A stretch of DNA of 64,000 bases from Octopus sinensis (taxonomy: Eukaryota), in the NCBI RefSeq assembly GCF_006345805.1, contig NC_042997.1:171678001-171742000 (forward strand). Direction: 5' to 3'. A model generated the notes under the pieces. It ran no database searches. It was not told the origin of the DNA and saw only the letters and a program-made list of their open reading frames with translations. The position numbers and the translations under genes are program-made. The stretch's first letter is position 1, and each line of letters begins with the position of its first letter. Of the stretch, positions 1 to 64,000 are shown one piece after another.

Positions 1-622
1 CAGCTTTGTATGTATATGTGTGTATATGTTTGCATATCTGCATTTGTCGCACCACCATTGCTTGACAACTGACGTTGGTTTGTTTACATCTTCATAACTT
101 AGCACCTTGGCAAAAGAGACCAGTAGAAAAAATAATAGACTTACAAAGAATAACTCCAGGGGTCAATTTGTTCAACTAAAGGTGATGCTCCAGCATGGCC
201 GCAGTCAAATGACTGAAACAAATAAAAGAATAAAAGAATACATACAAACATACATACATACATATATACATACATATATATATTTTTATTTATATGCAAT
301 ATATGCTATATGTTTATATATCTAAATGTCTGCATATATATGTATGTATATATACATACACACACACACATACATACATACATACCTACATACATACAAA
401 CATACATATACATACATTCATACATACATATATATATTTTTATTTATATGCAATATATGCTATATGTTTATATATCCAAATGTCTGCATATAGATGTATG
501 TATATATACATAAACACATGCATACAAACATGCATACATACATACATACATACATACATACATACATACATGCATGCATGCATGCATGCATGCACGCACG
601 CACGCACGCATGCACACACACA

Positions 623-665
<43 letters not shown>

Positions 666-1116
666 TACATACATACATACATACATACATACATACATAC
701 ATACGTATGTAAAAAAACTCGCTTCCTTTATCAAACAACCTTTATTTTCGGTCTTTTCATTTCATACAGACACAAAATGAAGAACAGAAAATCAAGAATG
801 CAGAAGACTGAACGACAGCAAGGAAAGTCGTTAAGGGCAACTCGGGCTACAATATGGAATCTAACCATAATAGAATTCTGATTCATGATGGAAATTGATT
901 GCCAGAAGCCACAGAATTGTAAGCAAACTGGTTTAGAATTTGAACCAGTTATTTTCAAGCTAAAAACTATCAAGAGGTTTGGAACTAAATAATTTAAAAC
1001 ATTCTTTTACTCTGTTAGCTATAGTGAACTCTAACCACATGGACAAGCCACACTCATACAAACCTCTCACACTGTTTATACATAGGTGTAAACTTCACTT
1101 ACACAAAGACACACAT

Positions 1117-1159
<43 letters not shown>

Positions 1160-1246
1160 TACACACACACATATATGTATATACAGGTGTGTATACATAA
1201 TAAACATATATATATGTATACACACACACACATATATATGTATGTA

Positions 1247-1277
<31 letters not shown>

Positions 1278-1417
1278 TGATATAGATAGATAGATAGTTA
1301 TACATACATACATACTTACACATACATTCATATATATGTGTATATATACACACATATAGACACAAACACATTCATATACACACATATAGACACATACACA
1401 TATATGTTTATATATAT

Positions 1418-1824
1418 ATCTTTTATCTTTTACTTGTTTCAGTCATTAGACTGTGCCATACTGGGGCACTGCCTTGAATTTTAGTCAAATGAATCAACCA
1501 AAGTACTTATTTTTTAAGCCTGGTACTTATTCTATTAGTCTCTTTTGCCAAACCGCTAAGTTACTGGGATGTAAACACACCAACACTGGTTGCCAAGCGG
1601 ATATGGGGGCAAACAGAAACAAAAAGATACGCACACATAGATATATATATACATATGTATATGATGGACTTCTTTCAGTTTCTTTCTACGACATCCACTC
1701 ACAAGACTTTGGTCAGCCTGAGGCTATTGCAGAAGACATTTGCTCAAGGTGCCACCTAGTGGGACTGAACCCAGAACCATATGGTTGGGAAGCAAGCTTC
1801 TTACCACACAGCCACTCCTGCACC
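1418..1824 (-). mobile_element. tRNA-headed SINE family A with internal microsatellite
   Basis: Head GGAGTGGCTGTGTGGTAAG..GGTTCAGTCCCAC, central (TA/TG)n, tail CAGTCAAATGACTGAAACAAGTAAAAGA. Confidence 0.85.
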
Positions 1825-3724
1825 TATGTATATCTTATGTATGCATGTCTGTATACATATATATAAATGTGCATGTATGTGTGTGTGTATGTGTATAGGT
1901 ATATATACATACACACACATATAAGTAAGACTCCCGACTATATATGTGTATGTGTGTGTGCATGTGTGAGTGAGTGTGTGTGTGTAGATAGATAGATAGC
2001 TAGATAGGTATAGATAGATAGACAAACACATAAATATATATACTTACACACACACAAATATATACACACATGCACATATATATGTATGTACATATATATG
2101 TGTATATATGTATATACATACAGATATATACATACTAATACATACATATACATATATATATATTTACATATATATGTGTATATATATCTATATCTATATT
2201 TACACACACATATATATATATATGTATATGTACATATGTATGTATGTATACATACAGATATATACATACTAATACATACATATACATATATATGTGTATA
2301 TATATCTATATCTATATTTACACACACACACTCATATATATATATATGTATATGTACGTATGTATGTATGTATGTATGTATGTATATATGTATGTATGTA
2401 TGCATGTATGTATGTATATATTTGTGTGTAATACATAGCATGACACACATACATGTACACACATACATTTAAATATGCACATTCATATGGATATTTAGAG
2501 GTATATAATTATATATACATTTAGAGGTACACACATCACAAACATAAGGACATTAAGATTAAAGTTCACACACACACAAACACACACACGGTCACACACG
2601 CACACAGAGAAACACATACAAACACATATACACACATGCATATGCTGCTGCTGCTGTCCATCGAATACTCTCCATCTATTACATATCACAAGAAACACAC
2701 CTGAGTGAGGCATATAAATACTTAATAGCTTTCTCAGTCTATACATAGAATGTGAAGGCTTTTAAACACACCACACACACACACACACACACACACGGAA
2801 CATGCATACACACACATACACATACATATGTAACAACACAAATACATAGGCATAGTCACCCCAACACACAATCACACCATCACCATCATTATGAACAACA
2901 GCAACGTTACAATTTCAACAACATTATGGATTTACTGTGTCTATCTTTAAGTTAAGAAGCATAGTATTCAGGAATCACAGAGGCGAAATTTCTAAGATTG
3001 GTTGTTGTCATGGCATCAAGTTGTTTTCTTTGACTTGAAGGAACTTCTTTTTCTGTTCCTTGTTTGATCAGTCTTACCCTCAAGGTGTTCGTCATCCAAT
3101 TCCTCCACTTGAAGCATATTTATTATTGTTATTTTCAAATTCTGTAATGGTATTTATCCTCCTCCTCCTCTTCCTCCTCCTATTCCTCATCCTCATCCTC
3201 CTCCTCTCTGCCTTCTTTCTCCTCTTCTTTTCTGCTTTCTCTCCTTCTTTCTCCTCGTAGTGTTTTGGCCTGGTTTGCATTGCATGTTTTGGCAATTTTC
3301 TTACATAGCACCATGAAAGGCAGAATTATAATGGTACTCCTGTTTCTCAGTGAAGGACTTCTGATCTTCACATAAACACCTACCCCCTCACACACACTCA
3401 CACACACATACACACACATATGCACATATATAGACAAACGTACGCATACATGGGTTATAATAGATAAGAAGAAAATGTACTCAATACATGATGTGGAACA
3501 CAATAAGACAATTTATTCAGTTGATGCTATATGCCCTGTTGCCTGGAGTTTCTAAATTCTTAACACTTGGCTGGCTGCAATAACACATTACTGAAAAGGC
3601 TTCAAAAAGTAGAAATATATTTGGCATTCGCTACAACCATTGTGGGAGTGATCTTTTTTTTTTTTGTCACTCACTGATATTCATTTCATATTTAACGAAG
3701 TATGTTTATAAAAGATACTATCTG

Positions 3725-4460
3725 AGGATGAATACTGTAGTACATCACCTATACATTACCATGATATATAAAGAGAGTTATTTTGATTTAATACAGTCTC
3801 AATGGCATATGCCAGATTTTTATTCAACTAAGCAGCTATTTACGACATCAGTGAATGTTTATTTACATTTTCCTATTTCAGGGGCAATGAATTCTCACCA
3901 GAGTACATGATTGGCTGTGGGTACAGATCATTGTGAAAGCCCAAAAAGATTGAAATGCATCTGGCATTTTTATTGGCCTTTTGTAGGGAGATTTTCTTTT
4001 TTCTGTGTGCCTCCAATATTCATTGTATTTTTAACACAGCGCAACCATAAAAAATGTTATCTCAAGACAAATACTGTAGTAAATTGCCTATCAATGGTGT
4101 ATATTCACTAAGTATGATACAAAGATAGCTAATTTAATTTAATATTACCTCAATTGTATATACCAGATTTTTATTTAACCAGGCAGTTATTTGCAACATC
4201 AGTGACTGTTTTGTTCACTGTTTCCTATATTAGAGGCAATGAATCATCATCTAAGCAAGTGACTGACAGCAAGTTTGTGCTAAAATGCATCTGGTGTTCT
4301 CATTGGCTGCTGTTAGGGTGTTTTGTTTTTTTTTTGGCTTTTCTGATATTTCTTATGTGTTATTAGCATGGCATTTTCCAGGATGAATATCACAGTAACT
4401 GGCCTATAAGCATTCTATATACATTAAGTTTGATACATAGATAGTTATTTTAATAGACTG
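3725..4460 (+). repeat. Old diverged tandem repeat, ~2.3 x ~340 bp
   Basis: AATACTGTAGTA..ATAT(G/A)CCAGATTTTTATT..CATCAGTGA..GGCAATGAAT..AAATGCATCTGG recurs. Confidence 0.7.
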
Positions 4461-4839
4461 TTTCTCTAACAAAGAAAAAAGTGAAAACAAACCCTTGAAA
4501 GAAGAATTCGACAATACAGAAACTCTGAATAGCAGAACTGACAGCTTCAGTCAAATAAATTTCGTGTGGTTTAAGAAGTGTACTTTTTAACCATATGGTT
4601 TCAAATTCTGTTCCACTGTTTGGCAAGATACAGACACAGCTATGTGGTTAACAAGCTTGCTTCTCAGCCGTGTTGTTTTGGGTTGAGTGTCACTGCATGG
4701 CACCTTATAAAAGCATCTTCTATTATAGCTTTGGTTAACCAATATCTTGTAAGAGAATTTGGTCAGTGGAAACTGCACAAAGCCTGTTGTGCATGTATGT
4801 ATGTATGCATGTATGTACATACGTACATATGTATGTATG

Positions 4840-4912
<73 letters not shown>

Positions 4913-5494
4913 CACATATATACATATGTGTATATATGTGTGTGTGTGGGTATGTATGTTTTATCTCAATCTTGAAATAAAACTAAATAATGACATACAT
5001 ACATACTGGTGACACATAATAGACACCCATGCTGGTGACACGTAGAGGGCATCCATTACATTCTTGAAGGGGTTTGCATTAGGAAGGGCATCCAGCTGTA
5101 GAAGCCAAACAAAAATCTGACTGGAACCTAGCACAGCTCTCTGGCTTAGCAGTTCCACTCAAATTGTCTAACTAATGCCAGCATGGAAAACAGATGCTAA
5201 ATGTTGCTGCTGTTGCTGATAATATATATACATATATACATATATATTTATATATATATATATATATATATTTATTTTTAATAAGTGTAGATCGTATACG
5301 AGTGGGTATATATTTATAAAAAAGAAGTTTGAAAACGCCACTATATAAGATAAATTTTAATTTTCTTAGAAATTTTATGTTTTGGTTCTTCTTGAAAAAC
5401 GAACCTTATCAAAAATATTTTAAAAAGTTAAGTGTAATAAAAAAGTTCATAATTGTTTCTTACTGGTCTCAACAGAATCCACATGGTGGTGTTT

Positions 5495-5536
<42 letters not shown>

Positions 5537-5540
<4 letters not shown>

Positions 5541-5825
5541 TCAATCCAAACAAGAACAAACAAGAAAAAAACAACAAACGGGGATGTGGTACAAGTACTG
5601 TGTTATTGGATGCTCAGGAAAGGGAAGAAAAGAAAGAGGATTTTTTGAGCAGAGCTCTTCATCAGAAATATAGAAAAATCCAAAGAAGAGAAGAAGAGAA
5701 AGAAAATCGTCAACGATACATACACAGGAAATCTTTTCTTTCCTTTCCTGAGCATCCAATAACACAGTACCTGTACCACACCCTTGCACTGTTTTTTTTT
5801 GTTTGTTCTTGTTTGGATTGACTAT
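5537..5825 (-). mobile_element. Penelope-type short element (family P2) with degenerate hammerhead (5641-5668) plus adjacent inverted partial copy (5729-5825)
   Basis: Arms ATAGTCAATCCAAACAAGAAC.. and ..GTTCTTGTTTGGATTGACTAT. The minus strand reads TTT-CTGATGA-A-GAGC-TCT-GCTC. Confidence 0.7.
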
Positions 5826-5933
5826 ATACCACACGCTCACACAGACACTGGCCTTCTAACTGACTTTGGGGTACCTAATTCCTGGAATTCTTGTATCTCT
5901 GGATTACTGTTCCTGTTCATTCAAATTATGCCA

Positions 5934-5971
<38 letters not shown>

Positions 5972-6079
5972 GTATATATATATATATATAGGGAGAATTC
6001 ACAAAAAAACAAAAGACGAAGACAGGTGGTGTAGAAAACAAACAGATGTATTAGTATAACGCTCAGGAATAGAAAAAGT

Positions 6080-6115
6080 CTTTAACGTTTCGAGCCTATG
6101 CTCTTCCACAGAAAG
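6080..6115 (-). ncRNA. Minimal type I hammerhead-like motif with U at core position 6 (family P3, element ~5990-6175)
   Basis: CUUU-CUGUGGA-A-GAGC[AUAG]GCUC-GAAAC-GUU-AAAG. Stems I and II are perfect and stem III is the palindrome AACGUU. Confidence 0.65.
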
Positions 6116-9057
6116 GAACACAGAAAGAAACAAGGAGAGAAAAAAAATGTGTGTAGTGGCTAGTGATCTATCAAGTATATATATATATATAAATTTTTTA
6201 CCAGTTCAAATATGCTTGGGTATATTTGAACTTGTAAGAAAGCCATTCACTGTAGTTTTGTCATGGAGAAAAATTCTCGCTGCAGACAAAAAAGTGTAAA
6301 AACACCAAGTCAGCCTGGAGCACCTCCTACCTAGATCAATAGATGAATGGATTTTGGAGTAGTTATCTTCTCTTCAGCATCGAATACTTGAAAGGGCAGC
6401 ACTACAAACTAACAATGAGAGACTGGATCTCTCTTATAATCCCAAGTATTATGACTGGTTGTGCTAATCAGCAGCCTGACAATAATAAAGTACAGATTTA
6501 AAATGCTAAGCAGTGATGTGTACAAACATGAGCTTGTTTCCAGTTCAAATATGCTTGAGATATATTCAGACCTGTAGGACTTGGGTCAAAGGAAGGGCTT
6601 AATGAAAGCAGTGGGAAAGAGAGAAAAAGGATGAAGGAATAGAGAGAAGAGATGAGAAGTACATTAAGAAGTGCAAATGACCTGTTGAACTTCTTTAAGT
6701 ACTTCTGATTTTAATATTATTATAAACGGGTTGTTAGCCAATTCATTAATGTTAGAACTTTGGAATCATCTTGTATCAACACCGTCTTCATTTTATGTTC
6801 ACTTTTCATGCTGACATATGTAGGTCTCTTCAATAGCATTTAACTAGCCTTCAAATGTCTCAATTTTGGCATGATTTCTAAGTCTGAATGACCCTTCTAA
6901 CACCAACCAACTTACTGAGTGTACTGGTTATTTTGTTAACATTTTTATGACACCAGCCTTATAGAGGTTGTCTTGGGATCAGTAAGACAAAAGAGCCCAC
7001 TTGAGTTATGTACTGTCATTGTTCAGATTGATTACCAAACATTTAGAGTGTATAGGGAGCTTTTTATGGCACCAGCATTGTAGGGGTTGCCTTGTAGGTC
7101 GCAAAGCTATAGAGAGCACCCCATGATGTAAAGGAACAGATTTATTCTGAGAGGGTGGGTATGGAGAGAATAACAGAAGGGAAAAGTGTTGCAGTGAGAG
7201 AATAGAAGACAGAAGAATGAAAGTAGGGGAGTGCTGTTAGGGATTAGTGTGAAGGAGAGGAGGGGACAATGTGGGAATGGTATTGGGGTGTGTTAAGATT
7301 TTTGAATCATCTTGTATGTATGCGTATACACACAGATGCACACATACACACACACACACACACGCACACATATATACACACAGATATACTTACATGTAAA
7401 GTTACTTGAAACATGTTTATCTATAAGAATGTAAAGAAATTTTTCTTTTATGCTTCATCACATACTTGTATACACAGCATTGTTTTCTTAAGCCTATTGT
7501 TTGTTTTGTAATCTATTTTTGTTTTTACTTGCTTATGAATATTATTTGCACTTGTATATTGCAGATTTATGTACATGGAATTATGTACGTATGTTTAATG
7601 TATTGCTTACTTATGTATATTATATTGTTTATTCATATGCATATTATTTATTTAAGCCTATATTTTATTTATGCACATATTTATATATGCATACTGGTTT
7701 TTCAAAATGTCATTTCGGTTTATTTACATCATTCATTTGTGAACAATGGTATCATTGTTTATAAGTTTCCGCTGTCTCAGTCTTTTTGATCACAGCATTT
7801 CAAATGGTAAGACTTACAACAGGTATTTTTACTTAGTTTCTGAATGTTTTCCCAAATTCTTATATCAAAGAGCAGAAAAGTTTTGTCCAAAGTTGTGTAC
7901 CCTGCCATCAAACATCGAGAGACTGAGCACAGATGCAACTGCGCAAGCCTTTGTAAAATGGTGTTATTCTTCAACTTTTTGGAGTGATTTAATCCTTTAG
8001 AATTCAAACCAGCCATATCCAGCCAAAATATTCTACCAGTTTTATGTTAAAACTGGTGAGACTTGACCTCTCTCAGCTATCCTACAATGTCATTCTAAAA
8101 ATAAGCAATCGCACCATGAAAATCTCAAAACTACAAGATTAATTACATGATTAATTCAAAATAATGTGCATAAATAAGCTTTACATTTGAGAGCATAATC
8201 TGAATTCTTTATCACTAAATGCTGTTACTGAGAACTTTATTATCTACTTTGAGTTCCACTGTAAAGATGAAATTAATTTACTTAGATTCTTCTGAAGTTC
8301 TTAAATTCTTACAATGTAAACATCTTACAGTTCTTGCAGCCAATAACAAAGCTTCTAAAATGGATGTTGAAAATTCAAAAGCATTGCTTTTGTATATTGG
8401 TTATTGTGTTTGTCACGATCACAGATGTGGGTCCGTATCCCAAGGGCAAACTTCAACTTCCATCCAAGGAGTTTCTTAACCTAACTTTCTATATGCTATT
8501 ATCTATAGCTTTATCTTTGAGTTCCATTGTGAAAAAATAAATTTAGTTCAATTCTTTTTGAAGTTTCTAAATTCTCTTAAATTAAACACGCATACACACA
8601 CACACATCACCCTCATCATCAACATCATCATCATCATCATCACCACTTAACACCTGTTTTCCATACTGGCATGGGTTGGATGCTTCAACAGGATCCAACA
8701 AGCTTGAGGACTATGCTGAGTTCTAGTGCCCAGTTCAGTATGGTTTATATAGCTGGATGTCTTTCCTAGCACCAACAGTGTGAGTGTACAGGATGCATTT
8801 TTCTTTTCTGTGACACTGGCACTTTGTCTTATAAGTAACTCACAGGACAAGGAAAAGACCCTCACCTAAGTGGGATTGTGGTAGAGATTGAGGTGGCTTT
8901 GTACCTGGTGTTGAGAGGCTAAAGTATGTCAGAAGGACTGGCACAAGTGTCTTGCTACAGGGGAAGATACATCATCATCAACATCATCATCATCATCATC
9001 ATCATTTAATGTCTGCTTCCCATGGTAGCATGGATTGTATGGTTTGACAGAAGTTGA

Positions 9058-10620
9058 AAGGGAGTGAGCTGGCAGAAACATTAGCATGCCAGGTGAAATG
9101 TTTAGCGCTATTTCGTCTGCCATTACGTTCTGATTTCAAATTCCGCCGAGGTCAACTTTGCCTTTCATCCTTTCGGGGTCGATTAAATAAGTACCAGTTA
9201 CGCACTGGGGTCGATATAATCGACTTAATCCATTTGTCTGTCCTTGTTTGTCTTCTCTGTGTTTAGCCCTTTGTCGGTAGTAAAGAAATAAGAAGTTGAC
9301 CAGCTGGAGAGCTTTCTGGGTTCTATTTGTCTGTTTCAGTATGGTTTCTATGGCTATACGCCCTTCCTAATGTAAATCACTTTACAGTAGTGTGACTGGA
9401 TGTTTGATTTTTATCACTCTTGGTACATGTCCTCAGATTGACACCCAAACACTCTGAAATGTCTGTATTGGATCTTCTGGCATGAATGCCAAGCAGTACA
9501 GCATGTTGTTTCCAAATTTTTGGCTGAGTGAATTCTGCCATCCCTAGTTTCTCAGGCACAGATATTCTTCTCTGGATGGGATGCTGGTCTGTCACAGGAT
9601 TACTCATTCTTACCTGCTGAGTGAACTGGAGAATCATGAAATGAAGCATTTGGCTCAAGATCATGATGCATCACCCACTCCAGAAATCAAAACCACAATC
9701 ATACAATCATGAGTCCAACACTTTAACTACTAAGCTGCCCACTTTTACATTATACAAGAATGGATTGGAGTAAATGGGGTGGAGCTGGAAAGAGAGATAA
9801 TGCTCTTGGTGATGAAGTGTCAGAATGTACATTGGGAAAAAGGGATATTACAGCTCTTTATTAAGGTGGCCTGCTGGCAATTAGCATACCAGACAAAATG
9901 CTTAGTGGTATTTCATCCGTCTTTATGTTCTGAGTTCAAATTCTGCCAGAGTTGACTTTACCTTTCATTCTTTTGGGTTCGATAAAATAAATACCAGTTG
10001 AACACTGGGGTCAATGTAATTAATTTAGCCCTTCCCTTGAAATGGCTGGCCTTGTGCCAAAATTGGAAATTAATATTGCCTCTATTGAAGTGTCAGAATG
10101 TACATTTAGAAAAAGTGATATTACAGCTCTTTATTAAGGTGGCCTGCTGGCAGTTTAGCATACCAGGAAAAATGCTTAGTGGTATTTAAAGTGGCGAGCT
10201 GGCAGAAATGTTAGCACGCTGGGTGAAATGTTTAGCAGTTTTTCGTCTGCCGCTGCATTCTGAGTTCAAATTCCGCCATGGTCGACTTTGCCTTTCATCC
10301 TTTCGGGGTCGATTAAATAAGTACTAGTTACGCACAGGGGTTGATATAATTGACTTAATTCATTTGTCTGTCCTGGTTTGTCCTCTCTGTGTTTAGCCCA
10401 TTGAGGGTAGTAAAGAAATAGGTATTTCATCCGTCTTTATATTCTGAATTCAAATTCTGCCAGGGTCGACTTCGCCTTTTATTCTTTTGGGGTCGATAAA
10501 ATAAATACCAGTTGGATACTGAGGTCAATGTAATCAACTTAGCCCTTCCCTTGAAATGGCTGGCCTTGTGCCAAAATTGGAAATCAATATTGCCTCTCTT
10601 TATTGAAGTGTACTAATGTA
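9058..10620 (+). mobile_element. Cluster of family B SINEs, including a ~270-bp SINE+flank tandem duplication and a nested younger copy (10187-10420)
   Basis: Core GAGTTCAAATTC.GCC.AGGTC.ACTTTGCCTTTCATCCTTTCGGGGTCGAT.AA.TAAGTACCAG. The flank TGAAGTGTCAGAATGTACATT..TTACAGCTCTTTATTAAGGTGG is repeated. The nested copy has GTATTT on both sides. Confidence 0.85.
9392..9545 (-). mobile_element. Internally deleted maT-like fragment (transposase N-terminus fused to a mid-ORF segment)
   Basis: MAEFTQPKIWKQHAVLLGIHARRSNTDISECLGVNLRT (HTH-like) is joined at GTACATGT to a segment matching 30444-30480 (GACTGGATGT.TGATTTTTATCACTCT.GGTACATGT). Confidence 0.65.
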
Positions 10621-11788
10621 ATATTATTACTGATGCCAATATGGAAGGCAGTCATTAAATGATGATTACTGCTCTTTATATGAAGTGATGACATAAAGAT
10701 AAAAACTTTAGTGATACACCATAAAGACATGTTCTCTCTCATTCAGTAAGTAAAAGCAGATTCAATTTTATATGGCAAAAACTAGTTCTGTAAAATTATA
10801 TCCTTCCAGCCTACATGAAGCAAATGTAGCATATCTAATTTTATAAATGCCAAACTGCAGAACAATGAGCTAGAATTTCACTTCAGTGAAGTTTAGTTTT
10901 TGAAAGTGGGCATTGACCTTAAAATACAGAAGAAACTAGAAGTTACTGATTGAAGGGCTTTTACCAGAACTAAGTTTCAATGATTTGTGGACAAAATTAA
11001 TTTAAACAATTACGGCAATTTATGATTGAAATAAAATAAATGAAGTGAATAAGCTAATGAAAACCTCCTGTAACTTAATAGATTGCTGAGATACCATTCA
11101 AAGGTTGAGATTGTGAAGTAGATTAGCATTAGGAAGAGTGTCTCTTTGTAGAAAACACACCAAAGCAAACATGGGCATATTCAAGCAGTCCTCAGATCCA
11201 CCAGATCTTGTCAAACTGTCCAGCCTAATGCCAGTATGGGTCATCGAATTAATTGATGATGACAAAGGTGGCGATGATGATTAAAATCATATCTTTTGCT
11301 ATGGAGCTTAGATTTTTTTAAGAAGGATGAAGTTGGAAAATTATTAATGTGACCTACAAATGCATATGTCGTCTTTCTCCTCCTCCTCCTGCTGCTCCTC
11401 CTCCTCCTCCTCCTCATCATCATCATAATCTTCTTCTTCTTCTTCATCATCATCATTATCCTAATTTAACTCTTTATTCCCTACTGACATTGGGCTGGAC
11501 ACTTTGACAAGACCTGAGGACTGTTTGATACTCCCATGTTTGCTTTGGTATCATTTCTGCAAAGAGACACACTTCCTAAAGCCAAACTATATCACAGCAT
11601 GTACTGGGTGCTTTTTTTTTCATGGTACCAGCACCAGTGAGGTTGCCACATAATTTCTGATTCATTTGCACAGAACAAACGAACCTGAAACCATGTGGTT
11701 AGGAAGAAGACTCTTCAAATACTCACTCAAACCTCAACGTATATATACATACATATATATATATATATATATAATATATATATACATA

Positions 11789-12090
11789 CATCATCATCAT
11801 CACATCATCATCATCGTTAACAGTCCGTTTTCCGCGCTAGCCACGGTTTGGACGGTTTCGACCGGGGTCTGGGGAGCTAGGGACTGCCCCAGGCTCCAGT
11901 CTAGTCTGGCAGAGTTTCTACGGCTGGATGCCCTTCCTAACGCCAACCACTCCGCGAGTGTAGTGAGTGTTTTTTACGTGCCACCTGCACAGGTGCCAGG
12001 GGGGTCTGGCATCGGCCACGTTCGGATGGTACTTTTTTTTTTTTTTTTTTTTAGGTGGGGGGGGGGGGGGGTGTCAGATATAGGGGAGCA
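11789..12090 (-). mobile_element. 5'-truncated third copy of the C' constant module
   Basis: Shares the diagnostic CCGCGCTAGC..GGGGTCTGGGGAGCTAGGGACTGCCCCAGG variant with 43696 and 50500. Confidence 0.9.
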
Positions 12091-12334
12091 TATATATAAT
12101 ATATATACATACTATGTATATATATATATATATATACATACATACATATGTATATCTTATATATATATATATATATACATACATATGTATATATATATAT
12201 ATATATACATACATATGTATATATATATATCTATTATATATATATACATATGTATATATATATATAATATATATACATACATATGTATATATATATATAT
12301 ATATATATTATATACATATGTATATATATATATT

Positions 12335-12366
<32 letters not shown>

Positions 12367-12460
12367 ATTATATACATATATATATATATATATCTATATA
12401 CATTATATATATATATTATATTCATATATTATAATACCACCACACACATACATATATATA

Positions 12461-14049
12461 CAGTTGCGGCCAAAATGTTCAGAATGGCATTGTTTTCGTC
12501 AGAAAAGTAGGTACAATTTTTTATCAAAGTTGTTTTATATTCTATAATTTTCACAGACAATAAATACGATATTATTTGTTATTGTCTGAGAGAATAATAC
12601 AAAAGTTATGGATGATTTAGTGATTTACTGCAAAACCCATACTGGCCAAAATGATCAGAGCGGTTGAAAAAATAACAAAATAATCAGAAATGACAGAGAA
12701 TACTGGAATTATTTAATATTTAGCATGAAGCCCTTTAGCTTCAATCACACTTTGACATCTTCGACTGCATGAGGAAATTAAGTTTTCAATTTCTTGCTGG
12801 GTGATCTTATTCAATTTTCTTCCTGATGGGCATTCCATAATTGCTCAGTTGTTTTAGGATTTCTGGCTTTCGAACGTTCTCCTAGAATATTCCACACATT
12901 TTCTGGGCTTTGAGCAGGCCAATCCATAACAATAACCTTTTCAGCCTTGAGGAAGTTCATGACCACTTTAGCCTTGTGACATGGGGCATTGTCCTGCATG
13001 AATATGGATGGTCACTTAGTTGAATTTCTCAGCACAGGCAAGACATGATCTTTTACAAGTTGTTTATAGACTCCTGCATTTTACTTTCCATGTAATCGCA
13101 CCAAAGGGCCCACACCATCTCCAGATATCATCCCCCAAACCATGACACTTCCTCCACCGAATTTAACACTAGTCTTAAGGCATTTAGTCAACAATTTTTC
13201 ACCTACTTTTCGACGAACGTACCTTTTCCCATCTGAGCCAAATAACATAAACTTAGATTCATCACTGAAATTCACCGTTTGCCATTTTTCTTGAGACCAC
13301 AACACATGTTCGGTTGCAAAGGTAAGACAACACTTTTTATTCTTGGAGCCGATCAGTGGCTTCACTGCAGTGCTTGTAGGTCATGTTCAACTAAACGACG
13401 AGACAGTTTTTCGAGATAAAGTTTTCTTCAGTACAATGCTCATTTCCCGAGAAACAGCAGCAGCAGTTTTAAATCTGTCCTTTTTAACCAACTTTACCAT
13501 AGCATGATCTTCTCTCTTGGTCGTTTTTCTTGGCCTACCTGTAGACTTTCTCGCTTCACATGAACCACAATCATCGTAGACCTTAAGAGTACCATGAACA
13601 ACACTTTTTGACTTGTTAACAATCTTTGCAATAAACCCAATACTTAAATTATCCTTCTTTCGAAGCTTAATAATCTGCTAACGAATTGGTAACGGAGTAA
13701 GTGGCATTATATAAACAAAGTACACTGCAGATATTCTTACTAATGTTTAGTAAACGAACCGTCAAGTAAACAAATTCAAAACATTAGAGTTCGCAGGTTC
13801 AATATCCTAAAACACGGAGTAAAAGCAACCGTTCTGATCATTTTGGCCGTCATGGGTTTTGCAGTAAATCACTAAATCATCCATGACTTTTGTATTATCC
13901 TCTCAAATTACACCAGAATCTCAGACAATAACAAATAATATTGTATTTATTGTCTGTGAAAATTATAGAATATAAAACAAATTTGATAAAAAATTATACC
14001 TACTTTTCTGATGAAAACAATGCCGTTCTGAACATTTTGGCCGCCACTG
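12461..14049 (-). mobile_element. Tc1-family DNA transposon, full length (1589 bp), IR/DR-type ~200-bp TIRs, TA target
   Basis: Left end ta|CAGTTGCGGCCAAAATGTTCAGAA and right end TTCTGAACATTTTGGCCGCCACTG|ta. The TIRs run ~12461-12666 and ~13826-14049, each with an inner repeat GGCCAAAATGATCAGA. A transposase remnant lies inside. Confidence 0.95.
12713..13707 (-). pseudogene. Inactivated Tc1 (DD34E) transposase
   Basis: Manual translation gives MPLTPLPIR*QIIKLRKKDNLSIGFIAKIVNKSKSVVHG...STGRPRKTT (HTH + GRPR), then NFSDESKF, VMVWG and QDNAPCH...WPAQSP-ENVW. There are 29 residues between D2 and E because DLNPI is deleted (34 if restored). Stops and frameshifts are present. Confidence 0.93.
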
Positions 14050-14112
14050 TATATATTTATTTATTTATATATTGTCATCATCATTGTCATCCTCATTTAA
14101 TGTCTTATTCTA

Positions 14113-14373
14113 TTGATCTCTTTTGCTGAACCGCTAAGTTACGGGGACGTAAACACACCAGCATCGGTTGTTAAGCGATGTTGGGGGGACAAACACAGAT
14201 ACACAAACATACACACACACACACACATATATATATATAAATACCAAATCCATTCACAAGGTTTTGATCAGCCCAAGGCTATAGTAGAAGACACTTGTCC
14301 AAGGTGCCATGCAGTGGGACCAAACCCGGAACCATGTGGTTGGTAAGCAAGCTACTTACCACACAGTCACTCC
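14113..14373 (-). mobile_element. SINE family A (partial)
   Basis: Same head and internal segments as the other family A copies. Confidence 0.85.
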
Positions 14374-14496
14374 CTTCGCACTTTTTAATCACACTTCCTT
14401 CTCAATATTCTGCCACTTGTGTTATGGCATTTGAGCCTCAAGTGTATGCCCTGGCACTTGCCACCATCTATATCTCCTTCTTTCTTTACTCAACTC

Positions 14497-14922
14497 AATG
14501 ATCGTTGCCAGAGCAGCACGTAAAAAGCACCAATCGCATGTGATCGTCACCAGCGTCGCCTTACTGGCACTTGTGCTGGTGGCACATGAAAAAACATTTG
14601 AGCGAAGTCATTGCCAGTGCCGTTGGACTGGCTCCTGTGCAGGTGGCACATATAAAACACCATTTGAGCATGGCCGTTCCCAGTACTGCCTGACTAGCCC
14701 TCGTGCCGGTGGCACGTAAAAGCACCCACTATACTCTCAGAGTGGCTGGCGTTAGTTAGGAAGGGTATCCAGCTGTAGAAACTCTGCCAGATCAGATTGG
14801 AGCCTGGTGCAGCCATTTGGTTCACCAGTCCTCTGTCAAATCGTCCAACCCATGCTAACATGGAAAGCAGACATTAAACGATGATGATGATGACGATGAT
14901 GATGATGATGATGATGATGATA
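14497..14922 (+). mobile_element. Family C (GAT)n-tailed non-autonomous retroelement with four ~65-bp 5' monomers
   Basis: GGCAC(G/A)TAAAAAGCACC repeats at ~14516, 14581, 14645 and 14711, then GGAAGGGTATCCAGCTGTAGAAACTCTGCC and a CATGGAAAGCAGACATTAAAC(GAT)n tail. Related copies lie at ~36178-36497, 47680-47908, 29445-29620, 28150-28360, 60990-61170 and others. Confidence 0.85.
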
Positions 14923-15568
14923 AAATATTTGTACACACTTGCAAACACACACAGATACACAACACACACATACATATGATGATGATGATGATGATATACA
15001 TATGTAGGATCGTATCTTGTCATATATACAAAATCCTAAAATGAAGATTAGAATTTTCTCTGGAAAATTCTGTAGAAAATAGTAAAAGTAATTTATTTTT
15101 CAAATACTTATCATATTTCTGTTTCCACCATTCATTTCTTTACTTTTCTATATCAAATACAGAACTGTTTCTACACATATCCAATAAAAAGAATAAAAAA
15201 CAAATCTGTGTGCAGAAAATTGCATTGTAAATAAGAAATTTGTTTTATCATTGCCTCCAAAGGAATAGTAACAGGAAAAATTATTTTTTTTTATTGTATA
15301 ATAAATGGAATTACAATTTATTCAACAATTTTAATCTACATTCCTTTTAAACATATGTTAAACATACATTCACAGCTACTTTCTTGAAGTGTTCTCTCGT
15401 TCTCTCTTAATACTCAAAGCTATAACTCTCACAAGATTAATAGAAAGGTTGTAGTAATAGAATCTCTTGTCAGTCTGGGAAAAGATATTCTTTCTAGAGA
15501 TCGTTCTTCTGACGAAAACGGTATAGCTATAAATTAACACACACATACACACACACACATACATACAT

Positions 15569-15960
15569 ACTCTTTACTCTCTTTTACTCTTTTACTTGTT
15601 TCAGTCATTTGACTGTAGCCATGCTGGAGCACTGCCTTTAGTCGAGCAAATCAACACCAGGACTTATTCTTTGTAAGGACTCATTCTATTGGTCTATTTT
15701 GCCGAACCGCTAAGTTACAGGATGTAAACAAACCAGCATCGGTTGTCAAGTGATGTTCGGGGGGTGGTACAAACACAAACACACAAATATACATATATAC
15801 GACAGGCTTCTTTCAGTTTCTGTCTACCAAATCCACTCATAAGGCTTTGGTCGGCCTGAGGCTATAGTAGAAGACACTTGTCCAAGGTGCCATGCAGTGG
15901 GACTGAACCCGGAACCATGTGGTTGGTAAGCAAGCTACTTACCACACAGCCACTCCTACA
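15569..15960 (-). mobile_element. SINE family A (full length)
   Basis: Head, internal microsatellite and (GAGTAAAA)n-type tail present. Confidence 0.9.
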
Positions 15961-16214
15961 CATGTATCTTATCTTTTTTTTAATCTTTTATTTGTATCAG
16001 TCATTGGGCTTTAGCCATGCTGGGGCACCACTTTGAAGAGTTTTAGGTGAACAGAATGTACGAGGTGCTTTTCTCACTTGCACTAGTGTGGTCTCCAAGG
16101 GGTCGCAAGACATGACTCCCTCAATGAGGGAGTTGTAACATTGAGAGATCTAGCATATGTTTGGTGTTGAAAGACGGGAGCATGACTGAAGGACAGGAAC
16201 AAGTCTTGCTCCTT

Positions 16215-16345
16215 CTGTATACGTGTGTGTGTAAAAGTAACAGCAAGGGACATAGCTCAATTAATTAGGAATAGAGTTAGTGTTGATGAGATGCAGTTTG
16301 GAGTTATGCCAAGTAGAAGCATGACTGATGCTATATTTCTGGTTT
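16215..16345 (+). mobile_element. Decayed RTE-clade RT fragment
   Basis: KVTARDIAQLIRNRVSVDEMQFGVMPSRSMTDAIFL matches the QFGFMPGRSTTDAIF RT motif. Confidence 0.75.
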
Positions 16346-17366
16346 TATGTTTATCAAAAAAGACATATATTTAAATTAATTCTATCTTAGGTAGGCCTAC
16401 ATTTTTATTTTTCCTGTCCTACTTGATATTTAACCATATATTCTTTTCTTGTCTTTGCATTTTCTCTGTCTCAGTTGCTGAAGTGCCACCTTGTTGTACT
16501 TCCTGCTACTTTTGTGACTTGTCTCCTCTGTATCAATTGCCCAACATTTGTATCCTATGGATTTTGATGCCACTAAAGTATGCAGTTCTATTTCAAGACA
16601 TTGAAACTTGCAGAATCCTTAGTGAGGCAGCTGATGAAGATCAAATTTTCATTTTTATTTTTGTTCCAACTGTTACACATTTTATCTTTTGTGCTCATTT
16701 CTTATTTGCATGTGTGTGTATGTGTGTGAGTGTGCATGCATGTGTGTAATCATTATCCTCATCAATTAACATCTATGCTTCATGCTTTGCATGGGTTTGA
16801 CAGTTTAACAGGATTCGAAGAGTCCAAAGACTGCATTGTGATTTAGTGTTTACCTTGGCATGGTTTCTATGGCTGGATGCTTCTTTTTACTTGCCACTAG
16901 CTTTAGTGAGGTTGCCATAAAGCTCAAAAGCTATGAACCCCAATTAAGAACTGCAATGGAATAAACAGTGGTGATAGGGTGTACAGGTGGGTCTTCAAGC
17001 TATGAGATGCACATGTAGCACAATTTGATTCACAGAAAAACACTTGGCTATGTTTTAAGCAAACTTACCATCATCTTGGTTTTTGTTTAGTTCTGTTTTC
17101 TTTACTAATCTAATAGTTATAGTTTTGAAAGCAATTTGATATCACTGTTTTTGATTTTTTGCACATTTTTGTGTGAAATACTAACACCTTAAAACATAAT
17201 CTGATGTTCAATTTAAAAAACGTGATGTGCAGTTTTCAATACACCATATTTATCTTCATGTAGCATCCTCTGTATGTATGTATGTTGTATGTATGTATGT
17301 ATGTATGTATGCACATATGTATGTATGTATGTTGTATGTATGTATGTGTGTGTGCATTTTGTTGTG

Positions 17367-17398
<32 letters not shown>

Positions 17399-17481
17399 AG
17401 TGAGTGCATGTGCATGTGGTTGATGATTTGTTTGTTGTTTGAATAGGTAAACATCTCTGTGTGTGCTTGTACGTGTGGTCA

Positions 17482-17855
17482 AATCCTGACTGGGGAAGGT
17501 TGCTGCTAGAAGGTCAAATGTGTAGTAGCAGGATTCAGTTCCTTGCCATAGTTCTGGAAAAAATCCGAAGTGGCTGTCCTAGAATTTCTACGACTTCACC
17601 AGCCCCACCAATTTCTGGCATCTGAATTTCCCCTGATCCCATGGATTACTAAGTGTGGGGCACACTTCAGAAAGACACCAATCATTCTGTTTGCAACACC
17701 AAGGCTGTGCTGGTGGCCAAGATGAGGGAGGTGTTCAAAGATATTTTCCAAAGATACAGAGAGGATCACATGAGTCAGGTTCTGGAGCCACCTTAAGGCT
17801 GTGGTGTAAGCTGAGAATAGCTACTTTCAGCAGAATTGTTATCTCCAAGCCATAA
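17482..17855 (+). pseudogene. Second, more decayed DD37D (maT-like) transposase C-terminal fragment
   Basis: Manual translation gives KVAARRSNV**QDSVPCHSSGKNPKWLS*NFYDFTSPTNFW...MDY*VWGT, collinear with the 29850-30790 element. Confidence 0.75.
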
Positions 17856-17862
17856 TCTAGTT

Positions 17863-18523
17863 CAGCAGTTCTCAACCAATTTTTACCTATGGACCCCTTT
17901 GATTCCAATTTTGTCCAGTTGGGCCCTCATAGCCATTTGATGTTTTAAAGTTTTAAAAATCGTATTATAGGCGTAGGAGTGGCTGTGTGGTAAGTAGCTT
18001 GCTTACCAACTACATGGTTCCAGGTTCAGTCCCACTGCGTGCTACTTTGGGCAAGTGTCTTCTACTATAGCCTCAGACTGATCAAAGCCTTGTGAGTGGA
18101 TTTGGTAGACGGAAACTGAAAGAAGCCTGTTGTATATATGTATATGTATATATATATGTGTGTGTGTTTGTGTGTCTGTGTTTGTCCCCCCCACCCACCA
18201 CAACATCGCTTGACGACCGATACTGGTGTGTTTACATCCCCTTAACATAGTGGTTCAGTAAAAAATACCGATAGAATAAGTACTAGGCTTACAAAGAATA
18301 AGTCCTGGGGTCGATTTGCTCGACTAAAGGCAGTGCTCCAGCATGGCTGCAGTCAAATGACAGAAACAAGTAAAAGAGTATATTTTATAATTAAATATTA
18401 TTAGGAACTGTATAAAAAATGTTAAAATATTTTGTCTACTGTAGAAATATAACCAGTTTATTGTTCCTAACTTTTAGCAAAAATATCTTTAAGAATCATA
18501 TGGACCCTAGTTGAAAACAGCTG
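17863..18523. mobile_element. hAT-like MITE (CAG...CTG TIRs, imperfect 8-bp TSD)
   Basis: TIRs CAGCAGTTCTCAACC / AGTTGAAAACAGCTG. Flanks are ATCTAGTT and ACCTAATG (5/8 identical). Confidence 0.6.
17970..18380 (+). mobile_element. SINE family A (full length) inserted in a hAT-like MITE
   Basis: GGCGTAGGAGTGGCTGTGTGGTAAG..GAAACAAGTAAAAGAG. Confidence 0.9.
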
Positions 18524-18947
18524 ACCTAATGGTCATTTTTGATATTTTTAAAAATATTTTTATTTCTGGACAGGATAATGTTTTAATTTTCTTTTATGCA
18601 AACAGTCAAATTTAACCTGAAGATTCTTCTGTATCTTGTGTATCTTTTCTCTTTTTAACCTATGTACAGGGACAAATGTGAAGCCAGAGATATGTTCAAC
18701 AATACCAGCCTGTGTTTTGACTGCATCTTCAGTTTTAAAGGTACAGCTGTCACTGCCATAATTTTTGCCCTTTTGCACTTGGGATAATTTCTCACAATAT
18801 GTTCTTGTAAGATTGTTCTTACTACATGATGGAAGGGAAAGTATTATTCACTTGCATTTTTTTCATAAGCAAAGATATATATTTCGTTTTTGGATTTGGT
18901 TTGCAAGATTCTTTTTATGAGTTTGTGTGTTGAAGCATATTCTGTTG

Positions 18948-19182
18948 TGTCTGGGGAGAGTCATTTTCTTTTTGTGCCTTATAAGGTAACACACTCACCG
19001 GTAAAATTTCCACTTTTTTTTCTTATTTCTATCTTCCTAAAATTTTCATTGCGTCTTGCAACTGAAAAGGTTACAAAACGCAATGAAAATTTTAGGAAGA
19101 TAAAAATAAGAAAAAAGTGGAAATTTTACCGGTGAGTGTGTTACCTTATAAGGCACAAAAAGAAAATGACTCTCCTCAGACA
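18948..19182. repeat. Near-perfect 235-bp palindrome (MITE-like)
   Basis: TGTCTGGGGAGAGTCATTTTC.. and ..GAAAATGACTCTCCTCAGACA arms pair down to a ~7-nt loop. Confidence 0.9.
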
Positions 19183-20350
19183 AAGATATATAATTTTTCT
19201 CTTTGCACTCTTGAATTATCTCCTTGAGGTAAATTTTGGATTTCACAAAATTTTCCCAACTACATTTTTTTAAATGTAATTGTAAAAGACCACAAAATTC
19301 TGTTTGTTTAGCACTGAGGAAAGATTTGTTTTCACAAAGCTGCTATATGAACTTATCATGTTATTTGGAATCATGTAAAAATCATCATTGTTGATGTTGT
19401 TGCCGTTGCTGTCTTCCAAATGACTTATTTGAGAATTTCCAACATTACTTACTGCTAATTGTTCACTCTGCTGCTCATTTTTTCTCTTCCCCTTGTACAT
19501 ACGGTTGAGTGTTTTGATTTTGCGTTGCTTTTAGTTTTTATAGCACTCAATCATGTGGCATAATCATTCTCGGTGGCCATTTACATAAACGTTCATTGAA
19601 TCCTGGTACAACATGGATTACAATGGTGGTTGGATGATCTCATTTTAAAACACTGACTGCACAAAATAATTCTTCAAGGAACTGCACAGAGTCTAGTCAA
19701 TAACATCACAAAAAATAACAATTATACTAAAGCTGTGCACTGATTTCTTGCATTCATAATTAGAATAGGATTGATAAGGAGAAACAAGATGGTTCAATGT
19801 TCATGCCTTTCTTGAGAACATTAGGGATGTAAGTGTAAAAAATATGGCTACAGCAGGACATTGGAACCATGCTATAGAAAACTGGTCTCTTTTCTGAGGC
19901 AGTACTTTCTTTTTATGTAATATATTCGTTTCTAATATAACCACAAGGCCTTAATTTTTAGGAGAGAATTTAGGAGAGAGTTTAAATTAGCTCAGATTCT
20001 AACTGGAACTTATTTTATCATGTGATAAACTATGTTCCAGTCATTGTAGATCCTGCACAGGCATGGCTAGGCACAGCTGTGGCTGTGTGGTTAAGAAGTT
20101 TGCTTCTCAATCACATGGTTTGGGGTTCAATCCCACTGCATAGCACCTTGGACAAAGTCTTGGGAATGGATCGGGTAGATGGAAACTGAAAGAAGTTTAG
20201 AAGCCTGGCGTGTGTGTGTGGGTGTGTGTGTGTGTGTGTGTGTGAATGTGTGTGTGTGTATGTGTGTATGTGCATGTATGAATGTGTGTATGTCTGTGTC
20301 TGTTTGTCTTGATATCACATGATTGTTGTAAATGAATGTCATCCAGTTCC

Positions 20351-20670
20351 AATTTATTTTTTTATTTATGCACCCTTTTCAAGCCTAGCCAGGCTCATGG
20401 GCCCAGTTTCCCAGTTTCTGTGGCATATGTGTTCCCCCCAGCTGGACGGGACACCAGTCCATCACAGCATAACTCAAGAAACAGGAAGAGAGAATGAAAG
20501 AAAGTTGGGGTGAAAGAGTACAGCAGGGATCACCACCACCCTCTGCCAGAGCCTTGGGGAGCTTTTAGGTGTTTTTGCTCAATAAACACACACAACGCCC
20601 GCTCTGGGAATCGAAACTACGATCCTCCGACCATGAGTTTGCTGCCCTTACCACTGGGGCATTGTGCCTC
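20351..20670 (-). mobile_element. tRNA-headed SINE family F
   Basis: Minus-strand head GAGGCACAATGCCCCAGTGGTAAGGGCAGC..GTTTCGATTCCC and an A-rich tail after GGCTTGAAAAGGGTGC. Confidence 0.75.
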
Positions 20671-21458
20671 AACACCCAGTTCCAATTTTCTGCATAAATG
20701 TCTGGCAATGGGAAAATGTTACCTTACTTAGAAGCAGGTGAGTGTTGGTGACAGGGAGGGTATCCAGCTATAGAAAATCTGCTTCACTAAACTCTCTATG
20801 ATCCAGGCAAACATGAAAAAAGTGGACGCTCTAAAAAATACAGAAAGTAGTTGTATACTCTGTCCCAATAATGGGCAGTAGCTGCTGCAGAGAATTTATG
20901 AGAAGTAATGGTAAAATCAGATGCTAGGATGCCAGACCTAATATGATTGCTGTAAGTGTAGATGTGCTGCCAAGCAGCAGATCTCTAACTCATCCCCAAG
21001 TGGTCAAAGAAAAATCTGGACTTTGAAGTGCTGTCATTGTATATAACATGAATCTGAGCAAATGAGGAGGCCGCTACATGGTCACCAAACCTACTAGAAA
21101 CAGTATTCAAGTATCCCCCAAATAATACCCTAATATCTTAGAAAAGGATTCACTGGATAATATAATTATGGATTTCATGCCTGTTGGAAAAAGATTGGTG
21201 GGTCATGGGTGGAATGTCTTTGAGCATAGTTCTGCCCAATTAGGGATAAGCTAGGGATTAAACAATAAGGACCTTGTTGGGTCATAAAGCAATGAGAGCA
21301 ATAGTTATAATGCTCAGAACCATAGCTCCCATAATTCTCCCTTCTCTTCTTTAAATGCCGGTTGTATATCCAGGTAAGATTTTGATTTGCAGAAGTAATG
21401 TCAAACGTTGTGAATTGGTGAAGTTGTTAAAGCATTAGATAGAATTCCTTTAGTATTT

Positions 21459-21598
21459 ACATTATTTACATTTGACAGATATTTGTCCTCATCTTGTTTG
21501 TTGTTAACACAATGTTTCGACTGATATACTTTCCAGCCTTCATCAGGTGTCTTGGGGAAATTTCGAACCTGGGTTCTCATTCCTAAGGTATTTTTCGA

Positions 21599-21639
<41 letters not shown>

Positions 21640-21708
21640 TCACTGCCTGGAATCGAACTCAGAATCTTAGGGTTAGTAGCCCACACTCTTAACCACTAAG
21701 CCATATGC
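21459..21708 (-). mobile_element. tRNA-headed SINE with (AAT)n linker and hammerhead-containing tail (family D), copy 1
   Basis: Head GCATATGGCTTAGTGGTTAAGAGTGTGGGCTACTAACCCTAAGATTCTGAGTTCGATTCC (A and B boxes), then an (AAT)n linker, then a tail with a hammerhead core. Confidence 0.85.
21507..21550 (-). ncRNA. Minimal type I hammerhead ribozyme motif (family D)
   Basis: ACAC-CUGAUGA-A-GGCUG[GAAAGUAUAU]CAGUC-GAAAC-AUU-GUGU. Stem I is ACAC/GUGU and the core is intact. Position 16.2 carries a G>A change of CpG-decay type. Confidence 0.75.
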
Positions 21709-21712
21709 TTGT

Positions 21713-21828
21713 GACACCTGATGAAGGCTGGAGGGTATATCAGCTGAAACGGGGTGTTAACAACAAACAAGAGGAGGACAAATATCCATCAAATGTAAAT
21801 AATGTACGTAATTCCTTATCTTTTAAAT
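21713..21828 (+). mobile_element. Inverted partial copy of the family D tail abutting the head of copy 1
   Basis: GACACCTGATGAAGGCTGGAGGGTATATCAGCTGAAAC...AAATGTAAATAATGTAC is the reverse complement of 21459-21552. Confidence 0.85.
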
Positions 21829-22027
21829 ATAGAACTCCTTTGGTATTTGTTTTATTGTTTGTAATCTGAGTTCAAATCCGACTGAGATCAACTATGCCTT
21901 TCATCCTTCCAAGTTTGATAAAATAAGTACCAACCCAGGGTGGTAGATGGGTGGAACTGTTAAAGAATCAGACAAGATGCCTTGTGGTATTTGTTCAGAC
22001 TCTTGCATTTGGACAGCAATACCTGAA

Positions 22028-22262
22028 ATAAGGCGGCAAGCTGGCAGACACGTTAGCGCGCCGGGCGAAATGCTTAGCGGTATTTCGTCTGTCGTTACGT
22101 TCTGAGTTCAAATTCCGCCGAGGTCAACTTTGCCTTTCATCCTTTCGGGGTCGATAAATAAAGTACCAGTTTCACACTGGGGTCGATATAATCGACTCAA
22201 TCCCTTCGTCTGTCCTTGTTTGTCCCCTCTGTGTTTAGCCCCTTGTGGGCAGTAAAGAAATA
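22028..22262 (+). mobile_element. SINE family B (young, full length)
   Basis: TAAGGCGGCAAGCTGGCAGA..GGGCAGTAAAGAAATAA. Confidence 0.9.
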
Positions 22263-23076
22263 AAATACCTGAAATAATTCTAGCCCCAAACTATATCGAC
22301 CCTAACTTAGTGACCTTTCCCTTGGATGAACATCAGTGGTGTAAAAAGGGGACAACTGCATGCATGTCAAACTGCCAGTCTTTCTCAAAAACATTTCTTT
22401 GCTAGGCCTTCACAAACACATGCAGATAAATGATCAATCATGACCAATGAAGACCCTCCAAATAGTGTTTACAAAGCCCATTTAACGGAATGGTTCATTA
22501 CTTATATAAAGGACACACAGTGACATCTATAAATTATTGTTCAAATATCTTCAGTCTTAAATACAATCCAAATTAATGTCTAATGGAAGAACATGTTAAG
22601 ATATTGATTTCTTGCGACTGAAGGGAACTCTAAAGATCTGTTGTGAAAGAAGACATTTCTGGATTTATGCTGAAATTGTAGACTTCACTATTATTAATTA
22701 TAGAGATTAGTTTTCTGGCAGCTATAAAAAGGAAAGCTTAGATTTTTCTAGAACTGTATTGTAACTTTATAAGATAATAACCAATACTTTAGAGATAGCA
22801 GATATCTGCTTTTAGTAATAATTAATTGAAAAAATATGTGTAATAGAGTAGGTCGATCTTTTATAGTAAGAAGGAAAATAAAATCAGATGGTATGCTTTA
22901 TTAGAAAATACCATCATGCAGATTTCATAGATTTCTAATGGTTGTAAAGAGAAATAACTGCTTTTATAGAACGTTTGCATTTGTACTTATCTCTGGTAGT
23001 TTAGTTATAAAAATAGCCGAGTCTAAAGTCTAATGTCAATCTGAGTTGGCTGTGTTCTGCACTTGGAAGATTTCTT

Positions 23077-23278
23077 TCAGTAACTCAAATCTGGACGAGG
23101 TTTTCTTATGTGAAGATCACTGATTGTTCGTGCAGCAAGTCTCCTTTCATCATGCAAAGTATGACGGAAGTTTAAAGTAAAAGCAAGGACTGATTCAGTG
23201 TGACACTGAATAGTATGGCTGGGAGAGAAAAGTCTGCTCCGGATAATGCATTCTATGGCTTGGGAAGCACTTTTGTAT
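23077..23278 (-). CDS. Candidate terminal coding exon of an unidentified host gene (66 aa)
   Basis: CTGAC branch-like site and TTTTATTACAG acceptor. The frame YKSASQAIECIIRSRLFSPSHTIQCHTESVLAFTLNFRHTLHDERRLAARTISDLHIRKPRPDLSY* is open in non-repetitive sequence. AATAAA lies at 22897-22902 (minus). No family recognised. Confidence 0.3.
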
Positions 23279-23488
23279 CTGTAATAAAAGTCAGTAATGG
23301 TTTATGCTCTGGAAGTTAGGGAGCAAACTCAAAGGATTCCTCGAGTGGTGCACACTCTGGCTATGCCACTGTTGACACCTGTTTTGTCACAGACAAAGAA
23401 GCTGAAAGGCATTTTGAAAATATAGATTACTGAAACTCGTTTCTCCAACACCTTAACAATTCCACCAACCCGTTGACCTGGAATGGTA

Positions 23489-23710
23489 CTCTTTTACTCT
23501 TTTACTTGTTTCAATCATTTGACTGTGGCCATGCTGGAGCACTGTCTTTTAGTCAAGCAAATCAACCTCAGGATTTATTCTTTGGAAGCTTAGTACTTAT
23601 TCTATCAGTCTCATTTGCTGAACTGCTAAGTTACGGGGACGTAAACACACCAGCATTGGTTGTCAAGCGATGTTGGGGGGACAAACACAGACACACAAAC
23701 ATACACACAC

Positions 23711-23747
<37 letters not shown>

Positions 23748-23898
23748 CATATATACGACGGGCTTCTTTCAGTTTCTGTCTACCAAATCCACTCACAAGG
23801 CTTTGGTCAACCTGAGGCTATAGTAGAAGACACTTGCCCAAGGTGCCATGCAGTGGGACTGAACCCGGAACCATGTGGTTCGTAAGCAAGCTACTTAC
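23489..23898 (-). mobile_element. SINE family A (full length)
   Basis: Head, microsatellite and tail as in the other family A copies. Confidence 0.9.
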
Positions 23899-24692
23899 TA
23901 CACAGCCACTCCTACACCTATGGTACTTTATTTATTTTATCAATCTTGCAAGGGTGAAAAGCAAAGCTGACCTCATCAGGATTGGAACTCAGAATATAAG
24001 GAGCTGGAACAAATATTACAAGTCACGTGGTTGAATGATATTGCTAAAACACTGAGATGTATGGTGGATTAAAAAAATATTTGTTCATAGATTAAAAACA
24101 GTATACCTTGATATATTGTAAGCAGATATTCAGACATGGATCAATATCAATGCATAACAAGTTCAAGTATCTACTATGACATTTGTATGTGTGTGGTACA
24201 TATGTCTTGTACATGAATGAAACTACTTTATGTATATGTGAGTATGTATGTGTGTGTCTGTATCTGTCACGTATGTCCAATACATTAATGAATGTATTTT
24301 ATGTATGTATATATGAATGTGTATGTATGTGTGTATATTTTTTATTATATACTTTTTGACCAGCTAATGACTACCTACATGTGGCATTTTTGTTTTATAT
24401 TCTACATTTGTTTCATTCACCAGAAGAACTCAGTAACATAAATAGTAATACTTGCAAGCTAAATACAATGCAATCTATTTATCAACCAACTTATTTCGCT
24501 GTGAAAATTATTTTCTATGCCATTTTAGACTCTCAATATTTTCTGTGCCTTTCTAGACTTTAGTCTAAAAAGGCATGGAAAATATTGAGAGGTGGAGGTC
24601 AAATAGATTGTATGATAAAAGATTTTTAATCAAGATGCAGAAAATAATATATAGAAAATAATATATAGAAAATAATATATGAAAATAATATA

Positions 24693-24884
24693 GGCGCAGG
24701 AGTGGCTGTGTGGTAAGTAGCTGGCTTACCAATGACGTGGTTCTGGGTTCCGTCCCACTGTGTGGAATTTAGGGCAAGTGTCTTCTTCTATAGCCTCGGA
24801 CCGACCAAAGCCTTGTGAGTAGATTTGGTAGACAGAAACTGAAAGAAGCCTGTCGTATATGTGCATGTATATATATATATATAT

Positions 24885-24916
<32 letters not shown>

Positions 24917-24981
24917 ACATATATATATATGTATGTATGTATGCATGTATATATATATATATACATATATATGTATGTATG

Positions 24982-25027
<46 letters not shown>

Positions 25028-25235
25028 CGTGTGTTTGTGTATCTGTGTTTGTCCCCCAACATCACTTGACAACCGATGCGGGTGTGTTTACGTCCCCGTT
25101 CGGCAAATGAGACTGATAGAATAAGTACTAGGCTTACAAAGAATAAGCCCTGGAGTCGATTTCTTCGACTAAAGGCAGTGCTTCAGCATGACCACAGTCA
25201 AATGACTGAAACAAGTAGAAGAGTAAAAGAGTAGA
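24693..25235 (+). mobile_element. SINE family A with expanded ~170-bp internal (TA)n
   Basis: Head, microsatellite and tail as in the other family A copies. Confidence 0.9.
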
Positions 25236-25663
25236 GTATGCTACCTAAATGTTGCTAGTTAGATAGCTCAGAATATAGAGAGCAAAGGCTTTCAGAAAAC
25301 AGAAATTATAAAACAGATCATTGGCAACATAAGGAATCAGAACAGAGACACAAAGGACATGAAGAAAATAGAATGCATAAGCAAACCATTGTCAACAAGG
25401 ATCTGAATCATAGTGGCAAACAGTACCTCTTAGTAGGCCAAGTAAAGTATGCCCACCAAAGAATAGCATCATTTACCTCTAAACAATGTGATAAAAATGT
25501 TTCCAACTATGATCCGTCTTATGATTTTGACTCTGATAGATTATCTCCATTGATTTTTTGAGGGAAAATTGTTCCCTGAATGTGTAGCAATTAGTGGAGA
25601 AAGGAGACAGCTGAAGTTTGCTGCTTAGGTAGTTAAGTCTATCTGAGAACCCTGCTAGAATCT

Positions 25664-26065
25664 CTGTGTGGTAAGTAGCTTGTTTACCAACCACATGGTT
25701 CTTGGTTCAGTCCCACTGTGTGGCACCTTGGGCAAGTGTCTTCTACTATAGCCTCGGGTCGACCAAAGCCTTGTGAGTGGATTTGGTAGATGGAAACTGA
25801 AAGAAGCTCATCGTATGTATGTATATATATATGTGTGTGTGTATATGTTTGTGTGTCTGTGTTTGTCCCCCCCTCCAACATCGCTTGACAACTGATGCTG
25901 GTGTGTTTACGTCGCCGTAACTTAGCGGTTCGGCAAAATAGACCAATAGAATAAGTACTAGGATTACAAAGAATAAGTCCTGGGGTCGATTTGCTCGACT
26001 AAAGGCGGTGCTCCAGCATGGCCACAGTCAAATGACTGAAAAGAGTAAAAGAGTAAAGAGAGAGC
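25664..26065 (+). mobile_element. SINE family A
   Basis: Head (5'-clipped), microsatellite and tail present. Confidence 0.9.
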
Positions 26066-27629
26066 TTTTGTGAATGCTGCTAATAGTTACAACTCTTGAA
26101 GCCAATCATCTGCATAAAAAGCATTCAGGTTTATAACTGAGTGTTACAAACAAGAGCTGCAATCAGTCATGAGAGAACTTCATACCAAATTTCAAAAATC
26201 ACAGGACAATTCACTCTATTTCTTCCAAATTGGATCTTTGTCCCACAGAATTAGTTTTTTACTTCCTCTTCCTTATGAAGAGTACCAATTTCTGAAACTA
26301 TACTTCGTCAATAGTTTGAATAAATAAGCTTTATAAAAGACATGGAAAACAATTTGGTTTCAGATTTCAATTTTTTTAATTCAAAATCTCTAAGATAAGA
26401 TGTACAGAAATAGCTATGTAAAAATTTTGAAATTTTCCCATAAAACAACTCAAAATGACAACCAATGCTGGCAAATAGCCTGGTGTAGAGCATCAATGTG
26501 TGTGCATGTGTGTGCATGTGTGTGTATGTGTGTGTGTGTGTGCGTGTGTGTGTGTGTGTGTGCATGCATGTGTGCATGCATACATGTGTGCATGTGTGCG
26601 TGTGTGCATGCATGCGTGTGTGCATGCGTGCATGTGTGGAAAGAGAGAGAGGGAGAAAATGGCTCCTTTTGAGATAGTGTTTAGTCTTAGGTTAGCCCTA
26701 ATCCAACAAACCTATAGTCAAAGATACATGCATATCTATTTGATAAAAGGGTTTGCTTTGCAAACACTGGCTCCCAGGTTCAATCCCATAATGGTGTATT
26801 TACAAAAGATGTCAGCATAAAGGCAGGAGTTTGAAAGTAAACATAAATTGGGGCTTTTGAATAAGAAGCCTCTGTGATATTCGTTCTGCCTAAGATGCAG
26901 AACAAAAATCACAGTTGTTGGGCAGTTACTCTGATTCTTACAAATTCAGTTATTCATTCAATGGAAACTTATAATGAACTATGTTATTCTTTACAAAATG
27001 TGATATAAAATATATAAAATAAAACATTCTAAATGTAACCTTTCCACCCTTTCAGTGGTTCATAAGACTACATTATCTACTGTGTCCTACATTTAAGATG
27101 ATAAAATGTGATTTAAGTAGTTTTGGCTACTATCTCTAGTAAAAAGAATGACCAAAAAGAGGCTCAGTCAAACAAAAATAATCTTGTGTTGTTATATTTT
27201 ATTGGGCAGCTTAAAAAGAATTTATATTCCTCAACATATCAGATAAAGCATAAGTTCAAAGTAGCTGTATAGTTCTAAACAATCCTATATTTATGGAACT
27301 GAATTTATTTCTGCATAAGTCTACAATGTACAGACCCATTAACTCACAGATCTCATATCCATTGTAGCTTCCACTGCTGACACTCAGATGGAGGTTGCCA
27401 AAGAACAGTAGAGATTTCTTAACAGACATTATTATACCAGTGTTGTTAATATTTATAGAGGCCTTATCAAATGTTAAGAACTTTTAGAAAGGCAGTTTTA
27501 TAAGGTAATGGTTGTATGTGGAAGATACACAGGAGTCATAAAAACTACAGATACTCAGGAAATCAATTCTTTCAAATGCCTCAGAGGCTCTTTAAAGGCA
27601 GCGGACAATTTCTGCTATCAAAGGGAAAA

Positions 27630-28140
27630 TTAACAGAGTGGAGGAGGATGCACAGAAAGTATAATTGCTAGAATGGGAATAGGATAGAGAAAATTCAGAG
27701 AGATTTTATTTCTGGCAACCAATGGTTTCTGTCTGAGAGAAAGGAAGATTGTATGATGCATGTATACAAACAACAAATGCTACATGATAGTGAGACATGG
27801 GCTCTGAATACAGAAGACATGTGAAAGCTAGAGAGAAATGAAGCTAGTATGCTCTGCTGGATGTGCAATGTCAGTGTACATGTGCTACAGAGTACTAGTG
27901 CATTAAGGGAAAAGTTCTGCATAAGAGGAATTTTATGCATGGTGCAAGAGATAAAACTGCATTGGTTTGGTCAAGTAATGAGTATAGAAATAGACAGTTG
28001 CATACAGAAGTGCCAATCACTTAAAATGGATGAAACTTGTGGATGAGGGAAACCTAGGAAGGCATATCTCAAGACACTGATCCTTATGAAGATTACCAAG
28101 GACTGAGATATCTGGTGCACCACTGTATTCAAGAAGACCT
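27630..28140 (+). mobile_element. Decayed RTE-clade LINE 3' fragment
   Basis: GGCTESIIARMG..KGRLYDAC..MLHDSETWALNTED..LERNEASMLCWMCNV..LHWFGQVM..G*GKPRK. Confidence 0.85.
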
Positions 28141-29619
28141 GTCCACCACAACAGAATTGATACTAGTGTTAGTGCCACGTAAAAAGCATCCGGTATACTC
28201 TGTGGGAGTGGTTGGCATTAGGAAGAGCATCCAGCCGAAGAAAACAAACCAGAACAAACAATGAAGCCTGGTGAGGCTCCTGACATTACAAGTTCCAGTC
28301 AAACCGTCCAACCCATGACAGCGTGGAAAACAGACATTAAATGACGATGATGATGAATTCCTCAATGTTAAGGTGGGAAATTTGCAGTGTCTCTTTTCCA
28401 TTTATATTGTTATACAACTCGAATACGGTGGTTTTGCTGTTCCACTGAGATAGTTTTGTTATGTGTTTAATTGTTAAATTGACGGTGTCAAAGATGTGCT
28501 TACTCACTTTGCCCAAATTGGTTTTTGCAAGGTTTATTAGCCAACGTTTAGAGTTTGCTGGCGTCTTATATATATATATATATATGAACTGGGTTCTACT
28601 ATTGGTAAAATGAATATAATTTTTAATTTACCTTATAACACAAATAAAGTGAGCATTCAACTGAAAAAAATTTTCTGAAAACAAATCTATAAAAATTGGG
28701 TTTATTATAACATTACAGTGAGCATTCATTCAACCATCTTCTTTCTACACTTTATTTCAGCACACATACTACACACATTATTTTAAACTCAGAACAACAT
28801 AATCTTTTCTGAGTCAATGGTTTTTATGAAGACATTTTATGAAGACATTTTTATGTAGAATCATTACGAAGGCCATAGTTCTTCTTATAAATACACATAG
28901 CTGCTGTTGCACTATCATCATTAATATAATACAATTGAACAATCTTCAGCTTTGAAATGAAATTTTTATGAGCCCTTTAAAGAGACAAAGCTTATTCATG
29001 CCTCAGCACTAAAAAAGATGAACCATTTTCACGAAATACAAAAAGATGAAGAGTGTTTAAAAATTAAAATTTATTCAAAATGTTGTAAAAAATATTTAAA
29101 TCTTGATGCACAAAGAAAAAAATATATATTCTGGAATAGATCAATATTATTCCAATAGAGAAAAGGCTGGCTGATAGCTTTGTATAGTCACCTTATAAGA
29201 GTTGAATAAATAATGGTTTCTAATTTAGGAACAAAGCCAACAATTTTCAGATCAGGTGGGTTAAAGCACTGACTCCAGTATAGGACTGGTACCATATTTC
29301 ATCAACCTTAAGTAGAAAGGCAGGATTTGAATTCTCGGAATGTAAAGTGATGAAAAAATTTTCACGGCATTTTTTTTTATGATGCTCTAAACAATTCTAC
29401 CAATCTAATAAAATTCTATATGCTATATGCTATTATATAAATGGCATAAAAAGCACCCACTACACTCACGGATTGGTTGGCGTTAGGAAGGGCATCCAGC
29501 CGTAGAAAACTTCCAGATTGACTGGGCCTGATGAAGCCTTCTGGCTTCACAGACCCCAGTAGAACCGTCCAACCCTGCTAGCATGGAAAACGGACGCTAA
29601 ATGATGATGATGATGATGA

Positions 29620-29851
29620 TATATACCGAGTAAACACATAATGTGAAACAAGGTGAAAAAAGAGTACTCAAAACCAGTGGTAGAGTAATATGCTTTATTT
29701 AAAGCAGCAGTAAATTCAACAAAACCTGTTACTCTGAGTTTCCCATTGCATTTCATCGGACAGTTTTTGCTAGATGAACGGCAACGGAAAACTCAGAGTA
29801 ACAGGTTTTGTTGAATTTTCTGCTGCTTTAAATAAAGTATATATATATACT
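29620..29851 (-). mobile_element. Penelope-type short element (family P4) with hammerhead-like motif (29726-29763) and inverted partial copy (29773-29851) forming a ~160-bp hairpin
   Basis: Minus strand CUGU-CCGAUGA-AAUGCAAUGG-GAAACUCAGAGUA-ACAG. The plus arm starts inside the core at GATGAACGGCAACGG. Confidence 0.7.
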
Positions 29852-30790
29852 GGGTGTGGTGAATAAAACTGTCATCTAAATTAAGCAAAAATGAAAATAA
29901 CACTGACATCTCATTTTAACAGATATATTTACCAAAATTACAGAAAAATATCTTGAAATACTAAAGAGTAATTTTATTCAATAAAATCGCTATTAGCTTC
30001 AACCATGAACTCCAGAAGACTTCGGAATCTTCTGCATCTCTTCTGATGGTTTCCTTGTTTAAGTTGGTGAATGCTGACATACTTCTTGCCTTCAGTTCAT
30101 CTTTGGTGTTACAAGGAGTTTTGTTGATCTCTTGCTCAACTGTGCCCCACACATAATAATCAAAGGGTTGCAGTCTGAGGAGTTACGTCACCAAATATTA
30201 GGGGGGATGTGGTCGTAGAAATTGTTTGACAGCCATGAGTGGGTTCTCATGCTTGTATGACATGGTGCAGAGTCCTGTTGTCAGACGTAAGGTCTTCCAG
30301 CAGCCACCCTCTTCACCCAGGGTAGCACTACCTCCTCCAAGCATTTGATGTAGGCATCCATGTTGAGTGTAAGGCCATGTGGGAAGATAAATGGAGGCAT
30401 AACGTCACCATCAATAGTGATCACTTGAAACACCCTGATCTTGACTGGATGTCTGATTTTTATCACTCTCGGTACATGTTTTGGGGACACAGCAAGCCAA
30501 CAGTTGTTCTGTGTGTTCACCATCTGATCTTGGCAGAAATTTTTCTCGTCTGAGAAAACCAAAGCATGTTCAGTTGGAGGGGATGCTTGAGTTTGTTCAA
30601 AAGCTTCGTAGTTTGGTCTTTCCTCTTGTCCTTGATGGCTTGAGATAAAAAAAATTGTCTCTTTCTCATCTTGTATGAGGAATACTGAACATCTTCAGGC
30701 ACTACCAACCTGATAAGAAAACTCAGACACTCCCATGTCCCTGGCAATGGACCTGATTGACTTAGAAGGATTGTTGTCAATTATGGTTTG
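29850..30790 (-). pseudogene. DD37D (maT-like) Tc1/mariner transposon, 3' two-thirds, 5'-truncated
   Basis: ORF pieces read FSDEKNF...QQDSAPCH...DCNP(L)DYYVWG. 37 residues separate D2 and D3 after correcting a 1-bp deletion. A terminus-like sequence TATAC-TGGGTGTGG lies at 29846-29860. Confidence 0.88.
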
Positions 30791-30791
30791 T

Positions 30792-31700
30792 CCCATACTT
30801 GTCTCTTATGTGTTTAAATATCTTTCACTCGTTGGTGATGTCCTGTTCTTATTGTATATTTTTCGATATTTTATCCTGTATTTATCTCTCATGTGTTGAT
30901 GCATTTTTCACCTGTTGGTGATGTCCTGTACTTGATGTATTTATTTATTTATAATTGAACACCACACAGCCTTGTCCACAGTAAGTTATTACTGTTATAT
31001 ATTACTTTACTCTCAGTTCCCTTTCTTTCTTTCTTTCTTTCTTTCTTTCAATCTCTCTCTATCCCTCTATAATCCTCTTTATTTTCCGTTTCTCCTCCTT
31101 TGCTGTCCCCTGTCTATCTTTCTTCCACTCTCCACTATCTTTTGTTCCTTCTCTTCTCCTCACTCCCTTTTGTTTCTTTCCCTCCTCCTCTCTCTTGTCC
31201 CCCTTCTCCTCTACTTGTTGCTCCCATGTGATTATAGACCAATTCTCTCACCTCTGTCTTTTCTGGACACAATGTCCACTTAGCTGGACATCATTTTTCT
31301 TGCTTCCCGACATTTTCTCTCTCTTTTTTTTCCTCTTCTACTATTTTCGTCTCTTCTATTTATTCTATATCCTTTCAAAATTTCTCCCAGACATTACCCA
31401 TTACAATGCGTCTTGGCCTAATGGTCCTTCATTGTCTTCATTGATTGTTTACTCTGTACGTCCACTCTGTTGTTGTTTGTTCGTTCAAAGCTCAAACTCT
31501 CCACAAATTTTGTATTTTCAAATTTCGTGAATGCTACTGTTTCATGAAGGTTTTCTATCTTGTCACTGAAAGCTCAAAATAAGGAGTAATTAACAGTTGA
31601 CAACTGAGGAGGGGTTAGACTTCTTTTGGTATTTTGTCCTGTACTTATCTCTCATGTGTTTATGTATTTTTCACTCGTTGGTGATGTCCTGTATTATATA
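30792..31700 (+). mobile_element. Possible decayed Penelope-like remnant with terminal direct repeats
   Basis: TCTC..ATGTGTT...TCACTCGTTGGTGATGTCCTGT occurs at ~30800, ~30885 and ~31645. A degenerate ATGAAGG...GAAAGCTCAAAA lies at 31540-31580. Confidence 0.4.
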
Positions 31701-31702
31701 TA

Positions 31703-32092
31703 CTCTTACTCTTTACTTGTTTCAGTCATTTGACTGTGGCCATGCTGGAGCACCGCCTTTAGTCGAGCAAATCGACCCCAGGACTTATTCTTTGTAAGCC
31801 CAGTACTTATTCTATCGGTCTCTTTTGCCGAACCGCTAAGTTACGGGGACATAAACACACCAGCATCGGTTGCCAAGCAATGCTAGGGGGACAAACACAG
31901 ACACACAAACATACACACACACACATATATATATATGCATATATACGACAGGCTTCTTTCAGTTTCCATCTACCAGATCCACTCACAAGGCTTTGGTCGG
32001 CCTGAGGCTATAGTAGAAGACACTTGCCCAAAGTGCCACGCAGTGGGACTGAACCTGGAACCATGTGGTTGGTAAGCAAGCTACTTACCACA
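31703..32092 (-). mobile_element. SINE family A
   Basis: Head, microsatellite and tail as in the other family A copies. Confidence 0.9.
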
Positions 32093-32229
32093 AATACACA
32101 CACACACAGACATGAAGGAAGTAAATAGACACCTTTAATTTTCAAAACTACAACTTTAATCTTTATACTCTCCAATGCTATTGACTGTTCCCTATTACAT
32201 GAAACTGTTCCCCAAAAATGGCGACATAA

Positions 32230-33010
32230 AAAGATGTCAAATTTAGCCTGAACATCCTATACAAAAGGCAACACTGAACATGATGTAGACCCATTGCTAG
32301 CAGTGAATTTTGTGTTACAGTATTGGAGAGTAGTGGAAACAAGTTTAACTAAAGGTGATCTGTGATCCAAGGGCATCAAAATGGATTTACGAGTCCCAAT
32401 GAGCCCTGAGGGCCACAAAACCATACTAGAATTGAGCCTTGGAGAAAGCACTGAGACAAAATGCATAAAATTGACACAGGACAGAAAGATCACTTGTTAC
32501 ATTCGTTAGAGTGAAATATACTTAAGAGCTGAATACTCAGAACTAGGAATATTAAGCAAAAACAAGGAAAGAAAAATTATGAAGAATGACAGCAAAATAA
32601 TGATTAAACAAAAAGCAAAAAAAAAAAAACCCCAGAGTACTAACAAACAAAACTCTGGGGGTAACTAAGGAAATATCTATAGTATCACAATAAATTAGCA
32701 AGTATCACAAATAGATTAGCAAACTCCTCATCTCCTAACAAAACTAACTTGTAATATTACACCTTCACTATGTGATGCTATGCAATGAGGAAGAAATAAT
32801 TATGGATGAAAATTTCCAAACAGTCAGCGAAAATGTGACAGGAACAAAGAGAAAAAAATTCACAGGTGAAGAAAACTCAGCATAAAACAACAAAAAGAGA
32901 TCACTCCAGAGGAAAATAGTAAAGACAACAAAGAGAACGAAGATGAGCAAAGATTTGCCATTCTTTGAAATCAAACAAATAGTTAATAGTCAAAATTACA
33001 CATCTCTAGT
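32230..33010 (+). pseudogene. Possible decayed gag-like ORF1 of a non-LTR retrotransposon
   Basis: Long, nearly open + frame containing ITCYIR*SEIYLRAEY, which is a C-x2-C-x4-H-x4-C knuckle with single-base changes at three ligands. A K/E/N-rich tail (ENFQTV..TKRKK) follows. Confidence 0.4.
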
Positions 33011-33110
33011 AATTTGTAAATTGTTTTTCTTTTTCATACTCCACATTATCCTTGTGAAAATTTCATATTTTTTTTATCTCATGAGACCCTCGTGGCTAAT
33101 AAACAAAAGT

Positions 33111-33141
<31 letters not shown>

Positions 33142-33729
33142 TATTATCGTTGTTGTTGCTGTTGTTGTTATAGAAGGGGGCAAGCTTGGCAGAATCATTA
33201 GCCCACCAGGTGAAATGCTTAGCAGTATTTCATCTGTTGCTACATTCTGAGTTCAAATTCCGCTGAGGTTTACTTTGCCTTTCATCCTTTCGAGGTCGAT
33301 AAAATAAGTACCAGCTGGACACTTGGGTCAATGAAATGGACACATCCCCTCCCACCAAAAACTGCTGCCCTTCTAGCAAAATTTGAAACCATTGTTATTA
33401 TTATTACTATTATTATTACTATTATTATTACTATTATTATTATTATTTTTATTATTATTATTATTGTTGTTGTTGTTATAATGTAAGGTGGCAAGCTGGC
33501 AGAATCATTAGCACACCAGTGAAATGCTTAACGGTATTTCCTCTGTCTTCATGTTCTAAGTTCAAATGCTGCTGGGGCCGATTTTGCCTTTCATCTTTCC
33601 CAGGTCAATAAATTAAGTACCAGTTATGCACTGGGATTGATGTAATCAGCTGGTCCCCTACCCCAAAATTTCAAAGCCTTGTATCTTCAGTAGAAAGGAT
33701 TATTATTATTATTATTATTATTATTATTG

Positions 33730-34149
33730 AGACGAAGAGTGTGATTCGATTGTAAGATATTTTATTGGTTGAACGATATTTCAACAGTAAGTCTGTCTGT
33801 CAAGTTCAAAATAAGAAGTGATAAAAATTCAAAATTATAGAAATTTAAATGTAAAGTATAAATAAGAGCAACCAGCATCCACACATTAATGGAATGACAT
33901 CATCAGTTTTGAAGTTACAATTTTATAACAGGTGAAAAGAAAAAGACAGAAAATATTGTAACTTCAAAACCGATGCTGTCATTCCATCAATGTGTGGATG
34001 CTGGTTGCTCTCGTTCATACTTTATGCTTAAAATTCTAAAGTTTTAAATTTTATCACTTCTTATTTTGAACTTGACAAAGACAGACTTACCGTTGAAATA
34101 TCGTTCAACCAATAAAATATCTATTGCAATCGAATTGCACTCTTCGTCT
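33730..34149. repeat. 420-bp inverted repeat (MITE-like, ~190-bp arms, ~33-nt spacer)
   Basis: AGACGAAGAGT.. / ..ACTCTTCGTCT at the ends; inner ends GTTTTGAAGTTACAAT / ATTGTAACTTCAAAAC. Confidence 0.9.
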
Positions 34150-34193
34150 TGACTGTTTACCTTTGTGAAGAATTACATCAATACTTTTTAGAA

Positions 34194-34232
<39 letters not shown>

Positions 34233-34854
34233 GCACCAGACAAAATGCTCTGTGCCATTTCTTCCAGCAGTGCATCCTGAGTTCAAATGTTGCTGAGGTC
34301 TTTGTCTTTTGTCCTTTTGGAGTCAATGAGAGAAGTACCAGAGTACCAGTTGAGCACTGTGGTCAATGCAGTTGATTATCCCACTCCTCCAAAATTTCAT
34401 GCCATGAGCATACTTTAGAAAGGATTGTCATTATTATTCTCAATATATTATACATAGGAGTTGATTTGGGAGAATTATTTGCAGTTTTTTACATTCTGAG
34501 GTCAGTAAAATATAGTACCAGTCATGTACTGACTTTGACTTAACTAAACTGTCTTTCAAAACGTCTTGCCTTGTGTTTATATTAGAAATAATTATATAGG
34601 GTGGTAGATTGGCAGAATTGTTAGACAACTGGTAAAAATATTGCTATGCAACATTTGTTCCAACTCTTTATATTCTGAGTTCAAGTCCAGCCTTGGTTAT
34701 CTCTTCCTTTTTTGGGATCCATAAAAAAAAGTATCAGACAAGAACTGGGATTGATAATACTAACTAACCCATCCTGGTGTTGAACTAAAATTTGAAACAA
34801 TTATTATTATTAGCATGGAAAGTGGACATTAAACGATGATGATGATGATGATGT

Positions 34855-35240
34855 TTAACTTTTGCTTTACATTTGTACAAGTTGGCTCCAAGTCTCATCC
34901 AGAGACCTCAAGAGACAACAAGTTGGAAGTTCATGCTGGTGTTATGCCTAGGGTGCCATATATTTGGTTTTGTACATAGTGTTGTTCTAGAGAATGTTTA
35001 AGAAACCATAAGAAAATTATGTTTGTTTTAAAACTTGAGATTACAAAGAAAGTATTTTGCATAGGATATGAGCAGTTCCCATGAGCACTATCTTTTGAAT
35101 TTCTGCCATTTTGGGGTTTCCTAGTATCTGAGCTAGGTAACAATCAGCCCCTTTTGCTATCATTCCCAGGGCACCTATGACAACAGTTATTGTTTTAGTC
35201 TTCAGGTTCTACATTTTGCTAATTTCTATTTCAAGATCTT
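34855..35240 (-). mobile_element. 3' end of a second R4/Dong-like RLE retrotransposon subfamily
   Basis: Minus-strand translation SKYKDLEIEISKM*NLKTKTITVVIGALGMIAKGADCYLAQILGNPKMAEIQKIVLMGTAHILCKILSL* (35240-35041) aligns with the C-terminus of the 41892 element. The 3' UTR is different and ends at a (CAT)n tract. Confidence 0.85.
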
Positions 35241-35465
35241 TATATTTGCTCCCCTCTCTCTCTTTTGGAGAGGCACAAGCACCTACACGCACACATACAC
35301 ACAAGGCAGTAACTTCCACCTACCGAATTCAATCACAAAGCTCCGGTCAGCTCGGGGCTATAGTGGAAGACACCTACCCAAAGTGCCACGCAGTGGGACT
35401 GAACCCGAAACCACGTAGCTAGGAAGCAAGCTCCCTAACCACACAGCCATGCCCACGCCTACAGC

Positions 35466-35504
<39 letters not shown>

Positions 35505-35720
35505 CATCATATTCTGCAAGCTGGCAGAATTATTAGCATGCCGGGCAAAATGGTTAGTGGCATTTCGACTGTCTTTATGTTCTAAGTTTAAATTCTGCCA
35601 AGGTCAACTTTCATGAATTAAGTACCAGTGAAACACTGGGGGTTGATGTAATTGACTATCCCCCTCCCCCAAATTTCAGGCCTTGTGCCTATAGTAAAAA
35701 CATTATTATCATTATTGCCA

Positions 35721-35756
<36 letters not shown>

Positions 35757-37436
35757 GAGTTTGCTTTGAGTTCAAATTCCACCTAGGTCAACTTTGCCTT
35801 TTATCCTTTCAGGGTCAATGAAATAAGTACCAGTTGAGCACTAAAGTTGATGTAAATGACTGGCCCCATCCCCCAAAATTCCAAGCCTTGTACCTATAGT
35901 AGAAAGGATTATTATTATTATTAATATTATTATTAAGGTGGTGAGCTAGCAGAATCGTTAGCAGACCAGGTAAAATGCTTAGTGGCATTTCATCCATTTA
36001 CATGTTCTGAGTTCAAATTTGGTTGAGGTTGACTTTGACTTTCATTCTTTCGGGTTTGATAAAATAAATTCCAGTTGAACAGTAGGATCAATGAGATCGA
36101 CAATCCTTCTCCCCTCAATTTCCAGGCCTTGTGCCTATAGTAAAAAAGATTATTACTATTATTGTTATTATTATTAACCGTGGCACGTAAAAGGGCACCA
36201 TTCGAGCGTGATCGTTACCAACGTCGCTTCAGTGGCACCTGTGTCGAAGGCACGTGTAAAAAGATTCGAGCGAGGTCATTGCCAGTACCGCCTGACTGGC
36301 CTCCATGAAGGTGGCACATAAAAAGCACCCACTACACTCTCGGAGTGGTTGGCATTAGGAAGGGCATCCAGCTGTAGAAACTCTGCCAGATCAAGACTGG
36401 AGCCCGGTACAGCCATCTGGTTGCCAGCCCTCAGTCAAAACCGTCCAACCCATGCTAGCATGGAAAACGGACGTTAAACGATGATGATGATGATGATTAT
36501 GGTGAGCTGGCAGAATTGTTAGAATGCCAAGCAAGATGCTTAGCAGCATTTCATCCGTCAACGTTTTGAGTTCAAATTCTGCTGAGATTGACTTTTCCTT
36601 TCATTCTCTCAGGGTCAATAAAATAAGTACCAGCTGAGCACTGTGGTTGGTGTAATTGACTTATGCCCTCCTCCAAAATTGTGGGCTTTGAGCCACTGAG
36701 GTTAACTTTATCTTTCATTCTTTTGGGGTCAATAAATTAAGTACCAGTGAAAAACTGGGGGTCGATGTAATCGACTAGTCCTCTCCCACCCAATTTCAGG
36801 CCTTTTGCCTTTAGTAGAAAGGATTATCAAATGGCGAAGAGCTGGCAGAAGCGTTAGCATGCCAGGCGAAATGCTTAGCGGTATTTCGTCTGCCCTTATG
36901 TTCTGAGTTCAAATTCCACCAAGGTCGACTTTGCCTTTCATCCTTTTGGGGTTGATAAATTAAGTACCAGTTATGCACTGGGGTCGATGTAATCAACTTA
37001 ATCCCTTTGTCTATCCTTGTTTGTCCCCTCTATGTTTATCCCCTTGTGGGCAATAAAGAAATAAAAAAGGATTATCATCATCATTGTCTTTATTGTCATT
37101 ATCAAAATGAGGATGAGGGAAAAGATTACAAGTAAAAAGATACTTGCGACATTCAGTGACTTTTCTTTAAGTCTTCAGTTCAGACCCCATGCCAACCCTG
37201 TTGAGGTCAGCTTTGCTGTTTCACCTTTTCAGGATCAATAAAAATATAAAATCAACTGCAAACCTTTCTGCCACCAAACCAATTTGTCTTGTACTTAAAA
37301 AACAAAATTAAAAATTGTACTTTTTCTATAAAAGTATGTCAGCCACATGACAAGCAAGATGCTTGTCAGAGGGAAAAAAAAAAAAACATAAATGCATTTA
37401 ATTGTAGGCCATCATTGTCCATGTCAAGTTACTTAC

Positions 37437-37498
37437 AACTGAATGAATCTTTAATGGCCATATAAACACTACTTAGCAATCTGTGCTGGACAGCTGTA
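37437..37498 (-). CDS. Candidate 62-bp internal exon
   Basis: CTTTTACTTTTATAG acceptor and GTAAGT donor. Only one frame is open (TAVQHRLLSSVYMAIKDSFS). Confidence 0.25.
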
Positions 37499-37699
37499 CT
37501 ATAAAAGTAAAAGTTACATTGAATTTTAGAAATAACATCTAATAAAAACAAACTAATAGTGATAGGCAAACATAATATTCAATTATTGTAGATCATTGGA
37601 TATATCATCATCATGAACGGTTTTTTTTTGTTGTTAGTTGTTATCATCATTGTTATCATCATGATCAACAACACCACCACCACTACTATCTCCTTCTTT

Positions 37700-38050
37700 T
37701 CCTCCTCCTCCTCCTCCTCCTCCTCCCCATCCTCCTCCCACTCTTCGTCTTTCACCTGCTCTTTCTGCTTCCCATCATGTTCCTATTCTTCTTCCTCCTC
37801 CTCCTCCTCCCCATCTGCCTCCCACTCTTCGTCTTTCACCTGCTCTTTCTGCTTCCCATCATGTTCCTATTCTTCCTCCTCCTCCTCCTCCTCTTCCCCA
37901 TCCGCCTCCCACTCTTCGTCTTTCACCTGCTCTTTCTGCTTCCCATCATGTTCCTATTCTTCCTCCTCCTCCTCCTCCTCCTCCCCATCCGCCTCCCACT
38001 CTTCGTCTTTCACCTGCTCTTTTTGCTTCCCATCATGTTCCTATTCTTCC
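37700..38050 (+). repeat. Minisatellite, 4 x 84-87 bp within (CCT)n
   Basis: CACTCTTCGTCTTTCACCTGCTC..CCCATCATGTTCCTATTC at 37739, 37823, 37910 and 37997. Confidence 0.95.
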
Positions 38051-38540
38051 TCCTCCTCCTCCTCCTCCTCCTCCTGCTCCTCATCCTCCTCCTCCTCCTC
38101 CTGCTCCTCATCCTCCTGCTCCTCATCCTCCTGCTCCTCCTCCGTCGTCATCCTTCCTTCTTTTCATATTTGTAAACAGTCGTCTCTAGGAAAAACCAAT
38201 GTAAATTTTGTGATGCTATCAAAGATATTCCAGTTTTATAATCTTTTTTCCATATATTTTTATTTTCTGACGAATAATTTCGATTAGTAGAGATTGTTTT
38301 GATAATAAATCATGTTTGGTAAATGTGCCTGTATGTGTGCACTTGCATGTGTGTGTGTGTGCACATGCATGTGTGTGTATTTATACTTGTGTGTATGTGT
38401 GTGCCTATATGTGTATTTGTGTGTGTGTGTGTATGCATGCATGTGTATGTATATATGCTTATATGTGCCTGTATGTCTGCACTTGTGTGTGTGCACTTGT
38501 GTGTGTGTGTGTGCACCTGTGTGTACACATGCATGTATAC

Positions 38541-38840
38541 TTGTGTGTATGTGTGTGCTTATATGTGCATTTGTGTGTATGTGTGTGCCTATATGTGCAT
38601 TTGTGTGTATGTGTGTGCCTATATGTGCATTTGTGTGTATGTGTGTGCCTATATGTGCATTTGTGTGTATGTGTGTGCCTATATGTGCATTTGTGTGTAT
38701 GTGTGTGCCTATATGTGCATTTGTGTGTATGTGTGTGCCTATATGTGCATTTGTGTGTATGTGTGTGCCTATATGTGCATTTGTGTGTATGTGTGTGCCT
38801 ATATGTGCATTTGTGTGTATGTGTGTGCCTATATGTGCAT
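38541..38840 (+). repeat. Minisatellite, 10 x 30 bp
   Basis: TTGTGTGTATGTGTGTGCCTATATGTGCAT repeated almost perfectly. Confidence 0.97.
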
Positions 38841-40188
38841 TTGTGAGTGTGTGTGCATGTGTGCACGCATGTGTATGTATATATGCTTATATGTGCATGT
38901 GTGTGTAAGCTTATTTGTTGAAGTACCTGTGATGCATGGCTGTGTTGTATCAGGGATACTGAGCATACTTTATATTTCTTAGTTGGGAATATTTAGTTAA
39001 TATTCTACCTGTGCTCATCCTACCTTAACCAAATAGAAGAAACATTACATCTCTTTCCCCCTTTAGTCCTATAAATTTGAAGCTGTTGTTTAGATTCTCT
39101 GATGAGCCTTGAGGTAGGGAAACTCTGATCAAAAGTTTCTGATGATGTCTATAATCCGTGTCTCTTCATTACAACAACCCTTTTCCTCTACTTCAGCCTT
39201 ATAGATTAAAAAGTGCTGTTGTCCAGGTATGTGATAAGCCCTGATCCAGCAGAATTATGATAGACTACATTCCAGTTCTTACCATTATCTAATCTGTTGT
39301 TTTTCTGTTAGAACCTCCTATATTTTACACTATCACATTTAGTAATGGCCGTTTGGGGAATTCTTTGTCAAATATTGCAATGCTTATCCCTTTGGTTTAT
39401 TTAGAGAGTTCACTGCAGATGGTGTATTAGTTGGTTGCAGCCAATACATTTTTTTTTTATTTTTTACATCATTAGCTTACTGATACTTGACTTAGCAAGC
39501 ATTAAGCATAACGGTTTGCTTGAGACTGTTAAATAGCTGAGGGCAAATATGCTCAAAATATATTAGTTTCTGCTTGCACATGGTGTTTAGCTAGCTGAAA
39601 ATATTGTCTACTTGGTTTTATCTCTCATTCATGGGATCCACAAGGCAGCGTCACAATACAGAGCTGCCAATTTTGTGCTATCAGTCACTGTTTTGTAGCC
39701 ATGCCTTTGTACAGAGATATTTGAGAGGTATTTGTTGACCATGCAAATATAAAATATTACAGTCACACTCTAACCTCTCATCATCTGACACAAGACCAAC
39801 TCCTTCAATGCCTCCGCCTCTCTCAATGATTCTTTGTCTTGCCAGTTACTTGGTGACCCTGTCAGTGCTTGGATACATTAGATGAGAGTGCAAGCTCATC
39901 TGATAAAAAAATTCATCTGAAAATGAAACGTTTTCTCCAAAATAAGTCACCGGGAAAGGGGTTAATATGTAGAATTAGTATCCAGTCCCCACTGCAAAGT
40001 GGTTGACATTTGAAAGGGTATCCTGCTGCAAAAACCATGCTAAAACTGTGCTGGTGCCACATAAAAATTACTCAATCTACTCTGCAGGGTGAGTGGTGTT
40101 AGATAGGGCATCCATCTGTAAAAATTGTGCCAAAACAATCACAGAAGTCTGGTACAGTCTTCTGCTTGGTCAGCTCCTGTTAAGAGTG

Positions 40189-40336
40189 GGCATGTGGCAT
40201 AGTGGTTAAGAGCGCGGGCTACTAACCCCAAGATTCTGAGTTCAATTCCAAGCAGTGACCTGAACACTAACAATTATAATAATAATAATAATAACATCGA
40301 AAAATACCTTAGGAATGAGGACCTAGGTTTGAAATT
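40189..40336 (+). mobile_element. Family D SINE copy 2, truncated just before the hammerhead
   Basis: Same tRNA-like head, (AAT)n linker and ATCGAAAAATACCTTAGGAATGAG tail start as copy 1. Confidence 0.85.
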
Positions 40337-40634
40337 GTGTAATACCGCTATATTTGGTGGTTATTTATGCAATGAGTTTGTGGACAGTAAATGGATTGGA
40401 TGTGGTACACGAGGAGCAAGAATACCTGAAATAAACATATACACTCATTACTTATTTTTCTATCTTCAATCCCATTGTTTACATAGACATATTTGAATAT
40501 GAAACGTCGTAACTTTCGATGCTGGCTCTAGTTTCTTCAGAAAACATGTAGAGATAATTTCAAAAAGTTAGTGTGAACATATTCAGCATAGGGAGCATAG
40601 TCAGTGTTAGCTTAATTAACATAATGAGCATTAA

Positions 40635-40811
40635 TCCTTTAGCATTCAAACTGGCTATATCCAGCCTCTCACACCTACCTTACAATGTTGTTCTAAAAAA
40701 TAAATGATCACATCATCAAAATCTCAAAGCTACATGATAATGCATAGTTAATTCAAAACAACGTGAATAAATAAGTATTACATTTGATAGAAAAATCTGA
40801 AAGCTAATGGG
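40635..40811. mobile_element. piggyBac-like MITE with TTAA on both sides (related copy at ~7990-8200)
   Basis: TTAA|TCCTTTAGCATT ... AAGCTAATGGG|TTAA. Confidence 0.6.
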
Positions 40812-41145
40812 TTAAACCTAACCAGCAATGAACGAACAGTGAGAAAAAATTTAATATTAATCTGTGATTAATATGATGTTCAATTTTCCAGCAAATATAA
40901 GGCAACTCATGGCATGACTTGACCTTGTTCTAACTATCACAGCAAATTCTCGTATTCAGACAGACAAACACTTATCACTTTGTACATCAATGTTTCGGAG
41001 TTTCCTCCATACACACAGACATGCACACATAGACACACACACAGATGCATGCATGCATACATACATACATACATACATACAGATGTGTGTGTATGTGTAT
41101 ATATATATAATATATATATAATATATATATTATATATATATATAT

Positions 41146-41193
<48 letters not shown>

Positions 41194-41288
41194 TTCAGCA
41201 AAATTAGATTCAGATGAATATGGTACTTAAGTCAAAGGCACCAGAATTTTGTATGGTATTATCCATATAAATCCATGGGGTGATTACA

Positions 41289-41648
41289 ATCAAAATAAGT
41301 AACAAGTACATCTGAGGTAATGTGGCACAATCGTTTCATGCTACTTCATTTTATTAAACACTGTAAGCATTACATCAGTTTTAAAATGTCGAGTAATCCT
41401 CAGCCACCTTTAGAAATTTTCCAATCAAACGGACAATGCACATTCTTATCCCTATTTCATTTGCCAACTTTATAACGAGGGTAGATATACAGACAGAGAG
41501 GTTGATTTCATTCTTAAGAACATGATAGTATTAAATCTACTTGCTCGACATTTTAAAACTGATCTAATGCTTACAGTGTTTAATAAAATGAAGTAGCATG
41601 AAACGATTGTACCACATTACCTCGGATATACTTGTTGCTTATTTTGAT
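41289..41648. mobile_element. MITE with ~108-bp TIRs
   Basis: ATCAAAATAAGTAACAAG.. / ..CTTGTTGCTTATTTTGAT. Confidence 0.85.
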
Positions 41649-41736
41649 ATATATATATGTGTGTGTACATCCAGTATATATATACATATATATATAGCAT
41701 GGAAGGCAGACGTTAAATGATGATATATGTATATAG

Positions 41737-43020
41737 AGTTTTATATTTAACAGATGAGGAATTATGTACATTATTTACATATGGCATATTAGTTAAGAGC
41801 GTGGGCTACTAACCCCAAGATTCTCAGTTTGATTCCAGGCAGTGACCATAATAATAATAATATTAATAATAATAATGATAATAATAATAATATCTAGTAC
41901 AAAAGACTGGATGCTGCGACTTGTGTGTGAACACGAAAGCAGCAAAAAGCTGCATTCTATTGTCAAGGAAGCTTATAAGTTCGAAAGGGAACTAGGCATT
42001 AACCTTGAATCAGGTGAAGAGCCAGAAACCACTGCTACCAAGCAAGCAAAGCGAATCAGGCAGACTGCAAAAAAGAATGGGCAGAATCAAATTGAGAGGC
42101 GGTGGAGCCAGAAGCCCCTGCATGGACAATACATTCTCCGAAGCCAAAATGCTGATGTAGACCAAGCAACAACCCATCAGTGGCTGAAGAGTTCTGGATT
42201 GAAAGCAGAGACTGAAGGCTTCATAATGGCAGCACAAGATCAAAGCTTGTTTACCAGAAATTACCAGGCTAACGTTCTCCGAAACGGTACTGACCCTAAA
42301 TGCAGATTCTGTGACACATTTGACGAACAATAGACCATCTCGTTTCGGGATGTCCTGTGCTGACACCAAACGAATAAAAAAATCGCCACGATAGGGTAGG
42401 ACAGTATATACATTGGAAGATATGTAAACACTACAAATCCGACACTCCTGCTAACTGGTATGAACACCATCCTCAGCCAGTTGTTGAAGGTAAAGATGTC
42501 ACCATCCTCTGGGATTTTCCAGTCAACACTGACAGAACGATCAAGGCTAATCGACCAGACATAATTGTTAAAGACAGGGAAGAAAATACCTGCAGACTAA
42601 TAGAAGTAAGCGTCCCCACTGATAAAAATGTATCTGTCAAGGAATTTGACAAACTTAGTAAATATAAGGACCTGGAAATCGAAATACAGAGGATGTGGAA
42701 TCTTAAAACAAAAACTGTTCCTGTTATTGTAGGTGCCCTAGGTATGATAAAAAAGGGATGTCAGAAACACCTAGACAATATCCCTGGAAAACCATGTCTC
42801 AAGGAAATCCAAAAGATTGTGCTAACAAGTACTGCCCACATCCTTAGAAAAACCCTATCAATGTAAATGTTTGTGTTTGTATTACATGGAGATATTTCTC
42901 TACTTCCCCTCCCCAAGCTTTCAGCTATATTTCAACAACTCTTAACCTTCACTTGCCCTAGGGCGCTGGGTGTGCCCCGGCAGGTGATTGCATCAAACAT
43001 GCAGATTAAAAGTAAATGAC

Positions 43021-43054
<34 letters not shown>

Positions 43055-43195
43055 TCAAAAAATACCTTAGGAATGAGAACCCAGGTTCAAAATTCCCCCA
43101 AGACACCTGATGTAGGCTGGAGGGTATATCAGCCGAAACATTGTGTTAACAACAAACAAGATGAGGACAAATATCTGTCAAATATATGTAATGTA
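41737..43195 (+). mobile_element. Family D SINE copy 3: inverted tail fragment (41737-41780), head (41778-41848), linker split by the R4 insertion, tail (43053-43195) with hammerhead at 43103-43146
   Basis: Head and tail are collinear with copies 1 and 2. The hammerhead reads ACAC-CUGAUGU-A-GGCUG..CAGCC-GAAAC-AUU-GUGU (A9 mutated). Confidence 0.82.
41892..43020 (+). mobile_element. 5'-truncated R4/Dong-like non-LTR retrotransposon (CCHC knuckle + restriction-like endonuclease) inserted in (AAT)n
   Basis: Translation gives KPLHGQY..SGLKAETEGFIMAAQDQSL..CRFC..ETIDHLVSGC..RHD..ILWDF..ANRPDII..LIEVSVP..KLSKYKDL..VPVIVGALG..TAHILRKTLSM*, with the stop at 42864-42866. It carries one frameshift (~42328) and one premature stop, and has (AAT)n on both sides. 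Confidence 0.9.
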
Positions 43196-43229
43196 TATAC
43201 ATATATGTAGGCATACCTCCCATTGTGAA

Positions 43230-43510
43230 GGCATGTGGCTTAGTAGTTAGAGCATTTGACTCACGATTGTAAAATTGTGAGTCAATTCCCTGTGACACAT
43301 TGTATCCTCTCAGCTGGCAAAAGTGAGTTGTACCTACATTTCAAAGGGCCAGCCTTGTCACACTCTGTGTCATGCTGAATCTCCCTGAGAACTATGTTAG
43401 AGGTATATGTGTCTGTGGATTGCTCAGCCACTTGCACATTAATTTCACAAGCAAGATGTTCTGTTGATCACATCAGCAGGGACCCTCGTCATCGTAACCG
43501 ACGGAATTCT
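43230..43510 (+). mobile_element. tRNA-headed SINE family G
   Basis: GGCATGTGGCTTAGTAGTTAGAGC head, a distinct core (CAAAGGGCCAGCCTTGTCACAC) and a TCGTAACCGACGG 3' end. Confidence 0.7.
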
Positions 43511-43695
43511 CCCATACATCCCATAACAGCAATGTTACATTATGGAATTTCATAACATGGAATTTATTTCCCATTGACAACCCTGTTACACACAAAGCAA
43601 TGAACATAGAAGCCTATGGGAAATATTCTTCACATTACAAAATCTCTTGTAATATAATGTGTACAAGGACGAAACATGCAATTCCTGCCACACCC

Positions 43696-45320
43696 TCATC
43701 ATCATCATCGTTTTTAACGTCTGTTTTCCGCGCTAGCACGGGTTGGACGGTTTCGACCGGGGTCTGGGGAGCTAGGGACTGCCCCAGGCTCCAGTCTAGT
43801 CTGGCAGTGTTTCTACAGCTGGATGCCCTTCCTAACGCCAACCACTCCGCGAGTGTAGTGGGTGTTTTTTACGTGCCACCTGCACAGGTGCCAGAGGGGT
43901 CTGGCATCGGCCACGTTCGGATGGTGCTTTTTATGTGGGGGGGGTGCAGAAATATATAGGGGAGCACCAGTGGGGAGGGGTGGTTCAGAGAAATGATGAC
44001 AGGTTCTAGGCAAGTAGAACGTAGGATATCAAGAGAGGGGTAATGCATGGTGAAATAGCGTGTTGAAGAGGGTGTTCGAAGAGTAGACACCTATAATGGT
44101 GGTGGGAGAAGCGACATCCGGTATAGATGGAACAAAAATATAGAGATATCCGGTATTGGTGGTGTGGGTGGGCAAGGGCGGGTGCACCGGGAATATGCGA
44201 AGGTTGAACTTTAGAGAAACAGGCGGGAATGGCGATGTTTTTAGGGTGGCATATAGAAAGAAAAGGAAAGCAAAGCAGATTGGTGGTTATAAGTTCAAAA
44301 CATTTAAACGGTAGACAAATGTATGTATGTATGAAAAAGAAGGGAGAAAATCTTCTTAGCTTGCTTATGGACATCGCTGTAGGTCGGGGAAGAAATGATA
44401 GTGAATGGTGGAGATCGAATTAAAGGAATATGCGAAGGTTGAACTTTAGAGAAACGGGCGGGAATGGCGATGTTTTTAGGGTGGCATATAGAAAGAAAAG
44501 GAAAGCAAAGCAGATTGGTGGTTATAAGTTCAAAACATTTAAACGGTAGACAATGTATGTATGTATGAAAAAGAAGGGAGAAAATCTTCTTAGCTTGCTT
44601 ATGGACATCGCTGTAGGTCGGGGAAGAAATGATAGTGAATGGTGGAGATCGAATTAAAGGAATATGCGAAGGTTGAACTTTAGAGAAACGGGCGGGAATG
44701 GCGATGTTTTTAGGGTGGCATATAGAAAGAAAAGGAAAGCAAAGCAGATTGGTGGTTATAAGTTCAAAACATTTAAACGGTAGACAAATGTATGTATGTA
44801 TGAAAAAGAAGGGAGAAAATCTTCTTAGCTTGCTTATGGACATCGCTGTAGGTCGGGGAAGAAATGATAGTGAATGGTGGAGATCGAATTAAAGGAATAT
44901 GCGAAGGTTGAACTTTAGAGAAACGGGCGGGAATGGCGATGTTTTTAGGGTGGCATATAGAAAGAAAAGGAAAGCAAAGCAGATTGGGGTTATAAGTTCA
45001 AAACATTTAAACGGTAGACAAATGTATGTATGTATGAAAAAGAAGGGAGAAAATCTTCTTAGCTTGCTTATGGACATCGCTGTAGGTCGGGGAAGAAATG
45101 ATAGTGAATGGTGGAGATCGAATTAAAGGAATATGCGAAGGTTGAACTTTAGAGAAACGGGCGGGAATGGCAATGTTTTTAGGGTGGCATATAGAAAGAA
45201 AAGGAAAGCAAAGCAGATTGGTGGTTATAAGTTCAAAACATTTAAACGGTAGACAATGTATGTATGTATGAAAAAGAAGGGAGAAAATCTTCTTAGCTTG
45301 CTTATGGACATCGCTGTAGG
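43696..45320 (-). mobile_element. Composite element C' copy A: 4.8 x ~235-bp monomers + ~500-bp constant module + (GAT)n tail
   Basis: Monomer marker GGAATATG at 44190, 44425, 44659, 44894 and 45128. The constant module (43696-44189) is near-identical to 50123-50620. Confidence 0.9.
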
Positions 45321-45334
45321 TATATATATATATT

Positions 45335-45537
45335 AACCACATGTAGATCGTTGGTGATTTTTTCCCTCCATCTTCCTTTTCTATTGGACTTACTTCCACC
45401 TCCTGTTTCTGATGAAGAGCTTTGCTCAAAATGTAAAACTACCTTTCTTTCCTTCCCTGAACATCTGCTAATACTTTGCATGTACCATGTCCTTGTGTTG
45501 TTGCTATTTTCTCGTGTTTGTTTTTGGGATTAACTAT
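45335..45537 (+). mobile_element. Family P2 short element with hammerhead motif at 45405-45439
   Basis: GTTT-CTGATGA-A-GAGC-TTT-GCTC-AAAAT-GTA-AAAC is two CpG-type changes away from GAAAC-GUA. Stem I GUUU/AAAC is perfect. Confidence 0.75.
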
Positions 45538-45538
45538 A

Positions 45539-45577
<39 letters not shown>

Positions 45578-46501
45578 ATATATATATATATATGTGTGTG
45601 TATATATATATGTGTGTGTGTGTGTATGTGTGGTGTTTATATATATATATATATCAAAACAGGAAGTTGAAAAATATTTTGAGATTATTTATTCACCATT
45701 ACACATGTTTCATTTGCTAATAGAAACTCCAAAGTTTTAGACAGAGAAATTAAATTATACTCTGCCTACATAAATATATATATAACTATATAGTCGCCAT
45801 ATTTCATTCCATAACTGCTATCTCTGAGGAGCACAAGGTTATATAATCAACCTGTTATCAAACACTTCATTGAACCCCTCATGCAAAACTAATTCGTAAA
45901 ATTGACCATAATGGATGTATAATACTTTACACTTCAATTGATATAAATATATATATATGTGAATGTGTGTATGTATATGAATGTATATATTAAGACAATA
46001 CTGCTCTTGTCAAATGCCCAGAACTGTTATACATAGCATCTACATCCTTACAGATTGTCTCTTCTTTACAGAAGATTGTGATCAGACAGTGAAACTTTAC
46101 AGTCTAGAGTAATTTTAATAGATATTTAATTTAATATCCATGACTATAGACTACGTTTGCCCTCAGTATATTTCAATATGTCATTGCACATATACACACA
46201 CAAATAGTTATGTGTGCATGCATGTATGTATGTGTGTGTGTGTGTGTGCGTTTTCATAAACACAAAGACATATACATGAATGCAGGCACACACAGACAGA
46301 CAAATACACACATGGACATATATATTGTAGACAGAAAATTAACTTTTATAGAACCACCATTAAAAGACAATAATTTTCTTTTTTTTCGAAATAGATAATT
46401 GTTATTTTAGATTCAAACATATTATTTTCCTCAGTTTCCTTTCCCCCCTTATCTGTAGCTAATCTTTTATGTATGTGTATGTATGTGTGTATGTACTTGT
46501 A

Positions 46502-46539
<38 letters not shown>

Positions 46540-46604
46540 TATGTATGCATATATATATATATATACATATATACACATATATACACACACATATATGTAT
46601 ATGC

Positions 46605-46648
<44 letters not shown>

Positions 46649-47274
46649 CATCTCCATATATGTATATAATATATATAGGCATATACATATGTATATATAT
46701 ATGTGTGTATATGTGTGTGTTTGTGACAGACTGAGAAAATTAACTTTTGTAGAACTGCCATTAAATGACAATAAATGTTTTTTTTTTCACAATAGATAAT
46801 TGTTATTTTCGATTCAAACATATTATTCTGCTCAGCTTCCTATCCCCTCTTATCTGTGGATAATCTCATACAATTTCTTTGCTTAGCTGACATCAGATAC
46901 ATGCTGGATGATATCAAGCAACTAGCAACAAGGGCTAACAAGTCTTCCTGCAGTTTTTTTACTGTTATCGCTAATATTGTTTCTCTCATCATTACAGCTG
47001 CTACTGTTGCTACTGTTGCTTTCACTTTTGTCATTCTTATTGTTATAATTGTTGCGGGTTTTATTTTACAACTGTTGTTGTTGAAAATATTTTTGATGTG
47101 CTTCTTGAATTTTCAGTAGCAGGTATTTTATTTGCTTTTGAGATTTTAGTCCATTTCAGTTTATGATAGATTTTTTACAAAAAAAAAAGAAAAAGAAAAA
47201 GAAAAATTTTTAATTTTTAGAAAAAAAAAAACAATTTTTAAATGAAAGTGTCTCCTAGAAATTTTATTGTCTGT

Positions 47275-48235
47275 GAGAATTTCTATGAGTTGATGTTTTA
47301 GTTGCCATAGCTGAATCTGTCGAAGAATTAGAAAAGAAATTTTTAAATAGGGGAGCAGAGCTCTAGAATCAAGGAGTTTTTAAGTAAACCTAGTAAAGAT
47401 AGATGTTGTAGTTAAGAAGAAAGAAGAAGAATATTATCAAGTGGGAAGCATGATCAACACCACCACCGCCACCAACTTTTTCTTTTCCTCCTCCTCCCCC
47501 TCTTCGTTTTCCACCTGCTCTTTCTGCTTCCCATCATGCTCCTATTCATCCTCCTCCCCGCTCTGTCGTCATTCTTCCTTCGTTATATATTTCACTCACT
47601 ATGAAATATAGAGGCACAAAAGATACATTAAGATCATAGGCTGAATAACAGAGAGGAAGGACTTTGTATATAATAGAGCCATTGGTACCCTCGCCGGTAA
47701 CATGTGTAAAAGATTCAAGCGAGGTCGTTGCCAATGCCACCTGACTGGCCCCGTGCCGGTGGCATGTAAAAGCACCCACTACACTCTCAGAATGGTTGGC
47801 GTTAGGAAGGGCATCCAGCTGTAGAAACTCTGCCAGATCAAGATTGAAGCCTGGTGCAGCCATCTGGTTCGCCAGCCCTCAGTCATACGTCCAACCCATG
47901 CTAGCAACCCATGATGAGGAAGAGCATGCATGATATAAAGTGTTATCAAATTTGGGGGACTGTGCTATCATGAAGTAACTGATAGCTTCTGTAACTTAGG
48001 CGACTCAATTAGCAGTTGACAAAGGTGTTCTAGAAGCTCATAAACTAGAGTAAGAATATGGAGTAAAATGTTCAGGTGACTATTTACCTTTAGTAGCATC
48101 AAAGATTTTCTTTCTCCTAGTGAAAGGCAGATATGATGCTTATGTATGAAGAGTAATGATGTGTGGCTGCTAACAATTGGCTGTGAATGCTTCAGATGTG
48201 AAGAAATAAGGCAGTGGTACTTTACTTGAGTGTAA
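47275..48235 (+). mobile_element. Old RTE-clade LINE remnant split by later insertions (47275-47410 and 47960-48235)
   Basis: A degenerate YADD region (..IAESVEELEKKF..ALESR..KVNLVK) is followed, after the insertions, by EVTDSFCNLGDSIS..TRVRIW..KGR.YDAYV. Confidence 0.65.
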
Positions 48236-48640
48236 GTTTAGTGTGTATGATCACCAAAGCACAAATAAGCTGAGAGAAAAAATTGCATATAAGGTGCAGA
48301 CGTGGCTGTGTAGTAAGAAGCTTGCTTCCCAACCACAGCATGGCACCTTGGGCAAGTGTCTTCTACAATAGCCTTCTACTATAATACATGTGTTTACATA
48401 CACATATATGTGTGTGTGTGTCCATATGTTAGTCATTTTATTGAAAATATTTTTAACCAGATTTCTTTTAAAATTATTTTAATGACCATTCTCAGGCCAA
48501 CGAAAGCCTTGTAAGTGGATTTAGTAGACAGAAACTGAAAGAAGCCTGTCATTTATATATACATGGCGGTACCCCAGCATGGCCACAGCTCATGAGCTGA
48601 AACTAGATAAAATAAATAAATAAAATAAATATATATATAT

Positions 48641-49560
48641 ATTCAATTTTGAGGGATTAATCGATATGCGGGTATTCTATTTCAGATAATACAAAAATAA
48701 CCTAATGAGTATATCTGACAATAAACTCATGGTATCACTTTGCACATCACAAAATAATACTTAAAGGATATAACCAAAATTTCCAGTTGGATATATAATA
48801 TACTTCATTAATTATATCCTACTTTAGTTAATACTTATATTTATTAAATATGAAGGAACTACATGTGTTTCAGCATTGGAAGATTACAATATATATACAT
48901 ATATAAATACATATATGCTATCGTCAGATTTACAATTATTCCAACACATCTTCAGGTTCTATTTCAAAACATTATATATCTGATTTTACATCCCTTTAAA
49001 AATAAGCAATACAATTAAGCGTTAAAGATTAAAAATTAAGAATAAAAATTATACTTTGTAATATTAAGAATTAAAATTTATAAATTATCCATTATAAATA
49101 TGAATTAGTATATATATCAATCATGTAAAATCAAGTATATGTCAAATACAGAATGTGAGATATAAGATTAAACATCAGAATAAAAATGTCTGTGTTTAAA
49201 TGTGATATATAACAAGAAAAATTCAAATACTATTTTCAGCTTCGCCTTGTATTGCATATTATTTCTCCATACAGGGGTTTTTTCAATGGCGGCCCATTTT
49301 CGCGGGGTTCCACTATTCCCTTCTCTCTCTCCCTCTTTTACGTTGTCTGCCATCCCCCCTCTTCCTTTGCTAAGAGCATTTAAGCCAGCCCGTCATATTC
49401 CCGTGTCAGGCCGAAGAACGAAATGTTCCCAAGATAAGAGAGTCTTTCTAATCTAATGTTGTGGTTGAGCTGTTTATTATTATTATTATTACTATTATTA
49501 GTAGTATTAGTATTGTCCCTTTGATCCTCGGTCGAAAATTTGCTTATTATTATTATTATA

Positions 49561-49591
<31 letters not shown>

Positions 49592-49901
49592 TTTCAGCTT
49601 CGCTTGTATTGCATATTATTTCTCCATACAGGGGTTTTTTCAATGGCGGCCCATTTTCGCGGGGTTCCACTATTTCCCTTCTCTCTCTCCCTCTTTTACG
49701 TTGTCTGCCATCCCCCCTCTTCCTTTGCTAAGAGCATTTAAGCCAGCCCGTCATATTCCCGTGTCAGGCCGAAGAACGAAATGTTCCCAAGATAAGAGAG
49801 TCTTTCTAATCTAATGTTGTGGTTGAGCTGTTTATTATTATTATTATTACTATTATTAGTAGTATTAGTATTGTCCCTTTGATCCTCGGTCGAAAATTTG
49901 C

Positions 49902-49950
<49 letters not shown>

Positions 49951-51070
49951 TTTCAGCTTCGCCTTGTATTGCATATTATTTCTCCATACAGGGGTTTTTT
50001 CAATGGCGGCCCATTTTCGCGGGGTTCCACTATTTCCCTCTCTCTCTCTCCCTCTTTTACGTTGTCTGCCATCCCCCCTCTTCCTTGCTAAGAGCATTTT
50101 TAAGCCAGCCCGTCATATTCCCGGTGCACCCGCCCTTGCCCACCCCCACCACCAATACCGGATATCTCTATATTTTTGCTCATCTATACCGGATGTCGCT
50201 TCTCCCACCACCATTATAGGTGTCTACTCTTCGAACCCCCCTCTTCAATACGCTATTTGACCATGCATTACCCCTCTCTTGATATCCTACGTTCTACTTG
50301 CCTAGAACCTGTCATCATTTCTCTGAACCACCCCTCCCCACTGGTGCTCCCCCTATATTTCTCCCCCCCCCACATAAAAAGCACCATCCGAACGTGGCCG
50401 ATGCCAGACCCCTCTGGCACCTGTGCAGGTGGCACGTAAAAAACACCCACTACACTCGCGGAGTGGTTGGCGTTAGGAAGGGCATCCAGCTGTAGAAACA
50501 CTGCCAGACTAGACTGGAGCCTGGGGCAGTCCCGAGCTCCCCAGACCCCGGTCGAAACCGTCCAACCCGTGCTAGCGCGGAAAACGGACGTTAAATGATG
50601 ATGATGATGATGATGATGATATCTTCCTTTTTTTTGCTGGTATATAATGGTGGATTGAGGAAGAAGATAGCAGGGAACTATGGGTATTTATAGGTGAATA
50701 GTACCAAGGTGGTGGTGGAAGGGTGGTAATTACACTAAACATAGATTTAATTTTAAATCATCCTCTATTATTATTTTCAAATTTACCTATATTGGGAGGT
50801 ATATATAATTTGTTGTTATATAATTTTAGTAATATTTAATTAATATATTTATTTTATTTAAATTATTGTATTATTATTTTTATTTATTTATATAGTGTAT
50901 TCAAGTGCTTTAGAAATAAAATTATATATAATTTTGGTTATATCCTTTAAGTATTATTTCGTGATGTGCAAACTGATACCATGAGTTTACTGTCAGATAC
51001 ACTCATTAGGTTATTTTTGTATTATCTGAAATAGAATACCTGCATATCAATTAATCCCCCAAAATTGAAT
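48641..51070. mobile_element. Non-autonomous TIR element (~140-bp TIRs) hosting composite element C' copy B
   Basis: 48641-48780 (ATTCAATTTTGAGGGATTAAT..GGATATAACCAAAAT) is the reverse complement of 50931-51070. Confidence 0.8.
49229..50620 (+). mobile_element. Composite element C' copy B: 2.5 x ~360-bp monomers + same constant module + (GAT)n tail
   Basis: CATATTCCC at 49394, 49752 and 50114. The module starts GGTGCACCCGCCC and ends CGGACGTTAAATGATGATG. Confidence 0.9.
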
Positions 51071-51239
51071 TTTATCTGATACTTTGTATATTTATAGATA
51101 AATATATAAATATACGATAAATAAGACCCCAAAGTACGATATGTAGATGTATATAATGCTGTAGCGTTACACCTGATTGGTTTGGAAATTTGTTTTACCA
51201 AATCATTAATATATATATATAATGAGTTAGAGGTTATAT

Positions 51240-51450
51240 TCTTTTATTCCTTTATTGTTTCAGTTATTTGACTGTGGCCGTGCTGGAGCACCACCTGTAA
51301 TCGAGCAAATCAATGCCAGTACTTATTATTTGTAAGCCTAGTACTTATTCTATCAGTCTCTATTTCCAAACTGCTAAGTTATGGGGAAGTTAACATACCA
51401 GCAGTGGTTATCAAGCAGTGGGGTGACAAACACAGATACAAATACGAACG

Positions 51451-51481
<31 letters not shown>

Positions 51482-51482
51482 T

Positions 51483-51564
<82 letters not shown>

Positions 51565-51735
51565 GTATATATATATGACAGGCTTCTTTCAATTTCTGTC
51601 TACCAAATCCACTCATAAGGTTTTGGTCAGCCTGAGGCTGTAATAGAAGATATTTGCCCAAGGTGTCACACAGTGGGACTGAACCCAGAACTATGTGGCT
51701 GGGAAGCAAGCTTCTTATGACACAGCCATGCATGC
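51240..51735 (-). mobile_element. SINE family A (diverged)
   Basis: Head, long (TA)n and tail present. Confidence 0.8.
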
Positions 51736-52030
51736 ATATATTTGTGTGTTTGTGTCTGTATTTGTCCCCCCTCCCTCCACCATCACTTGACAACCGATGC
51801 TGATAGAATAAGTTCTGGGCTTATAAAGAATAAGTCCTGGGGTCAATTTGTTTGGCTAAACATATTGTCAATATGTTTGACTAAACATTTTGTGATTAAT
51901 GATAACAAGCAAAAATCAATAGCAAACAAAAATCGTCCAGGATTGGTAGAGAAAATACTAGATGTGCATTTCTGCCTGGTTAGGATTTGTCAGTAACATG
52001 TATTCACTGGAAAACTCATGCTAAAGCAAA

Positions 52031-52508
52031 ATTTGTCAATATCAATATAGGAAACAGTGGTTCAAAAATCACTGGTGATGCAATTAAGTGGTTGGCTGAT
52101 TAAAAATCCATTATATGCAATGGAAGCAGTATTAGATTAAAATAGTCATCTGAGTATCATATTAAATGTAAATTCATTGCTAAAAGCCCAATAAGATACA
52201 GTATTCATCTGGATATAATATCTCTCATGGATATATTGTGTTTAATAGCACAAATATTTCAGTAGTATAGAAAATTGTCCAACTGTAGTGATAAAAATGT
52301 TAGATGTATATTTCTATGTCGTTGAGTTTTATCAGTAGTGCGTATTCACTGGTGACATGCATGTGGTATTTTGTAATGTATTTGTAGATTGCTATTTTAA
52401 ATATAAAATTGTTTCTGTTCCATATAACAGATTTTGAATCAGCTGGTTGAATTATAGCAGCACCAGTGATTTTTTAATGAATGTTTACCTATATTGGTGG
52501 TAACAAAT
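52031..52508. mobile_element. Old MITE with ~80-bp degenerate TIRs
   Basis: CAATATAGGAAACAGTGGTTCAAAAATCACTGGTG / CACCAGTGATTTTTTAATGAATGTTTACCTATATTG. Confidence 0.6.
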
Positions 52509-52649
52509 AGCGTCTCTTGAATGATCATGATGTTTGTTTGCAAACATCATGTGATGCCATGACAGGGGTTCATGCAAACACACACATACCTACCTATCCA
52601 CCTACCTACCTACCTACCTACCTACCCACATACATACTTATATACATAC

Positions 52650-52686
<37 letters not shown>

Positions 52687-52778
52687 TATAAAATTAAGAT
52701 TCAGTTGAATTAGGTACTTAAGTTGAGGCCTCAAGTCAGTCCGGTATTGTCCACACAGCTTGAAGTAAGGTGAATAAA

Positions 52779-53046
52779 AAGCAAATAAGTAACAAGGATG
52801 TCCAGGTATTAGTGCATTATGGTTGTTTCAAGTGGCTTCATTTAATCGCTCAATGCAAACAATACGTCAGTTTGAAATAAACTGCTCTCCTCAGAAGTAT
52901 GCAACCATATAGAATTCCAACATACAGAATACTCCATTATAATTTTTTAGCAAACTTTTCATCAGTACTAGAGACTAAAATAATTGGAGCCACTTGAAAC
53001 AGCTGTAATGCACTGATACCTGGACATCCTTGTTACTTATTTGCTT
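52779..53046. mobile_element. MITE with ~62-bp TIRs, ends related to the 41289 MITE
   Basis: AAGCAAATAAGTAACAAGGATGTCCAGG.. / ..CCTGGACATCCTTGTTACTTATTTGCTT. Confidence 0.8.
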
Positions 53047-53240
53047 GATATATATATATTTATATATATATATATTTGTCAGTTGCCCATAAATAAAAAA
53101 AAAGAAAACACAATCTAAAAGGTATTTTGAGCAGTTATATTTTATATTGTCAAGTAGTATACCCTTAGTTACGCCATCTAACTGGTCATAAATTTCTCAT
53201 TGGTCTCAAATCTAATGCACTTTGGATGGAACAAGCACCT

Positions 53241-53280
<40 letters not shown>

Positions 53281-53299
53281 CAAACATCAAAATGTGACC

Positions 53300-53502
53300 G
53301 TGTGTATACCGTTGGCGATTTTTTTCCTCCGTCTTCCCTTCCTTGGATCTTTCCTTTTCCTATGTTTCTGACAAAGAACTCCACTCGAAATGCTAAATCC
53401 TCCTTCTTTCCTTCCTTTCCTGAGCGTCCAATAACACTATACTTGTTCCACGTCCTCGCGTTGTTGTGTTTTCTCTTTGTGTTTTCATGTTTGGATTAAC
53501 TA
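53300..53502 (+). mobile_element. Family P2 short element, hammerhead degenerate (53364-53398)
   Basis: Collinear with 45335-45537 and 5537-5728. Confidence 0.7.
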
Positions 53503-53515
53503 TATATATATATAT

Positions 53516-53597
53516 ACTTTATTTTAAGCAGCAGAAAATTCAACGAAATCTGTTACTCTGAGTTTCTCGTTGCCGTTCATCAGATAGTTTTTGCTAG
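53516..53597 (-). mobile_element. Family P4 fragment with canonical hammerhead core (53550-53587)
   Basis: CUAU-CUGAUGA-A-CG[GCAA]CG-A-GAAACUCAGAGUA-ACAG. Confidence 0.7.
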
Positions 53598-54872
53598 TAT
53601 ATATATATATATATTATATTAAATTAGAGATAAAACCACTATTAGGCAAATCAAACAGTGAAAAACATAAGCCAATACTTAAAATTAATTTAAAAATATA
53701 AAAGTTAAAAATAAAAAATTATTTAAATAATTTAAACTTATAAATTTTATATATATATACAAATATATATATGTATGTATGTATGTATATTTTTATATTT
53801 ATATATTATTTTATTTATTAATTAATTCATTTATTTATTTGTTATTTTTTTTATATATATCAAAAGTATTAAAAGTTTAATAAAAGATATGTATATGTAT
53901 ATATAATAGGCTTCTTATTTCTAGCAACCAATCCACTCATAAGACTTTGGTTAGCTACAGCTATTAGTAGAATAATTTTGCCCAAGATGCCATGCAGTAT
54001 GACTGAACCTGAGACCACATGGTTGAGAAGCATGCTTCATAACCACACTGCCACACCTGTGCATATTCAACATCTGTAATGTAGAAGAAAATAAAAGAAA
54101 GGGAAAATATACATTATTATGTAAATGATTTTTTAAAATAATTTTCCACTGAATTAATGATATGGTACATAAGTTGTCCAAAAATAGATTAAAACATTGA
54201 TAGAAAATAAATTGACAATTTCTTTAAAATTTCCAATATATTTCTGAAACATGAGTAGTGCTTAATGCGACAAAACAGTATTGTAAAATATTGGATTCTT
54301 GGAATAGCTATACTAACATTAAAATATTTGTGTCAATGTTATAACAGATGGGAAGTTTACTGCATACCAATTGCTGTTGTTCATTCTGTTTAGCCTCAGG
54401 GTAGTCCTGTTTTAGCTGACCTATGACCAAAGGCATTCCAATTGGTACCATTTTGTCTTTTTCTTTGATGCATCACACCTATGGCCATGTTATCCAATGT
54501 GTACTTTTCAAGACAGTAGGGTATAATTGGAGAGAGAAAGGTAAGAGATGGGTTTTTTTTGCTGCTATTTCATGCAGACTGATACCTGCAATGGACTGCT
54601 TCAAAGGCTTGAGGTTAGGTATCTTTATCATTCACCTTTTATTTGTTTCAGTCATTGGACTGCATCGACCGCGACCATGCTGGAGTACCACTTTGAAAGG
54701 TTTAATTGACCTCAGTACTTATTTTTTAAGTCTAAATCTTTTACCAACAGTCTTTTTTGCCGAACTTCTAAGTTACTGGAGTATAAACAAGTGAACACCT
54801 GTTGTCAAGTGGTGATGGGAGACTAACAGATAGTGTGTGTGTGTGTGTGCATGCATGTGTAAGCCCATCATA

Positions 54873-54921
<49 letters not shown>

Positions 54922-56200
54922 GTATGTGTGTACGTATGTATAAATGTGTAGCAGCATTTTGTCTGTCTTTACCTTCTGAGTTCAAATTCCACCAAGGTCA
55001 ACTTTACCTTTCATCCTTTAGGGGTTGATGAAATAAGTACCAGTAGATCACTGGGCTCGATGTAATCAACTTACCTCCATCCCCTAAACTGGTGGCCTTG
55101 TGCCAAAATTTGAAATCAGAAATAAATAAGAGTAGTGAACTGGCAGAATTGTTAAATCATTAGATAAAAATGACAATCATCATCACCATTATCATCAATG
55201 TCATCATTGTTGTCCCCATCGTCATCCTCCTCCTCCTCCTCCTCCTCCTCCCATTCATCATCATCATCATCACCATATTCATCATCATCAGCAGCAGCAG
55301 CATTTAATGTCCATGTTCCACGCTGGCATGAGTTGGATGATTTGGCAAGATCCAATGCATCCAAGGACTGCATTGTACTACAAGTGTCTACTTTGGCCTG
55401 GTTCCTATGGGTGAATGCCCTTTCTAATGTCAACCACTTTTCAAAGTGTACTGGGGGGTGCTTTTTACATAGCACCAGCGCAATTCTCATGGTAGGATAC
55501 AAACCAATGAAACCCTTGGCTAGTTTACCAGTTCCTCATTGACCTAGTTACCCCAGCTTTTCTCCTGTTGACAGTAACAAGAAAAAAAGGAGGGGGGGTT
55601 CAAAGAAAGAAAGAAAGAAAGAAAACAACTACATTTTTAGATTTAAAAAAAAGCTAAATCAAGTAGTTTATACAAAATAATCTCTTTGATCTAAAATTTA
55701 TTTAAGTATCGTCTGTCACTATGTTTATGTAACTGTGTAGTTTAATCACGTGTCTTGGCTAATCTAAACAAGAGTTTAAATCACAGTCGTAAGTATCAGT
55801 CAGAAATCTATTTCTTCCATTCCATTTATAGAATCATTCTGTGAGATAAGAATTTAATTAATATCACAGGTTACCAAAACTCATTGATTAGAAGTGTCTA
55901 CATATGTTAGTAGTAGAAATCTGTCATGGTATTAAAAGTATTAGTTTATTGTGAGAAGATTTAAATCCACTGGTGGTGTGTTTTTGTATCCATGGGCAGT
56001 GTTCGCTCTCTTCTTTTGCCTTCGTTTTACAACAGTATGTATATTAGTGGATTAGTGTTTCTTGTATGTATTTTTATTTTTTGTTTTTCTTGGTTAGTCA
56101 GAAGGGCAGGGCAGTGCCCATGGTCAACCATAGGATCAGCAAGGCAGGTGGGAGGGAGGAAAACATCCTTTAATTCTTTTACTGCAATATGAAATATGTT

Positions 56201-56236
<36 letters not shown>

Positions 56237-56973
56237 ACAACAACAACAACATCATCACCATCACCATCATCATCATCATCATCACCACCACCACCACAAC
56301 CACCACCACCACCATCATCATCATTATCATCATCATCGCTGTCGTCATTGACATCATTATCTAACATCTGGCCATCATGCTGACATAGGTTGAACAGTGT
56401 GACAGGAGTTGGTCAGCTAGAGAACTACTTTGGCTCCATTTGTCTGTTTTGGTATGGTTTCTATGACTGATTGGCCTTCCTAACACCAACCACTCCACGG
56501 AGTGTACTGGGTGTTTTTACATGACACCAGCACAGACACTTTTATGTGACACTGATATGGACTGGTATTTTCTCCAAGTGACATTGCTTCATTGAGCTTG
56601 ATGCATGTTGACAAAAAATAGCCTTGACAATGACATTCTTCATCAAAAGATAGATTGGTATATAAAACTGCTTTTTGCATTTAAGGGTAATGAAATTTTG
56701 AGTGGATGTATCTGATTTTCACATTGAAAGGGTTAACATTGAGGTGCCTACCAAAGGCACTCAAAAACCGGTGAGGTTTTTAAACCAGACAACAGAATAA
56801 ACCTACTACCCATGTTGACCATGGCTGGTTTTGAACTCGCAATGTCTGATGCTTAAACAATTCACTATTCTTGACTGGTATGATTTTGATTTTTCCAGTT
56901 TCAGCTAATGAGCTGTGGCCATGCTGGGGCACCGCCATTTATTATCATAGATCACTGGTATGTTAAGTATGTT

Positions 56974-57030
<57 letters not shown>

Positions 57031-57250
57031 CCACTACCACCACCATCATCCGCCTCCTCCTCCTCCTCATCATCATCATCATCATCATCATTATTATCAT
57101 CATCACCACCATCACCATCATCATCATCATTATATATACACAAACACACACATGGACATGCAACCATAGGAACCATACCAAAGCTGACATAGGAACGTGA
57201 TGCAGCCCTGTGCTCACTGCCAGCATGCCAGCATGGAAGATGGAGGTTAA

Positions 57251-57870
57251 ATGGTGGTGATAATTATGATGACAATGACGATTATGACAACAATGATGAT
57301 GTTGATGATGATGATGGTAACAATGATGATGATGATGATGATGATGATGACAACAACAATGATGATGATGACAACAACAACGATGATGATGATGATGACG
57401 ATGACGATGATGCTGACGAGGATGACAACAATGATTATGATAATAACAATGGCGACGACAATGATGATGATGATGACAACACTGATGACAACAATGATGA
57501 CGACGATGACAGTGACAATGATGAAGATGATGACCACAACAACAATGATGATGATGATGACGACGATGACAACAATGATGATGATAATAACAATGACGAT
57601 GATGACAACAATGATGATGGTAACAATGACGACGATGACGATGATGATGATGACAACAACGATGACAACGATGACGATGACAGTGACAATGATGATGATG
57701 ATGACGATGACAACAATGATGATGATAATAACGATGACGATGATGACAATGTTGATGATGGCAGCAACACTGACAATGATGACGACGACGATGACTGACA
57801 ATGATGATGAAGATGACAACAACAAAAATGACGATGATGATGATGAGAATGATGACGACGATGACGATAT
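57251..57870 (+). repeat. ~620-bp degenerate (RAY)n triplet tract following a family C tail
   Basis: Mixed GAT/GAC/AAC/AAT triplets directly after CAGCATGGAAGATGGAGGTTAAAT. Confidence 0.9.
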
Positions 57871-58386
57871 ATTACATTTATAAACACTATAACATGAACT
57901 GTTTAATTTACTTATGATAATTTCTAATACAGAATTTTTTTTTTTTAAATTAGCATGTATAATTAATGACATAACAACTTAATTTACTTAATCAATCAAT
58001 AATCTTTAATTGGAAAAGTATTTGAAATTATATCTTAGTTTTATGTGTTTAATGGTCTTTTTGTGTCAGTTTTTGTTTGGGTATCATTTTTGTTTTATAA
58101 TGTATGAAAATGTGTGTGTGTGTATGCATGCCTATATATATGTATTTGTGTGTGTATGCATGCCTATATATATGTATTTGTGTGTGCATGTATGTATGTT
58201 TGTGTATATGTTTATGGTTATGTATGCATGTGCGTAGGTATGTTTGTGCTTATGTATGTATGTATTTATGTATGTATGCATGTATTTATGTATGTATGTA
58301 TTTATGTATGTATTTATGTATGTATATATGTATGCATGTATGTATTTATGTATTTATGTATGTATGTATTTGTGTATGTATGTATG

Positions 58387-58420
<34 letters not shown>

Positions 58421-58449
58421 TGTATGTATGTATGTATGCATGTATGTAT

Positions 58450-58975
58450 GGCATCGCAAGGCCAAGAAAAGTTGCTGTGTACCGTGCATGTGTACTGACA
58501 TCGCTACTCTACTCATGTGAGACATGGACTCTGTACAAACGTCAGGTAAGGGTCCTTGAACGCTTTCATCAGAGATGTTTCAGACACATTCTCAATGTTG
58601 GCTGGACCTCAAAAATTCCAGACACACAGGTCCTGAGGACAGCTGATATCTTAAGTATTGGGGCGATGGTGCACAAGCACCAGTTACGTTGGACTGGACA
58701 CCTTATGAGAATGAAGGATAGCAGGATTCCTAAGCAGATGCTCTATGGAGAACTTGTGAATGGAAGGAGACTCTGGCAGAAACTGTGATTTAAGGACTGT
58801 GTCAAGTTCTCATTAAAAGCCTGTGATATGCAGGATACTGACTGGGAGAACAATGCCTGTCATCACCACAGATGGAGAAAGGAGGTTAAGGAGAAGATCG
58901 ACACTTTTGAGAGAGCACGTATCCAGCATGAAGAACTTAAGCGAGCTGCGCGAAAGTGCACGGCTCATATAGTGA
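58450..58975 (+). mobile_element. RTE-clade (BovB-like) LINE fragment, RT C-terminal/thumb region
   Basis: VYRACVLTSLLYSCETWTLY..LERFHQRCFRHILNVGW..LRWTGHLMRMKDSRIPKQMLYGEL..FKDCVK..W.KEVK. Confidence 0.9.
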
Positions 58976-59344
58976 ATGTTTACGTTGTTGTTTTTGTAGC
59001 TGTTTTGCAATAGTTGTTGCTGTTTAACCCCCATGCAGACTTGTGACTAAAGACATTCCAACTGTGACAATCTCAACATTTTTTGTGAGGTCATGACTAT
59101 CTAAGATTATGTTACTATGTTATTTGTATACCCCTGCACTCCTTTTTTAAAATAGTGAGCTGTGATTTGATGAAAGATTTGGCTACTATTTCTAGCAGAG
59201 CAATGACCAGATATTGTGCTTGATCCTATTTAACCCAAGGTTAGCCGTCATTGAACTGACCTATGATCAAAAGAATTCTTGCTATGACCATCTAACATGC
59301 AAGAGAGCCATGCAAGGAAACCAAATTTACATTATATTTACATA

Positions 59345-59515
59345 GGCGCAGGAGTGGTTGCGTGGTAAGTAACTTGCTTACCGACCACATGGTTCTGGGC
59401 TCAGTCCCACTGCATAGCACCTTGGGCAAGTGTCTTCTACTATAGCCTCTGGCCGACAAAAGCCTTGTGAGTGGATTTGGTAGACGGAAACTGAAAGAAG
59501 CCCGTCGTATATATG

Positions 59516-59581
<66 letters not shown>

Positions 59582-59860
59582 TGTGTGTGTGTCTGTGTTT
59601 GTGTGTGTGTCTGTGTGTGTCTGTGTGTCTGTGTTTGTGTGTGTGTGTGTTTGTGTGTCTGTGTTTGTCCCCCCAACATCACTTGACAACCGATGCTGGT
59701 GTGTTTGCGTCCCCATAACTTAGTGGTTCAGCAAAAGAGACCGATAGAATAAGTACTAGGCTTACAAAGAATAAGTCCTGGGGTCGATTTGCTCGATAAA
59801 AGGCGGTGCTTCAGCATGACCACAGTCAAATGACTGAAACAAGTAAAAGAGTAAAGAGAG
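59345..59860 (+). mobile_element. SINE family A with (TG)n expansion
   Basis: GGCGCAGGAGTGGTTGCGTGGTAAG..GAAACAAGTAAAAGAG. Confidence 0.9.
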
Positions 59861-60484
59861 TATATAAGTACCACTTTTTCAAACAGCAGTAAATGGCAGA
59901 ATGTGATTTAATGGAGATTTGGTTTCTGTTTTTAGCATATCAAGTGACCACATAGAAGACCCTACAGTTGTTTGTGGTAGTTTGATTGTTTGTTTGTTTG
60001 TTTGTTGGTTGGTTTGTTGGTTGGTCGGTTGGTTGGTTTGTTGGTGCATCACAGTAATTTTCACAGCTTGCTGTCCTTTCTGCTTCCCTTCTTACTATTA
60101 TGCATTTGTGAATGATTTCTCCCATTGATACATCGACTATAGAATAAAGTGAATTATGACATTATCGATATCATATTATTGATATGACATGATATAGTCT
60201 GATATTCACAGACGAATTATGATGGCATAACCGTGATATAATATATGATACAAAAAATTTTACCCTGTACACAGTGGATTGGGAAAGGAATCTATTGAAA
60301 CACAGCATGCTGCGTGTATCAGATTTTTGTGTGTATGTTTTCAATATACAACAATGTTATGGTTATTCAACTTGTCTTATCGTTATCAGATCCTTTTGCT
60401 GATTAACTGTATGCAATTCCATGAGTCAAGTGTACATACAAACAAACATACAAACATGCATAAAAACATGCATACATACATACA

Positions 60485-60784
60485 TTATTATTATTATTAT
60501 TATGGCTGCCCCCTCGTTATCGAGTATGGCCATTGCACGAAGCTTAACTGTTACTGGTGCTGTGATCAAATGTGACTTTTTAGCCCAGCTAAAGATCTAC
60601 AATGTCTTGTACAGAATTGGCAACTAAAACCTTTACCGGTAACAGCCGGCTGTAGTTGTAACTGGGCTTCATGTACCTTTGCATGTTGTTTAAGTCCTCC
60701 TGCCGAATTACACACTCTTCCACATGCCTGACAGATATGATTAGTATGGTGTATTACACCACCACTAGTGGCCAGGTTGTCATT
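60485..60784 (-). mobile_element. RTE-clade LINE extreme 3' end with two C2H2-like motifs and a (TAA)n tail
   Basis: HICQACGRVCNSAGGLKQHAKVH...FSCQFCTRHCRSLAGLKSHI, then GGCCATACTCGATAACGAGGGGGCAGCCA(TAA)n. It is embedded in (TATG)n on both sides. Confidence 0.8.
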
Positions 60785-61188
60785 CATACATACATACATA
60801 CATACATACATACATACATACATACATACATACATACGTACATACATACATACATACATACATATATACATACATACATACATACATGCATAAATACATA
60901 CATACAAGAATACCAAGAACTTTGGCATTACATCGTGCTTGTGAAGAAGACCCATCAAACCAAGCAAAATTGCAGTTGTAGCAGGTACTGGTGTCATACA
61001 AATGGCGCCCATGCCAGTGGCACATAAAAGTGCTCACTACACTCCAAGAGTGGTTGGCATTAGGAAGGGCATCAAACTGTAGAAAACCATGCCAAATCAG
61101 CCTTCCTGTTTACCAGACCTGGTCAAACTATCTAACCTATGCTAGCATGGACAACGGACGTTAAATGATGATGATAATGATGATGATA

Positions 61189-61237
<49 letters not shown>

Positions 61238-61285
61238 CGACGATGACGATGATGATGACGACAACGACGATGATGATGACGATGT

Positions 61286-61316
<31 letters not shown>

Positions 61317-62621
61317 GATGAGTTTCAATGTTTGTGTCTTTTTTTATGATTAAGATGTCAAGAAATGGGAGTTGGTCTTGACTATATTCCCTTGTGAATT
61401 GGATATGCTTACTGATGCTGTTAATTAGGCAACACACACACACACACACATACACATGCACATACATGCACACATACACACACAGCACCCTGACAAATAT
61501 AACATTCACATACACATGCATACACATGTACACACATACACACACCACCCTGATAAATATAACACACATATACACAGGCATATACATGCATGCATACACA
61601 CATATACACACACACACACCGCCCTGACAACCACAACACACATACACATGTACACACACATGTACACACGTACACACACACACATGTACACACACAGAAA
61701 TGGAACACCCATATATATGCACACACACACACACACACACACATATACAGGCACACATGTACACACACAGAAATGGAACACCCATATATATGCACACACA
61801 CATGCACACACACGTGCACATAACCCCCCCACTCCCCAATATCCACATTTCCCAGCAAGAAACACACACCCATACATACACACATACTCTTACATGCAAA
61901 TACACACCATTCTTTACTTATAAGTGATACATATAAACGCATTCAAAACCTTTTTATCAATCATCAACTACACTGTGACCTGTGACCATCAGCCACTCCA
62001 CTGTTTTTACACCTGAAAACGATTACTGGATGACATTGGCACTTAAGAGATATATCATTAACATTTATCATTCTGGGATAAAAGGAAGATTTTATACAGA
62101 AGAGTTGCAACAATAATTTATAATTTCATTCTGAATAATTCGTAAGGAATTTCTGTTATTTTTTCTTTCTTCCTTATAGTTGTCCATTACTACACCTTCC
62201 ATTTTAAAAATTTAGGCCTTCTTGAAGACGTAAAATTTTTGAAGGTCTTTTTAAATAAGTGAAACCAGTTAATAAATACTTTTAAAAGACTCCTGCATTT
62301 ATATCCTTTTCCTTATATTTTTACTTATGCAATAATCCCCAATTTTATTTTGTTATATATAAATATTATTTAACAAATGCAGTATATGTATTTATGTGCT
62401 ACTATTATTTTCATGTTCTGAGACCATGCCAAATAGTGTTTTTTAACAAGTCTGGTGTCCTAACACAATCATCAGACCAAAATTATTTTCGTTGATCTTA
62501 CCCTCACAAAATAGTACACCAAGTATATATTTATATATAAATGATGATGATGATGTTCCACCCATACCAGCAAGGACGGAGGATATTAAACGAGGATGAT
62601 GATGATATGTATGTATATGTG

Positions 62622-62660
<39 letters not shown>

Positions 62661-64000
62661 GTGTGTGTATATATATATGTGTGTGTGTATTGTATATATA
62701 TATATATATTCTTTTAATCTTCTACTTGTTTCAGTCACTTGACTGTGGCCATACTGGAGCACTGCCTGGAGTAAAACATAAAGACAGACAAAATGCCGCT
62801 AAGTATTTTGCCAGGAATGCTAACGATTCTTGAAATCCACTTACAAGGCTTTTGTTGGCCGTGAAACATTTGTAGAAGACACTTGGCTAAGTTACCACAC
62901 AATGGAACCAAATCTGAAACCATGAAGTTGGGAAACAAATTCCTTACCACACAGCCATGACTGTGCCTATGCAAGCATGGAAAAAGTGGACATTAAAACA
63001 ATAATTTATAATTTCATTCTGAATAATCTATAAGGAATTTCTGTTATTTTTTCTTTCTTCCTTACAGTTGTCAGTTACTACACCTTCCATTTCAAAAATG
63101 TAAGTCTTCTTGAAGATGTAAAATTTTTTTGTTTCAATCACATTTTGTTCAAGCTTTGTATCTCTTTGTATTAGTTTACCTCCATTCTTTACTGTATACT
63201 TTTGTAAGTCTTACTATAGATATTTTGAAATATTTTCCTAATTGCAAGTGGCTCCTGTGTCTTTGTGTTCATGACAAATATAATCTTTCTGTGTTGACTT
63301 TTGGGTGGTATATCTTAAATGAGGTCATTACTTTTTCTTGTTTTCCTATCTTGTCTTGCTAATTCACTTAGCTTTCGGTAATAACTGCAAATTATTACTG
63401 GAACTACTAGGATATTTATTACATTATTTTTGGCATTCAGCTCTGTTTAATCATCTGTAATATTCCTTCCTATCATTTGCTTTCTTTTGAGTGTATTGTA
63501 ATTGTCAATTTCATTTATTTCAGTGAACTTGTAAGTCTATATTTGGGTTTAATTCTTTTATCTGTGTTCCTTTATCTTGCAAAATATTATTCATTTATAT
63601 TAATATTTTTTTCTCTTCAAGATGTCTTGACATATTTTTACAAAGTGAACTTTATGGCAATTTCCCTTCTCAAAGAACTCCTTTTGTCTATGAAACCAGG
63701 GTATGCTTTTGTTTGTAATTTCCAGCATACAACTTGAGAGCATCAAGATAGAGGAGGTGGTTGATCATAACCTTTGAACATTTAGAGACAGAAAGGAACA
63801 GAGTGAAGGTGTCTCCTTGCAGCATTTTCATTCAGTTAGGGAGTGGTTGAATTTTAACAATTGTTTCACGTATTTACATCCTTCTCTTTTACCTTTTATT
63901 TGTTTCAGTCGTTGAACTGGATCTATTCTGGGGCACCACTTTCAATGGTTTAGTGGTTTAGTCAAACAAATAGATCCCAGTACTTATTTTTTAAGTCTGG

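What the first reader, a model, noticed from the sequence alone, without database searches (positions are those of the whole stretch)
43696..50620. Two copies of one retro-module carrying different tandem monomer arrays fused at the same CATATTCC motif
Seen: a ~500-bp module ending in (GAT)n occurs at 43696-44189 (minus) and 50123-50620 (plus). Upstream, copy A has 4.8 near-identical 235-bp monomers and copy B has 2.5 near-identical ~360-bp monomers of a different sequence. Every monomer of both types contains CATATTCC at the exact point where the last monomer switches into the module. The 3' ~50 nt of the two monomers are weakly similar, and both contain AATGGCG (YY1-like, opposite orientations). 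Inference: either exchangeable promoter monomers analogous to rodent L1 A/F monomers, or RT template-jumping onto small circular RNAs copied several times round. No TSD was found.
Basis: partly seen in the sequence, partly recalled or inferred. Interest (0 to 1): 0.75.

Follow-up and report, generated by a model that had tools for sequence, protein, structure and literature searches.

The report
Octopus SINE-derived retroelement with swappable monomer arrays
Two copies of one ~500-bp octopus SINE-derived retroelement each carry a different tandem array fused at exactly the same 8-10 bases, which looks like 5' monomers of the mouse L1 type or a chimera made by reverse transcriptase, but other genomic copies were out of reach, so the two cannot be told apart here.

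Summary
The window is octopus DNA. Two inverted copies of a ~490-bp module plus (GAT)n tail are 97% identical. Each is preceded by near-identical tandem monomers: 4.8 x 234/235 bp and 2.5 x 358-362 bp. The two monomer types are unrelated. All eight CATATTCC in the 64 kb lie in these arrays, and the last one in each array starts the module.

The module's 3' ~220 bp belongs to an abundant (GAT)n-tailed octopus SINE family (27 copies in 186 kb). That family has its own variable 62-bp monomers (1-12) and alternative 5' heads. The module's 5' ~255 bp and both long monomers match nothing else I could reach.

Simple in-situ duplication of flank plus 8 bp is disfavoured, because both arrays start out of phase with the junction. 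Retrozyme membership fails: no hammerhead or other ribozyme, and no unusual RNA stability. The arrays carry four T>=4 runs per monomer, whereas canonical SINE copies carry 0-1, so a unit transcript would need pol II.

Best reading (0.4): a composite element with heritable, exchangeable 5' monomer arrays of the L1 type, acquired by microhomology-primed template switching. Main rival (0.27): one-off chimeric retrocopies. The source genome could not be searched, so this is undecided.

The parts
43696..43710 (-). (GAT)n tail of copy A
   Evidence: Sequence reads CGATGATGATGATGA on the minus strand. Homology with copy B ends here.
43711..43935 (-). SINE-derived 3' part of module A: two 62-bp-type units, the core, and the tail-proximal region
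   Evidence: It aligns with family copies in the window and in O. vulgaris. It has no T>=4 run on the sense strand.
43936..44189 (-). 5' extension ('tether') of module A, not repeated
   Evidence: It is shared only with copy B at 97%. It is absent from 122 kb of O. vulgaris. It contains one T5 run.
44190..45321 (-). Array A: a 194-nt partial monomer followed by four monomers of 234/235 bp. Each ends in CATATTCC, and the last 8 nt (44190-44197) are also the first 8 nt of the module.
   Evidence: TRF and monomer dissection. Monomer pairs differ by 0-2 substitutions, and two of the changes are CpG>TpG.
49228..50121 (+). Array B: a 174-nt partial monomer followed by monomers of 358 and 362 bp, each carrying two (TTA)n tracts. 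The array starts exactly after the (TTA)n position of the unit. The last 8 nt (50114-50121) are also the first 8 nt of the module.
   Evidence: TRF and dissection. There are no substitutions between units, only homopolymer and microsatellite indels.
50122..50375 (+). 5' extension ('tether') of module B. It begins CGGTGCACC, which contains the perfect palindrome GGTGCACC at 50123.
   Evidence: The sense RNA folds with z about -2.8 to -3.0.
50376..50594 (+). SINE-derived 3' part of module B
50595..50620 (+). (GAT)n tail of copy B
   Evidence: TRF finds (ATG) x 8.7. Homology with copy A ends here.
11817..12090 (-). Third copy of the same SINE subfamily (96% identical). It covers module positions ~240-481 only and abuts a long (TA)n tract, so it has neither the extension nor an array.
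36180..36495 (+). Canonical full-length copy of the (GAT)n SINE family (three 62-bp units, core, tail), used as the reference for what the module's 3' part is

Best explanation
The two loci are retro-copies, made by target-primed reverse transcription (TPRT), of a composite non-autonomous non-LTR retroelement of an octopus. From 3' to 5' it consists of four parts. (i) A (GAT)n tail and about 220 bp of an abundant SINE family; this is the part a partner LINE reverse transcriptase would recognise. (ii) A ~255-bp non-repeated extension that plays the role of the mouse L1 'tether'. (iii) The 8-10-nt junction CATATTCC(CG). (iv) An array of long monomers.

I take the arrays to be a regular, heritable part of the element, with at least two monomer types (A 235 bp, B ~360 bp) sitting on two module lineages that differ by about 1.6%. 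The 5'-most partial monomer then marks either the transcription start or the point where reverse transcription stopped.

The monomers and the extension contain pol III terminators, whereas canonical family copies have almost none. The unit would therefore have to be transcribed by pol II from within the monomers, as in mouse L1, the LINE-promoter (LP) SINEs of molluscs, or SVA (the hominoid SINE-VNTR-Alu element).

Each monomer type was probably acquired when reverse transcriptase reached the 5' end of the module RNA and switched template. The switch would have been primed by 8-10 nt of base pairing to an unrelated template that was itself repeated, circular, or copied end to end.

Shown: the anatomy, the family membership of the 3' part, the non-chance junction, the out-of-phase array starts, the T-run contrast, and the modularity of the family. 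Inferred: heritability of the arrays, pol II promoter function, and the template-switch origin.
For: - Both copies end exactly at their (GAT)n tails, and their outer flanks are unrelated. They are therefore separate tail-defined insertions rather than one segmental duplication.
- The 3' part belongs to a SINE family with 27 copies in 186 kb.
- That family is itself modular. It has 1-12 tandem 62-bp monomers and alternative heads in other subfamilies.
- Both full-length module copies in the window carry an array, of two unrelated kinds, joined at the same nucleotide. If array formation were a rare accident, two out of two would be very unlikely.
- CATATTCC occurs nowhere else in the window.
- Both arrays begin with a partial monomer (194/235 and 174/358). 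This fits 5' truncation or an internal transcription start, as in mouse L1, where elements start inside an outer monomer and a 200-313-bp tether follows (PMC9022269).
- Sense-strand T>=4 runs number 20 in array A, 13 in array B and one (a T5) in the extension, against 0-1 in canonical copies, including a 12-monomer copy.
- Monomer B carries CAATGGCGGC followed by TTTCGCGG in the sense orientation. From general knowledge these resemble YY1 and E2F sites. YY1 activates mouse L1 Tf monomers (PMC11602158).
- Template switching of the LINE reverse transcriptase is the accepted route for head and module exchange in mollusc SINEs, including heads taken from LINE promoters (PMC4758252).
Against: - No further copy of the extension or of either monomer was found in the rest of the window, in 122 kb of O. 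vulgaris, or in any searchable collection. Heritability is therefore untested.
- Monomers within an array are much more alike than the two modules are: A has 0-2 substitutions per 235 nt and B has none, against 8 substitutions plus 5 indels in 485 nt for the modules. The arrays were therefore formed or homogenised recently, which fits formation at or after insertion at least as well.
- There are no TSDs.
- In monomer A the GC-box and AATGGCG motifs are antisense to the element.
- Promoter activity is not tested.
Confidence: 0.4

Rival explanations
1. The two loci are one-off chimeric retrocopies. In each insertion event the reverse transcriptase copied a plain module RNA to its 5' end. Its cDNA end, the complement of CATATTCC(CG), then paired with an unrelated RNA. 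That RNA was copied several times over, either because it was circular, or a transcript of a tandem array, or a linear RNA re-entered end to end. Integration followed. The arrays would be records of that event and not a functional or heritable part of the element.
For: - Monomers are nearly identical, and their few differences are private to single monomers: A has 2 CpG transitions, one 1-nt deletion and a T-run length change, and B has no substitutions. This is as expected if all units came from one template at one moment.
- The two modules differ by 1.65% plus indels, so they came from different source copies.
- Selection by base pairing explains why unrelated sequences share only the 8-10-mer.
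- Array B starts exactly at the position following the unit's (TTA)n tract. The unit therefore looks like a tailed linear RNA whose 5' end was the stopping point.
- The missing TSDs fit an aberrant resolution of the 5' end.
- The T-runs make the arrays look foreign to a pol III SINE.
- An O. vulgaris copy carries 11 near-identical variant 62-bp monomers seen nowhere else in 186 kb, so copy-specific array growth does occur in this family.
- Retrocopies of circular RNAs are known in mammals (PMC4897178).
Against: - Both of the two full-length copies are chimeric with multi-round arrays, so the event would have to be very frequent. Known chimeric retrocopies are rare (my general knowledge).
- Other family copies in 186 kb show ordinary heads or monomers at their 5' ends.
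- Nothing points to circles: no ribozyme, and folding z-scores between -0.5 and +0.8.
- Internal pairing over 8-10 nt is not the usual end-to-end jump (my general knowledge).
Confidence: 0.27
2. The arrays arose by DNA-level events after insertion. The 5' end of the module, next to the perfect palindrome GGTGCACC, would be a breakage or fork-stalling hotspot. Repair by replication slippage or microhomology-mediated template switching then amplified upstream DNA, or copied in a piece of a tandem array from elsewhere.
For: - A palindrome sits immediately 3' of the junction in both copies.
- Microhomologies of 8-10 nt are in the range used by replicative repair (my general knowledge).
- The arrays are very young.
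- The monomers are not dispersed repeats.
- Tandem arrays derived from SINE pieces occur elsewhere in octopus DNA, for example the 137-bp array at L001 3682-4496.
- TSDs are absent.
Against: - A simple tandem duplication of flank plus the first 8-10 nt of the module must give whole units in the junction register. Both arrays instead begin with a partial unit, lacking the first 41 nt (A) or 184 nt (B), so extra deletions are needed in both.
- Slippage between two CATATTCC sites is excluded for the same reason.
- Two independent loci would need the same breakpoint.
Confidence: 0.12
3. Two local satellites already existed. The module inserted beside each of them, and its 5' end was joined by microhomology at a CATATTCC in the array, deleting the target DNA in between.
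For: This would explain the missing TSDs, the fixed phase at the junction, and the arbitrary phase at the far end of each array.
Against: - It needs two unrelated pre-existing arrays that each happen to contain the 8-mer (about 6e-5 by chance), each hit by the same rare element.
- The DNA beyond the tails is not array sequence.
Confidence: 0.05
4. The arrays, or their copy numbers, are assembly artefacts.
For: Most differences between units are homopolymer or microsatellite length changes, which are typical of long-read consensus error.
Against: - Two different arrays show clean, specific junctions.
- Array A has CpG>TpG substitutions private to single monomers.
- Arrays of this kind are common in an independent O. 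vulgaris chromosome assembly.
Confidence: 0.05

Closest known systems
Mouse LINE-1 5' UTR: A, Tf and Gf monomers plus tether (PMC9022269, PMC11602158)
   Same: Head-to-tail monomers of about 200 bp lie at the 5' end and vary in number. The outermost monomer is usually partial. A non-repeated tether of 200-313 bp sits between the monomers and the rest of the element. Unrelated monomer types occur on related elements. YY1-type motifs occur in the monomers.
   Different: Here the carrier is a ~490-bp non-coding SINE derivative with a (GAT)n tail, not an autonomous LINE. The monomers are 235 and ~360 bp and nearly identical within an array. Both types join the tether at the same nucleotide through a shared 8-10-mer. 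Promoter activity and family-wide occurrence are untested.
Modular ('jigsaw') mollusc SINEs and LP-SINEs whose head comes from a LINE promoter (PMC4758252)
   Same: They are non-autonomous elements with short tandem-repeat tails. Their 5' heads are exchanged between families, probably by template switching of the LINE reverse transcriptase. Possible pol II transcription has been proposed for the LP-SINEs.
   Different: Those heads are single-copy fragments. No long monomer arrays and no common microhomology junction are described there.
The (GAT)n-tailed octopus SINE family itself (seen in the window and in O. vulgaris GCA_951406725.2)
   Same: The module's 3' ~220 bp has the family's 62-bp units, core and tail. 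The family already carries a variable tandem region (1-12 units) and alternative heads.
   Different: Canonical copies lack the ~255-bp extension and the long monomers. They also avoid T>=4 runs on the sense strand.
Metazoan non-LTR retrozymes (PMC7229834; bioRxiv 10.64898/2026.07.22.740005)
   Same: They are tandem genomic copies of 170-400-bp units thought to be copied from small circular RNAs by a retrotransposon reverse transcriptase.
   Different: The defining hammerhead ribozyme is absent on both strands. The monomers show no unusual RNA stability. Here the arrays are fused to a SINE tail.
Chimeric retrocopies and circRNA-derived pseudogenes (PMC4897178; U6-L1 type chimeras as cited in PMC4758252)
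   Same: A second RNA is joined to the 5' side of a retrocopy by a template switch during reverse transcription. Non-colinear or repeated order arises when the template is circular.
   Different: Known cases are rare and usually involve one pass over the template. They generally join at RNA ends rather than at an internal 8-10-nt match.
SVA and other VNTR composite retrotransposons of hominoids (from general knowledge)
   Same: They are composite, non-autonomous, pol II-transcribed elements mobilised in trans. They contain a variable tandem array and a SINE- or retrovirus-derived 3' part.
   Different: The VNTR of SVA is internal and has 35-50-bp units, and it is of one kind only. There is no sequence relationship to the octopus element.

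Membership tests
(GAT)n-tailed octopus SINE family | Conserved core (…CACTACACTC..GGAGTGGTTGGCGTTAGGAAGGGCATCCAGCTGTAGAAAC…) followed by the 3' region and a (GAT)n tail | tested here: met
   Module positions ~263-481 align with 8 other copies from the window and O. vulgaris, with long invariant blocks. There are 27 core hits in 186 kb. Translated ORFs hit only O. vulgaris hypothetical proteins derived from this repeat.
(GAT)n-tailed octopus SINE family | One or more ~62-bp GGTGGCACGTAAAAAGCACC… units upstream of the core | tested here: met
   The module has two such units, the upstream one degenerate. Family copies have 1-12.
(GAT)n-tailed octopus SINE family | Sense strand free of T>=4 runs (compatible with pol III) | tested here: not met
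   This holds for the SINE part (0 runs). It fails for the composite: one T5 in the extension and four runs per monomer in both arrays. The composite is therefore a derivative and not an ordinary member.
L1-type monomeric 5' region | Head-to-tail monomers at the 5' end with a partial outermost monomer, followed by a non-repeated tether | tested here: met
   Partial first units are 194/235 and 174/358 nt, and a ~255-bp extension follows.
L1-type monomeric 5' region | The same monomer type is found on many copies, with variable number | not testable with these tools
   The source genome is not searchable here. There are no further copies in the window, in 122 kb of O. vulgaris, or in the metagenome, viral and prokaryote collections.
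L1-type monomeric 5' region | Monomers act as a pol II promoter with transcription starts inside them | not testable with these tools
   Only motif-level hints exist: AATGGCGGC plus TTTCGCGG in the sense orientation in B, and GGGCGGG plus AATGGCG in the antisense orientation in A.
L1-type monomeric 5' region | The element is an autonomous LINE with ORFs | tested here: not met
   No ORF with any homologue was found. The body is a SINE derivative. The resemblance is therefore functional and not membership.
Non-LTR retrozyme | A hammerhead ribozyme in each monomer | tested here: not met
   Rfam gives no ribozyme match at E<=10 over either array or module. There is no CUGANGA core on either strand.
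Non-LTR retrozyme | Tandem monomers of about 170-400 bp | tested here: met
   Monomers are 234/235 bp and 358-362 bp.
Non-LTR retrozyme | Highly structured circular RNA | tested here: not met
   Circular and linear MFE z-scores lie between -0.5 and +0.8 on both strands of both monomers.
Canonical TPRT insertion | 3' end at the element's tail | tested here: met
   Homology between the copies stops at the (GAT)n tails and the flanks are unrelated.
Canonical TPRT insertion | Target-site duplication | tested here: not met
   No shared k-mer of 8 nt or more lies within ~80 nt of either end, and the 6-7-mers found are not adjacent to the boundaries. By eye, at least one ordinary family copy (window 36180) does have plausible short duplications.

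The most novel reading that the evidence does not exclude
Octopus genomes may hold a SINE-derived, pol II-driven composite retrotransposon that repeatedly replaces its 5' promoter array. It would do so by pairing the end of its cDNA (the complement of CATATTCC…) with any RNA that carries the same 8-10-mer and copying that RNA round and round. If so, each monomer type is a genomic fossil of a small circular or multimeric RNA, and the system is a convergent, non-autonomous counterpart of mouse L1 monomer turnover, caught at the moment of acquisition.
Probability: 0.15. Interest if true: 0.8.

Novelty: new variant of a known kind. Interest (0 to 1): 0.5.

Why it matters
How retrotransposons acquire new promoters, and how L1-type monomer arrays arise, is still unknown. 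The mouse monomers are old, so their origin cannot be reconstructed. Here two unrelated, almost undiverged arrays are fused to the same element at the same nucleotide through a visible microhomology. If the structure is general in the source genome, it would make the acquisition step directly testable. It would also help explain why octopus genomes hold hundreds of 'unclassified' SINE families (PMC13282606). If instead the arrays are one-off products, they would show an unusually jump-prone reverse transcriptase and would record which small RNAs it met.

Tried and rejected
**Searches for other copies**
- Protein database with an ORF spanning monomer A and the module: no hit.
- Protein database with a concatenated six-frame translation of both monomers and the extension: no hit at E<=1.
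- Only the SINE-part ORF hit anything, namely six O. vulgaris hypothetical proteins. Their six loci (122 kb) contain the SINE family but neither the extension nor the monomers.
- Exact-pattern scans of metagenome contigs with two patterns found nothing. Scans of viral contigs and prokaryote genomes with the SINE core also found nothing, so these collections hold no octopus DNA.
- A full-text search for the SINE core sequence and for cephalopod SINE, tandem and template-switch literature found no description. The supplement of the O. vulgaris repeat paper holds no library.

**Known RNA classes**
- tRNA or tmRNA origin: ARAGORN found none.
- Rfam families, including ribozymes: none in the arrays or module.

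**Structural alternatives**
- One inverted segmental duplication is rejected, because the flanks beyond the tails are unrelated and the arrays differ.
- A composite DNA transposon with the two modules as terminal inverted repeats has no flanking duplication, and the modules end in SINE tails.
- Integration of a circle at a CATATTCC core site is rejected, because the arrays do not begin at the core.
- Common ancestry of the two monomers is rejected at the sensitivity used.

**Source species**
- It was not identified. Repeats in the window are at most 95% identical to the O. vulgaris sample. The module's subfamily (96-97% among its three copies) reaches only 89% there.

Full report
**What is there**

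The window is octopus DNA. A reading frame through the module's 3' half finds only 'hypothetical predicted protein [Octopus vulgaris]' entries that are themselves translations of the same repeat. Many repeats of the window recur at up to 95% identity in six O. vulgaris chromosome pieces that I fetched.

The two module copies are 43696-44197 (minus strand) and 50114-50620 (plus strand). They align at 97% over 504 columns. The homology begins exactly at CATATTCC and ends in the (GAT)n tails. Upstream of the modules, TRF finds 4.8 copies of a 234/235-bp unit at 44190-45321 (99% matches) and 2.5 copies of a 358-362-bp unit at 49228-50123 (98% matches).

Every unit contains CATATTCC once, and the last occurrence in each array is the first 8 nt of the module. 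In array B the shared stretch is 10 nt, CATATTCCCG. These eight sites are the only CATATTCC in the 64 kb on either strand. The chance expectation is about 0.007-0.01 per monomer, so about 6e-5 for both monomer types.

One sub-claim fails: the 3' ends of the two monomers are no more similar than shuffled sequence, and the monomers resemble neither each other nor the module.

**What the module is**

Only its 3' ~220 bp is a common repeat. A third copy at 11817-12090 is 96% identical and covers module positions ~240-481 only. Seven to eight more distant copies lie elsewhere in the window.

Counting the conserved core, there are 27 copies of this family in 186 kb of window plus O. vulgaris. The family consists of a (GAT)n tail, a conserved core, and a variable number of ~62-bp units (GGTGGCACGTAAAAAGCACC…) upstream of the core. 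Unit number runs from 1 up to 12.4 in O. vulgaris L004 16163-16933. The variant unit amplified at that locus occurs nowhere else in the sample.

Other subfamilies carry a different ~70-nt head in front of the 62-bp units. The family is therefore modular at its 5' side and prone to tandem arrays. An unrelated 137-bp array in L001 is made of the SINE's last 113 bp plus its tail.

The module in the window is this SINE with two 62-bp-type units, extended 5' by about 255 bp of sequence. That extension occurs only in the two copies under study.

**What the arrays are not**

- Not a known RNA. ARAGORN finds no tRNA. Rfam finds nothing in the arrays or module even at E<=10.
- Not retrozyme-like. The hammerhead core CUGANGA is absent on both strands. 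The monomers fold no better than dinucleotide shuffles, whether circular or linear (z from -0.5 to +0.8). Membership in the retrozymes, whose defining feature is the hammerhead (PMC7229834), is therefore rejected, and a viroid-like circle is unsupported.
- Not dispersed repeats. There is no other copy in the window or in 122 kb of O. vulgaris, and no translated match in 5.8 billion proteins.
- Not an inverted segmental duplication. The outer flanks are unrelated, and the homology stops at the tails.

**What the phase of the arrays says**

In the register set by the junction, array A is a 194-nt partial unit followed by four whole units. Array B is a 174-nt partial unit followed by two whole units.

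A tandem duplication of 'upstream flank plus the first 8-10 nt of the module' must give whole units in that register. Slippage between two CATATTCC sites would leave non-homologous sequence upstream of the first site. Neither is observed, so a simple in-situ origin needs an extra deletion in both arrays.

The arrays thus behave like periodic sequence with a fixed 3' phase and an arbitrary 5' end. That is what a 5'-truncated or internally initiated retro-copy looks like. It is also what reverse transcription going several times over a repeated or circular template looks like.

Array B begins exactly at the position that follows the unit's (TTA)n tract. This fits two readings equally well: a transcription start just downstream of an AT-rich tract, or the 5' end of a tailed linear RNA.

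**Polymerase**

Canonical copies of the SINE family, including the 12-unit copy, have 0-1 runs of T>=4 on the sense strand but several A-runs. This is the usual mark of a pol III-transcribed SINE. Array A has 20 such T-runs, array B has 13 (four per monomer in each), and the extension has one T5.

A pol III transcript starting in the arrays could not reach the tail. If the composite is transcribed as a unit, it is by pol II, as for L1, SVA and the proposed LINE-promoter (LP) SINEs of molluscs (PMC4758252). Monomer B carries CAATGGCGGC and TTTCGCGG in the sense orientation, which resemble YY1 and E2F sites (my general knowledge). Monomer A carries GGGCGGG and AATGGCG in the antisense orientation. 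This is suggestive only.

**Ages**

Units of array A differ by 0-2 substitutions per 235 nt, and two of the changes are CpG>TpG private to one unit. Units of array B differ by no substitution, only by homopolymer or microsatellite length. The two modules differ by 8 substitutions and 5 indels in 485 nt, and the third copy differs from both by 3-4%.

The two modules therefore descend from different source copies. The arrays are several-fold younger than that split, or have been homogenised since.

**Weighing the explanations**

The junction is not chance, and both full-length copies in the window carry an array. The arrays must therefore be causally linked to the module's 5' end.

- **Heritable monomer arrays (0.4).** I rank first the reading that the arrays are a regular, heritable part of a composite element, with monomers and tether of the L1 type (PMC9022269). 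If array formation were a rare accident of single insertions, two out of two full-length copies would be very improbable. The family around it also shows inherited tandem units and exchangeable heads. The origin of each type would be a template switch at the 5' end of the module RNA, primed by the 8-10-nt match. Template switching is the accepted route of module exchange in mollusc SINEs (PMC4758252).
- **One-off chimeric retrocopies (0.27).** It is favoured by the near-identity and private differences of the units, by the missing TSDs, and by the unit-boundary start of array B. It needs an unusually high rate of such events.
- **DNA-level amplification or microhomology-mediated repair (0.12).** This would occur at the palindrome GGTGCACC that follows the junction.
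- **Insertion beside pre-existing satellites (0.05).**
- **Assembly error (0.05).**

**What could not be done**

The decisive test is a catalogue of all copies of the extension and of both monomers in the source genome. That was out of reach. None of the DNA collections holds octopus sequence, and the protein route gave only random O. vulgaris loci. The literature held here does not describe this element.

**Verdict**

This is a real, statistically solid and unusual structure: a SINE-derived retroelement carrying two interchangeable long monomer arrays at one microhomology junction. It is best filed as a new variant of monomer-bearing or composite non-LTR retrotransposons, with the mechanism still open.

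Noticed in passing
window 48616-48781 and 50930-51095 (also 48303-48564 and 51563-51728): Element B (array plus module) lies inside a ~2.1-kb spacer between two inverted arms that are 91% identical over 166 bp. A copy of a tRNA-like SINE sits just outside each arm in mirrored orientation. This may be a long-TIR or foldback element, or an inverted duplication, into which B inserted.
   Followed up: partly
window 33100-36180: There is a head-to-tail pile-up of (ATT)n-tailed tRNA-like SINEs. Each sits in the tail of the one before, which points to tail or microsatellite-targeted insertion. A canonical (GAT)n SINE (36180-36495) is inserted into one such tail.
   Followed up: partly
window ~33730-34150: A near-perfect palindrome of about 420 bp (MITE or foldback-like) is inserted between two (ATT)n tracts.
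   Followed up: no
window 37699-38071 and ~47460-47580: An 87-bp unit (TCC-rich, …CACCTGCTCTTTCTGCTTCCCATCATG…) is present as 4.3 tandem copies at one place and as a single copy at another, about 100 bp upstream of a (GAT)n SINE copy. It is another repeat with variable tandem number.
   Followed up: no
window 41842-43052: A 5'-truncated LINE 3' end, including the C-terminal part of its ORF, is bounded by (ATA)n on one side and its (AAT)n tail on the other. This is as expected for a LINE that targets (TAA)n microsatellites. Dong-R4 LINEs are reported as recently active in O. vulgaris (PMC13282606).
   Followed up: no
L001 3682-4496 (O. vulgaris OX597840.1): A 137-bp tandem array with 5.9 copies at 97% matches. 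Each unit is the last 113 bp of the (GAT)n SINE plus its tail, and the array follows one fuller SINE copy.
   Followed up: partly
L004 16016-16940 (O. vulgaris OX597839.1): A (GAT)n SINE copy with 12.4 tandem 62-bp units. Eleven of them are a variant unit found nowhere else in 186 kb, while the 5'-most unit is canonical. This indicates copy-specific or subfamily-specific amplification.
   Followed up: partly
L003 ~262-330, L003 ~10440-10380 (-), window ~60940-61010: Other subfamilies of the (GAT)n SINE carry a different ~70-nt head (GTGCTTGAGGAGACCT…AAATGGAAATTGTAGTT) in front of the 62-bp units, so 5' heads are exchangeable in this family.
   Followed up: partly
window 44181-44188 and 50123-50130: The perfect 8-bp palindrome GGTGCACC starts one base after the CATATTCC junction in both module copies. 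It occurs only three times in the whole window.
   Followed up: no
L006 9-1511, 8230-9953, 14980-17105: Long arrays with an 84-bp period (28 codons) lie inside called genes. By period alone they look like tandem C2H2 zinc-finger repeats, a gene family reported as expanded in octopods (PMC9795677).
   Followed up: no
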